DNA of 46,599 nt, taken from NCBI GenBank assembly GCA_934446135.1, contig CAKSDT010000002.1:1-46599 (forward strand). Reading direction: 5' to 3'. Source of the DNA: an uncultured Clostridia bacterium (GTDB lineage: Bacteria > Bacillota > Clostridia > RGIG6154). This document shows, piece after piece, positions 1 to 46,599 of this stretch (position 1 is its first letter; the number at the start of each line of letters is the position of its first letter). Both the position numbers and the translations under genes were made by a program. The notes under the pieces were generated by a model that worked only from the letters and a program-made list of their open reading frames with translations, was not told where the DNA came from and made no database searches.

Positions 1-555
1 ATAATAGGATATCTAAATAAATTCAGGGACGAGGGAAAAATTAAAAATATAGGTGTGTCGAATTGGAAAGCAGAGAGAATAGAAAAGGCAAATTCATATG
101 CAGAAAAGCACGGACTTGAAAAAATCACTTTCAGTCAGATAAAATACTCAATGGTTAAAACAAGTCCCGGTTACAAAGACGACCCTACTCTTGTTGAAAT
201 GAATGAAAGCGAATATGAAATATACAAAAAACTCGGTATTAAGGTTGCGGCATTTGCATCTCAGGGTAAAGGATTTTTTTCTAAATATCAAAACGGGGGA
301 GCAGACAGGCTTGATCAGAAAACGAGAGAAAGATATTTTTGCAATGAAAATATTAAGGGCTTTGAAAAGGCAAGGCATATTGCCGAGAAATATAATATAA
401 GCGTTGCCTCTGTTTGCCTCCTGTATCTTATTGAACAACCGTTTTTTGATGTAATGCCTATAATAGGGTGTAAAACCCTCGATCAACTTAAAAATACCCT
501 TTTGGGAACAGATGCAGTTTTGACGGAAAAAGACAGGGAATATCTTGTAAAATAG
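1..555 (+). CDS. aldo/keto reductase, C-terminal part (5' end outside the window)
   Basis: Frame 1 is open from base 1 (IIGYLNKFRDEGKIKNIGVSNW...), upstream of the GTG at 55 where the ORF track begins. The GKIKxIGVSNW motif and the overall C-terminal layout are typical of the AKR family. TAG stop at 553-555. Confidence 0.8.
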   Translation: MIGYLNKFRDEGKIKNIGVSNWKAERIEKANSYAEKHGLEKITFSQIKYSMVKTSPGYKDDPTLVEMNESEYEIYKKLGIKVAAFASQGKGFFSKYQNGGADRLDQKTRERYFCNENIKGFEKARHIAEKYNISVASVCLLYLIEQPFFDVMPIIGCKTLDQLKNTLLGTDAVLTEKDREYLVK

Positions 556-584
556 TTTACAAAAGGGGTTATTTGTGGTAAAAT
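556..584 (+). promoter_or_regulatory. candidate sigma-A promoter (TTTACA, 17 nt spacer, TGgTAAAAT extended -10)
   Basis: TTTACA at 556-561 and TAAAAT at 579-584, preceded by TG. It lies 35 nt upstream of the ATG at 619. Confidence 0.45.
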
Positions 585-618
585 ATCTTGATAAACTAAA
601 TTAAACGGTGATTGAAAA

Positions 619-1482
619 ATGATTTTGAGTGACGGTTGGAAAGATTATGAAATAATAGAAACTGGCAATGGACAGAAACTTGAAAGATGGGATAAATATG
701 TCCTTTTAAGACCTGACCCGCAGGTTATATGGAAAACCGAAATAAAAAGTACCGGTTTGGCTCACGGAATATATAACAGAAGCCGCTCAGGAGGCGGAAA
801 ATGGGATTTTAAAAGCAAACTTCCCGAGAGTTGGAATGTGTGTTATAAGGACTTAAAATTCAATGTAAGACCTACAGGATTTAAACATACGGGTCTTTTC
901 CCCGAACAGGCTGCGAACTGGGATTTTATAATAGATACGATAAAAAATTCCGGAAGGCAAGTTAAGGTTTTAAACCTTTTTGCATATACGGGCGGAGCAA
1001 CCGTTGCATCTCTTTACGGCGGTGCTTCGGTTTGCCATGTTGACGCCTCAAAAGGTATGGTTCAATGGGCAAAGGATAATGTTTCTCTATCAGGGCTTTC
1101 CCAAAAACCTGTAAGATACATAGTGGACGATGTTCTTAAATTTGTTTTAAGGGAGCAAAGAAGGGGAAATAAATATGACGCTGTTATAATGGATCCTCCG
1201 TCATACGGAAGAGGTCCTAACGGAGAAATATGGAAACTTGAGAACGAACTGTTTGGACTTGCAGAAGAATGTGTTAAAGTTTTGTCCGAAAAACCGTTGT
1301 TTTTTATTATAAATTCTTATACAACGGGACTTCAGGCTTCGGTTTTGAGCAATATTTTAAAACTTACTGCAGGAAAAACCAAAAAAATTAAAAGCATACA
1401 GGCAGATGAACTCGGAATTCCCGTGTCAAAACAGGAAATTGTTCTTCCGTGCGGTTCAACTGCAAGGTGTATATTCGGCTGA
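619..1482 (+). CDS. class I SAM-dependent methyltransferase (RlmI/RlmK-like RNA methyltransferase fold)
   Basis: 287 aa. Has the LNLFAYTGGATVA SAM-binding loop and the DAVIMDPPSYGRG catalytic motif typical of the PF10672-type rRNA m5C/m2G methyltransferase family. Confidence 0.7.
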   Translation: MILSDGWKDYEIIETGNGQKLERWDKYVLLRPDPQVIWKTEIKSTGLAHGIYNRSRSGGGKWDFKSKLPESWNVCYKDLKFNVRPTGFKHTGLFPEQAANWDFIIDTIKNSGRQVKVLNLFAYTGGATVASLYGGASVCHVDASKGMVQWAKDNVSLSGLSQKPVRYIVDDVLKFVLREQRRGNKYDAVIMDPPSYGRGPNGEIWKLENELFGLAEECVKVLSEKPLFFIINSYTTGLQASVLSNILKLTAGKTKKIKSIQADELGIPVSKQEIVLPCGSTARCIFG

Positions 1483-1508
1483 TAAAAAACATCAAGGGGG
1501 TGCGGATT

Positions 1509-2342
1509 TTGATAAAAACCGAGAATTTAATATATTCATATGAATATGAACAGGAAAGCACAACAGTGCTTAACAGTATTGATATTGAAATAAAAAAGGG
1601 GAGTTTTGTTTCAATATTGGGACATAACGGTTCCGGAAAATCCACACTTGTTAAGACATTTAATGCAATTTATATTCCGAAATCGGGAACTGTTACAGTT
1701 GACGGAATGGATACCAAAGATGAGGATAAGACTTTTGATATACGCAAAAAAGTAGGAATGGTTTTTCAAAATCCCGATAATCAGATTGTTGCAACCATAG
1801 TTGAAGAAGATGTGGCTTTCGGCCCTGAAAATTTGGGAATAGAAAGCAGCGAAATAAGAAAAAGGGTTGATGAGGCACTAAATATTGTGGATATGAGGGC
1901 ATATGCCTCTAATGCTCCGCATCATTTGTCGGGCGGGCAAAAACAAAGAATTGCAATAGCAGGAATTATTGCGATGAGTCCCGAATACATAGTGCTTGAC
2001 GAATCTACGGCAATGCTTGACCCCAAAGGGAGAAAAGATGTAATAAATACTGTTAAGAAGTTAAACAAAGATTACGGTATGACTGTTATATTAATAACGC
2101 ATTATATGGAAGAAGCTGCACTTTCTGACAGAATTATTGTTCTTGAAAGCGGGAAAGTCGTGTCGGACGGAACTCCGAAAGAAGTTTTTGCCGATGCAGA
2201 CAAAATGAAGCAATTGAAACTTGGAGTTCCTCAGGCATCGGAACTTTCATTTGAACTTAATAAACTTGGAATTAAAATGCCTGTCGTACTTTCGGCAGAG
2301 GAGTTTTTAGAGGAATTTTCAAAAGTTGCAGGTGGAAAATGA
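1509..2342 (+). CDS. ecfA1: energy-coupling factor (ECF) transporter ATPase A1
   Basis: Walker A GHNGSGKST, signature LSGGQKQR, Walker B IVLDEST. The track start (GTG 1449) lies inside the upstream gene. TTG 1509 sits 8 nt after AAGGGGG and gives the usual (M)IKTENL N-terminus. First gene of the conserved ecfA1-ecfA2-ecfT-truA block. Confidence 0.85.
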   Translation: MIKTENLIYSYEYEQESTTVLNSIDIEIKKGSFVSILGHNGSGKSTLVKTFNAIYIPKSGTVTVDGMDTKDEDKTFDIRKKVGMVFQNPDNQIVATIVEEDVAFGPENLGIESSEIRKRVDEALNIVDMRAYASNAPHHLSGGQKQRIAIAGIIAMSPEYIVLDESTAMLDPKGRKDVINTVKKLNKDYGMTVILITHYMEEAALSDRIIVLESGKVVSDGTPKEVFADADKMKQLKLGVPQASELSFELNKLGIKMPVVLSAEEFLEEFSKVAGGK

Positions 2343-3199
2343 GTATTGAAATCAAGGATTTAACTTACATTTATAATAAAAACGGACCGTACGAAAAAAC
2401 GGCACTTGATAATATAAGTCTTACAGTGGCAGACGGAGAGTTTGTGGGAATTATAGGTCACACAGGTTCGGGAAAGTCTACTTTAATTCAGCACTTTAAC
2501 GGAATTATGAAGCCTACGGCCGGAACTGTTTTGGTGGATGGAGAAGATATTTTCAAAAAAGGTGTATCCCTTAAAAATATAAGGAAAAAGGTCGGACTTG
2601 TGTTTCAGTATCCCGAATATCAACTTTTTGAAGAAACTGTTTATAAGGATGTTGCATACGGCCTTAAAAACTATGGAGTTCCGCAGGGAAAACACGGCGA
2701 ACTCGTGAAAAATGCAATAAAAAGTGTCGGACTTTCGGAAGATGTTCTTGATAAATCTCCGTTTGAACTTTCCGGCGGACAAAAAAGGAGAGTTGCAATT
2801 GCGGGGGTTATAGTAATGCAGCCTAAAATCCTTGTTTTAGATGAACCTGCGGCGGGGCTTGACCCATTCGGAAGACAACAGATTTTAGAAGAAATAAAAA
2901 GACTTCACGACGAGCAGAATATAACTGTAATTTTAGTTTCGCACAGTATGGAAGATATTGCACTTTATGCGGACAGAATAGTTGTTTTGGATAAAGGAAG
3001 AATTTATATGGACGGCAGTCCGGCAAAAGTTTTTTCAAATCAGGATAAACTTTTGGATGCCGGTCTTGATATACCTGAGATACTTAAAATACTTAATGAA
3101 CTTAAAAACAGGGGATTTTGTATTCCCGATGATATATTTAGTGTGAAAGATGCCGCAATGGCTATATACAAGAGTTTAAAAGAGGGAAAAAATGCTTGA
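2339..3199 (+). CDS. ecfA2: ECF transporter ATPase A2
   Basis: Walker A GHTGSGKST, LSGGQKRR, LVLDEPAAGLD. ATGA overlap with the ecfA1 stop. Confidence 0.9.
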   Translation: MSIEIKDLTYIYNKNGPYEKTALDNISLTVADGEFVGIIGHTGSGKSTLIQHFNGIMKPTAGTVLVDGEDIFKKGVSLKNIRKKVGLVFQYPEYQLFEETVYKDVAYGLKNYGVPQGKHGELVKNAIKSVGLSEDVLDKSPFELSGGQKRRVAIAGVIVMQPKILVLDEPAAGLDPFGRQQILEEIKRLHDEQNITVILVSHSMEDIALYADRIVVLDKGRIYMDGSPAKVFSNQDKLLDAGLDIPEILKILNELKNRGFCIPDDIFSVKDAAMAIYKSLKEGKNA

Positions 3200-3989
3200 T
3201 ATTACTTTAGGACAATATTTTCCGTCAGGGTCGGTGATACATAAACTTGACCCCAGAGTGAAAATTATACTTACCATATTTTTGACCGTTGTACTTTTTA
3301 TGTGTAAAAGTGCATATTCTTACGCTGCGGTTTTTTTGTTTATTGCAGTTGTAATAATTATATCAAAAGTACCTTTTTCATTTGTGTTAAAGGGCATAAG
3401 ACCCGTGATTTTTATTTCTGTTTTTACGGCAATAGTTAATTTGTTTTTGACAGACGGAACAGTTTTATTTAAAATAGGATTCGTAACTGCAACTTATGAG
3501 GGACTTTTTATGGCGGTTAAAATGGTTGTAAGACTGGTACTGCTTGTCACCATAACATCAATTCTTACTTTGACAACTTCTCCTATTATGCTTACTGACG
3601 GGCTTGAAAAATTGATGTCGCCTCTTGCAAGATTTAAGTTTCCTGCACACGAAATTGCAATGATGATGACTATCGCTTTGAGATTTATTCCAACACTTTT
3701 GGAGGAAACGGATAAAATCATTAAAGCACAGAGTGCAAGGGGTGCAGACTTCACATCGGGAAATATTATGGATAAGGCAAGGGCTATGATTCCTATTTTG
3801 ATACCGCTTTTTATAAATGCTTTTAAAAGAGCAGATGAACTTGCGGTTGCAATGGAATGCAGATGTTACAGAGGCGGAGAGGGAAGAACAAGAATGAAAG
3901 TTTTAAAACTTTCATTAAAAGATTATGTTTCCGCCGCAGTTAATTTGTGCGTTCTTGCTTTAATACTATTTTTAAATACGGTGGCTTAA
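3192..3989 (+). CDS. ecfT: ECF transporter transmembrane component T
   Basis: 265 aa multi-pass membrane protein with the conserved ALRFIP and AQSARGAD coupling-helix motifs. 8-nt overlap with ecfA2. Confidence 0.85.
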   Translation: MLDITLGQYFPSGSVIHKLDPRVKIILTIFLTVVLFMCKSAYSYAAVFLFIAVVIIISKVPFSFVLKGIRPVIFISVFTAIVNLFLTDGTVLFKIGFVTATYEGLFMAVKMVVRLVLLVTITSILTLTTSPIMLTDGLEKLMSPLARFKFPAHEIAMMMTIALRFIPTLLEETDKIIKAQSARGADFTSGNIMDKARAMIPILIPLFINAFKRADELAVAMECRCYRGGEGRTRMKVLKLSLKDYVSAAVNLCVLALILFLNTVA

Positions 3990-3990
3990 T

Positions 3991-4746
3991 ATGAGAAATA
4001 TAGGTTTAATTCTTTCGTACGACGGTTCCGATTATTTTGGATTTCAGAGGCAAAACGGTTTTATAACCATTCAGGAAGAACTTGAGAATGCCATTGAAAA
4101 AGTTACAAAGGAATATTCTGTTATTTACGGCTGCGGGAGAACTGATGCAAAGGTTCATGCAAAAAAGTATCTTTGTTCTTTTAAAACAAACTGCCGTATA
4201 CCGGCAAATAATATTCCTGTTGCATTAAACACAAGGCTTCCCGATGATATTGTGGTTTATGAAGCGTTTGACGCACCGCCGGAATTCAACGGAAGGTTTT
4301 CGGTTACAGAGAAAACATATAGGTATGTTATTAGTGTTTCCGAGTTTCCCGACCCGTTTTTGAGAAACTATGTATGGCATTTTACATATAAAAACATAGA
4401 TGTCGGAAAAATGAAAGAGGCTGCGGAGTTTATAAAGGGAAAACACGATTTTGTGTGTTTTATGGCATCGGGAGGACAGGTTAAAACAACAGTAAGAACG
4501 GTGAAGGATTTAAAGATTGGGAAAAAGGATAATTTTATTTATATAGATATAACGGCGGATGGCTTTTTGTATAATATGGTAAGAATCATTACAGGCACGC
4601 TCTGCTATGCGGGAATCGGAAAACTAAGTCCCGCTGATGTTAAAAACATTATAGAAAGTAAAGACAGGACAGGGGCAGGTATTACCGCACCGCCCGAAGG
4701 ACTTTATTTACTTGATGTAAAATACGGTGATATAAATGAAAAATAA
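3991..4746 (+). CDS. truA: tRNA pseudouridine(38-40) synthase
   Basis: GCGRTDAKVHA catalytic-Asp motif, 251 aa, in the usual position after ecfT. Confidence 0.9.
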   Translation: MRNIGLILSYDGSDYFGFQRQNGFITIQEELENAIEKVTKEYSVIYGCGRTDAKVHAKKYLCSFKTNCRIPANNIPVALNTRLPDDIVVYEAFDAPPEFNGRFSVTEKTYRYVISVSEFPDPFLRNYVWHFTYKNIDVGKMKEAAEFIKGKHDFVCFMASGGQVKTTVRTVKDLKIGKKDNFIYIDITADGFLYNMVRIITGTLCYAGIGKLSPADVKNIIESKDRTGAGITAPPEGLYLLDVKYGDINEK

Positions 4747-5866
4747 AATTGAAGAACTAAGAAAATTTATAATTAAGAATCCCCGAAAATCACTTGCATT
4801 GGCAATTGTGATTGTACTTATTATAACTTTAATATTAAACTTTAGAATTATATTGGGCACTAAAATTGATATTTACTCACCTTCATTTTCTGCCGAACCG
4901 GGAAAATCCGATTATGTTTCTTATAAAAACGGTGCAGTGTGTGCCGTAAATGACGGAATATATATGGTTGACACAAAGGGAAATAAAAAGTGGAATGTCA
5001 AAACGGGACTTCTTTCGCCCTTTGTGAATGTGTGCGGTGATTATATTATTGCGGCAGACACGGAGGGGACATCGGCGGCTGTAATTAAAAACGGAAGTTT
5101 GGTGTATAATATAAAACTTTCGGCACCGGCGTATTATTCTGATGTAAACAAAAACGGATACAGCATAATAGTGACCGGTGAGGCAGGATATAAATCTCTC
5201 GTTAATGTATATAACAAAAAGGGTGAAAACATATACCAGTGGTATTCAGGAGAGTGGAACATAACTGATGCCGTAATATCAGATGATAACAAACATATAG
5301 CAGTTTCGGGAATTGATATTTCGGGAAATGCAGTAAAAACGGTTGTCCAGATTTTTGATATAAGAAAAGAAGAACCTATGGGTACTTTTACCGCGGACGG
5401 AACACTTTGTTACAAACTTTGTTATACTGACTCGGGTATTGTAATGCTTACGGGGGACAAAGCGTACTGTCTTGACAAAAAAGGAAAAATAAAGCGGGAA
5501 TATTCATTCTCCGGCAAGAAAATAACTGCGTATGATTTTAATGATAAAGATAAAATGGCAGTTGCTTATACAAAGGCGGATGTAAAAGAAAGTGCAAATT
5601 TTGTTGTAGTTTTTTCATCGGGACTGAGAAGAAAGACCGAACGAAAGACAGATTTTGCCGTTAAAAGCGTGGACTGCACGAAAAGCAGAATTTTGTGTTC
5701 GGGCAGCGGAAGAATTAAAATAATCGAAAATATCGGCATACCGTCGCTTGATGTTAAAACCGATAAGGATTTGAGTTATATAAGGCTTGTCGGAAACGGC
5801 AAGGCAATTCTGTCATTTTCGGACAGGTACGCCAATATATATAAAATAAAGAACGGGAGATGGTAA
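4736..5866 (+). CDS. hypothetical membrane-anchored protein, beta-rich (propeller-like) extracytoplasmic domain
   Basis: 376 aa. One N-terminal TM helix (LALAIVIVLIITLILNF) followed by repeated strand-rich segments. I recognise no catalytic motif. 11-nt overlap with the truA stop. Confidence 0.6.
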   Translation: MKNKIEELRKFIIKNPRKSLALAIVIVLIITLILNFRIILGTKIDIYSPSFSAEPGKSDYVSYKNGAVCAVNDGIYMVDTKGNKKWNVKTGLLSPFVNVCGDYIIAADTEGTSAAVIKNGSLVYNIKLSAPAYYSDVNKNGYSIIVTGEAGYKSLVNVYNKKGENIYQWYSGEWNITDAVISDDNKHIAVSGIDISGNAVKTVVQIFDIRKEEPMGTFTADGTLCYKLCYTDSGIVMLTGDKAYCLDKKGKIKREYSFSGKKITAYDFNDKDKMAVAYTKADVKESANFVVVFSSGLRRKTERKTDFAVKSVDCTKSRILCSGSGRIKIIENIGIPSLDVKTDKDLSYIRLVGNGKAILSFSDRYANIYKIKNGRW

Positions 5867-5869
5867 AAT

Positions 5870-6487
5870 ATGATTTCAGATGTATTTGTAATACTTATAA
5901 TTGCACTTTGCACATACTTTGGCTATAAAAAAGGTATATTGTGTACCTTGATCAATATTGTTTCATATCTTGCATCTTTAATACTTTCTGCAGTTATTAT
6001 AAAGCCGGTGAATTATTTTGTGAGAAACCTCACGTTTATTGAGAGTATTAATAAGTCAATGAATGACAAGATAGTGTCATCGTTATCTGAAAAGACTGAA
6101 GGTGTGCCTCTGTTTTTAAAAGGTGCAGCATCGGACGGGGTCGTTAAAGTATCTGAATCACTTGCAGAAACACTTACAAAAGGTGTAGTATACATACTCT
6201 GTGCAGTTATAGTGTTTTTTATAATCAAACTTTTTGTGGGAATAACACGCAAAACTGCAAAGGCTGCAAGAGGTACCCTTTTGGTAGGAGGGGCAGACAG
6301 ATTTTTAGGACTTATCGGGGGAGCGGCAGGCGGATTTTTACTTGTTTCGCTTTTGTTTGTGTTGGCGATATTGTTTCTGCCGCAGCCTAAACTTAATATT
6401 TTAAGTCAAAATATATCAAATTCCGTAATTGCAAAATCTTTTTATGAGAACAACTTTATTATGAATTTGATTGTTAAATACTTATGA
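5870..6487 (+). CDS. cvpA: CvpA-family membrane protein
   Basis: 205 aa, four predicted TM segments. The N-terminus MISDVFVILIIALCTYFGYKKGIL is typical of the colicin V production protein family. Confidence 0.65.
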   Translation: MISDVFVILIIALCTYFGYKKGILCTLINIVSYLASLILSAVIIKPVNYFVRNLTFIESINKSMNDKIVSSLSEKTEGVPLFLKGAASDGVVKVSESLAETLTKGVVYILCAVIVFFIIKLFVGITRKTAKAARGTLLVGGADRFLGLIGGAAGGFLLVSLLFVLAILFLPQPKLNILSQNISNSVIAKSFYENNFIMNLIVKYL

Positions 6488-6495
6488 GGTGAACA

Positions 6496-7782
6496 ATGGA
6501 TATAGAAAATAAAACTCTTGCACAGTTGCAGGAAATAGCAAAATCACTCGGAATTAAATCGTATTCAAAGTATAAAAAAGCGGATCTTGCCGTGTTAATA
6601 CTTGAAATGGCTGCAGAAACCGAGGTGAAGGACGAACCTGAGCATGATGAAACTGAAAAAACCCCCGATAGTGAAAAGCAAGAAGTTTCGGGCGTGTTGG
6701 AGGTGCTTCAGGACGGATACGGATTTTTGAGAGGTCCTAATTATCTTTCAACCAATATGGATGTTTATGTTTCCATAAACCAGATAAAAAGGTTCAGGCT
6801 TAAAACAGGCGATAAAATCGCAGGTATCGCAAGAAATCCTAAAGGTGCCGGCGAAAAATCAAGACAATTGATATATGTTTCAAGTGTGAACGGAGATGAG
6901 CCGTATAAAGCGGCAAGAAGATGTCCGTTTGAGTATCTTGTTCCTGTTTATCCGGACAAGAGGATAAAACTTGAAACTTCGACAACAGATTATGCAATGC
7001 GTCTTATAGATTTAATTGCACCGTTGGGAAGAGGACAGAGAGGGCTGATTGTCGCACCGCCAAAAGCGGGCAAAACAACACTTCTTAAAAATATAGCACA
7101 CTCTGTTTCGGAAAATGCCCCGGACGCTGAACTTATAGTCTTGCTTATAGATGAAAGACCTGAGGAAGTTACCGATATGCAAAAATGTATAAAAGGCGAT
7201 GTTATTTATTCAACATTTGACGAACAGCCCGAGCATCACATTAAAGTTGCTGAAATGGTGCTTGAAAGGGCACAGAGAATTGCAGAACAGAAGAAGGATG
7301 TTGTAATACTTTTGGATTCGCTCACAAGACTTGCAAGGTCATACAACATTGTAAACCCGTCATCAGGAAAGACTTTATCCGGAGGACTTGATCCTAATTC
7401 GCTTTACAAACCCAAAAAGTTTTTCGGTGCTGCAAGAAATATTGAAAACGGCGGAAGTATTACAATTCTTGCAACTGCACTTGTTGAAACGGGAAGCAGA
7501 ATGGATGATGTCATTTTTGAAGAATTCAAGGGAACGGGCAATATGGAAGTTCATCTTGACCGAAAACTTCAGGAAAGAAGAATATTCCCGGCAATAGATG
7601 TAACAAAGTCGGGAACGAGGAAAGAAGAATTATTGGTTGACAAGGACCAATTAGACGCAATGTATATTTTAAGAAGAAAATTCAGCGGTTCAAATTCTCA
7701 GGATTTTACAGAGAGGCTTATTTCTCTTGTTGTTTCAACCAAATCCAATAAGGAACTTATTGAAAAGTTGAAAAAGTTGTAA
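6496..7782 (+). CDS. rho: transcription termination factor Rho
   Basis: N-terminal Rho_N ([13 protein letters not shown]), CSD-like RNA-binding domain ([14 protein letters not shown]), Walker [11 protein letters not shown]. Confidence 0.95.
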
Positions 7783-7789
7783 TAATAAA

Positions 7790-7830
7790 CCCCTATAGTG
7801 AATAAGATTTCACCGTAGGGGACTTTTTTA
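7790..7830 (+). terminator. rho-independent terminator after rho
   Basis: CCCCTAtaGTG (7790-7800) pairs with CACcgTAGGGG (7811-7821), with a 2-nt internal mismatch, followed by a TTTTTT run. Confidence 0.6.
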
Positions 7831-7848
7831 TTTAAAGGAGAGATAAAT

Positions 7849-8094
7849 ATGCTTAAAGCGTCCGATTTCAGACAAAAAGAAGTAATTAATATTGAAGATG
7901 GGAAAAGACTCGGCTTTGTTTGCGATGTTGATATAGATATGGAAAAGGGAGTCTTAAATTCCATTGTAAATCCGGGAGGCGGAAAAGTGCTTGGAATATT
8001 CGGCGGCGATGATGACTATGTTATTCCTTGGAAACAAATAAGAACAATAGGCGATGATGTTATTCTTGTTGACTTTGTTATTCCCCATAAATAA
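7849..8094 (+). CDS. YlmC/YmxH-family sporulation protein (PRC-barrel)
   Basis: 81 aa. SDFRQKEVINIEDGKRLGFVCDVDIDMEKG...IPWKQIRTIGDDVILV matches the YlmC/YmxH family pattern. Confidence 0.8.
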   Translation: MLKASDFRQKEVINIEDGKRLGFVCDVDIDMEKGVLNSIVNPGGGKVLGIFGGDDDYVIPWKQIRTIGDDVILVDFVIPHK

Positions 8095-8842
8095 TTTCAT
8101 AGTTTCTTGCAAGTACGCCCCTGCCTCGCCATGAAAATGCACGGTTCTGATATTTTCTTTTGAATTCCCTGTTTGAAATGTTAAATATCATATCTTTTTC
8201 AATATTATATATTCTATTTTGATAAAACTCAGTAATAGGAGTCGTTACGAATTTATTCATAGGGCAGACAAGTTGGCATACATCACAGCCGAATACAAGG
8301 CCTCCCTTTTTTATAAGACTTGTTTCATAATCTGTAAGAGGTCCTTTTTTTTGGGTAAGATGGGAGATACAAACGCTGTAATCGTTTGTTTTAAGACAAT
8401 TTGACGGACAAGACTTTACGCATTTTCCGCAATTAAGGCATTTTCCGGGAATATTGTCTTTTTTGTTAAAAGCTATATCTGTCAGAATGTATCCGATAAA
8501 AACAAAACTTCCGTATTTCTCATTGATGAGGAGGTTGTTTTTTCCAATTACTCCAAGTCCGGCATTTCTTGCAACTTCTCTGTCATTGTAAGGACTTATA
8601 TCACTGTAACTGCCGAATGTGTGATAACCGTTTTCTAAGATGAAATTTTCAATCTTCGACAGATATTTTTTTAAAATTATATGATAATCTTCGGAATAAG
8701 TGTAAAGCGAAATATTTGAACCGTCTTTTTTTTCGGTATAGTACGGAAAAAGGCAAACTACGGCAGTTTTTCCGTCTAACTCCGTAAAACCTGTATATTC
8801 AATCCCGAGGGATTTGTTAAATGATATTATTTTTTCCATCAT
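8078..8842 (-). CDS. queG: epoxyqueuosine reductase QueG-like protein (short form, two 4Fe-4S motifs)
   Basis: CLNCGKCVKSCP and GCDVCQLVCP ferredoxin motifs follow a QueG-like N-domain (DYH, NAGLGVIGKNNLLI, GSFVFIG). The start is taken at the ATG-ATG pair 8 nt after GGAGA. The longer track ORF (to 8959) runs into comF. Confidence 0.6.
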   Translation of the reverse strand: MMEKIISFNKSLGIEYTGFTELDGKTAVVCLFPYYTEKKDGSNISLYTYSEDYHIILKKYLSKIENFILENGYHTFGSYSDISPYNDREVARNAGLGVIGKNNLLINEKYGSFVFIGYILTDIAFNKKDNIPGKCLNCGKCVKSCPSNCLKTNDYSVCISHLTQKKGPLTDYETSLIKKGGLVFGCDVCQLVCPMNKFVTTPITEFYQNRIYNIEKDMIFNISNREFKRKYQNRAFSWRGRGVLARNYEIIYGE

Positions 8843-9560
8843 AAAAATCTTCTCCGCTGATTGCCGCAACCGCAACAACAATTGATTTTGCATTTGAAGC
8901 CTTAAGTGCCTGTATACAAGCCTCGGCAGTTGCACCGGTTGTATACACATCATCCACAAGAAGAATGTTCATTCCGTCAAGCATTACTCTGGGAACTATC
9001 GAGTTTTTCAGGTTTGTTTTTCTCTCTTTGTACGAAAGAGAACTTTGCGGTACAGTATCCCTTATTTTTACGAGGGCATCTGTAACAGGTACATCTAAAA
9101 GTTTGGAAAGTTCATATGCAATAAGTTTTGCCTGATTGTAACCTCTCTGTTTGAATCGCTGGTAACTTATCGGTGCGTATACAATTGTGTCAAAATTTTC
9201 TTTTTCGGGTAGTTTTTCAATTCTGTCAAAAATCATTTTTGCAAGCGATTCCGAATAGCAGGATTTGCCTCTGAACTTCAGATTTAAAATTGCATTTTTT
9301 ATTGATGCTCCGTATTTCGATACGCCGATTAAGTATTTGAACATGAATTTCTCTCCGCTGCAATATGCACAGTAAGGTGCTTTGCACATAATGTCAAGCG
9401 GTTTAAGGCATGCAGGACAAATTCTCTGCTCAATAAAATATAAATTCTCAAGACAACTTCTGCACAGATACGGCTTCTTTGATGAAATCCGAAGAATTTT
9501 ACCGCAACTTATACATTGCGGCGGAGATATTAATTTTTTAAACCAACTGTCTTCTCTCAT
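8817..9560 (-). CDS. comF: ComF-family protein (ComFC-like phosphoribosyltransferase-fold)
   Basis: N-terminal Cys4 zinc-finger pattern (CxxC...CxxC) and the PRTase motif LLVDDVYTTGAT. Confidence 0.85.
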   Translation of the reverse strand: MREDSWFKKLISPPQCISCGKILRISSKKPYLCRSCLENLYFIEQRICPACLKPLDIMCKAPYCAYCSGEKFMFKYLIGVSKYGASIKNAILNLKFRGKSCYSESLAKMIFDRIEKLPEKENFDTIVYAPISYQRFKQRGYNQAKLIAYELSKLLDVPVTDALVKIRDTVPQSSLSYKERKTNLKNSIVPRVMLDGMNILLVDDVYTTGATAEACIQALKASNAKSIVVAVAAISGEDFYDGKNNII

Positions 9561-11755
9561 TGATACATCAGTCTTTCTTTAAGTCCGGAAAATCTTCTGA
9601 CTTCACTGTTATTTTTTATCATTTGTTCAAGTATTAACTTGTTTCCCACAAGAATAACAAGTTTTTTCGCTCTTGTAACTGCTGTATAAAGCAAGTTTCT
9701 GCACATAAGGGATGGGGGCGATTTGAAAAGGGGCATAATTACCACCGGAAATTCGCTTCCCTGACTTTTGTGAATTGTTGTTGCATAACACATTTCAAGT
9801 TCGGAAGCCGAACCAAAATCGTATTCTGCTATTCTGTTATCGTCAAATTCAACTGTTATTCTGTCATATTCATCATCAATATCACGGATTATTCCCATAT
9901 CGCCGTTAAAAAGTCCCATTCCTTTAATGCTTCCATGCTGGGTCCATTCAATATCATAATTGTTTTTGATTTGCATAACTTTGTCATTTATTCTGAAAAC
10001 CGTTTCACCAAGGGACTTTTCAGGCTTAAATTCACTGTGCGGATTTAAAACTTGCTGAAGTTCTTTGTTTAAAGTGTTTACACCAACGGTGCTTTTTCTC
10101 ATCGGAGTAAGCACCTGTATATCGGTAAATGGACTTAAATTGTAAGTTTTCGGCAGCCTTGACATACAAAGTTCCGAAATCGTGTTCACTATTTCTTCGG
10201 GGGTTTCTCTCGGCATAAAGAAGAAATCTTTTCCCTTGATGTTAAGATTGGGCATAAGTCCGTTATTTATTCTGTGAGCATTAATTACTATCATGCTTTG
10301 TTCTTCCTGACGGAAAATTTCGGTAAGTCTTTCTACAATTATTCCGTCGCTTTCTATTATATCACGCAGAACATTTCCGGGGCCTACGGACGGCAACTGG
10401 TCCGAGTCGCCTACCATTATAAGGGTTGTCCCCGGGGCAATTGCCTTTAAAAGAGAATTGAAAAGCAAAATATCAACCATTGACATTTCGTCAACAATTA
10501 TCACTTGTGCCTCTATCGGATTTGTCTCATTTCGCATAAAGACCTGAGAATCGCCTTCTGCATTAAATCCTGTTTCTAAAAGCCTGTGAATTGTTTTTGC
10601 GTCTTTTCCGGTGATTTCGGCCATTCTTTTTGCTGCTCTGCCTGTAGGTGCAGCAAGAATGACAGATTTTCCTCTAAGTTCCATTGCTTTTATTATAATA
10701 TTGATAATAGTTGTTTTACCTGTTCCGGGACCGCCGGTTATAACCATAACCGGGCAGGTTAGGGCTGAAATAACTGCATTTTTTTGTTTTTCTTCCAAAG
10801 TTATGCCTGAGAGTTTTTGTGCCTTGTCAACTATTTTTAATATTTCATTGTCAACAGAACGGGGAGGAACTGAATTTAAACTTTTAAGTCTGTATGCCGC
10901 ATTTACTTCGGCAATATGAAGAGGAACACTGTATATTCTTGATACATTTCCGTCAGATTCGGAGATGACTGATTTTTCAAATATAAGTGATGATAAGGCA
11001 TTTGAAATTAAATCTTTGTCGACTCTAAGCATCTCAGCCGTTTTATTTATGAGATAATCAGAGGGCATAAATGTGTTCCCCGATGACATTGCATTTTCAT
11101 TCAGCACAAATGTTATTGCAGATTTAAGTCTTTCGGGGTCTGCCGCATCAAATCCGAGTTTAAAGGCAAGATTGTCTGATGTTTTAAAACCTATTCCGTG
11201 AATATCTTTTGCCAGTATATACGGGTTTTTCTTTATTCTGTCTATTGCATTTCCGCCGTATTTTTTATATACTTTGCCGGCAAAATTTGCCGAAATTCCG
11301 TTATCCTGCAAAAAAATTGCAAGATTTCTCATTCCGAATTGTTTTATGTATTCGTTTCCTATTTCATATGCTTTTTTAAGGCTTATTCCTTTTATTTCCG
11401 CAAGTTTTTCGGGGTTTGTTTCAATAATTGTTAAAGCATCTTCGCCGAATTTGTCAACAATTTTAGATGCCGTTGCACTCCTTATACCTTTTATAAGGCC
11501 CGAAGAAAGATATTTATAAATTGAATCTATTGTAACGGGCGGTGATTTTATAAAAGATGAAACTGCAAACTGTTTTCCGTAAACAGGGTGGCTTGTGTAT
11601 TCCCCCTCAAATGTTACGGTTTCGCCCTCGGACAAATACGGGAGAATTCCGACGCAAGTTATAAGTACTGCGTTTGAGTCTATATCACAAACGCAGTAAC
11701 CGTTATCTTCATTATAAAAAATTATTTCTTCAACTGTTCCCGATATTTTTTCCAT
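9557..11755 (-). CDS. recD2: ATP-dependent RecD-like DNA helicase (RecD2, SF1B)
   Basis: 732 aa. Walker A GGPGTGKTT, DEMSMVD, and C-terminal YATTIHKSQGSEF and LLYTAVTRAK motifs. The N-terminal OB/HhH region is typical of RecD2. 4-nt overlap with comF. Confidence 0.9.
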   Translation of the reverse strand: MEKISGTVEEIIFYNEDNGYCVCDIDSNAVLITCVGILPYLSEGETVTFEGEYTSHPVYGKQFAVSSFIKSPPVTIDSIYKYLSSGLIKGIRSATASKIVDKFGEDALTIIETNPEKLAEIKGISLKKAYEIGNEYIKQFGMRNLAIFLQDNGISANFAGKVYKKYGGNAIDRIKKNPYILAKDIHGIGFKTSDNLAFKLGFDAADPERLKSAITFVLNENAMSSGNTFMPSDYLINKTAEMLRVDKDLISNALSSLIFEKSVISESDGNVSRIYSVPLHIAEVNAAYRLKSLNSVPPRSVDNEILKIVDKAQKLSGITLEEKQKNAVISALTCPVMVITGGPGTGKTTIINIIIKAMELRGKSVILAAPTGRAAKRMAEITGKDAKTIHRLLETGFNAEGDSQVFMRNETNPIEAQVIIVDEMSMVDILLFNSLLKAIAPGTTLIMVGDSDQLPSVGPGNVLRDIIESDGIIVERLTEIFRQEEQSMIVINAHRINNGLMPNLNIKGKDFFFMPRETPEEIVNTISELCMSRLPKTYNLSPFTDIQVLTPMRKSTVGVNTLNKELQQVLNPHSEFKPEKSLGETVFRINDKVMQIKNNYDIEWTQHGSIKGMGLFNGDMGIIRDIDDEYDRITVEFDDNRIAEYDFGSASELEMCYATTIHKSQGSEFPVVIMPLFKSPPSLMCRNLLYTAVTRAKKLVILVGNKLILEQMIKNNSEVRRFSGLKERLMYQ

Positions 11756-12053
11756 TTTTTTCTCCGTTAATTATTTCTGAAAATTCCTGATTTGTAACAA
11801 CTTTAAAATCAGGATAGGATTCTTCAAGTATTTTATATTCATTCTCTTCATTTTCCGCAACAATGTAAATTTTCAGCGGGTATTTTCTCAGTATGTAAAG
11901 CATTTCTTTAATCTCGGAAAAACTTGCTTCTGTTTTGATAACAGTTGCGGTGAGGTCTTTTACTGTGTTTTTTCTGAGCATCTCCCAAAAGAACAAAAGA
12001 AATTCAACAATTCCGAATACTGTAAAAAAATACAATATGATTTGTCTTACCAT
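11730..12053 (-). CDS. hypothetical small membrane protein
   Basis: About 107 aa counted from the ATG 7 nt after GGAGGC. One N-terminal TM helix (QIILYFFTVFGIVEFLLFFW) and an acidic C-terminal domain. Its last 26 nt overlap the recD2 start. Confidence 0.45.
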   Translation of the reverse strand: MVRQIILYFFTVFGIVEFLLFFWEMLRKNTVKDLTATVIKTEASFSEIKEMLYILRKYPLKIYIVAENEENEYKILEESYPDFKVVTNQEFSEIINGEKNGKNIGNS

Positions 12054-12096
12054 AACTAAAGCCTCCACTTTATATTATGATAAATTGCGAGGTATG

Positions 12097-12930
12097 TTAA
12101 TTCTTAATAATGAGATTGTAAACCCGCCTTTTTTGGACTTCATATTTAATAGCGGTTTCTTTTATTGCACTTTTCTTATCAACGCCCTGCTCTATTAAAG
12201 CATTAACCCGGCTTACCAAAAATTCATCAGTAATCTCATCAGTTGTTTTGGGTTTGGTAAATCCCTCCACAACAAGCACATATTCACCTTTCGGCGGCAC
12301 CTCGTCAAACATAACCGCCGCATCTTTTAAATTTGTGCGGATAACGGTTTCGTGTATTTTTGTTATCTCCTTTACAAGAGATATTCTTCTGTCACCCAAA
12401 ACTGAATAAAGGTCTTTTAATGTTGCTCTTAGTTTGTGCGGTGCCTCGTGAAATATAAGCGTTTCGGTATGGGTTTTTATGTCTTCAAGATGATTAAGTC
12501 TTGATGTCTTGTTTACCGATAAAAAGCCCTCAAAAGAAAACCTTCCGGTAGGAAGACCCGAAACGATTAAAGCCTGGACAAATGCACATGGACCCGGAAT
12601 AGGGACAACATCGATAGAAAGTTCTCCGCAAAGTACAACCAAATCTTCTCCCGGGTCTGAAATTGCCGGAGTTCCGGCGTCTGTTACCAGTGCACAGTTT
12701 TCTCCGTTTAATATTTTTTCGGCAATGATTTCCCCCCGTTCTCTTTTGTTATGTTCAAAATAACTTATCATATTTTTCTTAATACCGAAATGATTTAGAA
12801 GTTTTAGGGTGTGCCTTGTATCTTCTGCTGCAATAAAATCAACATCGTTTAAAGTTTTAAGAGCCCTTTCGGATATGTCGCTTAAATTACCGATAGGGGT
12901 TGCAACTAAGTATAATTTTCCTTTTTCCAT
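12097..12930 (-). CDS. rsmI: 16S rRNA (cytidine1402-2'-O)-methyltransferase
   Basis: GKLYLVATPIGNLSDIS N-terminus and the tetrapyrrole-methylase fold typical of RsmI. Confidence 0.9.
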   Translation of the reverse strand: MEKGKLYLVATPIGNLSDISERALKTLNDVDFIAAEDTRHTLKLLNHFGIKKNMISYFEHNKRERGEIIAEKILNGENCALVTDAGTPAISDPGEDLVVLCGELSIDVVPIPGPCAFVQALIVSGLPTGRFSFEGFLSVNKTSRLNHLEDIKTHTETLIFHEAPHKLRATLKDLYSVLGDRRISLVKEITKIHETVIRTNLKDAAVMFDEVPPKGEYVLVVEGFTKPKTTDEITDEFLVSRVNALIEQGVDKKSAIKETAIKYEVQKRRVYNLIIKN

Positions 12931-12931
12931 A

Positions 12932-13663
12932 TTAATTTTCCTTAGATTTACTGTAAAGTGTTTTTATGTGAGCGGTATAATTACCGTTGTTGTCATATAT
13001 AAGTATAGGTTTTTCAAATTTAAGTCCCGGATTTCCGCCTTTTGAACCTTCAAGCAAAATAAGACAGGGCGGAAGTCCCTCTTTTGAAGAAACCGTTTGT
13101 ATTCTTTTCGGTTCAATTCCGTATTCTTTAAATGTGTAAATGAGTTCAGCCATCCTCTCGGGTTTGTGAACCATAGAAAGTTTTCCCGACGGCTTTAAAA
13201 TTCTTGAAGACTGCCTTACAATATCGGAAAGTGTGCATAAAACTTCGTGTCTTGCAATTTTAAGTGCATCATCGGGGTTTATTATTCCTCCGCCCAACGG
13301 TTTGTATGGCGGATTGCAGGTAATATAATCAAAAGTATTTCCCTTAAATATTGTATTATCGTTGATGTCACCCTCTATTATTTCAACAAGTTCGTCTAAA
13401 GAATTCAGAGCAACATTTTTTTTAGCAAGAGAGTATGACCTTTTCTGAACTTCAATACCGATAATTTTTTTTGCATATACCTTTGCGGTCAACAGGAGCG
13501 GAATTATTCCGTTTCCGGTTCCGATATCCAAAATCAAGGCGTTTTTATTAGGTTTTGCAAAGTTGGCAAGAAGAACTGAGTCTGTTCCGAAACAAAAAAG
13601 ACTTGGGTCCTGCATAATTTTAAGATTATTTATTTGTAAATCATCAGTTCGTAAATTGTTCAT
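12932..13663 (-). CDS. tRNA (adenine-N6)-methyltransferase-like protein (YabB/TrmN6 family)
   Basis: DIGTGNGIIPL SAM loop and CNPPYKP N6-adenine motif. Occupies the yabB position upstream of rsmI. Confidence 0.75.
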   Translation of the reverse strand: MNNLRTDDLQINNLKIMQDPSLFCFGTDSVLLANFAKPNKNALILDIGTGNGIIPLLLTAKVYAKKIIGIEVQKRSYSLAKKNVALNSLDELVEIIEGDINDNTIFKGNTFDYITCNPPYKPLGGGIINPDDALKIARHEVLCTLSDIVRQSSRILKPSGKLSMVHKPERMAELIYTFKEYGIEPKRIQTVSSKEGLPPCLILLEGSKGGNPGLKFEKPILIYDNNGNYTAHIKTLYSKSKEN

Positions 13664-13683
13664 ATAAAACCGCCGTTTCAGTA

Positions 13684-13715
13684 AAAAAGCGATGACAATT
13701 CTGCCATCGCTTTTT
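13684..13715 (-). terminator. rho-independent terminator after the ferredoxin gene
   Basis: AAAAAGCGATG (13684-13694) pairs with CATCGCTTTTT (13705-13715). A U-run follows on the minus-strand RNA. Confidence 0.6.
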
Positions 13716-13726
13716 AGAATTAAAAA

Positions 13727-13897
13727 TTATTCTTCAGACGGAGCACCTACAGGACAAACACCTGCACAAGCGCCGCAGCTTATACATTCGTCAGCATTGA
13801 TAACATATTTTGAATCACCTGCTGAAATAGCAGATACAGGACATTCGCCTTCGCAAGCACCGCAGCTAACGCATTCATCAGAAATTACATATGCCAT
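13727..13897 (-). CDS. fdx: clostridial-type 2x[4Fe-4S] ferredoxin (56 aa, absent from the ORF track)
   Basis: My own translation of the minus strand gives MAYVISDECVSCGACEGECPVSAISAGDSKYVINADECISCGACAGVCPVGAPSEE*. It has two CxxCxxCxxxCP motifs and GGAGGTG 8 nt upstream of the ATG. It falls below the 60-aa cutoff of the track. Confidence 0.85.
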   Translation of the reverse strand: MAYVISDECVSCGACEGECPVSAISAGDSKYVINADECISCGACAGVCPVGAPSEE

Positions 13898-13961
13898 TAT
13901 TTAACACCTCCTTCGAAATGTTTAAAAGTTGTTTTTGACGACCAAAAACACTCTTTAGACT

Positions 13962-13989
13962 ATTGTACCATAAAAAATAATATTTGCAA
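13962..13989 (-). promoter_or_regulatory. candidate promoter for the ferredoxin gene (TTGCAA, 16 nt spacer, TGgTACAAT)
   Basis: On the minus strand, TTGCAA is at 13989-13984 and TACAAT at 13967-13962 with an upstream TG. Confidence 0.45.
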
Positions 13990-14004
13990 GAGTTTTTTTA
14001 TATT

Positions 14005-14874
14005 TTATTCTTCCAAATTTTTAAACATTTTCATTTCTTCGGCATTAACCTTGATTTCGGCATTTTTTATTATTTCCACATCACGCACATCAAAGGTTGA
14101 AAAAGCCGATTCATTTTTGTCATTTTTAATTTCAACCATAAGTTTTCCCCTTAAGAGATTGACATCTGTCACTGTTCCTTTGCCTAACGGCGTTTTTACA
14201 AGAGAACCTTTTGACGGAGTTGTTTTTAACAAATCTTCATATGCTTCCTGTTCATATTTAAGGCAGCACATAAGTCTTGAGCAGGTGCCGGATATTTTAG
14301 TCGGATTAAGTGAAAGATTTTGTTCTTTTGCCATTTTAATTGAAACGGGTTCAAAGTTACCCATATATGAAGAACAGCAAAGTTTTCTGCCGCATATACC
14401 GAGTCCTCCCACCATTTTTGCCTCGTCACGGACACCTATTTGTCTTAATTCAATTCTTGTTTTAAATACGGATGCCAAATCCTTAACAAGTTCTCTGAAA
14501 TCTACTCTGCCTTCAGATGTGAAGTAAAACAAGATCTTATTTTGGTCAAATGTGTATTCCACATCTATAAGTTTCATATCAAGATTATGCTTTTCAATTT
14601 TCTGGACGCATATGTCAAATGCCTTTTTTTCAAGTTCCTTATTTTTTTCGTTTTGTTTTATATCTTCATCGGATGCAATTCTCATTAGTGGTTTTAACGG
14701 GGATACAACCGAATTTTCATCAATTTCTGTATTGGCAATGGCAACTTCTCCTATTTCGACACCTCTCGATGTTTCAACTATTACGAAACTGCCTGTTTCA
14801 AGTTTATTTCCGCATGGGTCAAAATAATACACCTTACGCGATTTTTTAAATTTTACTCCTACTATTTCTATCAT
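14005..14874 (-). CDS. ricT: PSP1-domain protein RicT/YaaT (stage 0 sporulation / RNase Y maturation complex component)
   Basis: 289 aa. PSP1 C-terminal domain pattern with a Cys cluster (GICGRKLCCSSY...CSRLMCCLKYE). Position directly downstream of holB matches Bacillus. Confidence 0.85.
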   Translation of the reverse strand: MIEIVGVKFKKSRKVYYFDPCGNKLETGSFVIVETSRGVEIGEVAIANTEIDENSVVSPLKPLMRIASDEDIKQNEKNKELEKKAFDICVQKIEKHNLDMKLIDVEYTFDQNKILFYFTSEGRVDFRELVKDLASVFKTRIELRQIGVRDEAKMVGGLGICGRKLCCSSYMGNFEPVSIKMAKEQNLSLNPTKISGTCSRLMCCLKYEQEAYEDLLKTTPSKGSLVKTPLGKGTVTDVNLLRGKLMVEIKNDKNESAFSTFDVRDVEIIKNAEIKVNAEEMKMFKNLEE

Positions 14875-15859
14875 AAAGTTCCTCCCTGATATTTATAAGA
14901 AAGTTTAAAACATTAAGTTTAAGAGACGCCCTTTTAACCGAAACATTATTATAACATTCGGTAATTCCCGAAATGAAATTTTCCAGGAAATCAGAACTGA
15001 ATTTTTCGGAAAGAGAAGTAAGTTCTTCCCACAAATCACTGTTTATGGCAAATTCTTTCTTAAATCCGTTCTTGATGCAGAGCATATCCCTTACTATAGT
15101 TTGTATATAAAGTATATTTGCACCAAAATCATCTTTGTTGTCAAAAAGATAGTCCGCGAAATCAAAGACTGCTGATTTTTCAGCGGAAAACACCCTGTCA
15201 AAAAACAAATAAAGTTTTCTCCGCATAGCGTAATCTCCGCCTTTTAAGAGCAAATCTTCGGCACCTGTTATACTTCCTTCGCAAAAATTTCCGCAAAAAA
15301 GAGCAAGTTCTTTCTTTTCGGGATACTTTTTAGCAAGGTAACTGCCGACCTCTTTTCCCGTCGGTATTCTCAACTTGTATTTTTTGAATCTTGAAAGAAC
15401 TGTGGGAAGCAAATCTTCTTCCTTGTCAGATACCATAATTATTGTGCAGTATTCAGGCGGTTGTTCCGTTACTTTTAAAAGTGCGTTTTGTGCCTGAACC
15501 GTAAGTTTAGAGGCGTCTTCAAATATGCAGACTTTATAATCTGAGATAAAAGGCACCGTTTCGACTTTTTTGATAAATTCTCTTATTTCATTAACGCCGA
15601 TTGTTTCTTTTGTCGCCGAAACTACAATTTTATCCGGGTGCGAACCGGCATTTGTTTTTGCACATGACGGACATCTCATACAAGCCTGTCCGTTTTCCTT
15701 AGAGTCGCACAAAATTGCATCGGAAACAGCGTGGGCAAGACAAAGACAGGTTTGCCTTTCTCCGCAAAACAATATTGCGTGTCCTAATGTACCATAAGAT
15801 ATGGACTGCCTTAAATCCGACACCAGAGAATCCTGCCATTTTACGGTGTTAAAATTCAA
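14846..15859 (-). CDS. holB: DNA polymerase III delta' subunit
   Basis: AAA+-like GHAILFCGE region and a zinc module CMRCPSCAK. Start uncertain: TTG 15859 sits 8 nt after GGAGGA, while the track ATG is at 15895. Confidence 0.8.
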   Translation of the reverse strand: MNFNTVKWQDSLVSDLRQSISYGTLGHAILFCGERQTCLCLAHAVSDAILCDSKENGQACMRCPSCAKTNAGSHPDKIVVSATKETIGVNEIREFIKKVETVPFISDYKVCIFEDASKLTVQAQNALLKVTEQPPEYCTIIMVSDKEEDLLPTVLSRFKKYKLRIPTGKEVGSYLAKKYPEKKELALFCGNFCEGSITGAEDLLLKGGDYAMRRKLYLFFDRVFSAEKSAVFDFADYLFDNKDDFGANILYIQTIVRDMLCIKNGFKKEFAINSDLWEELTSLSEKFSSDFLENFISGITECYNNVSVKRASLKLNVLNFLINIREELYDRNSRSKI

Positions 15860-15922
15860 AACAAAATTCCTCCGTACAAATCGATTTTCAAACATATATT
15901 ATACAGAATTTTTCTTGTTTTG

Positions 15923-16699
15923 TCAATCTTGCATTGCCTCCGTGCGTTTTTGAGAATATTCCTTGGGCGAAATTCCAAAATGCTTTTTAAAACTTTTGGA
16001 AAAGTGAAATGTGTCGGAATATCCGGAAAGCGTTGCGGAGTCTGCCACACTTTTGCCTTGCTTTAAATATTTTTTGGCTTTTTCAAGCCTTACATTAATA
16101 AGGTAGTCCTGAATTGTAAATCCGGTTTTTTCTTTAAACAAACGGGTCATATATCTTCTGTCAAGCCCTATCATTGACGCGATTTCAGAAATCTTTACAT
16201 TTGTCATATAGTTTGAACGGATAAAGTTTTTAATCTGTTGCTCATAACCGGACGGTTTCTCGCTTTTGTCTATTATATGTGAAATTACTACATACAAAAG
16301 TCCCACAAGATATTCTTCACGGGATGAAGTAAATTCATCGGCATCCTGCATCTTAAGAAAAGTATCGTCTGAATAATCAATCACAGGTTTTTCAAGGCTT
16401 TTAAGTTTTTCTGCAATATTTCCGGTAAATCCAATCCAGATGTAATACCACGGGTCTTTTAAATCTGCGGTATATGTAGTTGTTTCGTCAGGATATATAA
16501 TAAATATCTGCCCTTCGTTTACAGGGTGTCTGCCGTCTTTGTTTATAAGAACGCCTTTTCCCTTTACTACATAGTGAATAAGATACTGGTCTCTTATTGA
16601 AGGACCGTAACTGTACTTTGGAGTGCAGACTTCATAACCGCATTGACGAACATTAAGTTCAGAATACTTTCTGTCTGTAAGTGCAATATCTTTTCGCAT
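15923..16699 (-). CDS. AraC-family transcriptional regulator (N-terminal cupin sensor, C-terminal double HTH)
   Basis: A cupin-like N-domain is followed by ISEIASMIGLDRRYMTRLFKEKTG and SGYSDTFHFSKSFKKHFGISPKEY. Start taken at the ATG 7 nt after AAGGTGAG. Confidence 0.85.
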   Translation of the reverse strand: MRKDIALTDRKYSELNVRQCGYEVCTPKYSYGPSIRDQYLIHYVVKGKGVLINKDGRHPVNEGQIFIIYPDETTTYTADLKDPWYYIWIGFTGNIAEKLKSLEKPVIDYSDDTFLKMQDADEFTSSREEYLVGLLYVVISHIIDKSEKPSGYEQQIKNFIRSNYMTNVKISEIASMIGLDRRYMTRLFKEKTGFTIQDYLINVRLEKAKKYLKQGKSVADSATLSGYSDTFHFSKSFKKHFGISPKEYSQKRTEAMQD

Positions 16700-16711
16700 A
16701 TAAATCTCACC

Positions 16712-16743
16712 TTTAGTTACATAATAACATATTTTAGTTACAT
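16712..16743. promoter_or_regulatory. 11-nt direct repeat TTTAGTTACAT x2 with 21-bp register (candidate AraC operator)
   Basis: Exact copies at 16712-16722 and 16733-16743, in the divergent araC/GH4 intergenic region. Confidence 0.35.
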
Positions 16744-16806
16744 TAGTCAATAGAATTTAATTTTCAACTGTGATATTATCATAGTAAAGAAAGGAAGATG
16801 AAACTT

Positions 16807-18126
16807 ATGATTAAAATAACATTTATGGGTGCAGGCAGCACTGTTTTCGCCAAAAATGTATTGGGCGACACAATGCTCTGCGAATCTCTGTGTGATTGTG
16901 AAATAGCACTTTATGACATCGACGGGACAAGACTTGAAGAATCAAAACTTCTTCTTGATGCTTTGAACAAAAACTGCAACAACAACCGTGCAGTAATAAA
17001 GACCTATCTCGGAGTTGAAAACCGTCTTGAGGCTTTAAGAGGTGCTGACTTTGTAATAAATGCAATTCAGGTGGGAGGATATGAACCGTCAACGGTTATA
17101 GATTTCGAAATTCCTAAAAAATACGGCCTTAAGCAGACAATAGCGGATACATTGGGAATAGGCGGAATTTTCCGTGCACTCCGTACAATACCGGTTATGC
17201 GTGATTTTGCAGAAGATATTGAAAAGGTTTGCCCGAATGCGTGGTTTTTAAACTACACAAATCCTATGGCGATGCTTACGGGATATATGCAAAGATATAC
17301 AAATGTTAAAACGGTAGGTCTTTGCCACAGTGTCCAGGTTTGCACATCAACACTTTTGAAAAATCTTGGCATTCCGTCAGAGGGTGTAACAGATAAAATT
17401 GCCGGAATAAACCATATGGCATGGCTTTTGGAAGTAAGGGATAAGGACGGAAACGACTTATATCCTAAAATTAAGGAACTTACCGAAAAGAAAATTTTCT
17501 CGGATGACTGTTGTGACAGGGTAAGACTTGAATACATAAGAAAACTCGGATATTACTGCACAGAAAGCAGTGAGCATAATGCCGAATACAACCCATTTTT
17601 TATTAAACCCAATTATCCTGAACTTATTGAGCGTTACCGTGTTCCGATTGACGAATATCTGAAAAGATGCGTTAATCAGATAGAAAAATGGGAGAAACAG
17701 AAAGAAGAAATTTTCGCGGGCGGAGAAGTTACGCACGAAAGAAGCCGCGAATATGCTTCCCGTATTATGGAAGCAATGGTGACAGATAATCCGTATAAAA
17801 TCGGCGGAAATGTTATCAACAACGGACTTATTACAAATCTTGTTCCAAAGGCTTGCGTTGAAGTTCCCTGTCTTGTTGATGCGTCGGGTGTTAATCCTAC
17901 TTATATCGGCGAACTTCCGCCGCAGCTTGCTGCAATGAATATGACAAATATTAATGTTCAGCTTCTTACTATTGAAGCGGCAGTAACCAAAAAGAAGGAA
18001 CATATTTATCATGCGGCAATGCTTGACCCTCACACAGCATCTGTTCTCTCGCTTGACGATATAGTATCAATGTGCGATGAACTTGTTGAGGCTCATAACA
18101 AATCCGGATTCCCGGTTTTAGTATAA
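16807..18126 (+). CDS. melA: GH4 family alpha-galactosidase/alpha-glucosidase (NAD+/Mn2+-dependent, MelA-like)
   Basis: The KITFMGAGSTVFAKNVLGD Rossmann N-terminus and the GLCHSV and INHMAW motifs are characteristic of GH4. The second ATG (16807) has better RBS spacing than 16798. Confidence 0.8.
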   Translation: MIKITFMGAGSTVFAKNVLGDTMLCESLCDCEIALYDIDGTRLEESKLLLDALNKNCNNNRAVIKTYLGVENRLEALRGADFVINAIQVGGYEPSTVIDFEIPKKYGLKQTIADTLGIGGIFRALRTIPVMRDFAEDIEKVCPNAWFLNYTNPMAMLTGYMQRYTNVKTVGLCHSVQVCTSTLLKNLGIPSEGVTDKIAGINHMAWLLEVRDKDGNDLYPKIKELTEKKIFSDDCCDRVRLEYIRKLGYYCTESSEHNAEYNPFFIKPNYPELIERYRVPIDEYLKRCVNQIEKWEKQKEEIFAGGEVTHERSREYASRIMEAMVTDNPYKIGGNVINNGLITNLVPKACVEVPCLVDASGVNPTYIGELPPQLAAMNMTNINVQLLTIEAAVTKKKEHIYHAAMLDPHTASVLSLDDIVSMCDELVEAHNKSGFPVLV

Positions 18127-18131
18127 AAAAT

Positions 18132-18167
18132 ATCCCTCAAGGCTTAGCCTTGAGGGATCAGTTTTTT
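18132..18167. terminator. bidirectional rho-independent terminator between convergent genes
   Basis: ATCCCTCAAGGC (18132-18143) pairs with GCCTTGAGGGAT (18147-18158). There is a T-run on the + strand and an A-run upstream. Confidence 0.75.
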
Positions 18168-19926
18168 AATTTTTAATAATCGGGAAGGTAAGCGTAACTT
18201 CCGTTCCTGTTTCATCAGATGTAATATTAACTGAATATTTGTCTCCGAAAATCAGTTTCATCCTTTGATTTATGTTGCTTAAACCGATTTTTTCCTTTTT
18301 ATATATGTTGACATCATTTATATTCTGTCTGATTTGTTTTAGTTTTTCGCCGTCAATTTTTTTACCGTTATCTTTTACCGAAACTACAAGCGAATTTCCC
18401 TTAATTTCGGAAGAAATTACGATATATCCTTTAACACCGTTAAGCCTTGCGACACCGTGGGAAATTGCATTTTCAAGAATCGGCTGAATAGAAAGTTTAA
18501 GAATTTCAAGTTCTGCCGTTTCGGGTGCAATGTTCCAAATTGTTTCAAAACTGTCGCCGTATTTCAAGTTTTGGATTTGTATATACTTCTTATTGTAGGA
18601 AATTTCAGTTTTCAAAGTAACAAAATGACTTGTTGTGTCAAGTGCATATCTTAAAAGGTCTGCAAGGAGTGTTATTGCTTTTGTTACATCCGTTTCTTCC
18701 TGAAATTTAGACATTTCAAGAACATTTATAAGTTGAAGTGTATTAAAAAGAAAATGCGGATTAAGCTGCGACTCAAGCACTGTCGACTGTGCAGAATTCA
18801 GCATCATAAGCCTGTCTGCAAGTTCTTTTTCTATCCGTTTGTTTTTTTCTGTTATTGAAACAATATTGTCTTTGATATATAAAAGTTCGTTTTTCTTTTT
18901 TTTGCTCTTCTTTTTTTCGCTCGACAATGGATTTTGCAGAAGCAAAATTATTTCAAAAATTGAATTGTAAAGTTTTGTCGTTATTGCAAACGAAAGGACG
19001 ATTGCAACTATAAAAGTCAAAATTGTGATTGACCATATTGCAATTCTGTTGTAGCGTTGCTGAGTTCCGTAGTGGACAGGGGAACCGGTAGCCGCAATCA
19101 TAAGAGGATATGATGTAATGGTGCTTGCCGCAAGAAAAGATTTCTTTTCTGATATCATATATGTTTTTTTCTCTGCCCTTTTATAAAGTTCAGCAAGTTT
19201 TGTAGGATTGTTTGTTTTGTATAACCTGTCGTTTGACGCAAGAAGCGTGGTTCCATATTTGTCCGAGATGTAGTAATCCAGGTTTGTTTCATCTCCGCCT
19301 GTTGTTTTTAAAAGTTCGTTTCCGTCAATTTTATATATAACGGTTCCTATGTTTTGAGAACCTATCTGAATTTTACGCTTAAAAACAATATAATCCTGAG
19401 AACCGTTTGCATAAGGCACGGTGTATCTGTGAATTCCGTCGTTTTTATAAAAGAGTTGATCTTCCCCGAAAGTGTCAAGATAATCCGAAGGATATATACT
19501 GCTTGTTGAAAAAACATATTTGTTATTATTAACCAATAAATAAATATCGCGTATATAAATATTTTTTGTTGCACAGTCGGAAAGACGGTTTTTTATTACT
19601 TTTGTCGCTTCGGCTCTGGTTTTCTCATCAACAGTATCACCGAGTGCATAAAGCCTTAAATGGTAGTCGGCATCTCCTACTATATCGCTGTAATTAAGAA
19701 AAATTCCGTTAAAACTTTTTTCTGTTTCATTGCTCAAAAGAACGAGTTTGTCGTATGCAGTGCTTTTAAATTCAGATGTCATTACATCTGAGTAATGGTT
19801 TGTAAGAACTATATACACTGCTATTACGGGAATTAAAAGTGCAATAAAAGAAGTTAACCAGTATTTGGCGAAAACACTTTGCCATTTATAGTTTTTTACT
19901 GTATTTATAAAGGTATTTCTGCTCAT
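18166..19926 (-). CDS. sensor histidine kinase, YesM/LytS-type (His_kinase + HATPase_c)
   Basis: 586 aa. Two TM segments flank a large extracytoplasmic domain. It has the LNPHFLFNTLQ H-box of the PF06580 family and a C-terminal GHKL ATPase (DNGKKI, GLSNINQR). Confidence 0.85.
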   Translation of the reverse strand: MSRNTFINTVKNYKWQSVFAKYWLTSFIALLIPVIAVYIVLTNHYSDVMTSEFKSTAYDKLVLLSNETEKSFNGIFLNYSDIVGDADYHLRLYALGDTVDEKTRAEATKVIKNRLSDCATKNIYIRDIYLLVNNNKYVFSTSSIYPSDYLDTFGEDQLFYKNDGIHRYTVPYANGSQDYIVFKRKIQIGSQNIGTVIYKIDGNELLKTTGGDETNLDYYISDKYGTTLLASNDRLYKTNNPTKLAELYKRAEKKTYMISEKKSFLAASTITSYPLMIAATGSPVHYGTQQRYNRIAIWSITILTFIVAIVLSFAITTKLYNSIFEIILLLQNPLSSEKKKSKKKKNELLYIKDNIVSITEKNKRIEKELADRLMMLNSAQSTVLESQLNPHFLFNTLQLINVLEMSKFQEETDVTKAITLLADLLRYALDTTSHFVTLKTEISYNKKYIQIQNLKYGDSFETIWNIAPETAELEILKLSIQPILENAISHGVARLNGVKGYIVISSEIKGNSLVVSVKDNGKKIDGEKLKQIRQNINDVNIYKKEKIGLSNINQRMKLIFGDKYSVNITSDETGTEVTLTFPIIKN

Positions 19927-19993
19927 AATATCACCTTGATTTCAGTATACCAAACTTTTTCTTTTTTGTCTATTATAAAGTTTGATTTTTCTA

Positions 19994-20022
19994 TTGACAA
20001 TGGGTATTTCGTGGGATATAAT
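19994..20022 (+). promoter_or_regulatory. perfect consensus sigma-A promoter (TTGACA, 17 nt spacer, TATAAT)
   Basis: TTGACA at 19994-19999 and TATAAT at 20017-20022, 62 nt upstream of the GH36 ATG. Confidence 0.6.
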
Positions 20023-20054
20023 TGTCATAATTGGGGCAGGGGTTTGCTCCAAAA

Positions 20055-20068
20055 TGCTTTATAAAGCA
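20055..20068. promoter_or_regulatory. perfect 14-bp palindrome TGCTTTATAAAGCA (candidate operator)
   Basis: Lies between the consensus promoter and the RBS of the GH36 gene. Confidence 0.3.
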
Positions 20069-20083
20069 GAAAAAGGGGAAAAT

Positions 20084-22219
20084 ATGGGTATTAAAATTAA
20101 TGGAGAAAAGAAACTCTTCAGACTGGAAACCAAAAACTCTTCGTACGCATTTACATTAAATGCAGACAAAAGAGTTGTAAACCTTTACTGGGGTCCGAAA
20201 ATTGAAGACGAACTTACATATGATATGTATCTTCCGGGACTTTCACAAAAGTCAAGCGGTGACAATGCAACATACCATGCCATAGTAAACAATGCTTATG
20301 AATATGCTGCAAACGAACCTTTCACATATGATGAGCAATCTTTGGATGTTGACTTTAAAAACGGCATTAAAGGTGCATGGCTTATATTTGACAGTTATAA
20401 AATTTCAGAAACCGGAAACGAACTTGTAGTTACTTTAAAAGATGAAATGAAGGATTTTTATGTTGACCTTCATTATTATGTATATGAAGAGTTGGATCTT
20501 ATAACAAGACACTCTGTTATAAGAAATGAAACAGACGGGGAAGTTGTTCTTAACAAGTTTCAGTCTGCAACGCTTCATTTTCCCGACGGTAATGAATACC
20601 GTCTTACGCATTTCAGAGGCAACTGGGGAAGTGAATATCAGAGAGAGGAAAGAATGGTTGATTACGGAAGATTTGCAATTCAGAACAACCACGGAAACAC
20701 CTCGGGACCTCACGCTTATCCTGCGTTTTTTATTGACCGTGACGGTCTTTCAACCGAAACAGACGGGGAAACATATTTCGGTACACTTCATTGGAGCGGA
20801 AACTTTAAAATAACTGTTGAAAAAACATCACTTAAGAGAATAAATGTTTCAGCCGGTATAAATGATGAACATACTGCAATTCATCTTAAAAAAGGTGAGA
20901 AATTCGAAACACCCGAATTTACAATCGGTTTTTCAAAAGACGGATTTGCGGGTATATCTAAAAATCTTTATGATTTGCAGTTGGATTACCTTATGCCGCA
21001 GAATAAAGCACACGAAATAAGACCGATTTTGTATAACGCTTATTTAACATATTACAATGATATTGATGAGAAAAAAATTATGGATCTTATCCCGGCTGCT
21101 GCGGATTTAGGCGTTGAACTCTTTATGATTGACGACGGTTGGATGCCCGGAAGAACGGGTGAAGATGTCGGACTCGGCGACTGGGTTCCGGATAAAGAAA
21201 GATTTCCGAGAGGGCTTAAGGTTATTGCCGATGAAACGCACAAACACGGGATGCTCTTTGGTCTTTGGGTAGAACCCGAGATGGCAGACCCCGACAGTGA
21301 TTTGTTCAGAGAACACGAAGACTGGATGCTTAAAACACCCGGAAGAGATTATACACTTTCAAGAAACCAAGTTGTTTTGAATATAGCAAGAGATGATATC
21401 TGCGATTGGGCAATGAAAATGGTTGACGGACTCATTACAGATTATGACCTTGACTATGTTAAATGGGATATGAACAGATATATTTCAGATTTTGGTTTTG
21501 AGGGAGCAACTGACGAAGAGCAGGATGAAATCAGAGTCAAATATATAAGAAATATATACAAAATATGGGATTATATAACCTCAAGGCATCCTGATGTTCT
21601 TTTTGAAAACTGTGCACACGGCGGGGCAAGAGCCGATTACGGTATGATAAAATATACAGACAGAATTAACAGAAGTGATGACGGTGTTGCAACAGATGTA
21701 ATTTTAATTCACGAAGGATTTTCAAGATTTTTCGTTCCTAAAATTGCCGGCGGTGCGGGTAACTTTAACCATGGTCCTAAAGAAACATTTGAATTCAGAA
21801 GAAATATGGCGTTTACAGGTTCATGCAGTCTGGGATTTAATCTTAATACTCTTACAGATGAGGAATTTAAGCAATATAAGGAAGCTGTTGTTGAATTTAA
21901 AAAGGAAAGGGCAGATATCCAGGATTCTTATGTGTACAGATTAAAATCCGCGATTACATCACCGTATGCAATTTGGGAATATGTTAAGAGAGACGGAAGC
22001 GTTATAACACTTTTCGGTTTTGTATTCGGCAGACATTTTATGGATAATAAAATTGAAAGAATCAAACTTACCGGACTTGTTAAAGGTGCTAAGTACAGAT
22101 GTGTAAATGATGGAAAAATTTATACTCAGGAGGGACTTGAAAATGTCGGCATTGATTTGTCTGACTTGCTTCCGAGACATCTTGCATCAACAAGACTCAG
22201 ATTTGAAATAGTTAAATAA
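20084..22219 (+). CDS. GH36 family alpha-galactosidase
   Basis: About 711 aa. Motifs FMIDDGW, DYVKWDMNR and ENCAHGGAR are typical of the GH36 catalytic barrel. Start taken at the ATG after AAAGGGG, because the track's extension would cover the promoter. Confidence 0.85.
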   Translation: MGIKINGEKKLFRLETKNSSYAFTLNADKRVVNLYWGPKIEDELTYDMYLPGLSQKSSGDNATYHAIVNNAYEYAANEPFTYDEQSLDVDFKNGIKGAWLIFDSYKISETGNELVVTLKDEMKDFYVDLHYYVYEELDLITRHSVIRNETDGEVVLNKFQSATLHFPDGNEYRLTHFRGNWGSEYQREERMVDYGRFAIQNNHGNTSGPHAYPAFFIDRDGLSTETDGETYFGTLHWSGNFKITVEKTSLKRINVSAGINDEHTAIHLKKGEKFETPEFTIGFSKDGFAGISKNLYDLQLDYLMPQNKAHEIRPILYNAYLTYYNDIDEKKIMDLIPAAADLGVELFMIDDGWMPGRTGEDVGLGDWVPDKERFPRGLKVIADETHKHGMLFGLWVEPEMADPDSDLFREHEDWMLKTPGRDYTLSRNQVVLNIARDDICDWAMKMVDGLITDYDLDYVKWDMNRYISDFGFEGATDEEQDEIRVKYIRNIYKIWDYITSRHPDVLFENCAHGGARADYGMIKYTDRINRSDDGVATDVILIHEGFSRFFVPKIAGGAGNFNHGPKETFEFRRNMAFTGSCSLGFNLNTLTDEEFKQYKEAVVEFKKERADIQDSYVYRLKSAITSPYAIWEYVKRDGSVITLFGFVFGRHFMDNKIERIKLTGLVKGAKYRCVNDGKIYTQEGLENVGIDLSDLLPRHLASTRLRFEIVK

Positions 22220-22223
22220 ACTA

Positions 22224-22252
22224 TTGACAAATCATAAAATTAGATGTATAAT
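22224..22252 (+). promoter_or_regulatory. perfect consensus sigma-A promoter (TTGACA, 17 nt spacer, TATAAT) of the aromatic operon leader
   Basis: TTGACA at 22224-22229 and TATAAT at 22247-22252. Confidence 0.6.
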
Positions 22253-22283
22253 TTTAAAAAACTTACAGAGAGGAAATCAGTTT

Positions 22284-22385
22284 ATGATATCGAGTTTACA
22301 TACTTTTTCATATTACTTTAGTGTAGCCTTTTATTTTGGTTATGCTTTATTTGGTGTGAAAAAATTACTTGTAAGCCGTTATTAA
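22284..22385 (+). CDS. candidate leader peptide, 33 aa, Phe/Tyr-rich (MISSLHTFSYYFSVAFYFGYALFGVKKLLVSRY)
   Basis: My own translation. GAGAGGA RBS 9 nt upstream of the ATG. It has 5 Phe and 5 Tyr codons and no Trp, with nine of them clustered in codons 8-23. It lies between the promoter and the terminator hairpin upstream of pheA. Confidence 0.55.
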   Translation: MISSLHTFSYYFSVAFYFGYALFGVKKLLVSRY

Positions 22386-22432
22386 ACCGATTTTTAATAT
22401 GCGTATATTATTAAAGTCTTACTTGTAATTTT
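22361..22432 (+). promoter_or_regulatory. candidate antiterminator pairing (22361-22375 with 22418-22432)
   Basis: AAAATTACTTGTAAG can pair with CTTACTTGTAATTTT, giving 8 + 5 bp around a 2x2 mismatch. The second segment is the 5' arm of the terminator. The first lies in the last codons of the leader ORF. Confidence 0.45.
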
Positions 22433-22450
22433 ACAGGTAAGGCTTTTTTA
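22416..22450 (+). terminator. rho-independent terminator (attenuator) upstream of pheA
   Basis: GTCTTACTTGT (22416-22426) pairs with ACAGGTAAGGC (22433-22443) in an 11-bp stem that includes 2 G-U pairs. It is followed by TTTTTT at 22444-22449 and sits 27 nt before the pheA ATG. Confidence 0.65.
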
Positions 22451-22476
22451 TTTAAAAAGCAGAAGGGGCGTTTTAA

Positions 22477-23559
22477 ATGGCAGATATACAAAAGGCACGG
22501 AAAGAAATTAATGAAATAGACAAAAAAATGGCGGAACTTTTTGTGAAAAGAATGGATGCTGCAAATGAGGTCTTTCTTTATAAAAAGGAAAACGGACTTC
22601 CTGTTTTGGATGTTGCCCGTGAACAGGAACTTGTTGCAAAAAACTCCGAATTGGTTGAGAATGAAGTATATAAAGCATATTACATAGATTTCCTTAAGAG
22701 TGTGATGGATATATCAAAAAAATATCAGTACAGGCTTCAAAACGGAATTAAAATTGCATATTCAGGAGTTGAGGGTGCCTTTGCCCATATTGCATCAAAT
22801 AAAATATTTCCGGAAGCAGAGTTCGTTCCTTATCCTGATTTTAAATCTGCTTATGACGCTGTAGCAGAAGGCGAATGTGACTCAGTCGTACTTCCTATGG
22901 AAAACAGTTTTGCAGGCGAAGTCGGAAATGTTATGGATATAGTTTTTAAAGGCAGTTTATATATAAACGGAATATATAATCTCGCAGTATCACAGAATCT
23001 GCTTGGCGTAAAGGGAGCGGACAAGAAGAATATAAAAACCGTTGTGAGTCATATTCAGGCACTTAACCAGTGTATGGGGTATATAAAAGAAAACGGATTT
23101 GAAACGGTTGAAGCCGGAAACACCGCTTATGCGGCAAAATTGATTTCAGAAGAAAATGACAAGACTAAGGCTGCTATTGCAAGTGCTGAAACCGCTGATA
23201 TTTACGGGCTTGAAATTCTTGAAAGAAATATAAATAAAAGCAATGTAAATACAACAAAATTTGCTGTCCTTTCAAAGGTAAAACTTAAAAGCGGAAACCA
23301 AAACTCGGTTCTTATGTTTACAGTTTCAAACAATGCCGGTTCTTTGGCAAAGGCAATAAATGTTATAGGTAAATACGGTTATAATATGACAACATTAAGA
23401 AGCAGACCGCTAAAAGAACACTCCTGGAAATATTATTTTTATGTAGAAATAGACGGAAATACCGAAACAGAACTTGGAAAAGTTATGATTAACGAACTTA
23501 AAGAATGCTGCGACCTTTTAAAAGTTGCAGGTACATTTTCAGAAAATATTAAACTTTAG
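22477..23559 (+). CDS. pheA: bifunctional chorismate mutase / prephenate dehydratase (P-protein)
   Basis: N-terminal AroQ-type CM helix (IQKARKEINEIDKKMAELFVKRMD), a PDT domain (ENSFAGEV, TKFAVL) and a C-terminal ACT domain. Confidence 0.9.
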   Translation: MADIQKARKEINEIDKKMAELFVKRMDAANEVFLYKKENGLPVLDVAREQELVAKNSELVENEVYKAYYIDFLKSVMDISKKYQYRLQNGIKIAYSGVEGAFAHIASNKIFPEAEFVPYPDFKSAYDAVAEGECDSVVLPMENSFAGEVGNVMDIVFKGSLYINGIYNLAVSQNLLGVKGADKKNIKTVVSHIQALNQCMGYIKENGFETVEAGNTAYAAKLISEENDKTKAAIASAETADIYGLEILERNINKSNVNTTKFAVLSKVKLKSGNQNSVLMFTVSNNAGSLAKAINVIGKYGYNMTTLRSRPLKEHSWKYYFYVEIDGNTETELGKVMINELKECCDLLKVAGTFSENIKL

Positions 23560-23570
23560 GAGGTGCTTTG

Positions 23571-24560
23571 ATGACTGAAATATATGTAGAACTTGAAAAT
23601 AATCCATATCATGTTGTGATTGAAAAAGGAATTTTGGACAGCATTGAAGACCATATCAATCTTAACAGAAAAGTGCTCGTTGTGACAGATAAACTTGTTC
23701 CCGCAATTTACTCCGACAAGGTTGCAAAAAAGTGCCTTACCCCGGTAAAAGAGGTAATAGACGGCGGAGAAGAATGTAAAAACCTTAAAACTTTTGAAAA
23801 ACTTTTAAAAACTATGCTTGAAAATAATTTTTCAAGGAAAGATGCAGTTGTTGCGGTCGGCGGCGGTGTTGTAGGGGATATTTCGGGTTTTGCGGCATCT
23901 TGCTATATGAGGGGAATTGATTTTTACAATGTTCCGACAACAGTTTTGTCTGAGGTTGACTCTTCAGTCGGCGGTAAAACTGCAGTAAACTTAAATAATG
24001 TAAAAAATATTGTGGGAACATTTTACCAGCCGAAAAAAGTTGTAATTGATCCGTTGACATTAAACACTCTTTCAAAAAGGCAGTTTTCAAACGGAATGGC
24101 AGAGGTTATAAAAATAGCCGCAGTTTTAGATAAAGACTTCTTTGAATATCTTGAAAATACTGATTGCATCGATATTGAATATATAATATCAAAAGCAATT
24201 ACATTAAAGAAAAATGTTGTTGTGGAGGATGAAAAAGAGGCAGGACTCAGAAAAGTTTTGAATTTCGGTCATACCATAGGACACGGAATCGAACTTTCCA
24301 CAGACCTTTATCACGGTGAAAGTATTGCACTTGGTATGCTTTATATGTCATCAGACCGGGCAAAGAAACGAATTTTAAATGTTATGGAAAAATTTAATCT
24401 TCCCACAAGCCATAATTTTGATAAAGAAAAGGCTGTTTCAAGCATCAGAAATGATAAAAAGGGCAACAACGGAAAAGTGACGGCGGTTATATGTCCCGAA
24501 ATAGGGAAATTTGAGTTTAAAGAAGTATCATTTGACCGACTTGCAAAGGAGGTTATGTAA
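23571..24560 (+). CDS. aroB: 3-dehydroquinate synthase
   Basis: GGGVVGDISGFAA nucleotide loop and metal-binding motifs (NFGHTIGHGIE). ATG 23571 follows GGAGGTG. Confidence 0.9.
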   Translation: MTEIYVELENNPYHVVIEKGILDSIEDHINLNRKVLVVTDKLVPAIYSDKVAKKCLTPVKEVIDGGEECKNLKTFEKLLKTMLENNFSRKDAVVAVGGGVVGDISGFAASCYMRGIDFYNVPTTVLSEVDSSVGGKTAVNLNNVKNIVGTFYQPKKVVIDPLTLNTLSKRQFSNGMAEVIKIAAVLDKDFFEYLENTDCIDIEYIISKAITLKKNVVVEDEKEAGLRKVLNFGHTIGHGIELSTDLYHGESIALGMLYMSSDRAKKRILNVMEKFNLPTSHNFDKEKAVSSIRNDKKGNNGKVTAVICPEIGKFEFKEVSFDRLAKEVM

Positions 24561-25658
24561 TTGAAGAACACTTTTGGCAGCAGTATTACGGTTACATTGT
24601 TCGGAGAAAGCCACGGAAAAGCGATAGGTGTGGTTTTGGACGGACTTGCTCCGGGAATGAAAATCGACACTGAAATAATTAACGGTATGCTTTCAAAAAG
24701 AAGACCCGACGGAAAACTTTCAACTTCAAGAATTGAAGAAGATTGTTATGAATTTTTAAGCGGCGTAAAAGACGGGTTTACTACAGGTACACCCCTTACT
24801 GCGATTATAGAAAATAAAAATATCAGAAGTGGAGATTACAGTTCTTTTTCAAATCTCGCAAGACCGTCGCACGCAGATTTTGCGGCAAACGAAAAATATC
24901 ACGGATTTCAGGATAAATCGGGGGGCGGTCATTTCAGCGGAAGAATAACGGCACCGCTGGTTTTGGCGGGCGGTGTGCTTATGCCTGCACTTAATATGAA
25001 AGGCATCTATATCGGAACGCACATAAAGAAAATAAAAGATGTGTCAGACCGCGGATTTAATAATCTTCCGGAAGACATAAAACTCTTAAATGAGAAAAAG
25101 TTTGCAGTTTTAGATTCCGAAAAAGAAAGTCTTATGAAAAAAGTGATAGAAAGTGCCAAACTAAACGGAGACAGCGTAGGCGGAATTCTTGAAACAGTAA
25201 TAACAGGACTTCCGACAGGACTTGGCGAACCGTGGTTTGACAGTATGGAAAGTCTTCTTTCGCATGCAATGTTTTCAATTCCGGGGGTAAAAGGCGTTGA
25301 GTTTGGACTTGGTTTTGAAATATCGGAAAAATTCGGTTCCGAGGCAAATGATTCCTTTTATTCGGAGAACGGAAAAATTTACACAAAAACAAATACTTCG
25401 GGAGGAATAAACGGCGGTATAACAAACGGAATGCCGATTATTTTAAGGTGTGCCGTTAAACCTACTCCGACTATTTTTAAAGAGCAGGAAACAATTGATA
25501 TTAATTCTCTTGAAAACACTGTTATAATACCAAAAGGAAGGCACGATCCGGCAATAATTCAAAGAGCAAGGATTGTTGCGGACAGTATGGCGGCGATAGT
25601 AATTGCGGATGTTTTGACGCAAAGGTTCGGAACTGACTTTTTGGGGGGAGAAAAATGA
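24561..25658 (+). CDS. aroC: chorismate synthase
   Basis: FGESHG N-terminal signature and the GRHDP and SGGINGG motifs. TTG start immediately after the aroB stop, with AAGGAGG 8 nt upstream. Confidence 0.9.
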   Translation: MKNTFGSSITVTLFGESHGKAIGVVLDGLAPGMKIDTEIINGMLSKRRPDGKLSTSRIEEDCYEFLSGVKDGFTTGTPLTAIIENKNIRSGDYSSFSNLARPSHADFAANEKYHGFQDKSGGGHFSGRITAPLVLAGGVLMPALNMKGIYIGTHIKKIKDVSDRGFNNLPEDIKLLNEKKFAVLDSEKESLMKKVIESAKLNGDSVGGILETVITGLPTGLGEPWFDSMESLLSHAMFSIPGVKGVEFGLGFEISEKFGSEANDSFYSENGKIYTKTNTSGGINGGITNGMPIILRCAVKPTPTIFKEQETIDINSLENTVIIPKGRHDPAIIQRARIVADSMAAIVIADVLTQRFGTDFLGGEK

Positions 25659-26896
25659 ATTACGGACTTATAGGAAAGACCTTAAAGCACAGTTTTTCAA
25701 GGGAAATACATCAAAAACTCGGTTATGACTATCTCCTTAAGGAACTTGAACCGGACGAGCTCGAATCATTTTTTAGGGAGAAAAATTTCAAAGCAATCAA
25801 TGTAACGGTTCCTTATAAGGTTGATGTTATGAAGTATTTGGATACTATTGATGAAAATGCACTTTCAATAGGTGCGGTCAACACCGTTTTAAACAGCAAT
25901 GGAAAACTTATAGGTTATAACACGGATTTTTTCGGAATGAAAGACCTTATTGAAAGAACAGGTGTTTCGCTCAAAAATAAAAAAGTTCTGATTTTGGGAA
26001 CCGGCGGTACAAGCAACACGGCAGAATATACTGCAAAGTATTTGGGAGCGTCAGAAGTTTTAAAAGTGAGCAGAACAAAAAAAGACGGTGTTATAACTTA
26101 TGATGAAATAGAAACTGCCGGGGCAAATGTCATTATCAATACAACTCCTGCAGGAATGTTTCCGAATAACGGTAATTGCCCTATAAAAGGCGAATTGCCG
26201 GAAGAAACCGAACTGGTTGTTGATGTTATTTATAATCCGCTGAGGACAAGACTTCTTCAAAAAGCCGAGGAAAAAGGAATTTTTTATGCCGGCGGGCTTT
26301 ATATGCTTGTTTCACAAGGCACATACGCTTCCTGTCTTTTTACAGGAAATAAAGAAGTTCTAAACAAAACCGAAGAAATATATAAATCGGTTTTGGGTGA
26401 AAAGCAAAATATTGTGCTTATAGGTATGCCGGGCTCGGGCAAAAGCACTGCTGCAAAACATCTCGGCAATTTTGTTGATACAGATACTGAAATCAAAAAA
26501 GAATACGGACTCTCGCCAAAGGATATAATCCTCGGCAGGGGAGAAAAGGCCTTTCGTGAAATAGAGTCCGAAACAGTCTTAAAACTTTCACGAAAAAACG
26601 GAATTGTTATATCAACGGGCGGAGGAGTTGTGCTGAACCCCGAAAATATAAGAACGCTTAAGGAAAACGGAATAGTTATATTTCTTGACCCTCCGTTTGA
26701 AAGACTTACGGCAACTAAGTCAAGACCTCTTTCCGATACAAAAGAAAAACTTCTTGAAGTTTATAAGGAAAGATATGAAATTTATAACAGAAACTGCGAT
26801 ATAAAAATAAGCGGAGATTATTCACCGGAGGAGATTGCAGATATAATTAAAAAGGAGGTTTCAAAATATGAAGATTCTTGTAATAAACGGACCTAA
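25655..26896 (+). CDS. aroE/aroK: fused shikimate dehydrogenase (N-terminal) / shikimate kinase (C-terminal)
   Basis: The N-terminal half has NVTVPYK, GAVNT, NTD and GTGGTS motifs. The C-terminal half has Walker A GMPGSGKST plus DTD and STGGG motifs. ATGA overlap with aroC. Confidence 0.85.
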   Translation: MNYGLIGKTLKHSFSREIHQKLGYDYLLKELEPDELESFFREKNFKAINVTVPYKVDVMKYLDTIDENALSIGAVNTVLNSNGKLIGYNTDFFGMKDLIERTGVSLKNKKVLILGTGGTSNTAEYTAKYLGASEVLKVSRTKKDGVITYDEIETAGANVIINTTPAGMFPNNGNCPIKGELPEETELVVDVIYNPLRTRLLQKAEEKGIFYAGGLYMLVSQGTYASCLFTGNKEVLNKTEEIYKSVLGEKQNIVLIGMPGSGKSTAAKHLGNFVDTDTEIKKEYGLSPKDIILGRGEKAFREIESETVLKLSRKNGIVISTGGGVVLNPENIRTLKENGIVIFLDPPFERLTATKSRPLSDTKEKLLEVYKERYEIYNRNCDIKISGDYSPEEIADIIKKEVSKYEDSCNKRT

Positions 26897-27299
26897 CCTC
26901 AATATGCTTGGAATAAGACAGCCTGAGATATACGGGAAAAATACTTATGAGGATTTGGTTAATCTTATAAAAAATCACAGAAGCGAAATTGAGTATGAAT
27001 TTTATCAGTCAAATCACGAAGGTGCAATAGTTGATAAAATTCAGGAAGCCTACCGAAAAAAAGATGCAATTGTGATAAACCCCGGTGCATACACCCATAC
27101 CAGTATTGCAATAAAAGACGCACTAAGCACTGTTTCAATTCCTTATGCTGAGGTACATATATCTGATGTTGATAAAAGGGAAGACTACAGAAAAATAAGT
27201 TACATAAGAGACGGTGCCGATATAACTGTAAAGGGTTTGGGATTCGATGGGTATTTGAAAGCGGTCGATTTCCTTTATGAAAGGTATGGTGCAAAATGA
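26868..27299 (+). CDS. aroQ: type II 3-dehydroquinate dehydratase
   Basis: [22 protein letters not shown] and [10 protein letters not shown] motifs. AGGAGG 9 nt upstream. 29-nt overlap with the aroE/K 3' end. Confidence 0.9.
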   Translation: [143 protein letters not shown]

Positions 27300-28504
27300 G
27301 GGCTTGTTTTAAAAAATGCAGCCTCAAAGGAAAAGTTCAGGCACCGCCCTCCAAAAGTATGGCACACAGATATCTTATTTTAAGTTATTTGTCGGGTGAA
27401 AAGTGCAAAGTTTCAAATATTGCTTTCTCAGAAGATATAAAAGCAACCCTAAACTGTCTTAAGAGGCTGGGTGCAAGTTTAGAGATGTCTGAAAATGAGG
27501 TTTTAATAAAAAAAACAGACTCCGATAAAATTCCGTTTCTGAATTGCAATGAAAGCGGAAGCACATTGAGATTTTTAATTCCCATAGCACTTACTTTGGA
27601 TAAAGAGGTGACATTTACGGGAACCGAAAAACTTTTTTCTAGGCCGCTTGATATATATGAAAAACTTTGCAGTGAAAAAGGTTTTTTGTTTAGAAAAGAA
27701 AATGACAAACTTACAGTCAAAGGAAAACTTTCGGGCGGGTCTTACACTGTAAGAGGCGATATAAGCAGTCAGTTTATATCAGGACTATTATTTGCACTAT
27801 CTTTAATTCCTGAAGAAAGTGTAATAAATGTTCTTCCGCCGTTTGAAAGTAAATCATATGTTTTGATGACTGCACAGAGCCTTAATGAGTTTGGGATAAA
27901 AGTTGATGTGACAGACAGGAACATCAGAATCAAAGGCGGAAAATATGTAAAAAGGGATAGTTTAATTGAGGGTGACTATTCAAATGCGGCATATATTGAA
28001 GGATTTAATCTTGCCGACGGAAACTGTGTTGAGATTTCGGGTCTTTCAAAATCAATACAGGGTGACAGAGTTTATAAGAAACTTTTTGAGCAACTTGAAA
28101 ATTTTTCAGAGATTGATATTTCGGACTGCCCTGATTTAGGACCTGTTCTTTTTGTAGGTGCAGCACTAAAATGCGGTGCGACTTTTAATGGGACAAAAAG
28201 ACTTGCGGCAAAAGAAAGCGACAGGGTTTCGGAAATGGCTGAAGAACTTAAAAAGTTCGGAATCAAAGTAGAGTGGACGGAAAACTCCGCGACGGTTGGG
28301 AAAGGAAATATTAAACCGCCTGACTGTGATTTGAGTTCTCATAACGACCACAGGGTTTTAATGGCTCTTTCGATACTTTTAAGCGTAACGGGAGGAACGA
28401 TTACCGGGGCAGAAGCCGTAAAAAAAAGTTTTCCCGATTATTTTGAAAAAATCAAACAACTTGGAGCAGAGGTGAAACTTACAGATGATAGTAGATGTGA
28501 CTAA
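27296..28504 (+). CDS. aroA: 3-phosphoshikimate 1-carboxyvinyltransferase (EPSP synthase)
   Basis: KSMAHR, NESGSTLRFL, DHRVLMA motifs. 402 aa. ATGA overlap with aroQ. Confidence 0.85.
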   Translation: MRACFKKCSLKGKVQAPPSKSMAHRYLILSYLSGEKCKVSNIAFSEDIKATLNCLKRLGASLEMSENEVLIKKTDSDKIPFLNCNESGSTLRFLIPIALTLDKEVTFTGTEKLFSRPLDIYEKLCSEKGFLFRKENDKLTVKGKLSGGSYTVRGDISSQFISGLLFALSLIPEESVINVLPPFESKSYVLMTAQSLNEFGIKVDVTDRNIRIKGGKYVKRDSLIEGDYSNAAYIEGFNLADGNCVEISGLSKSIQGDRVYKKLFEQLENFSEIDISDCPDLGPVLFVGAALKCGATFNGTKRLAAKESDRVSEMAEELKKFGIKVEWTENSATVGKGNIKPPDCDLSSHNDHRVLMALSILLSVTGGTITGAEAVKKSFPDYFEKIKQLGAEVKLTDDSRCD

Positions 28505-29339
28505 AAATATACTTATAGTAGGACTGGGACTTTTGGGCGGAAGTTATGCAAAAGGACTTAAAAAATACGGTTTTAAAATAAGTGCAATTTCAAAAAAGGA
28601 AAGTGAAATTGAATACGGTATAAAAAATGGCATAATAGATGACGGTGCCGCTTTTGCAGATGAAAACTTAATAAAGAAAGCGGATATAATAATATTTGCG
28701 GTTTATCCGCACACTATTCCGGAATGGATAAAATCTTATCAGCACCTTTTTAAAAAAAATGTTTTAATAACTGATGTAACCGGTGTTAAGGGCTGCATAG
28801 TTTATAAAATTCAGGATTTACTCAGAGAAGACGCTGAATTTATAGGTGCTCATCCTATGGCGGGCCGCGAAGTATCCGGTGTGGAAAACAGTACTGATGA
28901 GATGTTTAAAGGTGCAAATTATATTATTACACCGACTGACAAAAATACCGACGCTGCAATAGAAACATGCAGAGAAATAGGGCATCTTCTTGGATTTTCT
29001 TCGGTTTCGGTGCTTTCGCCCGAAGAGCATGACGAAATGATAGGTTTTCTTTCACAACTTACTCACTGCATCGCAGTATCGCTTATGACTTGCAATGACT
29101 GCGAGCATCTTGAAAAGTTTACGGGAGATTCTTTCCGTGACCTTACAAGAATAGCAAAAATCAATGACGAAATGTGGAGCGAACTTTTCATAGATAACAA
29201 AAAATCTTTACTTACCCAAATGGAAATGTTTGAAAATCAGTTTAACAAACTTAAAGAGACACTTCAGAATGAGGACAGAGAAGGAATGCGTAAAATAATG
29301 CGTGCATCAACAGTAAGAAGAAAAAAATTTGACAAATAA
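28485..29339 (+). CDS. tyrA: prephenate dehydrogenase
   Basis: IVGLGLLGGS Rossmann loop and the GAHPMAG motif. 20-nt overlap with aroA. Confidence 0.85.
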   Translation: MIVDVTKNILIVGLGLLGGSYAKGLKKYGFKISAISKKESEIEYGIKNGIIDDGAAFADENLIKKADIIIFAVYPHTIPEWIKSYQHLFKKNVLITDVTGVKGCIVYKIQDLLREDAEFIGAHPMAGREVSGVENSTDEMFKGANYIITPTDKNTDAAIETCREIGHLLGFSSVSVLSPEEHDEMIGFLSQLTHCIAVSLMTCNDCEHLEKFTGDSFRDLTRIAKINDEMWSELFIDNKKSLLTQMEMFENQFNKLKETLQNEDREGMRKIMRASTVRRKKFDK

Positions 29340-29353
29340 GGAGGAAAGATACA

Positions 29354-30382
29354 ATGAATATGGAATTTATCAGAAAATTGCCTATACCTATGGAGATTAA
29401 GAAGCAGTATCCGATGACGGAAGAAATGGTTAAATTAAAAGAGGACAGGGACGAACAAATTAAAAAAATCTTAGACGGCAGAGATGACAGACTTCTTGTT
29501 ATAATAGGCCCGTGTTCGGCGGATAACGAGGATAGCGTTTTGGATTATCTCGGCAGGCTCAAAAAACTTGATGAACAAGTAAATGAAAAACTTATGATTG
29601 TTCCTAGAATTTATACCAATAAGCCAAGAACTACCGGAGACGGCTATAAAGGTATGCTTCATCAGCCTGACCCTAACAGCGAATCCGATATGCTTAAAGG
29701 TCTTATATCTATAAGGAATCTTCATATAAGAGCAATAAAAGAGATAGGTTTTACCTGTGCAGATGAAATGCTTTATACTGAAAATCACCGTTATCTTTCA
29801 GACCTTTTGTCTTATGTTGCGGTAGGTGCAAGGTCTGTTGAAAATCAACAGCACAGACTCACATCAAGCGGACTTGCAATTCCCGTAGGTCTTAAAAATC
29901 CTACCGGCGGAGATATTTCGGTTCTTATGAATTCAATTACTGCGGCTCAGCATCCCCATACATTTGTATACAGAGGTTGGGAAGTTAAAAGCAAAGGCAA
30001 TCCCTATGCACATGCAATACTCAGGGGATATGTCGATAAAAGAGGTCAGTCGATACCGAATTATCATTATGAAGATTTGGTTCACCTTTGCGAAAACTAT
30101 GAAAAACACGATCTTGCAAACCCCGGCGTTATTATTGACACAAATCATGCAAATTCAGGAAAGCAGTATGACCAGCAGCCGAGAATTGCAAAAGAGGTTC
30201 TTCACAGTTGCCGTCATAATAACGATGTCAAGAAACTTGTCAAAGGACTTATGATTGAAAGTTATATTGAAGACGGAAGTTGTAAGGCGAGCGAGAGAAT
30301 ATACGGTAAATCAATAACCGATCCGTGCCTCGGTTGGGAAAAAACTGAAAGGCTTGTGTTGGATCTTGCAGAATTATTATAG
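29354..30382 (+). CDS. aroF: 3-deoxy-7-phosphoheptulonate (DAHP) synthase, class I alpha-like
   Basis: LLVIIGPCS, YTNKPRTT and GYKGMLHQPDP are motifs of AroF/G/H-type enzymes. TAG stop at 30380-30382. Confidence 0.85.
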   Translation: MNMEFIRKLPIPMEIKKQYPMTEEMVKLKEDRDEQIKKILDGRDDRLLVIIGPCSADNEDSVLDYLGRLKKLDEQVNEKLMIVPRIYTNKPRTTGDGYKGMLHQPDPNSESDMLKGLISIRNLHIRAIKEIGFTCADEMLYTENHRYLSDLLSYVAVGARSVENQQHRLTSSGLAIPVGLKNPTGGDISVLMNSITAAQHPHTFVYRGWEVKSKGNPYAHAILRGYVDKRGQSIPNYHYEDLVHLCENYEKHDLANPGVIIDTNHANSGKQYDQQPRIAKEVLHSCRHNNDVKKLVKGLMIESYIEDGSCKASERIYGKSITDPCLGWEKTERLVLDLAELL

Positions 30383-30390
30383 TTTGGTAA

Positions 30391-30441
30391 TCATTATAAA
30401 AAAGACTGTTCCGTCTTTTGGAACAGTCTTTTTTATAATGA
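30391..30441. terminator. bidirectional terminator with perfect 22-nt arms
   Basis: TCATTATAAAAAAGACTGTTCC (30391-30412) pairs with GGAACAGTCTTTTTTATAATGA (30420-30441). It lies between convergent aroF and the symporter gene. Confidence 0.8.
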
Positions 30442-30443
30442 TT

Positions 30444-31889
30444 TTATCTGTCAGTTATTTCTCCGGATTTTAATCTGTTAAAGTAACTCTTTGTTTCCTT
30501 TGCAACAACACCGCTTAATGCAATGAGGGCAATAAGGTTCGGTATAGCCATAAGTGCATTGAATATATCTGCCAAAGTCCATACTATTGAAACCGTAAGG
30601 AAAGGTCCGATAAATACAGCAACTATGTATAAAACTTTATATGCCATAAGAACACCTTTTTTGTTGCCTAATAAGTACTCAAGACATCTTTCTGCATAGT
30701 ATGCCCATCCCAGAATGGTTGTAAATGCAAAGAATGCAAGACACAGCATAAGTATCAGCGAACAAACTGAATCGTTAAAAGGAAGACCTCTTTCAAATGC
30801 CATAGTTGTAACCGCAGCACCTTTTAAGGTCCCGCTTACCGCTTCTTCCCATGAACCTGTAAGAACAATTGAAAGTCCTGTCATTGTACAGACAACTATA
30901 GTGTCGAGAAATGTGCCTGTCATACAAACAAGGCCCTGACGAACAGGTTCTTTTGTTTTGGCGGCAGCTGCTGCAATAGGTGCCGAGCCAAGACCTGCTT
31001 CGTTGGAAAAGATACCTCTTGCAATACCCATTTGCATAGCATCTTTCATTGCAATTTTAACAGTTATGCCTGCAATACCGCCCAAAATTGCCTGCGGATA
31101 AAATGCTGCTTTGCAAACCATTGCAACAGCACCCGGGATTTTCTCAATATTTGTAAACACCAATGTTAATGCACTTACAACATAAACTATAACCATAAAA
31201 GGAACAACAATTTCAGATACTTTTGAAATTCTTTTAATACCGCCTATTACAACAAGTGCAACAAAGACAGTTACTACAATTGCAGCAATAACTGTTGCCC
31301 AGGTATAGTCATTTCCCGGAAGAGAAAAGGCAATGTGCCGGCTGTTCGGGTCAAAAAAGTTTTGAACAGCAGAAACTATACCGTTAATCTGTGTTATTGT
31401 TCCTATACCCATAATACCCGCCAATGCACCGAATATTGCAAATAAAACTGCAAGCCACTTAAAGTTTTTGCCCATACCTTTTTCAATGTAGTAAAAAGGT
31501 CCGCCCAAAACTTTCCCGTCCTTACCGATTTCTCTGAACTTAACTGCTAAAAGGCCCTCGGAATATTTTGTTGCCATTCCGAAAAATGCTGCAACTTCCA
31601 TCCAGAAAAGAGCACCCGGACCGCCGGCAGCAATTGCAGTTGCAACACCTACTATGTTACCTGTTCCTATTGTTGCAGACAGTGCCGTGCATAAAGCACC
31701 GAAACTTGTAACTTCTCCTTCTCCGTCTTCTTCTGTGTGAAACATATACCTGAATGCCTTCGGCAGATGGAATATCTGAATAAATCCCGTTCTTACCGAT
31801 AGCAGCACGCCTACAAAGATTATTCCGACTATAAGTGGAACACCCCAGACATATCCGTCGATTTTTTCTATTATCTCTGTAAATGTCAT
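30444..31889 (-). CDS. alanine/glycine:cation symporter (AGCS family)
   Basis: About 481 aa polytopic protein with AGCS-type motifs (ALSATIGTGNIVGVATAI, GGPGALFWM). Start taken at the ATG 8 nt after GGAGG. Confidence 0.85.
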   Translation of the reverse strand: MTFTEIIEKIDGYVWGVPLIVGIIFVGVLLSVRTGFIQIFHLPKAFRYMFHTEEDGEGEVTSFGALCTALSATIGTGNIVGVATAIAAGGPGALFWMEVAAFFGMATKYSEGLLAVKFREIGKDGKVLGGPFYYIEKGMGKNFKWLAVLFAIFGALAGIMGIGTITQINGIVSAVQNFFDPNSRHIAFSLPGNDYTWATVIAAIVVTVFVALVVIGGIKRISKVSEIVVPFMVIVYVVSALTLVFTNIEKIPGAVAMVCKAAFYPQAILGGIAGITVKIAMKDAMQMGIARGIFSNEAGLGSAPIAAAAAKTKEPVRQGLVCMTGTFLDTIVVCTMTGLSIVLTGSWEEAVSGTLKGAAVTTMAFERGLPFNDSVCSLILMLCLAFFAFTTILGWAYYAERCLEYLLGNKKGVLMAYKVLYIVAVFIGPFLTVSIVWTLADIFNALMAIPNLIALIALSGVVAKETKSYFNRLKSGEITDR

Positions 31890-31925
31890 CAAGTTAACCT
31901 CCAATAAAAAACAAAATATGTATAT

Positions 31926-31953
31926 ATTCTACCATAAATTTATAATTTTGCAA
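31926..31953 (-). promoter_or_regulatory. candidate promoter for the symporter gene (TTGCAA, 16 nt spacer, TGgTAGAAT)
   Basis: On the minus strand, TTGCAA is at 31953-31948 and TAGAAT at 31931-31926 with an upstream TG. Confidence 0.4.
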
Positions 31954-32088
31954 TATTTTTACTGAAAAAAATTTCTCTTAGCAAAATTTTAACGGAAAAA
32001 ATGCAATTTTATCTGTTTTTTTAAAGAAAAACGGTTTATTTTATTGGAAATTTGTGTTAAAATCTATTTTTGAGAGGTAATTAAAGTT

Positions 32089-33150
32089 ATGAGTACTAAA
32101 AAATCAGAATTCTTTTCATTTACAGGAAGAAATTTGCTGATCTTTGTTTGTATTATTATACTTACTCCGGTTTCCTGCAACATTATACTTTACTTTGACA
32201 GCCATACGGATGTGGGAACAATTTTCCTTTTATCTGTGTTTTTAACGGCACTTTTTACATCCGGGTACTTTTTTTCATCTTTTGCGTCGCTGATAAGTGT
32301 TGTGGAACTCAATTATTTTTACATATATCCTTATAATGAGTTCAATTTAACAAATGCAGGCAACCTTACTACAAGTATAAGTATATTTACCGTTGCAATA
32401 GTTACATCGTTTATAACTTCGCATAGAAAGAGCCAGCAAAAAATCAAAGAAATTGCACAGAAAGAAAAAATGCAAGGCACTCTTCTGCGTGCAATCAGTC
32501 ACGACTTAAGAACGCCGCTTACTTCCATATCGGGTATAGCAAATCTTATAAGCGAGGAGAAAGAACTTAGTAAAAAAGATATTTCGGAACTTGCAAAGAG
32601 TATAAGACAGGAAGCAGATTGGTTGGTAAGAATGGTTGAAAATTTGCTTACCGTGACCAAAATTACGGGCTCGGGACAGGATATAGATAAAGAGCCTGAA
32701 ATAATAGATGAAATTTGTGCAGAAGTTTCAAATAAAATTAAACTGAGATATAAAAATCTTAATGTGAAAGTATCAGTTTCTGAGGATCTTATGTTTGTGC
32801 CGATGGATGCTCTTTTGATTGAACAGGTTATGATAAATATTGTAGATAACTCGGTAAAGCATGGAAAATACGCACAAAAAATACATATCGAAGCGGCAAG
32901 GGAAGATAATTACGCACGCATTTCTGTAATTGATGACGGATGCGGAATGGATGAAAATCTTATAAAGATGTGGTTTGAGGAAGATATCGACAAGCATAAA
33001 ATTAATGAACAGGATACCACCAAAAATATGGGTATAGGACTTTCAGTATGCAAAGTCATAGTAAAAGCACATAAAGGAAGAATTGAGGCAGAAAAAGCGT
33101 TGCCGCACGGATTAAATGTGAGTATTTACTTGCCGTTGGGAGGAGAATAA
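32089..33150 (+). CDS. sensor histidine kinase, KdpD C-terminal-type (DUF4118-like membrane domain + HisKA + HATPase_c), lacking the KdpD N-terminal/Usp domains
   Basis: 353 aa. Four TM segments, then the H-box LLRAISHDLRTPLTSI and the N/G boxes (NSVKHG, DDGCGMD, GIGLSVCK). Confidence 0.8.
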   Translation: MSTKKSEFFSFTGRNLLIFVCIIILTPVSCNIILYFDSHTDVGTIFLLSVFLTALFTSGYFFSSFASLISVVELNYFYIYPYNEFNLTNAGNLTTSISIFTVAIVTSFITSHRKSQQKIKEIAQKEKMQGTLLRAISHDLRTPLTSISGIANLISEEKELSKKDISELAKSIRQEADWLVRMVENLLTVTKITGSGQDIDKEPEIIDEICAEVSNKIKLRYKNLNVKVSVSEDLMFVPMDALLIEQVMINIVDNSVKHGKYAQKIHIEAAREDNYARISVIDDGCGMDENLIKMWFEEDIDKHKINEQDTTKNMGIGLSVCKVIVKAHKGRIEAEKALPHGLNVSIYLPLGGE

Positions 33151-33152
33151 TT

Positions 33153-33860
33153 ATGCAGGAAACAAAAAGTTCGGTTTTGTTAATTGAAGATGAAGAAAAT
33201 ATAGCAAGATTAATAGCTGCGGTTTTAAGACAAAGCGGATATCGTGTTGTTTGGGCGGGAAACGGTGCAGATGCTTTACGCAGTGTTAATGAATTTCCGC
33301 CGGAAATAATACTGCTTGATTTGGGGCTCCCGGATATTGACGGAACAGAAATACTTGAGAAAGCAAAAGGATGGACCAATATTCCGATAATAGTTATTTC
33401 TGCAAGGGACAGTGAACAGGATAAGGTCGAAGCACTTGATCTTGGTGCTGATGATTATATGACCAAACCTTTCGGAAACGAAGAATTACTTGCAAGAATG
33501 AGAACCGCCTTAAGACATAAAAGGGCAAGTTTTGATGAGGACTTAACGAAAACGGCAAAATTTACCTGCGGCGGACTTTCAATCGATTTTGGCAGCAGAA
33601 TTGTTATGGTTGACGGTGAAAAAGTGCATCTTACACAAATCGAATTTAAGATGGTTCAGTTGCTTTGTAAGTATGCAGGCAGGGTTTTGACATACGATTA
33701 TATCTTAAAGCAGATATGGGGTCCCTATGCCGGCAGTGACAATAAAATACTCAGAGTTAATATGGCGAACATAAGAAGAAAACTTGAAAAGAATCCGGCA
33801 GAACCGAGATATATCTTCACGGAAGCAGGTGTTGGATATAAAATGGCTGCCGGTAAGTAA
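33153..33860 (+). CDS. OmpR-family response regulator (KdpE-like)
   Basis: REC domain (LLIEDEE, ILLDLGLPDIDG, MTKPF) and a winged-helix domain (LTQIEFKMVQLL, GVGYKM). Confidence 0.85.
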   Translation: MQETKSSVLLIEDEENIARLIAAVLRQSGYRVVWAGNGADALRSVNEFPPEIILLDLGLPDIDGTEILEKAKGWTNIPIIVISARDSEQDKVEALDLGADDYMTKPFGNEELLARMRTALRHKRASFDEDLTKTAKFTCGGLSIDFGSRIVMVDGEKVHLTQIEFKMVQLLCKYAGRVLTYDYILKQIWGPYAGSDNKILRVNMANIRRKLEKNPAEPRYIFTEAGVGYKMAAGK

Positions 33861-33867
33861 TTGGCAC

Positions 33868-33896
33868 TTGAATTTGCCTGTTGTTTATGATATACT
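33868..33896 (+). promoter_or_regulatory. candidate promoter (TTGAAT, 17 nt spacer, TGaTATACT)
   Basis: TTGAAT at 33868-33873 and TATACT at 33891-33896, upstream of the DUF1385 gene. Confidence 0.4.
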
Positions 33897-33952
33897 ATAC
33901 ATTAAAGAATTTTAGTTACAAAACAATGAATACAGGTAATGAGGAAAAATAT

Positions 33953-34885
33953 ATGAATAAAGAAATACACAAAACCTCCATAGGCGGTCAGGCAGTTATG
34001 GAAGGGGTTATGATGAAAGGACCCGAAAAGACCGCAATATCGGTCAGAAAGCCTGACGGTGAAATCGTAACCGATATTAAAAGCAATGCAAAAATCACAA
34101 GAAACGTTTTTTTTAAACTTCCTGTAATAAGAGGATGTGTGGCATTTTTTGATTCGCTTATAACAGGAACAAAGGCACTTATGTATTCTGCCGATTTTGT
34201 TGATTTGGAAGATGAAACAGAATCGAAGTTTGACAAGTGGCTTGAAAGAGTTTTTGGTGATAAAATCAAAGATATAGTTATTTACTTTTCGGTAATAATT
34301 TCCGTTATCTTTTCTGTAGGTCTTTTTATACTTTTGCCGAACTGGATTGCAAGTTTTATTAAACTTGCGGTGAAGTCAAAGTTTGTCTTAAACTTTTGCG
34401 AAGGAATTATAAGAATATTGATATTTTTGACATATTTGTGGGCAGTTTCAAAAATGCCGGATATAAAGCGTGTTTTTGAGTACCACGGTGCAGAACATAA
34501 GACCATTGCATGCTATGAGGCGGGGGAAAAACTTACTCCGGAAAATGCAAAGAAATTTACAAGGCTTCACCCAAGATGCGGAACAAGTTTTTTGTTTATT
34601 GTTATGATAGTAAGTATTATTTGTTTTTCCGTTCTTTCATGGGATGTTAATGTAGTAGTAAGGAGCCTGTCAAGGATTGCTCTTATGCCTGTAGTTGCCG
34701 GAATTTCATATGAAATTATAAAATATGCCGGAAGACATGATAATGTTTTAACAAAAATAGTAAGTTATCCGGGCCTTTGTCTTCAAAAGATTACGACAAA
34801 CGAACCCGATGAATCTCAACTTGAAGTTGCAATTGCTTCAATGAAGGCAGTTATTCCGGAAAATCCCGAAGAGGATAAGTGGTAA
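33953..34885 (+). CDS. DUF1385-family membrane protein (YqhQ-like)
   Basis: GGQAVMEGVMMKG N-terminal hallmark, HGAEHK and RCGTSF motifs, several TM segments. Start taken at the ATG after GAGGA. Confidence 0.75.
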   Translation: MNKEIHKTSIGGQAVMEGVMMKGPEKTAISVRKPDGEIVTDIKSNAKITRNVFFKLPVIRGCVAFFDSLITGTKALMYSADFVDLEDETESKFDKWLERVFGDKIKDIVIYFSVIISVIFSVGLFILLPNWIASFIKLAVKSKFVLNFCEGIIRILIFLTYLWAVSKMPDIKRVFEYHGAEHKTIACYEAGEKLTPENAKKFTRLHPRCGTSFLFIVMIVSIICFSVLSWDVNVVVRSLSRIALMPVVAGISYEIIKYAGRHDNVLTKIVSYPGLCLQKITTNEPDESQLEVAIASMKAVIPENPEEDKW

Positions 34886-34886
34886 T

Positions 34887-35714
34887 ATGAAACTCAGTCA
34901 GGCGTACAAAAAAGCACAGGAATGTTTAAAAAATCAGGGTGCGGATTATATATCTGACGCCCGTTTTTTGTTGACATCATTTATAGATAAGGATTTTTCC
35001 TATATGTTGCTTCATCCTGATGAGGAAATTGACTTTGCAGAATTTGAAAAACTTCTGGAAAAAAGGTTGGCCGGAGTTCCGGTTCAGTATATAACAGGAT
35101 TTACAGAATTTATGGGACTTAAGTTTAAGGTAAATGAAAATGTTCTTGTCCCGAGGCAGGATACTGAAATTCTTGTTGAAACTGTAATATCACTCAAAAA
35201 GGAAAGTCCCGATATTTTGGATGTATGCACAGGTTCCGGCTGCATAATAATTTCGCTTCTTAAATATATTAAGGATTCAAACGGTACGGCAATAGATGTT
35301 TCAGAAAAAGCACTTAATATTGCAAAACAAAATGCAAAGGGAAACGGAACGGATATAAGTTTTATCAGGGAAGATGTTTTGAAACTTGAATCTTTCGATA
35401 AAAAATATGATGTAATTGTTTCAAATCCGCCGTATATAGAAACTAATGTTATAGAAACCCGGGATGAAAAAGTTAAAAATTATGAACCGAAGATTGCTCT
35501 TGACGGCGGCGGGGACGGACTTTTATTTTACAGAAAAATTACCGGACTTGCAAAAAACGCTTTCAATAAAGACGGATATTTGCTCTATGAAATAGGATAT
35601 AATCAGGGAGAAAAAGTAAAAAAAATAATGTCTGAAAAAGGGTTTTCGGATGTTTTAATAATAAAAGACTATCAGGGAAACGACAGAGTAGTATACGGAA
35701 AGGCAGGCTTTTAG
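34887..35714 (+). CDS. prmC: peptide chain release factor N5-glutamine methyltransferase
   Basis: VPVQYITG, DVCTGSGCI and SNPPYI motifs. Confidence 0.9.
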   Translation: MKLSQAYKKAQECLKNQGADYISDARFLLTSFIDKDFSYMLLHPDEEIDFAEFEKLLEKRLAGVPVQYITGFTEFMGLKFKVNENVLVPRQDTEILVETVISLKKESPDILDVCTGSGCIIISLLKYIKDSNGTAIDVSEKALNIAKQNAKGNGTDISFIREDVLKLESFDKKYDVIVSNPPYIETNVIETRDEKVKNYEPKIALDGGGDGLLFYRKITGLAKNAFNKDGYLLYEIGYNQGEKVKKIMSEKGFSDVLIIKDYQGNDRVVYGKAGF

Positions 35715-35715
35715 T

Positions 35716-36636
35716 ATGATACCTTGCAACATAACGGTACTTGGAAATATGTATGTTGAAACTTTGGTTAAAACTCCTAAGTTTTGCTCTGACAAAGAAG
35801 TAAAAGCCGAAAGTTTTGACTTAAATTGCAGCGGTTTTGGATTTTTGCAGTCAACGGCAATTGCAAAACTCGGGGCAAATGTAAAAGTTTTGGGGTGTGT
35901 CGGAAATGATTTGTACGGCAAAGTGATACTCTCGTGCCTTAAAAAGGAAAATGTTGTTTCGGACGGGGTAAGGCTTGAAGGCAGTCCTACAGGCTCAATG
36001 GTAAATATTAACTGCGAAGTACAAAACTATTCTGTTTATTACGGCGGGGCAAATGAAAAAATTTCATCGGAATATATAGAAAGTTCGGTGAGGGTTTTAA
36101 GAAATACTGATTTTTTGGTCTTGGGAAATAAAATTGACCCTGTTTTATTAAGCACACTTTCAAATCTTTGTAAAAATTGTAAAACGAAAATTATCTATTC
36201 GGCGTTTAATCCCGAAAAGTTAAGTAAAAATGCAGTCCGCACAGCAGATATCAATGTTTTGGGTTCAAAATGCGTGACATACCTTACAGATATCGATATA
36301 ACCGATAACATCAGCGGAAAAAAGGCGGCAGAAAAACTTAAAACTATGGCTAAGGGAACAATAGTTATTTATTCCGAAGACTGCGGAGGAATATATGACG
36401 GAGGCTCTGCGGTTAAAATTATGGAACCTTATAAAAGCAGTTTTAAGTGCGGCGGAGATGTTAAGTTTATGGGGTTTACCGCAGCTTATGTGACTGCACT
36501 TTCAAAATATGCAATAAATGATGATGCAGTTGATTTTGCACTTTATACGGCGGAATGTTCTGCCGTTAAGGGTCAGACACCTTATATGAATGAGTTAAGG
36601 GAAAAAGTTTTTAAAGATAAAGTTGAAAGGAAATGA
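35716..36636 (+). CDS. PfkB/ribokinase-family carbohydrate kinase-like protein (divergent active-site motifs)
   Basis: 306 aa with ribokinase-like architecture. The usual GG switch reads SGFGF, and the C-terminal DTxGAGD motif reads FKCGGDVKF. Confidence 0.55.
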   Translation: MIPCNITVLGNMYVETLVKTPKFCSDKEVKAESFDLNCSGFGFLQSTAIAKLGANVKVLGCVGNDLYGKVILSCLKKENVVSDGVRLEGSPTGSMVNINCEVQNYSVYYGGANEKISSEYIESSVRVLRNTDFLVLGNKIDPVLLSTLSNLCKNCKTKIIYSAFNPEKLSKNAVRTADINVLGSKCVTYLTDIDITDNISGKKAAEKLKTMAKGTIVIYSEDCGGIYDGGSAVKIMEPYKSSFKCGGDVKFMGFTAAYVTALSKYAINDDAVDFALYTAECSAVKGQTPYMNELREKVFKDKVERK

Positions 36637-36640
36637 TGTA

Positions 36641-37702
36641 ATGACAAAATTTAAGGCTTTTCTTAAAAAGAAAAATGTGGAAATCTCGGCAAAAAGGTAT
36701 GGAATTGATGCACTCGGTGCTATGGCTCAGGGACTCTTTGCTTCACTTCTTATCGGCACAATTTTAAACACCATAGGTACTCAGACCGGATTGGAAGTAT
36801 TTACCGAGATAGGAAGTTACGCATCGGCGGTTACAGGGCCTGCAATGGCAATTGCAATTGCTTTTGCTTTGGGATGTCCTCCTCTTGTTATGTTTTCTCT
36901 TGCGGCGGTAGGCTATGCTGCAAATAAACTCGGCGGTGCCGGAGGACCTCTTGCAGTTTTGTTTATATCAATTATTGCCGGAGAACTCGGAAAATTAGTG
37001 AGTAAAGAAACCAAAGTTGATATATTGGTTACACCTCTTGTTACTATTATATCAGGCTCGCTTCTTTCAATCTGGTTTGCAAAATACATAGGTCTTGCAG
37101 CGTCGAGTTTCGGCAATGCAGTTATGTGGGCAACAGACCTCCAGCCGTTTTTAATGGGAATTATCGTATCGGTTGTTATAGGCATTGCACTTACACTTCC
37201 TATATCCTCCGCTGCAATTTGTGCCGCTCTCGGTCTTACCGGACTTGCCGGCGGGGCTGCACTTGCCGGTTGTTGTGCCCAGATGGTTGGTTTTGCGATT
37301 ATGAGTTATAAAGAAAATAAAGTCGGCGGCCTGGTGGCACAGGGAATAGGAACAAGTATGCTTCAGATGGGAAATATAGTAAAAAAACCCGTGATATGGC
37401 TGCCTCCTATAATTACATCTGCAATAACAGGTCCGATTGCAACATGTATTTTTAAACTTGAAATGAACGGACCTGCAGTTTCATCAGGAATGGGAACTTG
37501 CGGACTTGTAGGACCGATCGGTGTTTATTCGGGCTGGATATCAGATATTGCAAACGGTGCAAAGGCTGCAATAACGGCTTTCGATTGGACGGGACTTTTG
37601 CTTATTTCAATAGTTTTGCCGGCGGTAATTACATATGCAATCTCAGTATTTTTCAGAAAAAAAGAAATTATAAAAGAAAATGATTTAAAATTAGACATAT
37701 AA
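36641..37702 (+). CDS. PTS EIIC_2-like polytopic membrane permease (no EIIA/EIIB partner in the window)
   Basis: About 353 aa, Gly/Ala-rich with about 10 TM segments. The N-terminus KRYGIDALGAMAQGLFASLLIGTIL resembles the PF13303 family as I remember it. Confidence 0.55.
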   Translation: MTKFKAFLKKKNVEISAKRYGIDALGAMAQGLFASLLIGTILNTIGTQTGLEVFTEIGSYASAVTGPAMAIAIAFALGCPPLVMFSLAAVGYAANKLGGAGGPLAVLFISIIAGELGKLVSKETKVDILVTPLVTIISGSLLSIWFAKYIGLAASSFGNAVMWATDLQPFLMGIIVSVVIGIALTLPISSAAICAALGLTGLAGGAALAGCCAQMVGFAIMSYKENKVGGLVAQGIGTSMLQMGNIVKKPVIWLPPIITSAITGPIATCIFKLEMNGPAVSSGMGTCGLVGPIGVYSGWISDIANGAKAAITAFDWTGLLLISIVLPAVITYAISVFFRKKEIIKENDLKLDI

Positions 37703-37705
37703 AAC

Positions 37706-37736
37706 ATAAGTGCCGATAAACTTTATCGGCACTTAT
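37706..37736. terminator. terminator hairpin between convergent genes
   Basis: ATAAGTGCCGATAAA (37706-37720) pairs with TTTATCGGCACTTAT (37722-37736), followed by a T-rich run on the + strand. Confidence 0.65.
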
Positions 37737-37934
37737 TTATTTTTCTTTATAATACAGCATACAATGACAATATCCTTCAAAGTCAGGGTCTTTTATCTGT
37801 TCGCGGAATTCCTTGCACATACATTTTGTGTTTTCGTTTTTCTCAATAACACAGGGACAGTACCCGCCTCTTTTTTTAAGCCCCTCTTTAACTCTTTTAA
37901 CAACTTCTTCATTTTCATTGTATCTTATTCTCAA
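37737..37934 (-). CDS. ferredoxin:thioredoxin reductase catalytic-subunit-like mini protein (65 aa)
   Basis: CPC-x9-CMC-x15-CHC Cys pattern ending in CHCMLY, as in FTR catalytic chains. TTG start downstream of AAAGGTG. Lies 28 nt downstream of trxA. Confidence 0.6.
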   Translation of the reverse strand: MRIRYNENEEVVKRVKEGLKKRGGYCPCVIEKNENTKCMCKEFREQIKDPDFEGYCHCMLYYKEK

Positions 37935-37962
37935 AAATAATCACACCTTTCTTTCGCAGCGG

Positions 37963-38277
37963 TTATTCTTCAATAAATGAAACAAGTTCTTCTTTTGTCA
38001 TATATCCGACAGATGTTTTTGAAACTTCGCCGTCTTTCACGAGAACAAGAGTAGGAATACTTGAGATTCCGAATTTTGCCGCAAGTGAAACTTCGTCGTC
38101 AACATTAACTTTTCCAACTTTAATTTTTCCGTCAAAATCGTTTGCAACTTCCTCAATAATCGGTGAAAGCATCATACAGGGCCCGCACCAAGTTGCCCAA
38201 AAGTCCAAAAGCACCGGTATATCCGATGATGAAATTTCCCTGTCATAGTTTTCTTCTGTTATTTTTATTTCTGCCAT
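37963..38277 (-). CDS. trxA: thioredoxin
   Basis: 104 aa with the WCGPC active site. Confidence 0.95.
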   Translation of the reverse strand: MAEIKITEENYDREISSSDIPVLLDFWATWCGPCMMLSPIIEEVANDFDGKIKVGKVNVDDEVSLAAKFGISSIPTLVLVKDGEVSKTSVGYMTKEELVSFIEE

Positions 38278-38300
38278 TATTAATCCCTCCGTTAAAATAC

Positions 38301-38329
38301 TTGCTTTAATAACTATATTGTACTATAAT
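38301..38329 (+). promoter_or_regulatory. candidate promoter (TTGCTT, 17 nt spacer, TATAAT) for the Crp/Fnr gene
   Basis: TTGCTT at 38301-38306 and TATAAT at 38324-38329. Confidence 0.45.
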
Positions 38330-38374
38330 AAAATAAATATGTATGTTGTAAATCCAACAAAAAAGGAGAATGAT

Positions 38375-39049
38375 ATGCAAAACTATATAAATAAACTGTC
38401 AAAACTTGCAATGTTTGACGGAATCGGCGAAAAATGTATAGAAAGTCTTTTGGCTTGCTGCAATGTAAAAAGTGCGGTATTTGATAAAGGCGAAGTAATA
38501 ATAACTTCAGGAAAAATTTATGATGAATTTGGAATTTTAATGCAAGGTAAGGCAAAAATTATAGAGGAAGATTTTTGGGGCAATGAGAATTTAATATCAA
38601 TTGCGAAAGAAAATGATACATTTGCCGAGGCATTTTCTTTTATTCCGAATACACAATGTCAGGTTACGGTTATTGCTATTGAAAAATGCGAAGTTTTGTT
38701 TATAAATGCAAAGAGAATACTGGAAACCTGTAAAAACGAATGCGGAATACACGAGAAAGTTATAAAAAATATTATGTTTGATTTTGCAAGAAAGACTATT
38801 TACCTCAATAGAAAAATTAATCATTTAAGCAAAAGAACCACCAAACAGAAAATTATGTGTTTTTTATCAGATATGGCACTTGAAAGCGGTAATACGGAGT
38901 TTTGCATACCGTTTAACCGACAGCAGATGGCAGACTATCTTTCTGTTGACAGAAGTGCAATGTCAAGTGAACTTTCAGACCTTAAAAAGCAGGGAAAACT
39001 TGATTATAGGAAAAATCGGTTTGTTTTGTTGGGCGGAACGGACTTATAA
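38375..39049 (+). CDS. Crp/Fnr-family transcriptional regulator
   Basis: A cNMP-binding-like beta-barrel followed by a C-terminal HTH (RQQMADYLSVDRSAMSSELSDLKKQG). Start taken at the ATG after AAGGAG. Confidence 0.85.
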   Translation: MQNYINKLSKLAMFDGIGEKCIESLLACCNVKSAVFDKGEVIITSGKIYDEFGILMQGKAKIIEEDFWGNENLISIAKENDTFAEAFSFIPNTQCQVTVIAIEKCEVLFINAKRILETCKNECGIHEKVIKNIMFDFARKTIYLNRKINHLSKRTTKQKIMCFLSDMALESGNTEFCIPFNRQQMADYLSVDRSAMSSELSDLKKQGKLDYRKNRFVLLGGTDL

Positions 39050-39079
39050 GATTGTGACAAATAATGCCGTAAAACTCTA

Positions 39080-39108
39080 TTGATTAATAAGCAAAATTTT
39101 GATATAAT
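39080..39108 (+). promoter_or_regulatory. candidate promoter (TTGATT, 17 nt spacer, TGaTATAAT)
   Basis: TTGATT at 39080-39085 and TATAAT at 39103-39108 with an upstream TG, 75 nt before the citrate synthase ATG. Confidence 0.5.
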
Positions 39109-39183
39109 ATATTTGTACCCCCCATTTTAAAGCAATTGAGGTTAATATAGGCAAAGTATTTGTAGCAGATTGGAGGAATAAAA

Positions 39184-40545
39184 ATGAAAAAATCGTATTC
39201 GGAAATTACACCGTATGTTAAAAAACTTGCTTTGGTTTCTGATGAAAGAAATGGCATTACACCTGAAATGTACCCCGTTCACAATGTAAAAAGGGGACTT
39301 CGCGATGTAGACGGAAACGGAGTTGTGACAGGTCTTACTGAGATTTCGGAAATTAAGGCAAAAGAAAAACTGCCAAACGGCGAAACAGTACCTTGCAGAG
39401 GAGAACTGTATTTCAGAGGAGTGAATGTCAGACAACTTGTAGACGGTTTCAGAAATGATGACAGATTTGGCTTTGAAGAAACTGTTTACCTGCTGTTATT
39501 TTCAAAACTGCCCGATAAAAATGAGTTAAAAGAATTCACTCAGTATCTTTCTGAAGTTCGGACTCTTCCTACATCATTTGTGAGAGATATGATATTTAAA
39601 GCCCCCGGAAGCAATATTATGAATATTCTTGCAAGATGTGTTCTTGTTTTGTATGCTTATGATGATAATCCCGACGATATAAGCATTGAAAATGTTCTAA
39701 GGCAGTGTCTATTTTTAATATCGGTTTTTCCGCTGCTTTCTGTTTATGCTTATAAATCTTATGAGCATTATTATCACGGAAACGATCTTAATATATATAT
39801 GCCGAAGGCTGATCTTTCAACCGCTGAGAACATACTGCTTTTGTTAAGAGGAGAGGGCAACTATTCACATATAGAGGCAAAAATTCTTGATCTTGCTCTT
39901 GCTTTGCATGCAGAACACGGAGGAGGCAACAATTCAACTTTTACAACTCATGTCGTTACATCTTCGGGTACAGATACATATTCTGCGATTGCGGCGGCTT
40001 TGGGTTCATTAAAAGGTCCCCGTCACGGCGGTGCAAATTTAAAAGTGGTTGAAATGTTTGATGATATGAAAAAAAGCATAGATACCGATAATGAAGATGA
40101 GATAAAGGACTATCTTGAAAGACTTCTTGATAAAAAAGCGTTTGACAATGCAGGTCTTATTTACGGTATGGGTCACGCAGTGTATTCAAAATCAGACCCA
40201 AGAGCCGACATTTTAAAAGAATGTGCAAGAGAACTTTCTGTTGAAGAACATTGCGAAAAGGAATTCAAACTTTATGAAACGGTTTCACGCCTTGCTCCTG
40301 AAATAATTTCCGAAAAAAGGAAAATGTATAAAGGCGTAAGTGCAAATGTAGACTTTTATTCCGGACTTATTTATAAAATGCTGGACCTTCCGCATGAACT
40401 TTATACCGCTATTTTTGCTATGGCAAGAATTTCGGGATGGTGTGCCCACAGAATAGAAGAAATTCAGAATAAGGGGAAAATTATAAGACCGTCATACATA
40501 AATGTCAAGGAAAGACAAGAATATAAAAATTTGAATGAGAGATAA
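39184..40545 (+). CDS. citrate synthase (Si-type citrate/2-methylcitrate synthase family)
   Basis: 453 aa with HAEHGGGNNSTF, GPRHGGAN, GMGHAVY and VDFYSG motifs. Confidence 0.85.
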   Translation: MKKSYSEITPYVKKLALVSDERNGITPEMYPVHNVKRGLRDVDGNGVVTGLTEISEIKAKEKLPNGETVPCRGELYFRGVNVRQLVDGFRNDDRFGFEETVYLLLFSKLPDKNELKEFTQYLSEVRTLPTSFVRDMIFKAPGSNIMNILARCVLVLYAYDDNPDDISIENVLRQCLFLISVFPLLSVYAYKSYEHYYHGNDLNIYMPKADLSTAENILLLLRGEGNYSHIEAKILDLALALHAEHGGGNNSTFTTHVVTSSGTDTYSAIAAALGSLKGPRHGGANLKVVEMFDDMKKSIDTDNEDEIKDYLERLLDKKAFDNAGLIYGMGHAVYSKSDPRADILKECARELSVEEHCEKEFKLYETVSRLAPEIISEKRKMYKGVSANVDFYSGLIYKMLDLPHELYTAIFAMARISGWCAHRIEEIQNKGKIIRPSYINVKERQEYKNLNER

Positions 40546-40556
40546 AAAACATCTTA

Positions 40557-40587
40557 AAAAGCAGTGTGATAAACTCACACTGCTTTT
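40557..40587 (+). terminator. rho-independent terminator after citrate synthase (3' arm inside the last nagA codons)
   Basis: AAAAGCAGTGTGA (40557-40569) pairs with TCACACTGCTTTT (40575-40587). Confidence 0.65.
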
Positions 40588-41636
40588 CCGTTTTTAATAA
40601 CTCTTGTTAAGTTTAAATTGTCATCAAGAACTATAAGATCGGCATCAAAACCCACTTTAATTATCCCTTTGTTCAGATTTAGCAAAGCGGCGGGAGTTTT
40701 AGTCGCCATATAAAAAGCGTCGCTTTCCGGAATTGAAAAACTGACGGCCTTTTTAACGCAGTCTAAAAGTGTTGAGGTGCTTCCGGCTATTGCACCGTAT
40801 GAAGTCCTCGCAATGCCGTTTGTTACTGTTATTTCCTGCCCGCCGAATGTATATTTTCCGTCAGTTAATCCGGCAGCACGCATAGAATCGCTTATTAAAA
40901 TCATTCTCTCTTTTCCGAAAAGTTTATAAAGCATTTTTATTACCGTGGGGTGGATATGCACGCCGTCACAAATAACCTGAATAAAAATATTTTTACTAAA
41001 GGCAGCACCGATAGGTCCCGGTTCACGGTGGTTAAGCGGAGGCATAGCATTAAAAGTGTGAGTAAGGCACTTTGCGCCGCTTTCAATTGCAGAAACTGCC
41101 CGTTCGTAATTGCAGTCTGTATGGCCTATTGAAATTATTGCATCTGAGTTTCTGATAAATTCTTTACTTCCGGGAAGTTCAGGAGCAAGCGTTATCATTT
41201 TTATGTTGTTAAACTCTGAAAAATCATTTTGGTCGGGATTTTTAATATATTTTGAATTTTGAGAGCCCTTAAATTTTTCCGAGATATAAGGGCCTTCCAA
41301 GTGAAATCCCAAAACTTCGGATCCGTTTTGGGGAATTTCAGCCGAAATCGCTTTTTTGATGTCTTTTAGGTCCATTGTCATAGTTGTAGGAAGATATGAA
41401 GTTACTCCGTATTTTATCAAATGCTTTGACATTTCAGACAGTTTATCTCCGTCCATCGTGTCATACCCAAAAAGTCCGTGGGTATGAATATCAATAAGCC
41501 CCGGGTAAACTTTTTTGCCTTTCAGGTCTGTTCCGTCAAGATTTGAAACACCTATTTTTGAAATTTTCCCGTCTGAAATTTCTATATCTGTAAGATTTTC
41601 TGAAACTCTGCAGTTTTTTAAAACCAAATCAGCCAT
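40575..41636 (-). CDS. nagA: N-acetylglucosamine-6-phosphate deacetylase
   Basis: GLIDIHTHG, the HLEGPY motif and the amidohydrolase fold. Its ATG overlaps the nagB stop (ATGGCTGA). Confidence 0.85.
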   Translation of the reverse strand: MADLVLKNCRVSENLTDIEISDGKISKIGVSNLDGTDLKGKKVYPGLIDIHTHGLFGYDTMDGDKLSEMSKHLIKYGVTSYLPTTMTMDLKDIKKAISAEIPQNGSEVLGFHLEGPYISEKFKGSQNSKYIKNPDQNDFSEFNNIKMITLAPELPGSKEFIRNSDAIISIGHTDCNYERAVSAIESGAKCLTHTFNAMPPLNHREPGPIGAAFSKNIFIQVICDGVHIHPTVIKMLYKLFGKERMILISDSMRAAGLTDGKYTFGGQEITVTNGIARTSYGAIAGSTSTLLDCVKKAVSFSIPESDAFYMATKTPAALLNLNKGIIKVGFDADLIVLDDNLNLTRVIKNGKAV

Positions 41637-42345
41637 CAAAAGCCTCCTCATCTATTATAAGAACAACATCAGGATGTACTTTAAGCATAGTTGCCGGTAC
41701 ATTCGTATTAATATCCTTTGTAAGAAGTTCCTTTACAACATTATGTTTGTTTTTTCCGCTCGCGAGGAGCATAATCCTTTTGGATTTTAGTATCGTTGAA
41801 ATCCCCATAGTAATTGCTTTTTTAGGTACTTCGTCAATATTTTTAAAAAATCTTGAATTTGCCTTTATAGTGCTTTGGGTAAGATTTGTAAGATGTGTAT
41901 CTGTATTTAAGCATGTGTCCGGCTCATTAAATCCTATGTGACCGTTTTGACCTATCCCCAGAATCTGGAGATCAATTCCGCCGTACTTTTCTATAGTTTC
42001 TTCATAACGTCTGCACTCATCTTCGGGATTTTTCGCACTTCCGTCCGGAATAAAAGTTTTTTTGATATTTACATACTTGAATAGATTTTCTTTCATAAAA
42101 TAATGATAACTTTGCGGATTTTCAGGTGAAATAGTATAGTATTCATCTAAATTGAATCCCACAGACTGAGAAAAATCAATCTCACCGATATTATACATAT
42201 TAATGAGTTCTTTGTAAAGTCCTATTGGTGTCGATCCTGTTGCAAAACCAAGCACTGAATTTGGTTTTAACATAAGTTGGCTTGCAACTATCTTCGCACT
42301 ATTCACGGAAAGTTCATTATAGTTTTTGCATAAAATCACACGCAT
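41629..42345 (-). CDS. nagB: glucosamine-6-phosphate deaminase
   Basis: LGFATGSTP, ILGIGQNGHIGFNEP motifs. 238 aa. Confidence 0.9.
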   Translation of the reverse strand: MRVILCKNYNELSVNSAKIVASQLMLKPNSVLGFATGSTPIGLYKELINMYNIGEIDFSQSVGFNLDEYYTISPENPQSYHYFMKENLFKYVNIKKTFIPDGSAKNPEDECRRYEETIEKYGGIDLQILGIGQNGHIGFNEPDTCLNTDTHLTNLTQSTIKANSRFFKNIDEVPKKAITMGISTILKSKRIMLLASGKNKHNVVKELLTKDINTNVPATMLKVHPDVVLIIDEEAFDG

Positions 42346-42348
42346 AAA

Positions 42349-43443
42349 TTACACCTCATTTTGTCTTACGCATTCTTTAACAACACTGCTTATCTCTTCG
42401 AATTTATTTTCTATGTCTTTATAAAGTTTAAATTGTGTTCTTGTTCGGTCAAGATTGTGGTTTTCACGGGTCACCTTAAAATATGTGTCACCGTTTAAGT
42501 AATCTGTCAGAAATCTTATTCCGCACTCATATGTAAGAAGTTTTACAGATAACGGCAAAAGTTCAATTTCTCTCTTAGTTATAACAGGAAAAACCTCTTC
42601 AAGGTAGCCTTTTGTGAACATTCTGAAAGATGTCATATCAAACCACATAAGAGATAAATTTTGTTCATCTTCAGCAGTTGTTGCAGCACCGGTTCTTAAG
42701 GCATCGCCGTAATCAAAAAGAAGAGAACCCGGCATTACCGTATCAAGGTCAATAACGCAAACACCTTCGCCGGTGTCTTTATCAAAAAGAACATTATTAA
42801 TTTTGGTGTCATTGTGAGTAACTCTGAGCGGAACACTGCCGTCGGCAATGGAATTCATAATATCTTGCGTAATATGATTCTGGTTTAATGAAAAATTCAC
42901 TTCGTCTTCAACAAATTTCAATCTTCCTGCACGGTCTTCTTTTATTGCTTTTTCAAGAGCCGAAAATCTTTTTGGGGTGTTATGGAAGTCGGGGATAGTT
43001 TCATAAAGTTTTTCTATAGGAAAGTCGTTAAGCATATTTTGAAATTTTCCAAAAGATTTGGCAGCATACTACAGAGTTTTAGGATTATTGGCAACGCTGT
43101 AATATACTGTATCCGAAATAAACTTATATACTCTGAAATAGTTTTCATTATAGTTATAACACAGTTCGCCCGAAACGGTCGGAATAACAGTGAGTGTTTC
43201 ACGGTCGGGATTTCCGTTTGCGTCAATAATTTTTTTGCGGAGATGATTTGTGACATTTTGAATATTATTCATAAGTTTGTAAGGGTCAGCAAAAACAGAG
43301 GTATTTATTCTCTGCAAGATATATTGCTTTGATTTTGCAAGAAATGTCTGATTGATATGTCCGTCTCCATAGGGAGCAATTCCATTGTCGGGCGAAAATT
43401 GCTTCATTATAAAATTTAAATCAAATTCCATCATAAACCCCAT
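42349..43443 (-). pseudogene. N-acetylhexosamine 1-kinase-like anomeric sugar kinase (APH fold) interrupted by one in-frame TAG
   Basis: The two track ORFs (43069-43443 and 42349-43035) are in the same frame. My translation across the junction reads ...NNPKTL*YAAKSFGKFQNMLNDFP..., with the TAG at 43069-43071. The N-terminal part has GDGHINQTF. The C-terminal part has HNDTKINNVLFD and IDLDTVMPG. Confidence 0.7.
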
Positions 43444-44272
43444 TGTCTGTCATATTTTTGATTGCCGATTTAACGCTTTCGGCATCGTCTTTGTATGTTA
43501 TACCATACCATTTTTCGGGTGTCGGGATAACTGAAACTTTTTTATTTTCTTCATTAATTAAATTATTGACAACAAACGGAAGAAAAAACTCATCCTTTTC
43601 AGGGTCCGATATGTTTTTAAGAAATGAATAAAAGTCTTTTTCAAGTTCTTTAAATATTTCAGATGTAAATCCCCATAGATTCATAGAAACAATTGTATCA
43701 TCAGGAAATCCGGAGTTATTATCAAGATTTGTATACTCGGTTATACTTTTCAAATAGCCGTTTTCGACCTCACACACTCCGCGACTTACTGTTCTGTTTT
43801 CTGTAAGAGTGTCTGATAGTTTATAACCTATCATACATATGCTGTTATCTTGCACAAGATGATCATGGATAAGTTTAAATGATTCTCTTCCGTAGAAATC
43901 ATCAGCATTTATTACTGCAAAAGGTGTTTTAACGTTATCTTTTGCACATAGCACTGCGTGCCCTGTACCCCACGGTTTTTTTCTTACAGAAAGATTTGAA
44001 AATTCATTTGGAATTTTATCTGTTTCCTGGAATACATAGTCAACATCAATGATCTTTTCTATTCTTCTTCCAATACAGTTCCTAAAGTCCGATTCTATAT
44101 CTTTTTTAATTATAAATACAGCTTTGTTAAATCCCGCTTTCTTTGCGTCAAAAACTGAAAAATCAAGTATCACCTCGCCGTTTGGACCAATGGGAGCAAT
44201 TTGTTTTAGTCCTCCAAATCTGCTTCCCATTCCGGCAGCCATAATCAAAAGTGTGGTATCCATATAATTCAT
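43421..44272 (-). CDS. sugar-1-phosphate nucleotidyltransferase (NTP_transferase fold)
   Basis: LIMAAGMGSRFGGLKQ N-terminal pyrophosphorylase loop. 283 aa. Overlaps the kinase gene start. Confidence 0.7.
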   Translation of the reverse strand: MNYMDTTLLIMAAGMGSRFGGLKQIAPIGPNGEVILDFSVFDAKKAGFNKAVFIIKKDIESDFRNCIGRRIEKIIDVDYVFQETDKIPNEFSNLSVRKKPWGTGHAVLCAKDNVKTPFAVINADDFYGRESFKLIHDHLVQDNSICMIGYKLSDTLTENRTVSRGVCEVENGYLKSITEYTNLDNNSGFPDDTIVSMNLWGFTSEIFKELEKDFYSFLKNISDPEKDEFFLPFVVNNLINEENKKVSVIPTPEKWYGITYKDDAESVKSAIKNMTDNGVYDGI

Positions 44273-44280
44273 CCCTCCAG

Positions 44281-45546
44281 TTAAATTCTTTCTTCGAAAG
44301 AATCCATATCTATTATTTTTCCGTTGATACGGGATTCCTCTGCGGCAAACGAAATCAGATGATTAAGATATGAAGTTTCGATATCGCATATTGACTTACT
44401 GGAAACATCATCTGAAAAATATCTTATCAAATCTTTCATTATATTTGTGTCACCGCCGCCATGGCCGCTTGTTATGGTTTCACCTATTTTATCTAAATTG
44501 TATTCATGGCTTTTACCATCTTCAAATGTAAATATTTTAATGGTGTTTTCTCCCATAGCACCAATAAGTTCACCTTTTGTACCGAAAATTCTTATAAATC
44601 TTCCTCCGGCATTAAAGGCATTCATAGTAAATGATACGGTTGCTCCGCCTTCAAATTCCATATTAACAACTTGGTGGTCTACTACATCATTATCACAGTT
44701 GAATACACATCTTCCATAAGGTCCATCAGTAATCGCTTTTATAACTTCTTCGTCTGTGGGGTTTTCTTTATTTGCGGCAACGCCTCTAAACCATTCGTTA
44801 TTAGATTCCGCGTAAAGTTTTACAGCATTGTAAAAACAAGTGTCGGCTTTAGGACAACCGTTTATACAATAATCCGGAGCCCCTTGAGGTCTGTTTTTCG
44901 GAGTAAAGTATGAAAGTGAACCAAAGGACTGTATTTTTTTGCATTTTTTACCTATAAGCCACTGAAGTATGTCTGTATCGTGACATGATTTTGCCAAAAT
45001 CATGGGGGATGATTCTTTCGAGTTTCGCCAGTTTCCGCGAACAAAACTGTGACTTTGATGTGTGTGACCGACATTTTCCATATGTATTACAGACATAACT
45101 TCACCAATTTTATCAGAGTCAATAAAATCTTTTATTGTCTTAAAAAACGAAGTAAATCTTAAAACATGGCAAACAATTATTTTTACACCTTTTTCTTTTG
45201 CCTTTTGGGCTATTATTTTGCATTCTTTTGCGGTTGGTGCAATTGGTTTTTCTAAAAGAATATTATAACCTTGATTTATGCACTCTATTGCCGGCTCAAA
45301 GTGCATATTATCCTGTGTTGCAATGATTACGAAGTCTGCTGATTTTGGTTTGTTTAGAAGGTCTTTCCAGTCTTCGTAAATATTTTCATCAGAAAGATTG
45401 TGAAGTTTTTTTGCAACCGTTCTTTTTGCTGCAACCGGCTCAGCCACAGCAATTATTTCCAATTCTTCGGGGTGGTCTAAGGCATATTTTGAGTATACCT
45501 CTCCTCTCATACCGAAACCTAAAACAATTGCTTTCAATTTTTTCAT
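44281..45546 (-). CDS. Gfo/Idh/MocA-family NAD(P)-dependent oxidoreductase
   Basis: KAIVLGFGMRG Rossmann N-terminus and the EKP motif (LLEKPIA). Start taken at the ATG after AGGAGG. Confidence 0.8.
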   Translation of the reverse strand: MKKLKAIVLGFGMRGEVYSKYALDHPEELEIIAVAEPVAAKRTVAKKLHNLSDENIYEDWKDLLNKPKSADFVIIATQDNMHFEPAIECINQGYNILLEKPIAPTAKECKIIAQKAKEKGVKIIVCHVLRFTSFFKTIKDFIDSDKIGEVMSVIHMENVGHTHQSHSFVRGNWRNSKESSPMILAKSCHDTDILQWLIGKKCKKIQSFGSLSYFTPKNRPQGAPDYCINGCPKADTCFYNAVKLYAESNNEWFRGVAANKENPTDEEVIKAITDGPYGRCVFNCDNDVVDHQVVNMEFEGGATVSFTMNAFNAGGRFIRIFGTKGELIGAMGENTIKIFTFEDGKSHEYNLDKIGETITSGHGGGDTNIMKDLIRYFSDDVSSKSICDIETSYLNHLISFAAEESRINGKIIDMDSFEERI

Positions 45547-45563
45547 AATATATCCTCCTTTTA

Positions 45564-45592
45564 TTGACAAAAATTCTTATCTTTGGTATGAT
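45564..45592 (+). promoter_or_regulatory. candidate promoter (TTGACA, 17 nt spacer, TGgTATGAT) for the divergent AraC gene
   Basis: TTGACA at 45564-45569 and TATGAT at 45587-45592. Confidence 0.45.
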
Positions 45593-45599
45593 AATATCA

Positions 45600-45642
45600 T
45601 ATATAAAATATAAAATATATACGCGTTTGTATATAAAATATA
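45600..45642. repeat. 13-nt direct repeat TATATAAAATATA x2, 30 bp apart, in the divergent control region
   Basis: Exact copies at 45600-45612 and 45630-45642. A short inverted repeat TATATAC/GTATATA lies between them. Confidence 0.35.
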
Positions 45643-45669
45643 TAAATTTGTATAATTTGGAGTGGTGTT

Positions 45670-46476
45670 ATGTACGGGTTTGTTGATACCTCAGAATTTT
45701 TTAGAATTATAAAACTTTATACTGCATCTCTTCAGCATTTTGAAACTGACTATTTTTTTAAGGGAGAAGAACACAATTTTTGGGAAATAGTGATTGTGAC
45801 AGAGGGAAAAGTTGGTGTAACGGCAGATAAAGATGTACTTACACTCGGAGCAGGTGAGGCGATAATTCATGAGCCCATGGAATTTCACCGTATTTGGGCG
45901 GAAGAAAAAACTAAGCCTATAGTTGTAATACTTACATTTTCGGCAGAGGGAATGCCTGAATATGAAGGAAAAATATTTAAGGTATCTGATATTTTAAGAC
46001 CGCAGTTGATTTTAAGCGAACTATATAACAGTTATCACATTGAGAATTGCAACATTGTAGGAATAGAAAAAGATAAACTTTCGCAAAGTCAGACAGCATT
46101 AAAAGAACTTGAAATCTTTGTTCTTAATCTTCTAGCAAAAAATATCAATAAAAAAGAAAGTAAATCAAGAACTGCTGAAAATTACACAAAAATAATAGAA
46201 TGTATGAGTAAAAATCTGAATAAAACTCTTTCTGTCGCTGATATTGCGTTAATGTGTAATATGAGTGAAATTAATTTAAAAAAGACTTTCTCGAGGTATT
46301 CAGGGATGGGGGTTATGGAGTATTTTAACAAGATGAAGATAAATCAAGCCGTAATGATGATACAGAACTGAACATCAATAAAAGAAACTGCGATTTCTTT
46401 TGGGTTTGCAAACCAAAATTATTTCAGTACAGTTTTTAAACGAGTTACGGGTTATTCGCCTAAAAATTACAAGTAA
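45670..46476 (+). pseudogene. AraC-family regulator interrupted by one in-frame TGA between its two HTH units
   Basis: The track ORF stops at TGA 46369-46371. The same frame continues TSIKETAISFGFANQNYFSTVFKRVTGYSPKNYK* (TAA at 46474-46476). That is a textbook second AraC HTH. Confidence 0.7.
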
Positions 46477-46504
46477 AGCGTTCTGCAGTAAATACAGAAC
46501 GCTT
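46476..46504. terminator. hairpin after the AraC reading frame (weak terminator candidate, no clear U-run)
   Basis: AAGCGTTCTG (46476-46485) pairs with CAGAACGCTT (46495-46504) around a 9-nt loop. Confidence 0.3.
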
Positions 46505-46599
46505 CAGGCTGTCGAAAAAGTCGGTCAACCGCAAGCAAAAAAATATTAATACAATTTTCCGCATATATTTTGAGCGTATTAATTTTCGGATAACCATTG

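What the first reader, a model, noticed from the sequence alone, without database searches (positions are those of the whole stretch)
22224..22476. Phe/Tyr-rich leader peptide with competing antiterminator and terminator hairpins in front of the aromatic amino-acid operon
A perfect TTGACA-17-TATAAT promoter is followed by a 33-codon ORF (22284-22385) with a good RBS. The ORF has 5 Phe and 5 Tyr codons, nine of them within codons 8-23, and no Trp. That composition matches the operon it precedes, which makes Phe (pheA) and Tyr (tyrA) but has no trp genes. The last codons of the ORF (22361-22375) can pair with 22418-22432. That second segment is the 5' arm of an 11-bp terminator stem (22416-22443) followed by a U6 run, which sits just before pheA. 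A ribosome at the stop codon would mask the first segment and let the terminator form. A ribosome stalled at Phe or Tyr codons would leave it free and favour the antiterminator. This is the classic logic of ribosome-mediated attenuation in Proteobacteria. Firmicutes normally control such operons with T-box leaders or RNA-binding proteins, so an aromatic leader-peptide attenuator here would be unusual and possibly undescribed.
Basis: partly seen in the sequence, partly recalled or inferred. Interest (0 to 1): 0.8.

Follow-up and report, generated by a model that had tools for sequence, protein, structure and literature searches.

The report
Phe/Tyr leader-peptide attenuator of pheA operon
A 33-codon mini-gene packed with phenylalanine and tyrosine codons, followed by a switchable transcription stop signal, sits in front of the operon that makes these two amino acids. 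The same design recurs in many uncultured gut Clostridia and Treponema, so it is very probably a classic ribosome-sensing attenuator from sequence families that no database searched here lists.

Summary
A 12/12 consensus promoter (22224-22252) precedes an SD-led 33-codon ORF (22284-22385; 5 Phe, 5 Tyr, 0 Trp). A strong intrinsic terminator follows (22413-22446 plus T6), then pheA-aroB-aroC-aroE/K-aroQ-aroA-tyrA-DAHP synthase. The ORF's 3' part (22361-22375) pairs with the terminator's 5' arm and loop (22418-22432). It also pairs with the Phe/Tyr-codon region upstream. Together these give the classic 1:2, 2:3 and 3:4 helices.

The comparative evidence is decisive. Short Phe/Tyr-rich ORFs plus a terminator lie just upstream of pheA in relatives belonging to at least six unrelated-looking sequence families (Oscillospirales-like Clostridia and gut Treponema). 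In 750 kb of related loci, all 15 ORFs meeting a strict Phe/Tyr criterion lie within 350 nt upstream of pheA. Only the Phe/Tyr richness and the architecture are conserved.

Rfam 15 finds nothing here: no T-box, Phe_leader or other family. The peptides are essentially absent from protein databases.

The mechanism is textbook ribosome-mediated attenuation. Leader-peptide attenuators are already known in Firmicutes for His and Leu, and a Phe uORF is predicted before Acholeplasma aroF. This is therefore a new member of a known kind. Function is inferred, not shown. Confidence 0.8, interest about 0.5.

The parts
22224..22252 (+). Sigma-A/sigma-70 type promoter: TTGACA (22224-22229), 17-nt spacer, TATAAT (22247-22252). 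The inferred transcription start is near 22259-22260.
   Evidence: 12/12 consensus match. Four perfect matches in the window against 0.09 expected. Consensus-like promoters sit at the same relative position in relatives L001-L009 and L165-L168.
22267..22274 (+). Shine-Dalgarno region AGAGAGGA of the leader ORF. The GAGG core is at 22270-22273, with 10 nt between it and the ATG.
   Evidence: Read from the sequence. An SD precedes the equivalent ORF in the Clostridial families.
22284..22385 (+). Leader-peptide ORF: 33 codons plus UAA, MISSLHTFSYYFSVAFYFGYALFGVKKLLVSRY. The regulatory Phe/Tyr codons are codons 8-23 (22305-22352).
   Evidence: It is the only ORF of this kind in the window. Its orthologue in L004/L167 keeps the Phe/Tyr richness, with one Tyr lost and one gained.
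22294..22315 (+). Region 1: the 5' strand of the 1:2 (anti-antiterminator/pause) hairpin. It covers codons 4-11, including Phe8, Tyr10 and Tyr11.
   Evidence: MFE of 22290-22380 is -25.9 kcal/mol, z = -5.5, 0/200 shuffles as good. Most of its pairs are kept in L004.
22320..22346 (+). Small inner hairpin within the 1:2 structure (22320-22328 pairs with 22338-22346). It carries codons 13-21.
   Evidence: Pairs are kept in L004 with C-G/U-G and U-G/C-G changes.
22352..22376 (+). Region 2, the switch segment (codons 23-31). It pairs with region 1 (22352-22363 and 22370-22376). Alternatively, as 22361-22375, it pairs with region 3.
22418..22432 (+). Region 3: the upper 5' arm and loop of the terminator, and the partner of region 2 in the antiterminator (13 of 15 positions paired).
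   Evidence: R2:R3 duplex is -10.8 against -5.2 +/- 1.6 kcal/mol for shuffles. It is the MFE pairing in partial transcripts when a ribosome is placed on Phe/Tyr codons. Region 3 is unpaired when the ribosome is at the stop codon.
22413..22449 (+). Intrinsic terminator (3:4): stem 22413-22427 with 22432-22446, loop 22428-22431, T6 tract 22444-22449.
   Evidence: -17.2 kcal/mol, z = -8.8. A22421-U22438 is replaced by G-C in L004. Equivalent terminators in family B show 4 of 10 pairs with compensatory changes.
22477..30382 (+). Regulated operon: pheA (CM-PDT-ACT), aroB, aroC, aroE/aroK fusion, aroQ, aroA, tyrA, DAHP synthase.
   Evidence: Pfam. The pheA-aroB-aroC-aroE/K order is conserved in related loci.

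Best explanation
This is a ribosome-mediated (leader-peptide) transcription attenuator. It senses charged tRNA-Phe and tRNA-Tyr and controls the pheA-aro-tyrA operon.

Transcription starts near 22259, and a ribosome initiates at 22284.

- If Phe-tRNA or Tyr-tRNA is scarce, the ribosome stalls in codons 8-23. It then occupies region 1 and leaves region 2 (22361-22375) free. Region 2 pairs with region 3 (22418-22432) as soon as region 3 emerges, the terminator cannot form, and RNA polymerase reads into pheA.
- If both are plentiful, the ribosome runs to the UAA at 22383 and covers region 2. Region 3 pairs with region 4, and transcription ends at the T tract near 22450. The product would be a leader RNA of about 190 nt.
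- Without translation, the very stable 1:2 hairpin sequesters region 2 and termination also occurs.

Shown here: all sequence elements, their mutual complementarity, and their recurrence in relatives. Inferred: translation of the ORF, stalling, premature termination and the response to Phe/Tyr.
For: 1. All parts are present and non-random.

2. The operon makes exactly Phe and Tyr.

3. Recurrence. Short Phe/Tyr-rich ORFs lie upstream of pheA in many of 140 related loci, in distinct sequence families:
   - A: window, L004, L167.
   - B: '..FAFTYRFYYYFYF..KVRAICDA..', L001-L009, L081-84, L165/166/168.
   - C: L010.
   - D: Treponema, '..FAFFSFEAFSFYY..'.
   - E: '..YFYFYFNNAMEHY..' and 'RFYYY'.
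   - F: human-gut 'MLHFFGFFAFTGK'.
   

4. Specificity. With ATG+SD and at least 7 Phe/Tyr in 12 residues, 15 of 15 hits in 750 kb (six frames) are within 350 nt upstream of pheA. Without the SD requirement and with at least 8 in 12, the count is 23 near against 2 elsewhere.

5. Every leader examined in detail is followed by a strong terminator.

6. In partial transcripts of all 14 family A and B members, a ribosome on Phe/Tyr codons leaves an MFE in which the ORF tail pairs with the terminator's 5' arm. With a ribosome at the stop codon this pairing is largely lost: 0-1 arm nucleotides stay paired upstream in 9 members, and weak residual pairing (about -1 to -5 kcal/mol) remains in 5.

7. R2:R3 complementarity beats dinucleotide shuffles at p <= 0.05 in 12 of 27 leaders against about 1.4 expected. 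These include the window, L004 and most Treponema members, which use a quite different sequence: GAUAAAGCGUAGA across the stop codon pairs with UCUAUUCUUUAUC.

8. Covariation. Family B terminator has 4 of 10 pairs with compensatory changes, and its 1:2 helix has one G-C to A-U exchange. Window against L004: A22421-U22438 becomes G-C in the terminator, and the same A-to-G change is tolerated as U.G in the antiterminator.

9. In family B the terminator loop/apex AUCACAAAUC and the in-ORF GAUUUGUGAU are invariant, including the third codon positions. Meanwhile the lower stem and the flanks vary.

10. The leader travels with the operon, not with the upstream gene, which is GH36, SDR, MscL or other in different loci. 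In L075 and L042 it sits before an aminotransferase gene that precedes pheA.

11. No Rfam family is found in the window or in 20 leader-bearing loci.
Against: - There is no experimental or transcriptomic evidence, and the organism is uncultured.
- The antiterminator is A/U-rich with two U.U mismatches. The partial transcript 22353-22431 folds at -11.4 kcal/mol, which is unexceptional against shuffles (z = -1.1). With the full sequence, the MFE always keeps the terminator, so the switch must be kinetic.
- The window's own family has only two independent lineages. One claimed compensatory pair in the 2:3 helix depends on how a loop indel is aligned.
- In family B the antiterminator is invariant, so covariation neither supports nor contradicts it.
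- Families C, F and G show no significant R2:R3 complementarity with my simple definition of the regions.
- The Phe/Tyr codons in the window are dispersed rather than consecutive.
- The SD-to-ATG spacing is long.
- Uncoupled 'runaway' transcription described for B. subtilis (reviewed in PMC7858274) would blunt such a mechanism if it also applied here.
Confidence: 0.8

Rival explanations
1. The ORF encodes a stable small hydrophobic membrane peptide (or a type I toxin-like product) with its own terminator. Its position before pheA would be incidental.
For: In the window and in L004 the stretch TFSYYFSVAFYFGYALFGV is 19-20 residues long with no charged residue and is followed by KK. That is compatible with a transmembrane helix (read from the translations).
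Against: - The property is not conserved. Family B is interrupted by Arg, and family D by Glu. Families E/E2 (for example MYNNRFYYYQYTDCLCA) have no hydrophobic span.
- Peptide lengths range from 17 to about 40 aa, and only the Phe/Tyr content is shared.
- There is no Pfam match.
- Antisense promoter-like sites are no more frequent than chance.
- The element is tied to the 5' end of the aromatic operon in unrelated genomic neighbourhoods.
Confidence: 0.04
2. The terminator is a conditional attenuator controlled by something other than the ribosome: an RNA-binding protein (TRAP/PyrR-like) that recognises the U-rich UUUUAC-type repeats, an uncharged tRNA (a divergent T-box), or a small-molecule riboswitch. 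The ORF would then be a by-product of U-rich sequence.
For: - In family B the Phe/Tyr tract is a near-perfect UUUUAC hexamer repeat, which could be a protein-binding array.
- AT-rich DNA yields TTT and TAT codons easily. The other two frames of the leaders also hold many such triplets: 111 and 135, against 246 in frame.
- Streptococcal T-boxes have escaped Rfam before (PMC5314783).
Against: - No T-box or riboswitch hit even at E <= 10.
- The window's Phe/Tyr codons are not periodic.
- Families share no nucleotide motif, only an in-frame ATG (usually with an SD), Phe/Tyr codons and a stop codon placed just before or within the segment that pairs with the terminator.
- The enriched amino acids match the products of the operon.
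Confidence: 0.08
3. A nascent-peptide sensor of the TnaC or SecM arrest-peptide type. The Phe/Tyr-rich peptide would stall the ribosome in response to free amino acid, or intrinsically, rather than through tRNA charging.
For: Aromatic-rich nascent chains can interact with the exit tunnel (general knowledge). The ORF tail is conserved in family B (KVRAICDA).
Against: - Arrest peptides need conserved residues at fixed positions. Here only composition is conserved across families.
- The conserved tail of family B is conserved at synonymous sites as well, which points to RNA pairing rather than peptide sequence.
- The polarity would be wrong: stalling when Phe/Tyr are abundant would induce a biosynthetic operon.
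Confidence: 0.03
4. A chance ORF plus an ordinary terminator (for example, that of the upstream GH36 gene) next to a constitutive pheA promoter, with no regulation.
For: The GH36 gene (stop at 22219) has no other terminator before the hairpin.
Against: - The promoter lies upstream of the terminator, so transcripts from it must pass through the hairpin.
- The same ORF-plus-terminator arrangement precedes pheA in loci with different upstream genes.
- The statistics argue against chance.
Confidence: 0.03

Closest known systems
pheL-pheA attenuator of E. coli and other Gammaproteobacteria (Rfam Phe_leader, RF01859)
   Same: A short leader ORF rich in Phe codons, followed by alternative antiterminator and terminator hairpins directly upstream of pheA (chorismate mutase-prephenate dehydratase). 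Translation of the leader controls attenuation (PMC3082878).
   Different: - No sequence or covariance-model similarity (no Rfam hit at E <= 10).
- This leader is 33 codons long with dispersed Phe and Tyr codons, rather than a run of Phe codons.
- It controls the whole common pathway plus tyrA, not pheA alone.
- The host is a Clostridium-like Firmicute.
uORFC-13-1 motif upstream of aroF in Acholeplasma and environmental sequences (Brewer et al. 2021, PMC8632094)
   Same: A predicted uORF with promoter, RBS and Phe codons just upstream of an intrinsic terminator, in front of a shikimate-pathway gene in a Firmicute-related lineage. The authors proposed that it senses the speed of Phe incorporation.
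   Different: - It is described only before aroF, with 'at least one' Phe codon.
- It comes from different taxa.
- Here the first gene is pheA and the leader holds 9-14 Phe/Tyr codons.
- Sequence relatedness could not be tested, because no model or sequences were available to me.
Leader-peptide attenuators already reported in Firmicutes: His (hisS/hisZ of bacilli, B. cereus group, C. difficile and relatives, Erysipelotrichales), Leu (Streptococcus leuA; S. aureus ilv-leu), and the leu/phe leader of Lactococcus (Rfam RF01743, from memory)
   Same: The same mechanism and the same phylum, replacing the more usual T-box (PMC2965389, PMC9413887, PMC5314783, PMC5794164).
   Different: Different amino acids and operons, and unrelated sequences. 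None of the papers read mentions an aromatic pheA-aro operon in Clostridia or Spirochaetes.
Multivalent attenuators of E. coli thr (Thr+Ile) and ilv (Ile/Leu/Val) operons (textbook knowledge)
   Same: The regulatory codons are for more than one amino acid and are interspersed, so that shortage of any one of them relieves termination.
   Different: The amino acid pair here is Phe+Tyr, which to my knowledge has not been described for a leader peptide.
T-box leaders (RF00230), the usual control of amino-acid genes in Firmicutes
   Same: The same position (5' leader), the same output (terminator against antiterminator) and the same ultimate signal (tRNA charging).
   Different: There is no specifier loop or T-box sequence and no Rfam hit. 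Sensing is through a translating ribosome, not direct tRNA binding.

Membership tests
Ribosome-mediated (leader-peptide) transcription attenuator | A short ORF with a start codon and ribosome-binding site inside the 5' leader, downstream of the promoter | tested here: met
   Promoter 22224-22252, SD 22267-22274, ATG 22284, UAA 22383.
Ribosome-mediated (leader-peptide) transcription attenuator | Enrichment of codons for the amino acid(s) made by the regulated operon | tested here: met
   10 of 33 codons are Phe/Tyr (9 of 16 in codons 8-23) against an 8.3% background. The operon encodes pheA and tyrA. It is the only such ORF in the window.
Ribosome-mediated (leader-peptide) transcription attenuator | An intrinsic terminator between the leader ORF and the first structural gene | tested here: met
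   22413-22446 plus T6, -17.2 kcal/mol, z = -8.8.
Ribosome-mediated (leader-peptide) transcription attenuator | An antiterminator pairing that excludes the terminator, masked by a ribosome at the end of the ORF and free when the ribosome stalls on the regulatory codons | tested here: met
   22361-22375 pairs with 22418-22432, 13 of 15 positions, p about 0.007 against shuffles. State-dependent folding is shown. The stability is modest: whole-segment z = -1.1.
Ribosome-mediated (leader-peptide) transcription attenuator | A 1:2 hairpin that overlaps the regulatory codons and sequesters region 2 when there is no stall | tested here: met
   22294-22315 pairs with 22352-22376, -25.9 kcal/mol, z = -5.5.
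Ribosome-mediated (leader-peptide) transcription attenuator | Conservation in relatives of the regulatory codons and the helices while other residues drift | tested here: met
   Families A-F. Covariation in the terminator and the 1:2 helix. Specificity is 15 of 15.
Ribosome-mediated (leader-peptide) transcription attenuator | Premature termination in vivo that responds to Phe/Tyr-tRNA charging and to translation of the leader | not testable with these tools
   Needs Term-seq, northern blots, reporters or in vitro coupled assays.
Rfam Phe_leader (RF01859) and leu/phe leader (RF01743) | A match to the family covariance model | tested here: not met
   No hit at gathering score in the window, at E <= 10 in 22150-22550, or in 20 leader-bearing loci.
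T-box riboswitch (RF00230) | Stem I with specifier loop plus the conserved T-box antiterminator sequence; a match to the covariance model | tested here: not met
   No Rfam hit. A regex for GGGTGGTACCGCG with up to 2 mismatches found nothing upstream of pheA in any locus.
uORFC-13-1 motif (Acholeplasma aroF uORF) | Sequence and structure similarity to the published consensus; location upstream of aroF | not tested
   No model or sequences were available. The location differs: here the element precedes pheA and the DAHP synthase gene is last in the operon.
Type I toxin / small membrane protein | A conserved hydrophobic transmembrane span and an overlapping antisense RNA | tested here: not met
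   A TM-length uncharged span exists only in family A. It is absent in families B, D and E. There is no excess of antisense promoter-like sites.

The most novel reading that the evidence does not exclude
A broad set of leader-peptide attenuators, absent from Rfam 15 and from the papers searched here, reads both Phe and Tyr codons and governs the whole pheA-aro-tyrA supraoperon. It spans uncultured Oscillospirales-like Clostridia and gut or rumen Treponema. The operon and its leader were probably exchanged between the two phyla: their PheA proteins are 50-55% identical, and families B and D share the 'F-A-F' UUUGCAUU segment. If so, ribosomes in these Firmicutes and Spirochaetes follow RNA polymerase closely enough for translation to control termination, unlike the uncoupled 'runaway' transcription of B. 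subtilis.
Probability: 0.55. Interest if true: 0.6.

Novelty: new member of a known kind. Interest (0 to 1): 0.5.

Why it matters
- It gives a mechanism for how an abundant but uncultured group of gut Clostridia, and gut Treponema, control aromatic amino-acid synthesis. No T-box, TRAP or known riboswitch is detectable there.
- It adds aromatic (Phe+Tyr) sensing to the short list of leader-peptide attenuators in Firmicutes, and apparently the first in Spirochaetes.
- Such attenuators work only if a ribosome follows RNA polymerase closely. Their presence is therefore a genomic marker for functional transcription-translation coupling in lineages where this is debated (PMC7858274, PMC8237595).
- The leaders are missed by gene callers and by Rfam. 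A covariance or codon-based model built from the families found here would improve annotation of metagenome-assembled genomes.

Tried and rejected
1. Rfam at gathering and at E <= 10 on the window, on 20 leader-bearing loci and on 20 loci without a leader found nothing except two tRNAs. A T-box consensus regex also found nothing. A T-box or known riboswitch is rejected.

2. Full-length MFE folding with the ribosome footprint constrained always kept the terminator. A thermodynamic comparison therefore says little about a kinetic switch, and I replaced it with folding of partial transcripts.

3. I tried to enlarge the window's own leader family for covariation.
   - The genome and metagenome scans and a 5.8-billion-protein search show a gap from 100% to 71% PheA identity.
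   - Four context look-ups gave three more family B members and one near-copy of L004.
   - Family A therefore remains at two lineages.

4. I wanted to test whether the Tyr-codon content of leaders tracks the presence of tyrA in the operon. Not resolved.

5. Pfam search of the peptide gave no match.

6. Exact look-up of ten leader peptides in the 15-billion-protein collection found only the L004 type, and it is unnamed.

7. Six literature searches found no description of a Phe/Tyr leader before pheA in Clostridia or Treponema. Absence from this library is not proof of absence.
Full report
**1. What is there**

- TTGACA (22224-22229), a 17-nt spacer and TATAAT (22247-22252) form a 12/12 promoter match. 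Perfect matches to TTGACA-N16-18-TATAAT occur four times in the window against 0.09 expected from shuffles, so this organism uses consensus promoters and this is one of them.
- An AGAGAGGA Shine-Dalgarno region (22267-22274) precedes ATG 22284.
- The ORF runs to UAA 22383-22385 and reads MISSLHTFSYYFSVAFYFGYALFGVKKLLVSRY. It has five Phe, five Tyr and no Trp, and nine of the ten lie in codons 8-23.
- Phe+Tyr make up 8.3% of nine neighbouring proteins, so 10 of 33 (or 9 of 16) is far above background (binomial 2.5e-4 and 1.3e-6).
- A six-frame scan of the whole window for SD+ATG ORFs of 12-60 aa with at least 7 Phe/Tyr in 12 residues returns only this ORF.
- The terminator is 22413-22446, with 15 pairs and a 4-nt loop, followed by T6. 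It folds at -17.2 kcal/mol, z = -8.8.
- Downstream lie pheA (chorismate mutase, prephenate dehydratase, ACT), aroB, aroC, an aroE/aroK fusion, aroQ, aroA, tyrA and a DAHP synthase gene. That is the complete route to Phe and Tyr, without trp genes.
- The leader is identical in four independent metagenome assemblies.

**2. The RNA has the full three-helix layout**

It has 13 of 15 positions paired and two central U.U mismatches. The duplex is -10.8 kcal/mol, against -5.2 +/- 1.6 for dinucleotide shuffles of the ORF tail (z = -3.4, p about 0.007).

This forms a long hairpin of -25.9 kcal/mol (z = -5.5, 0 of 200 shuffles as good).

Region 1 therefore carries regulatory codons, region 2 is the switch, region 3 is the terminator's 5' arm and loop, and region 4 is its 3' arm.

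I folded the transcript only up to the terminator loop, to model the moment of decision.
- With a ribosome placed on Phe/Tyr codons, the MFE pairs region 2 with region 3.
- With the ribosome at the stop codon, region 3 is unstructured (-0.2 kcal/mol) and free to form the terminator.

Caveats:
- The antiterminator state as a whole (-11.4 kcal/mol) is not exceptional against shuffles (z = -1.1).
- With the full sequence the terminator always wins thermodynamically. The switch must therefore be kinetic, as in classical attenuators.

**3. Relatives**

Using PheA as a handle I collected 160 loci from genomes and metagenomes, plus eight by exact-protein look-up. The nearest PheA is only 71% identical. 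The organism is an uncultured Clostridia/Oscillospiraceae-like gut bacterium.

Short Phe/Tyr-rich ORFs lie just upstream of pheA in many of these loci, in sequence families that cannot be aligned with one another:
- A: window, L004, L167 (MTQCMRTFSYYFISVVFTFGYAYFGMKKLHVS).
- B: for example MKTYINNFAFTYRFYYYFYFMFSKVRAICDAEKNVYA.
- C: ..FYYFTPACYFAGFYWY..
- D: Treponema MAGs, for example MKSMNTNTFAFFSFEAFSFYYYKNGNAR.
- E: ..NNYFYFYFNNAMEHY.. and MYNNRFYYYQYTDCLCA.
- F: a human-gut group, MLHFFGFFAFTGK..

Specificity is high.
- In 750,609 bases scanned in six frames, 15 ORFs meet the strict criterion, and all 15 are within 350 nt upstream of pheA on its strand.
- Without the SD requirement and with at least 8 Phe/Tyr in 12 residues, the count is 23 near against 2 elsewhere.

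Every leader examined in detail is followed by a strong terminator.

The leader travels with the operon's 5' end. The upstream neighbour differs between loci (GH36, SDR, MscL and others). Where an aminotransferase gene precedes pheA, a 'RFYYY'-type leader sits in front of that gene in L075, and a related 'RFFYF' leader in L042.

**4. Conservation of the switch**

In all 14 members of families A and B, the stalled-ribosome partial transcript pairs the ORF tail with the terminator's 5' arm and loop. With the ribosome at the stop codon this pairing is largely lost: 0-1 arm nucleotides stay paired upstream in 9 members, and weak residual pairing (about -1 to -5 kcal/mol) remains in 5.

Across 27 non-redundant leaders, the region 2:region 3 duplex beats shuffles at p <= 0.05 in 12, against about 1.4 expected by chance. 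The 12 include the window, L004 and most Treponema members. Families C, F and G are not significant with my simple definition of the regions.

The Treponema family reaches the same logic with different sequence. GAUAAAGCGUAGA, which spans the stop codon, pairs with UCUAUUCUUUAUC in the terminator's arm and loop.

In family B (alignment A1):
- The terminator has compensatory changes at 4 of 10 pairs.
- The 1:2 helix has one G-C to A-U exchange.
- The 10-bp antiterminator (GAUUUGUGAU in codons R-A-I-C-D with the terminator apex AUCACAAAUC) is invariant. This says nothing by covariation. It is still notable, because a terminator loop and synonymous codon positions are held fixed while the lower stem and flanks change.

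Between the window and L004 (78% identical leaders):
- A22421-U22438 in the terminator becomes G-C.
- The same A-to-G change gives a tolerated U.G in the antiterminator.
- One U.U mismatch becomes A-U.
- An apparent A-U to G-C exchange in the A-run depends on how a loop indel is placed.
- At the peptide level the six N-terminal residues differ completely, one Tyr is lost and another is gained. The Phe/Tyr load is kept.

**5. Alternatives**

- T-box or known riboswitch: excluded as far as Rfam 15 can see.
- Membrane peptide or type I toxin: only family A has a TM-length uncharged span. The others are interrupted by charged residues or are too short.
- Protein-binding repeat: conceivable for the UUUUAC repeats of family B. 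The window's codons are not periodic, though. What unites the families is an in-frame start, Phe/Tyr codons and a stop codon placed next to the switch segment.
- Ordinary terminator of the upstream gene: does not explain a promoter placed before it, or its constant association with pheA.

**6. Comparison with what is known**

The mechanism is that of E. coli pheL-pheA (PMC3082878) and of multivalent attenuators such as thr and ilv (textbook knowledge).

Leader-peptide attenuators were long thought to be absent from Firmicutes. They have since been reported:
- His in bacilli (PMC2965389).
- His in the B. cereus group, C. difficile relatives and Erysipelotrichales (PMC9413887).
- Leu in Streptococcus (PMC5314783).
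- Leu in S. aureus, studied experimentally according to the abstract (PMC5794164; abstract only).
- A Phe-codon uORF with a terminator predicted before aroF in Acholeplasma (uORFC-13-1; PMC8632094).

None of the six searches returned a Phe/Tyr leader before the pheA-aro operon in Clostridia or Treponema. Rfam has no model that matches. Nine of ten leader peptides tested are absent from a 15-billion-protein collection, and the tenth is unnamed.

I therefore file it as a new member, or really a set of new sequence families, of a known kind. It is not a new mechanism.

**7. Why it matters, and the score**

It explains the control of aromatic amino-acid synthesis in abundant uncultured gut bacteria. 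It extends leader-peptide attenuation to a Phe+Tyr pair and apparently to Spirochaetes. It also bears on whether transcription and translation are coupled outside the Proteobacteria. B. subtilis transcription runs ahead of the ribosome, while C. difficile seems not to behave that way (PMC7858274, PMC8237595).

A specialist would find this neat rather than astonishing. Interest is 0.5. Confidence that it is a functional ribosome-mediated attenuator is 0.8. All functional steps (translation, stalling, premature termination) are inferred.

Noticed in passing
L033, L039, L040, L053, L055, L057, L063, L067, L074, L093 (about 90-300 nt upstream of pheA): Gut and rumen Treponema MAGs carry the same kind of Phe/Tyr leader plus terminator before a pheA-aroB-aroC-aroE/K operon. 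Their PheA is 50-55% identical to the Clostridial one. Families B and D share a UUUGCAUU(U/C) 'F-A-F' segment. This suggests lateral transfer of the operon together with its leader between phyla.
   Followed up: partly
L053, L055, L033, L040 (leader ORF starts): Most Treponema leader ORFs have no Shine-Dalgarno, although pheA in the same loci has one. In L055 a TATAAT box ends 7 nt before the ATG, so these leader mRNAs may be leaderless or nearly so.
   Followed up: no
L075 and L042, about 90-190 nt upstream of an aminotransferase gene that directly precedes pheA: Where a class I/II aminotransferase gene is inserted before pheA, Phe/Tyr-rich leaders (MFDKVFRFYYYICSDC.., ..FVFRFFYFIKADCLY) sit upstream of the aminotransferase. 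Other loci with this arrangement (L014, L024, L036 and others) show no obvious leader and no Rfam hit, so their control is unknown.
   Followed up: partly
window 15898-15926 (-), 19994-20022 (+), 40480-40508 (-): Three further perfect TTGACA-N16-18-TATAAT promoters lie in the window (4 in total against 0.09 expected). The one at 19994 lies just inside the longest ORF call of the GH36 gene (TTG at 19982), so that gene probably starts further downstream.
   Followed up: no
window 25655-26896: A single ORF combines a shikimate dehydrogenase N-terminal domain (residues 5-78) with a shikimate kinase domain (259-400), giving an aroE/aroK fusion. It overlaps the following aroQ gene by 29 nt. The same fused gene follows aroC in most related loci.
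   Followed up: no
window 6496-7782: The organism encodes a Rho termination factor (Rho_N, Rho_RNA_bind and ATPase domains). This is relevant to how untranslated leader RNA might be handled.
   Followed up: no
L167 384-482; L161-L164: A public gene caller annotated the 32-aa L004-type leader ORF as a gene (no Pfam hit, no name). The 33-aa ORF of the window's species was not called in any of four assemblies. Annotation of these leaders is haphazard.
   Followed up: yes
L139 1012-1101: An F-rich ORF (MNFSKLTCVKFINFVFYFFNFFSNMSKCR) ends 100 nt before a prephenate-dehydratase-only match (query residues 87-354). It may be another leader, in front of a pheA that lacks the chorismate mutase domain.
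   Followed up: no
L077, L107-L134, L141 (human gut metagenomes), about 87-153 nt upstream of pheA: A widespread human-gut Oscillospiraceae lineage has a Phe-only candidate leader (MLHFFGFFAFTGKEMPLEVCH) in a GC-richer context. My simple region 2:region 3 test was not significant there, so its antiterminator, if any, lies elsewhere.
   Followed up: partly
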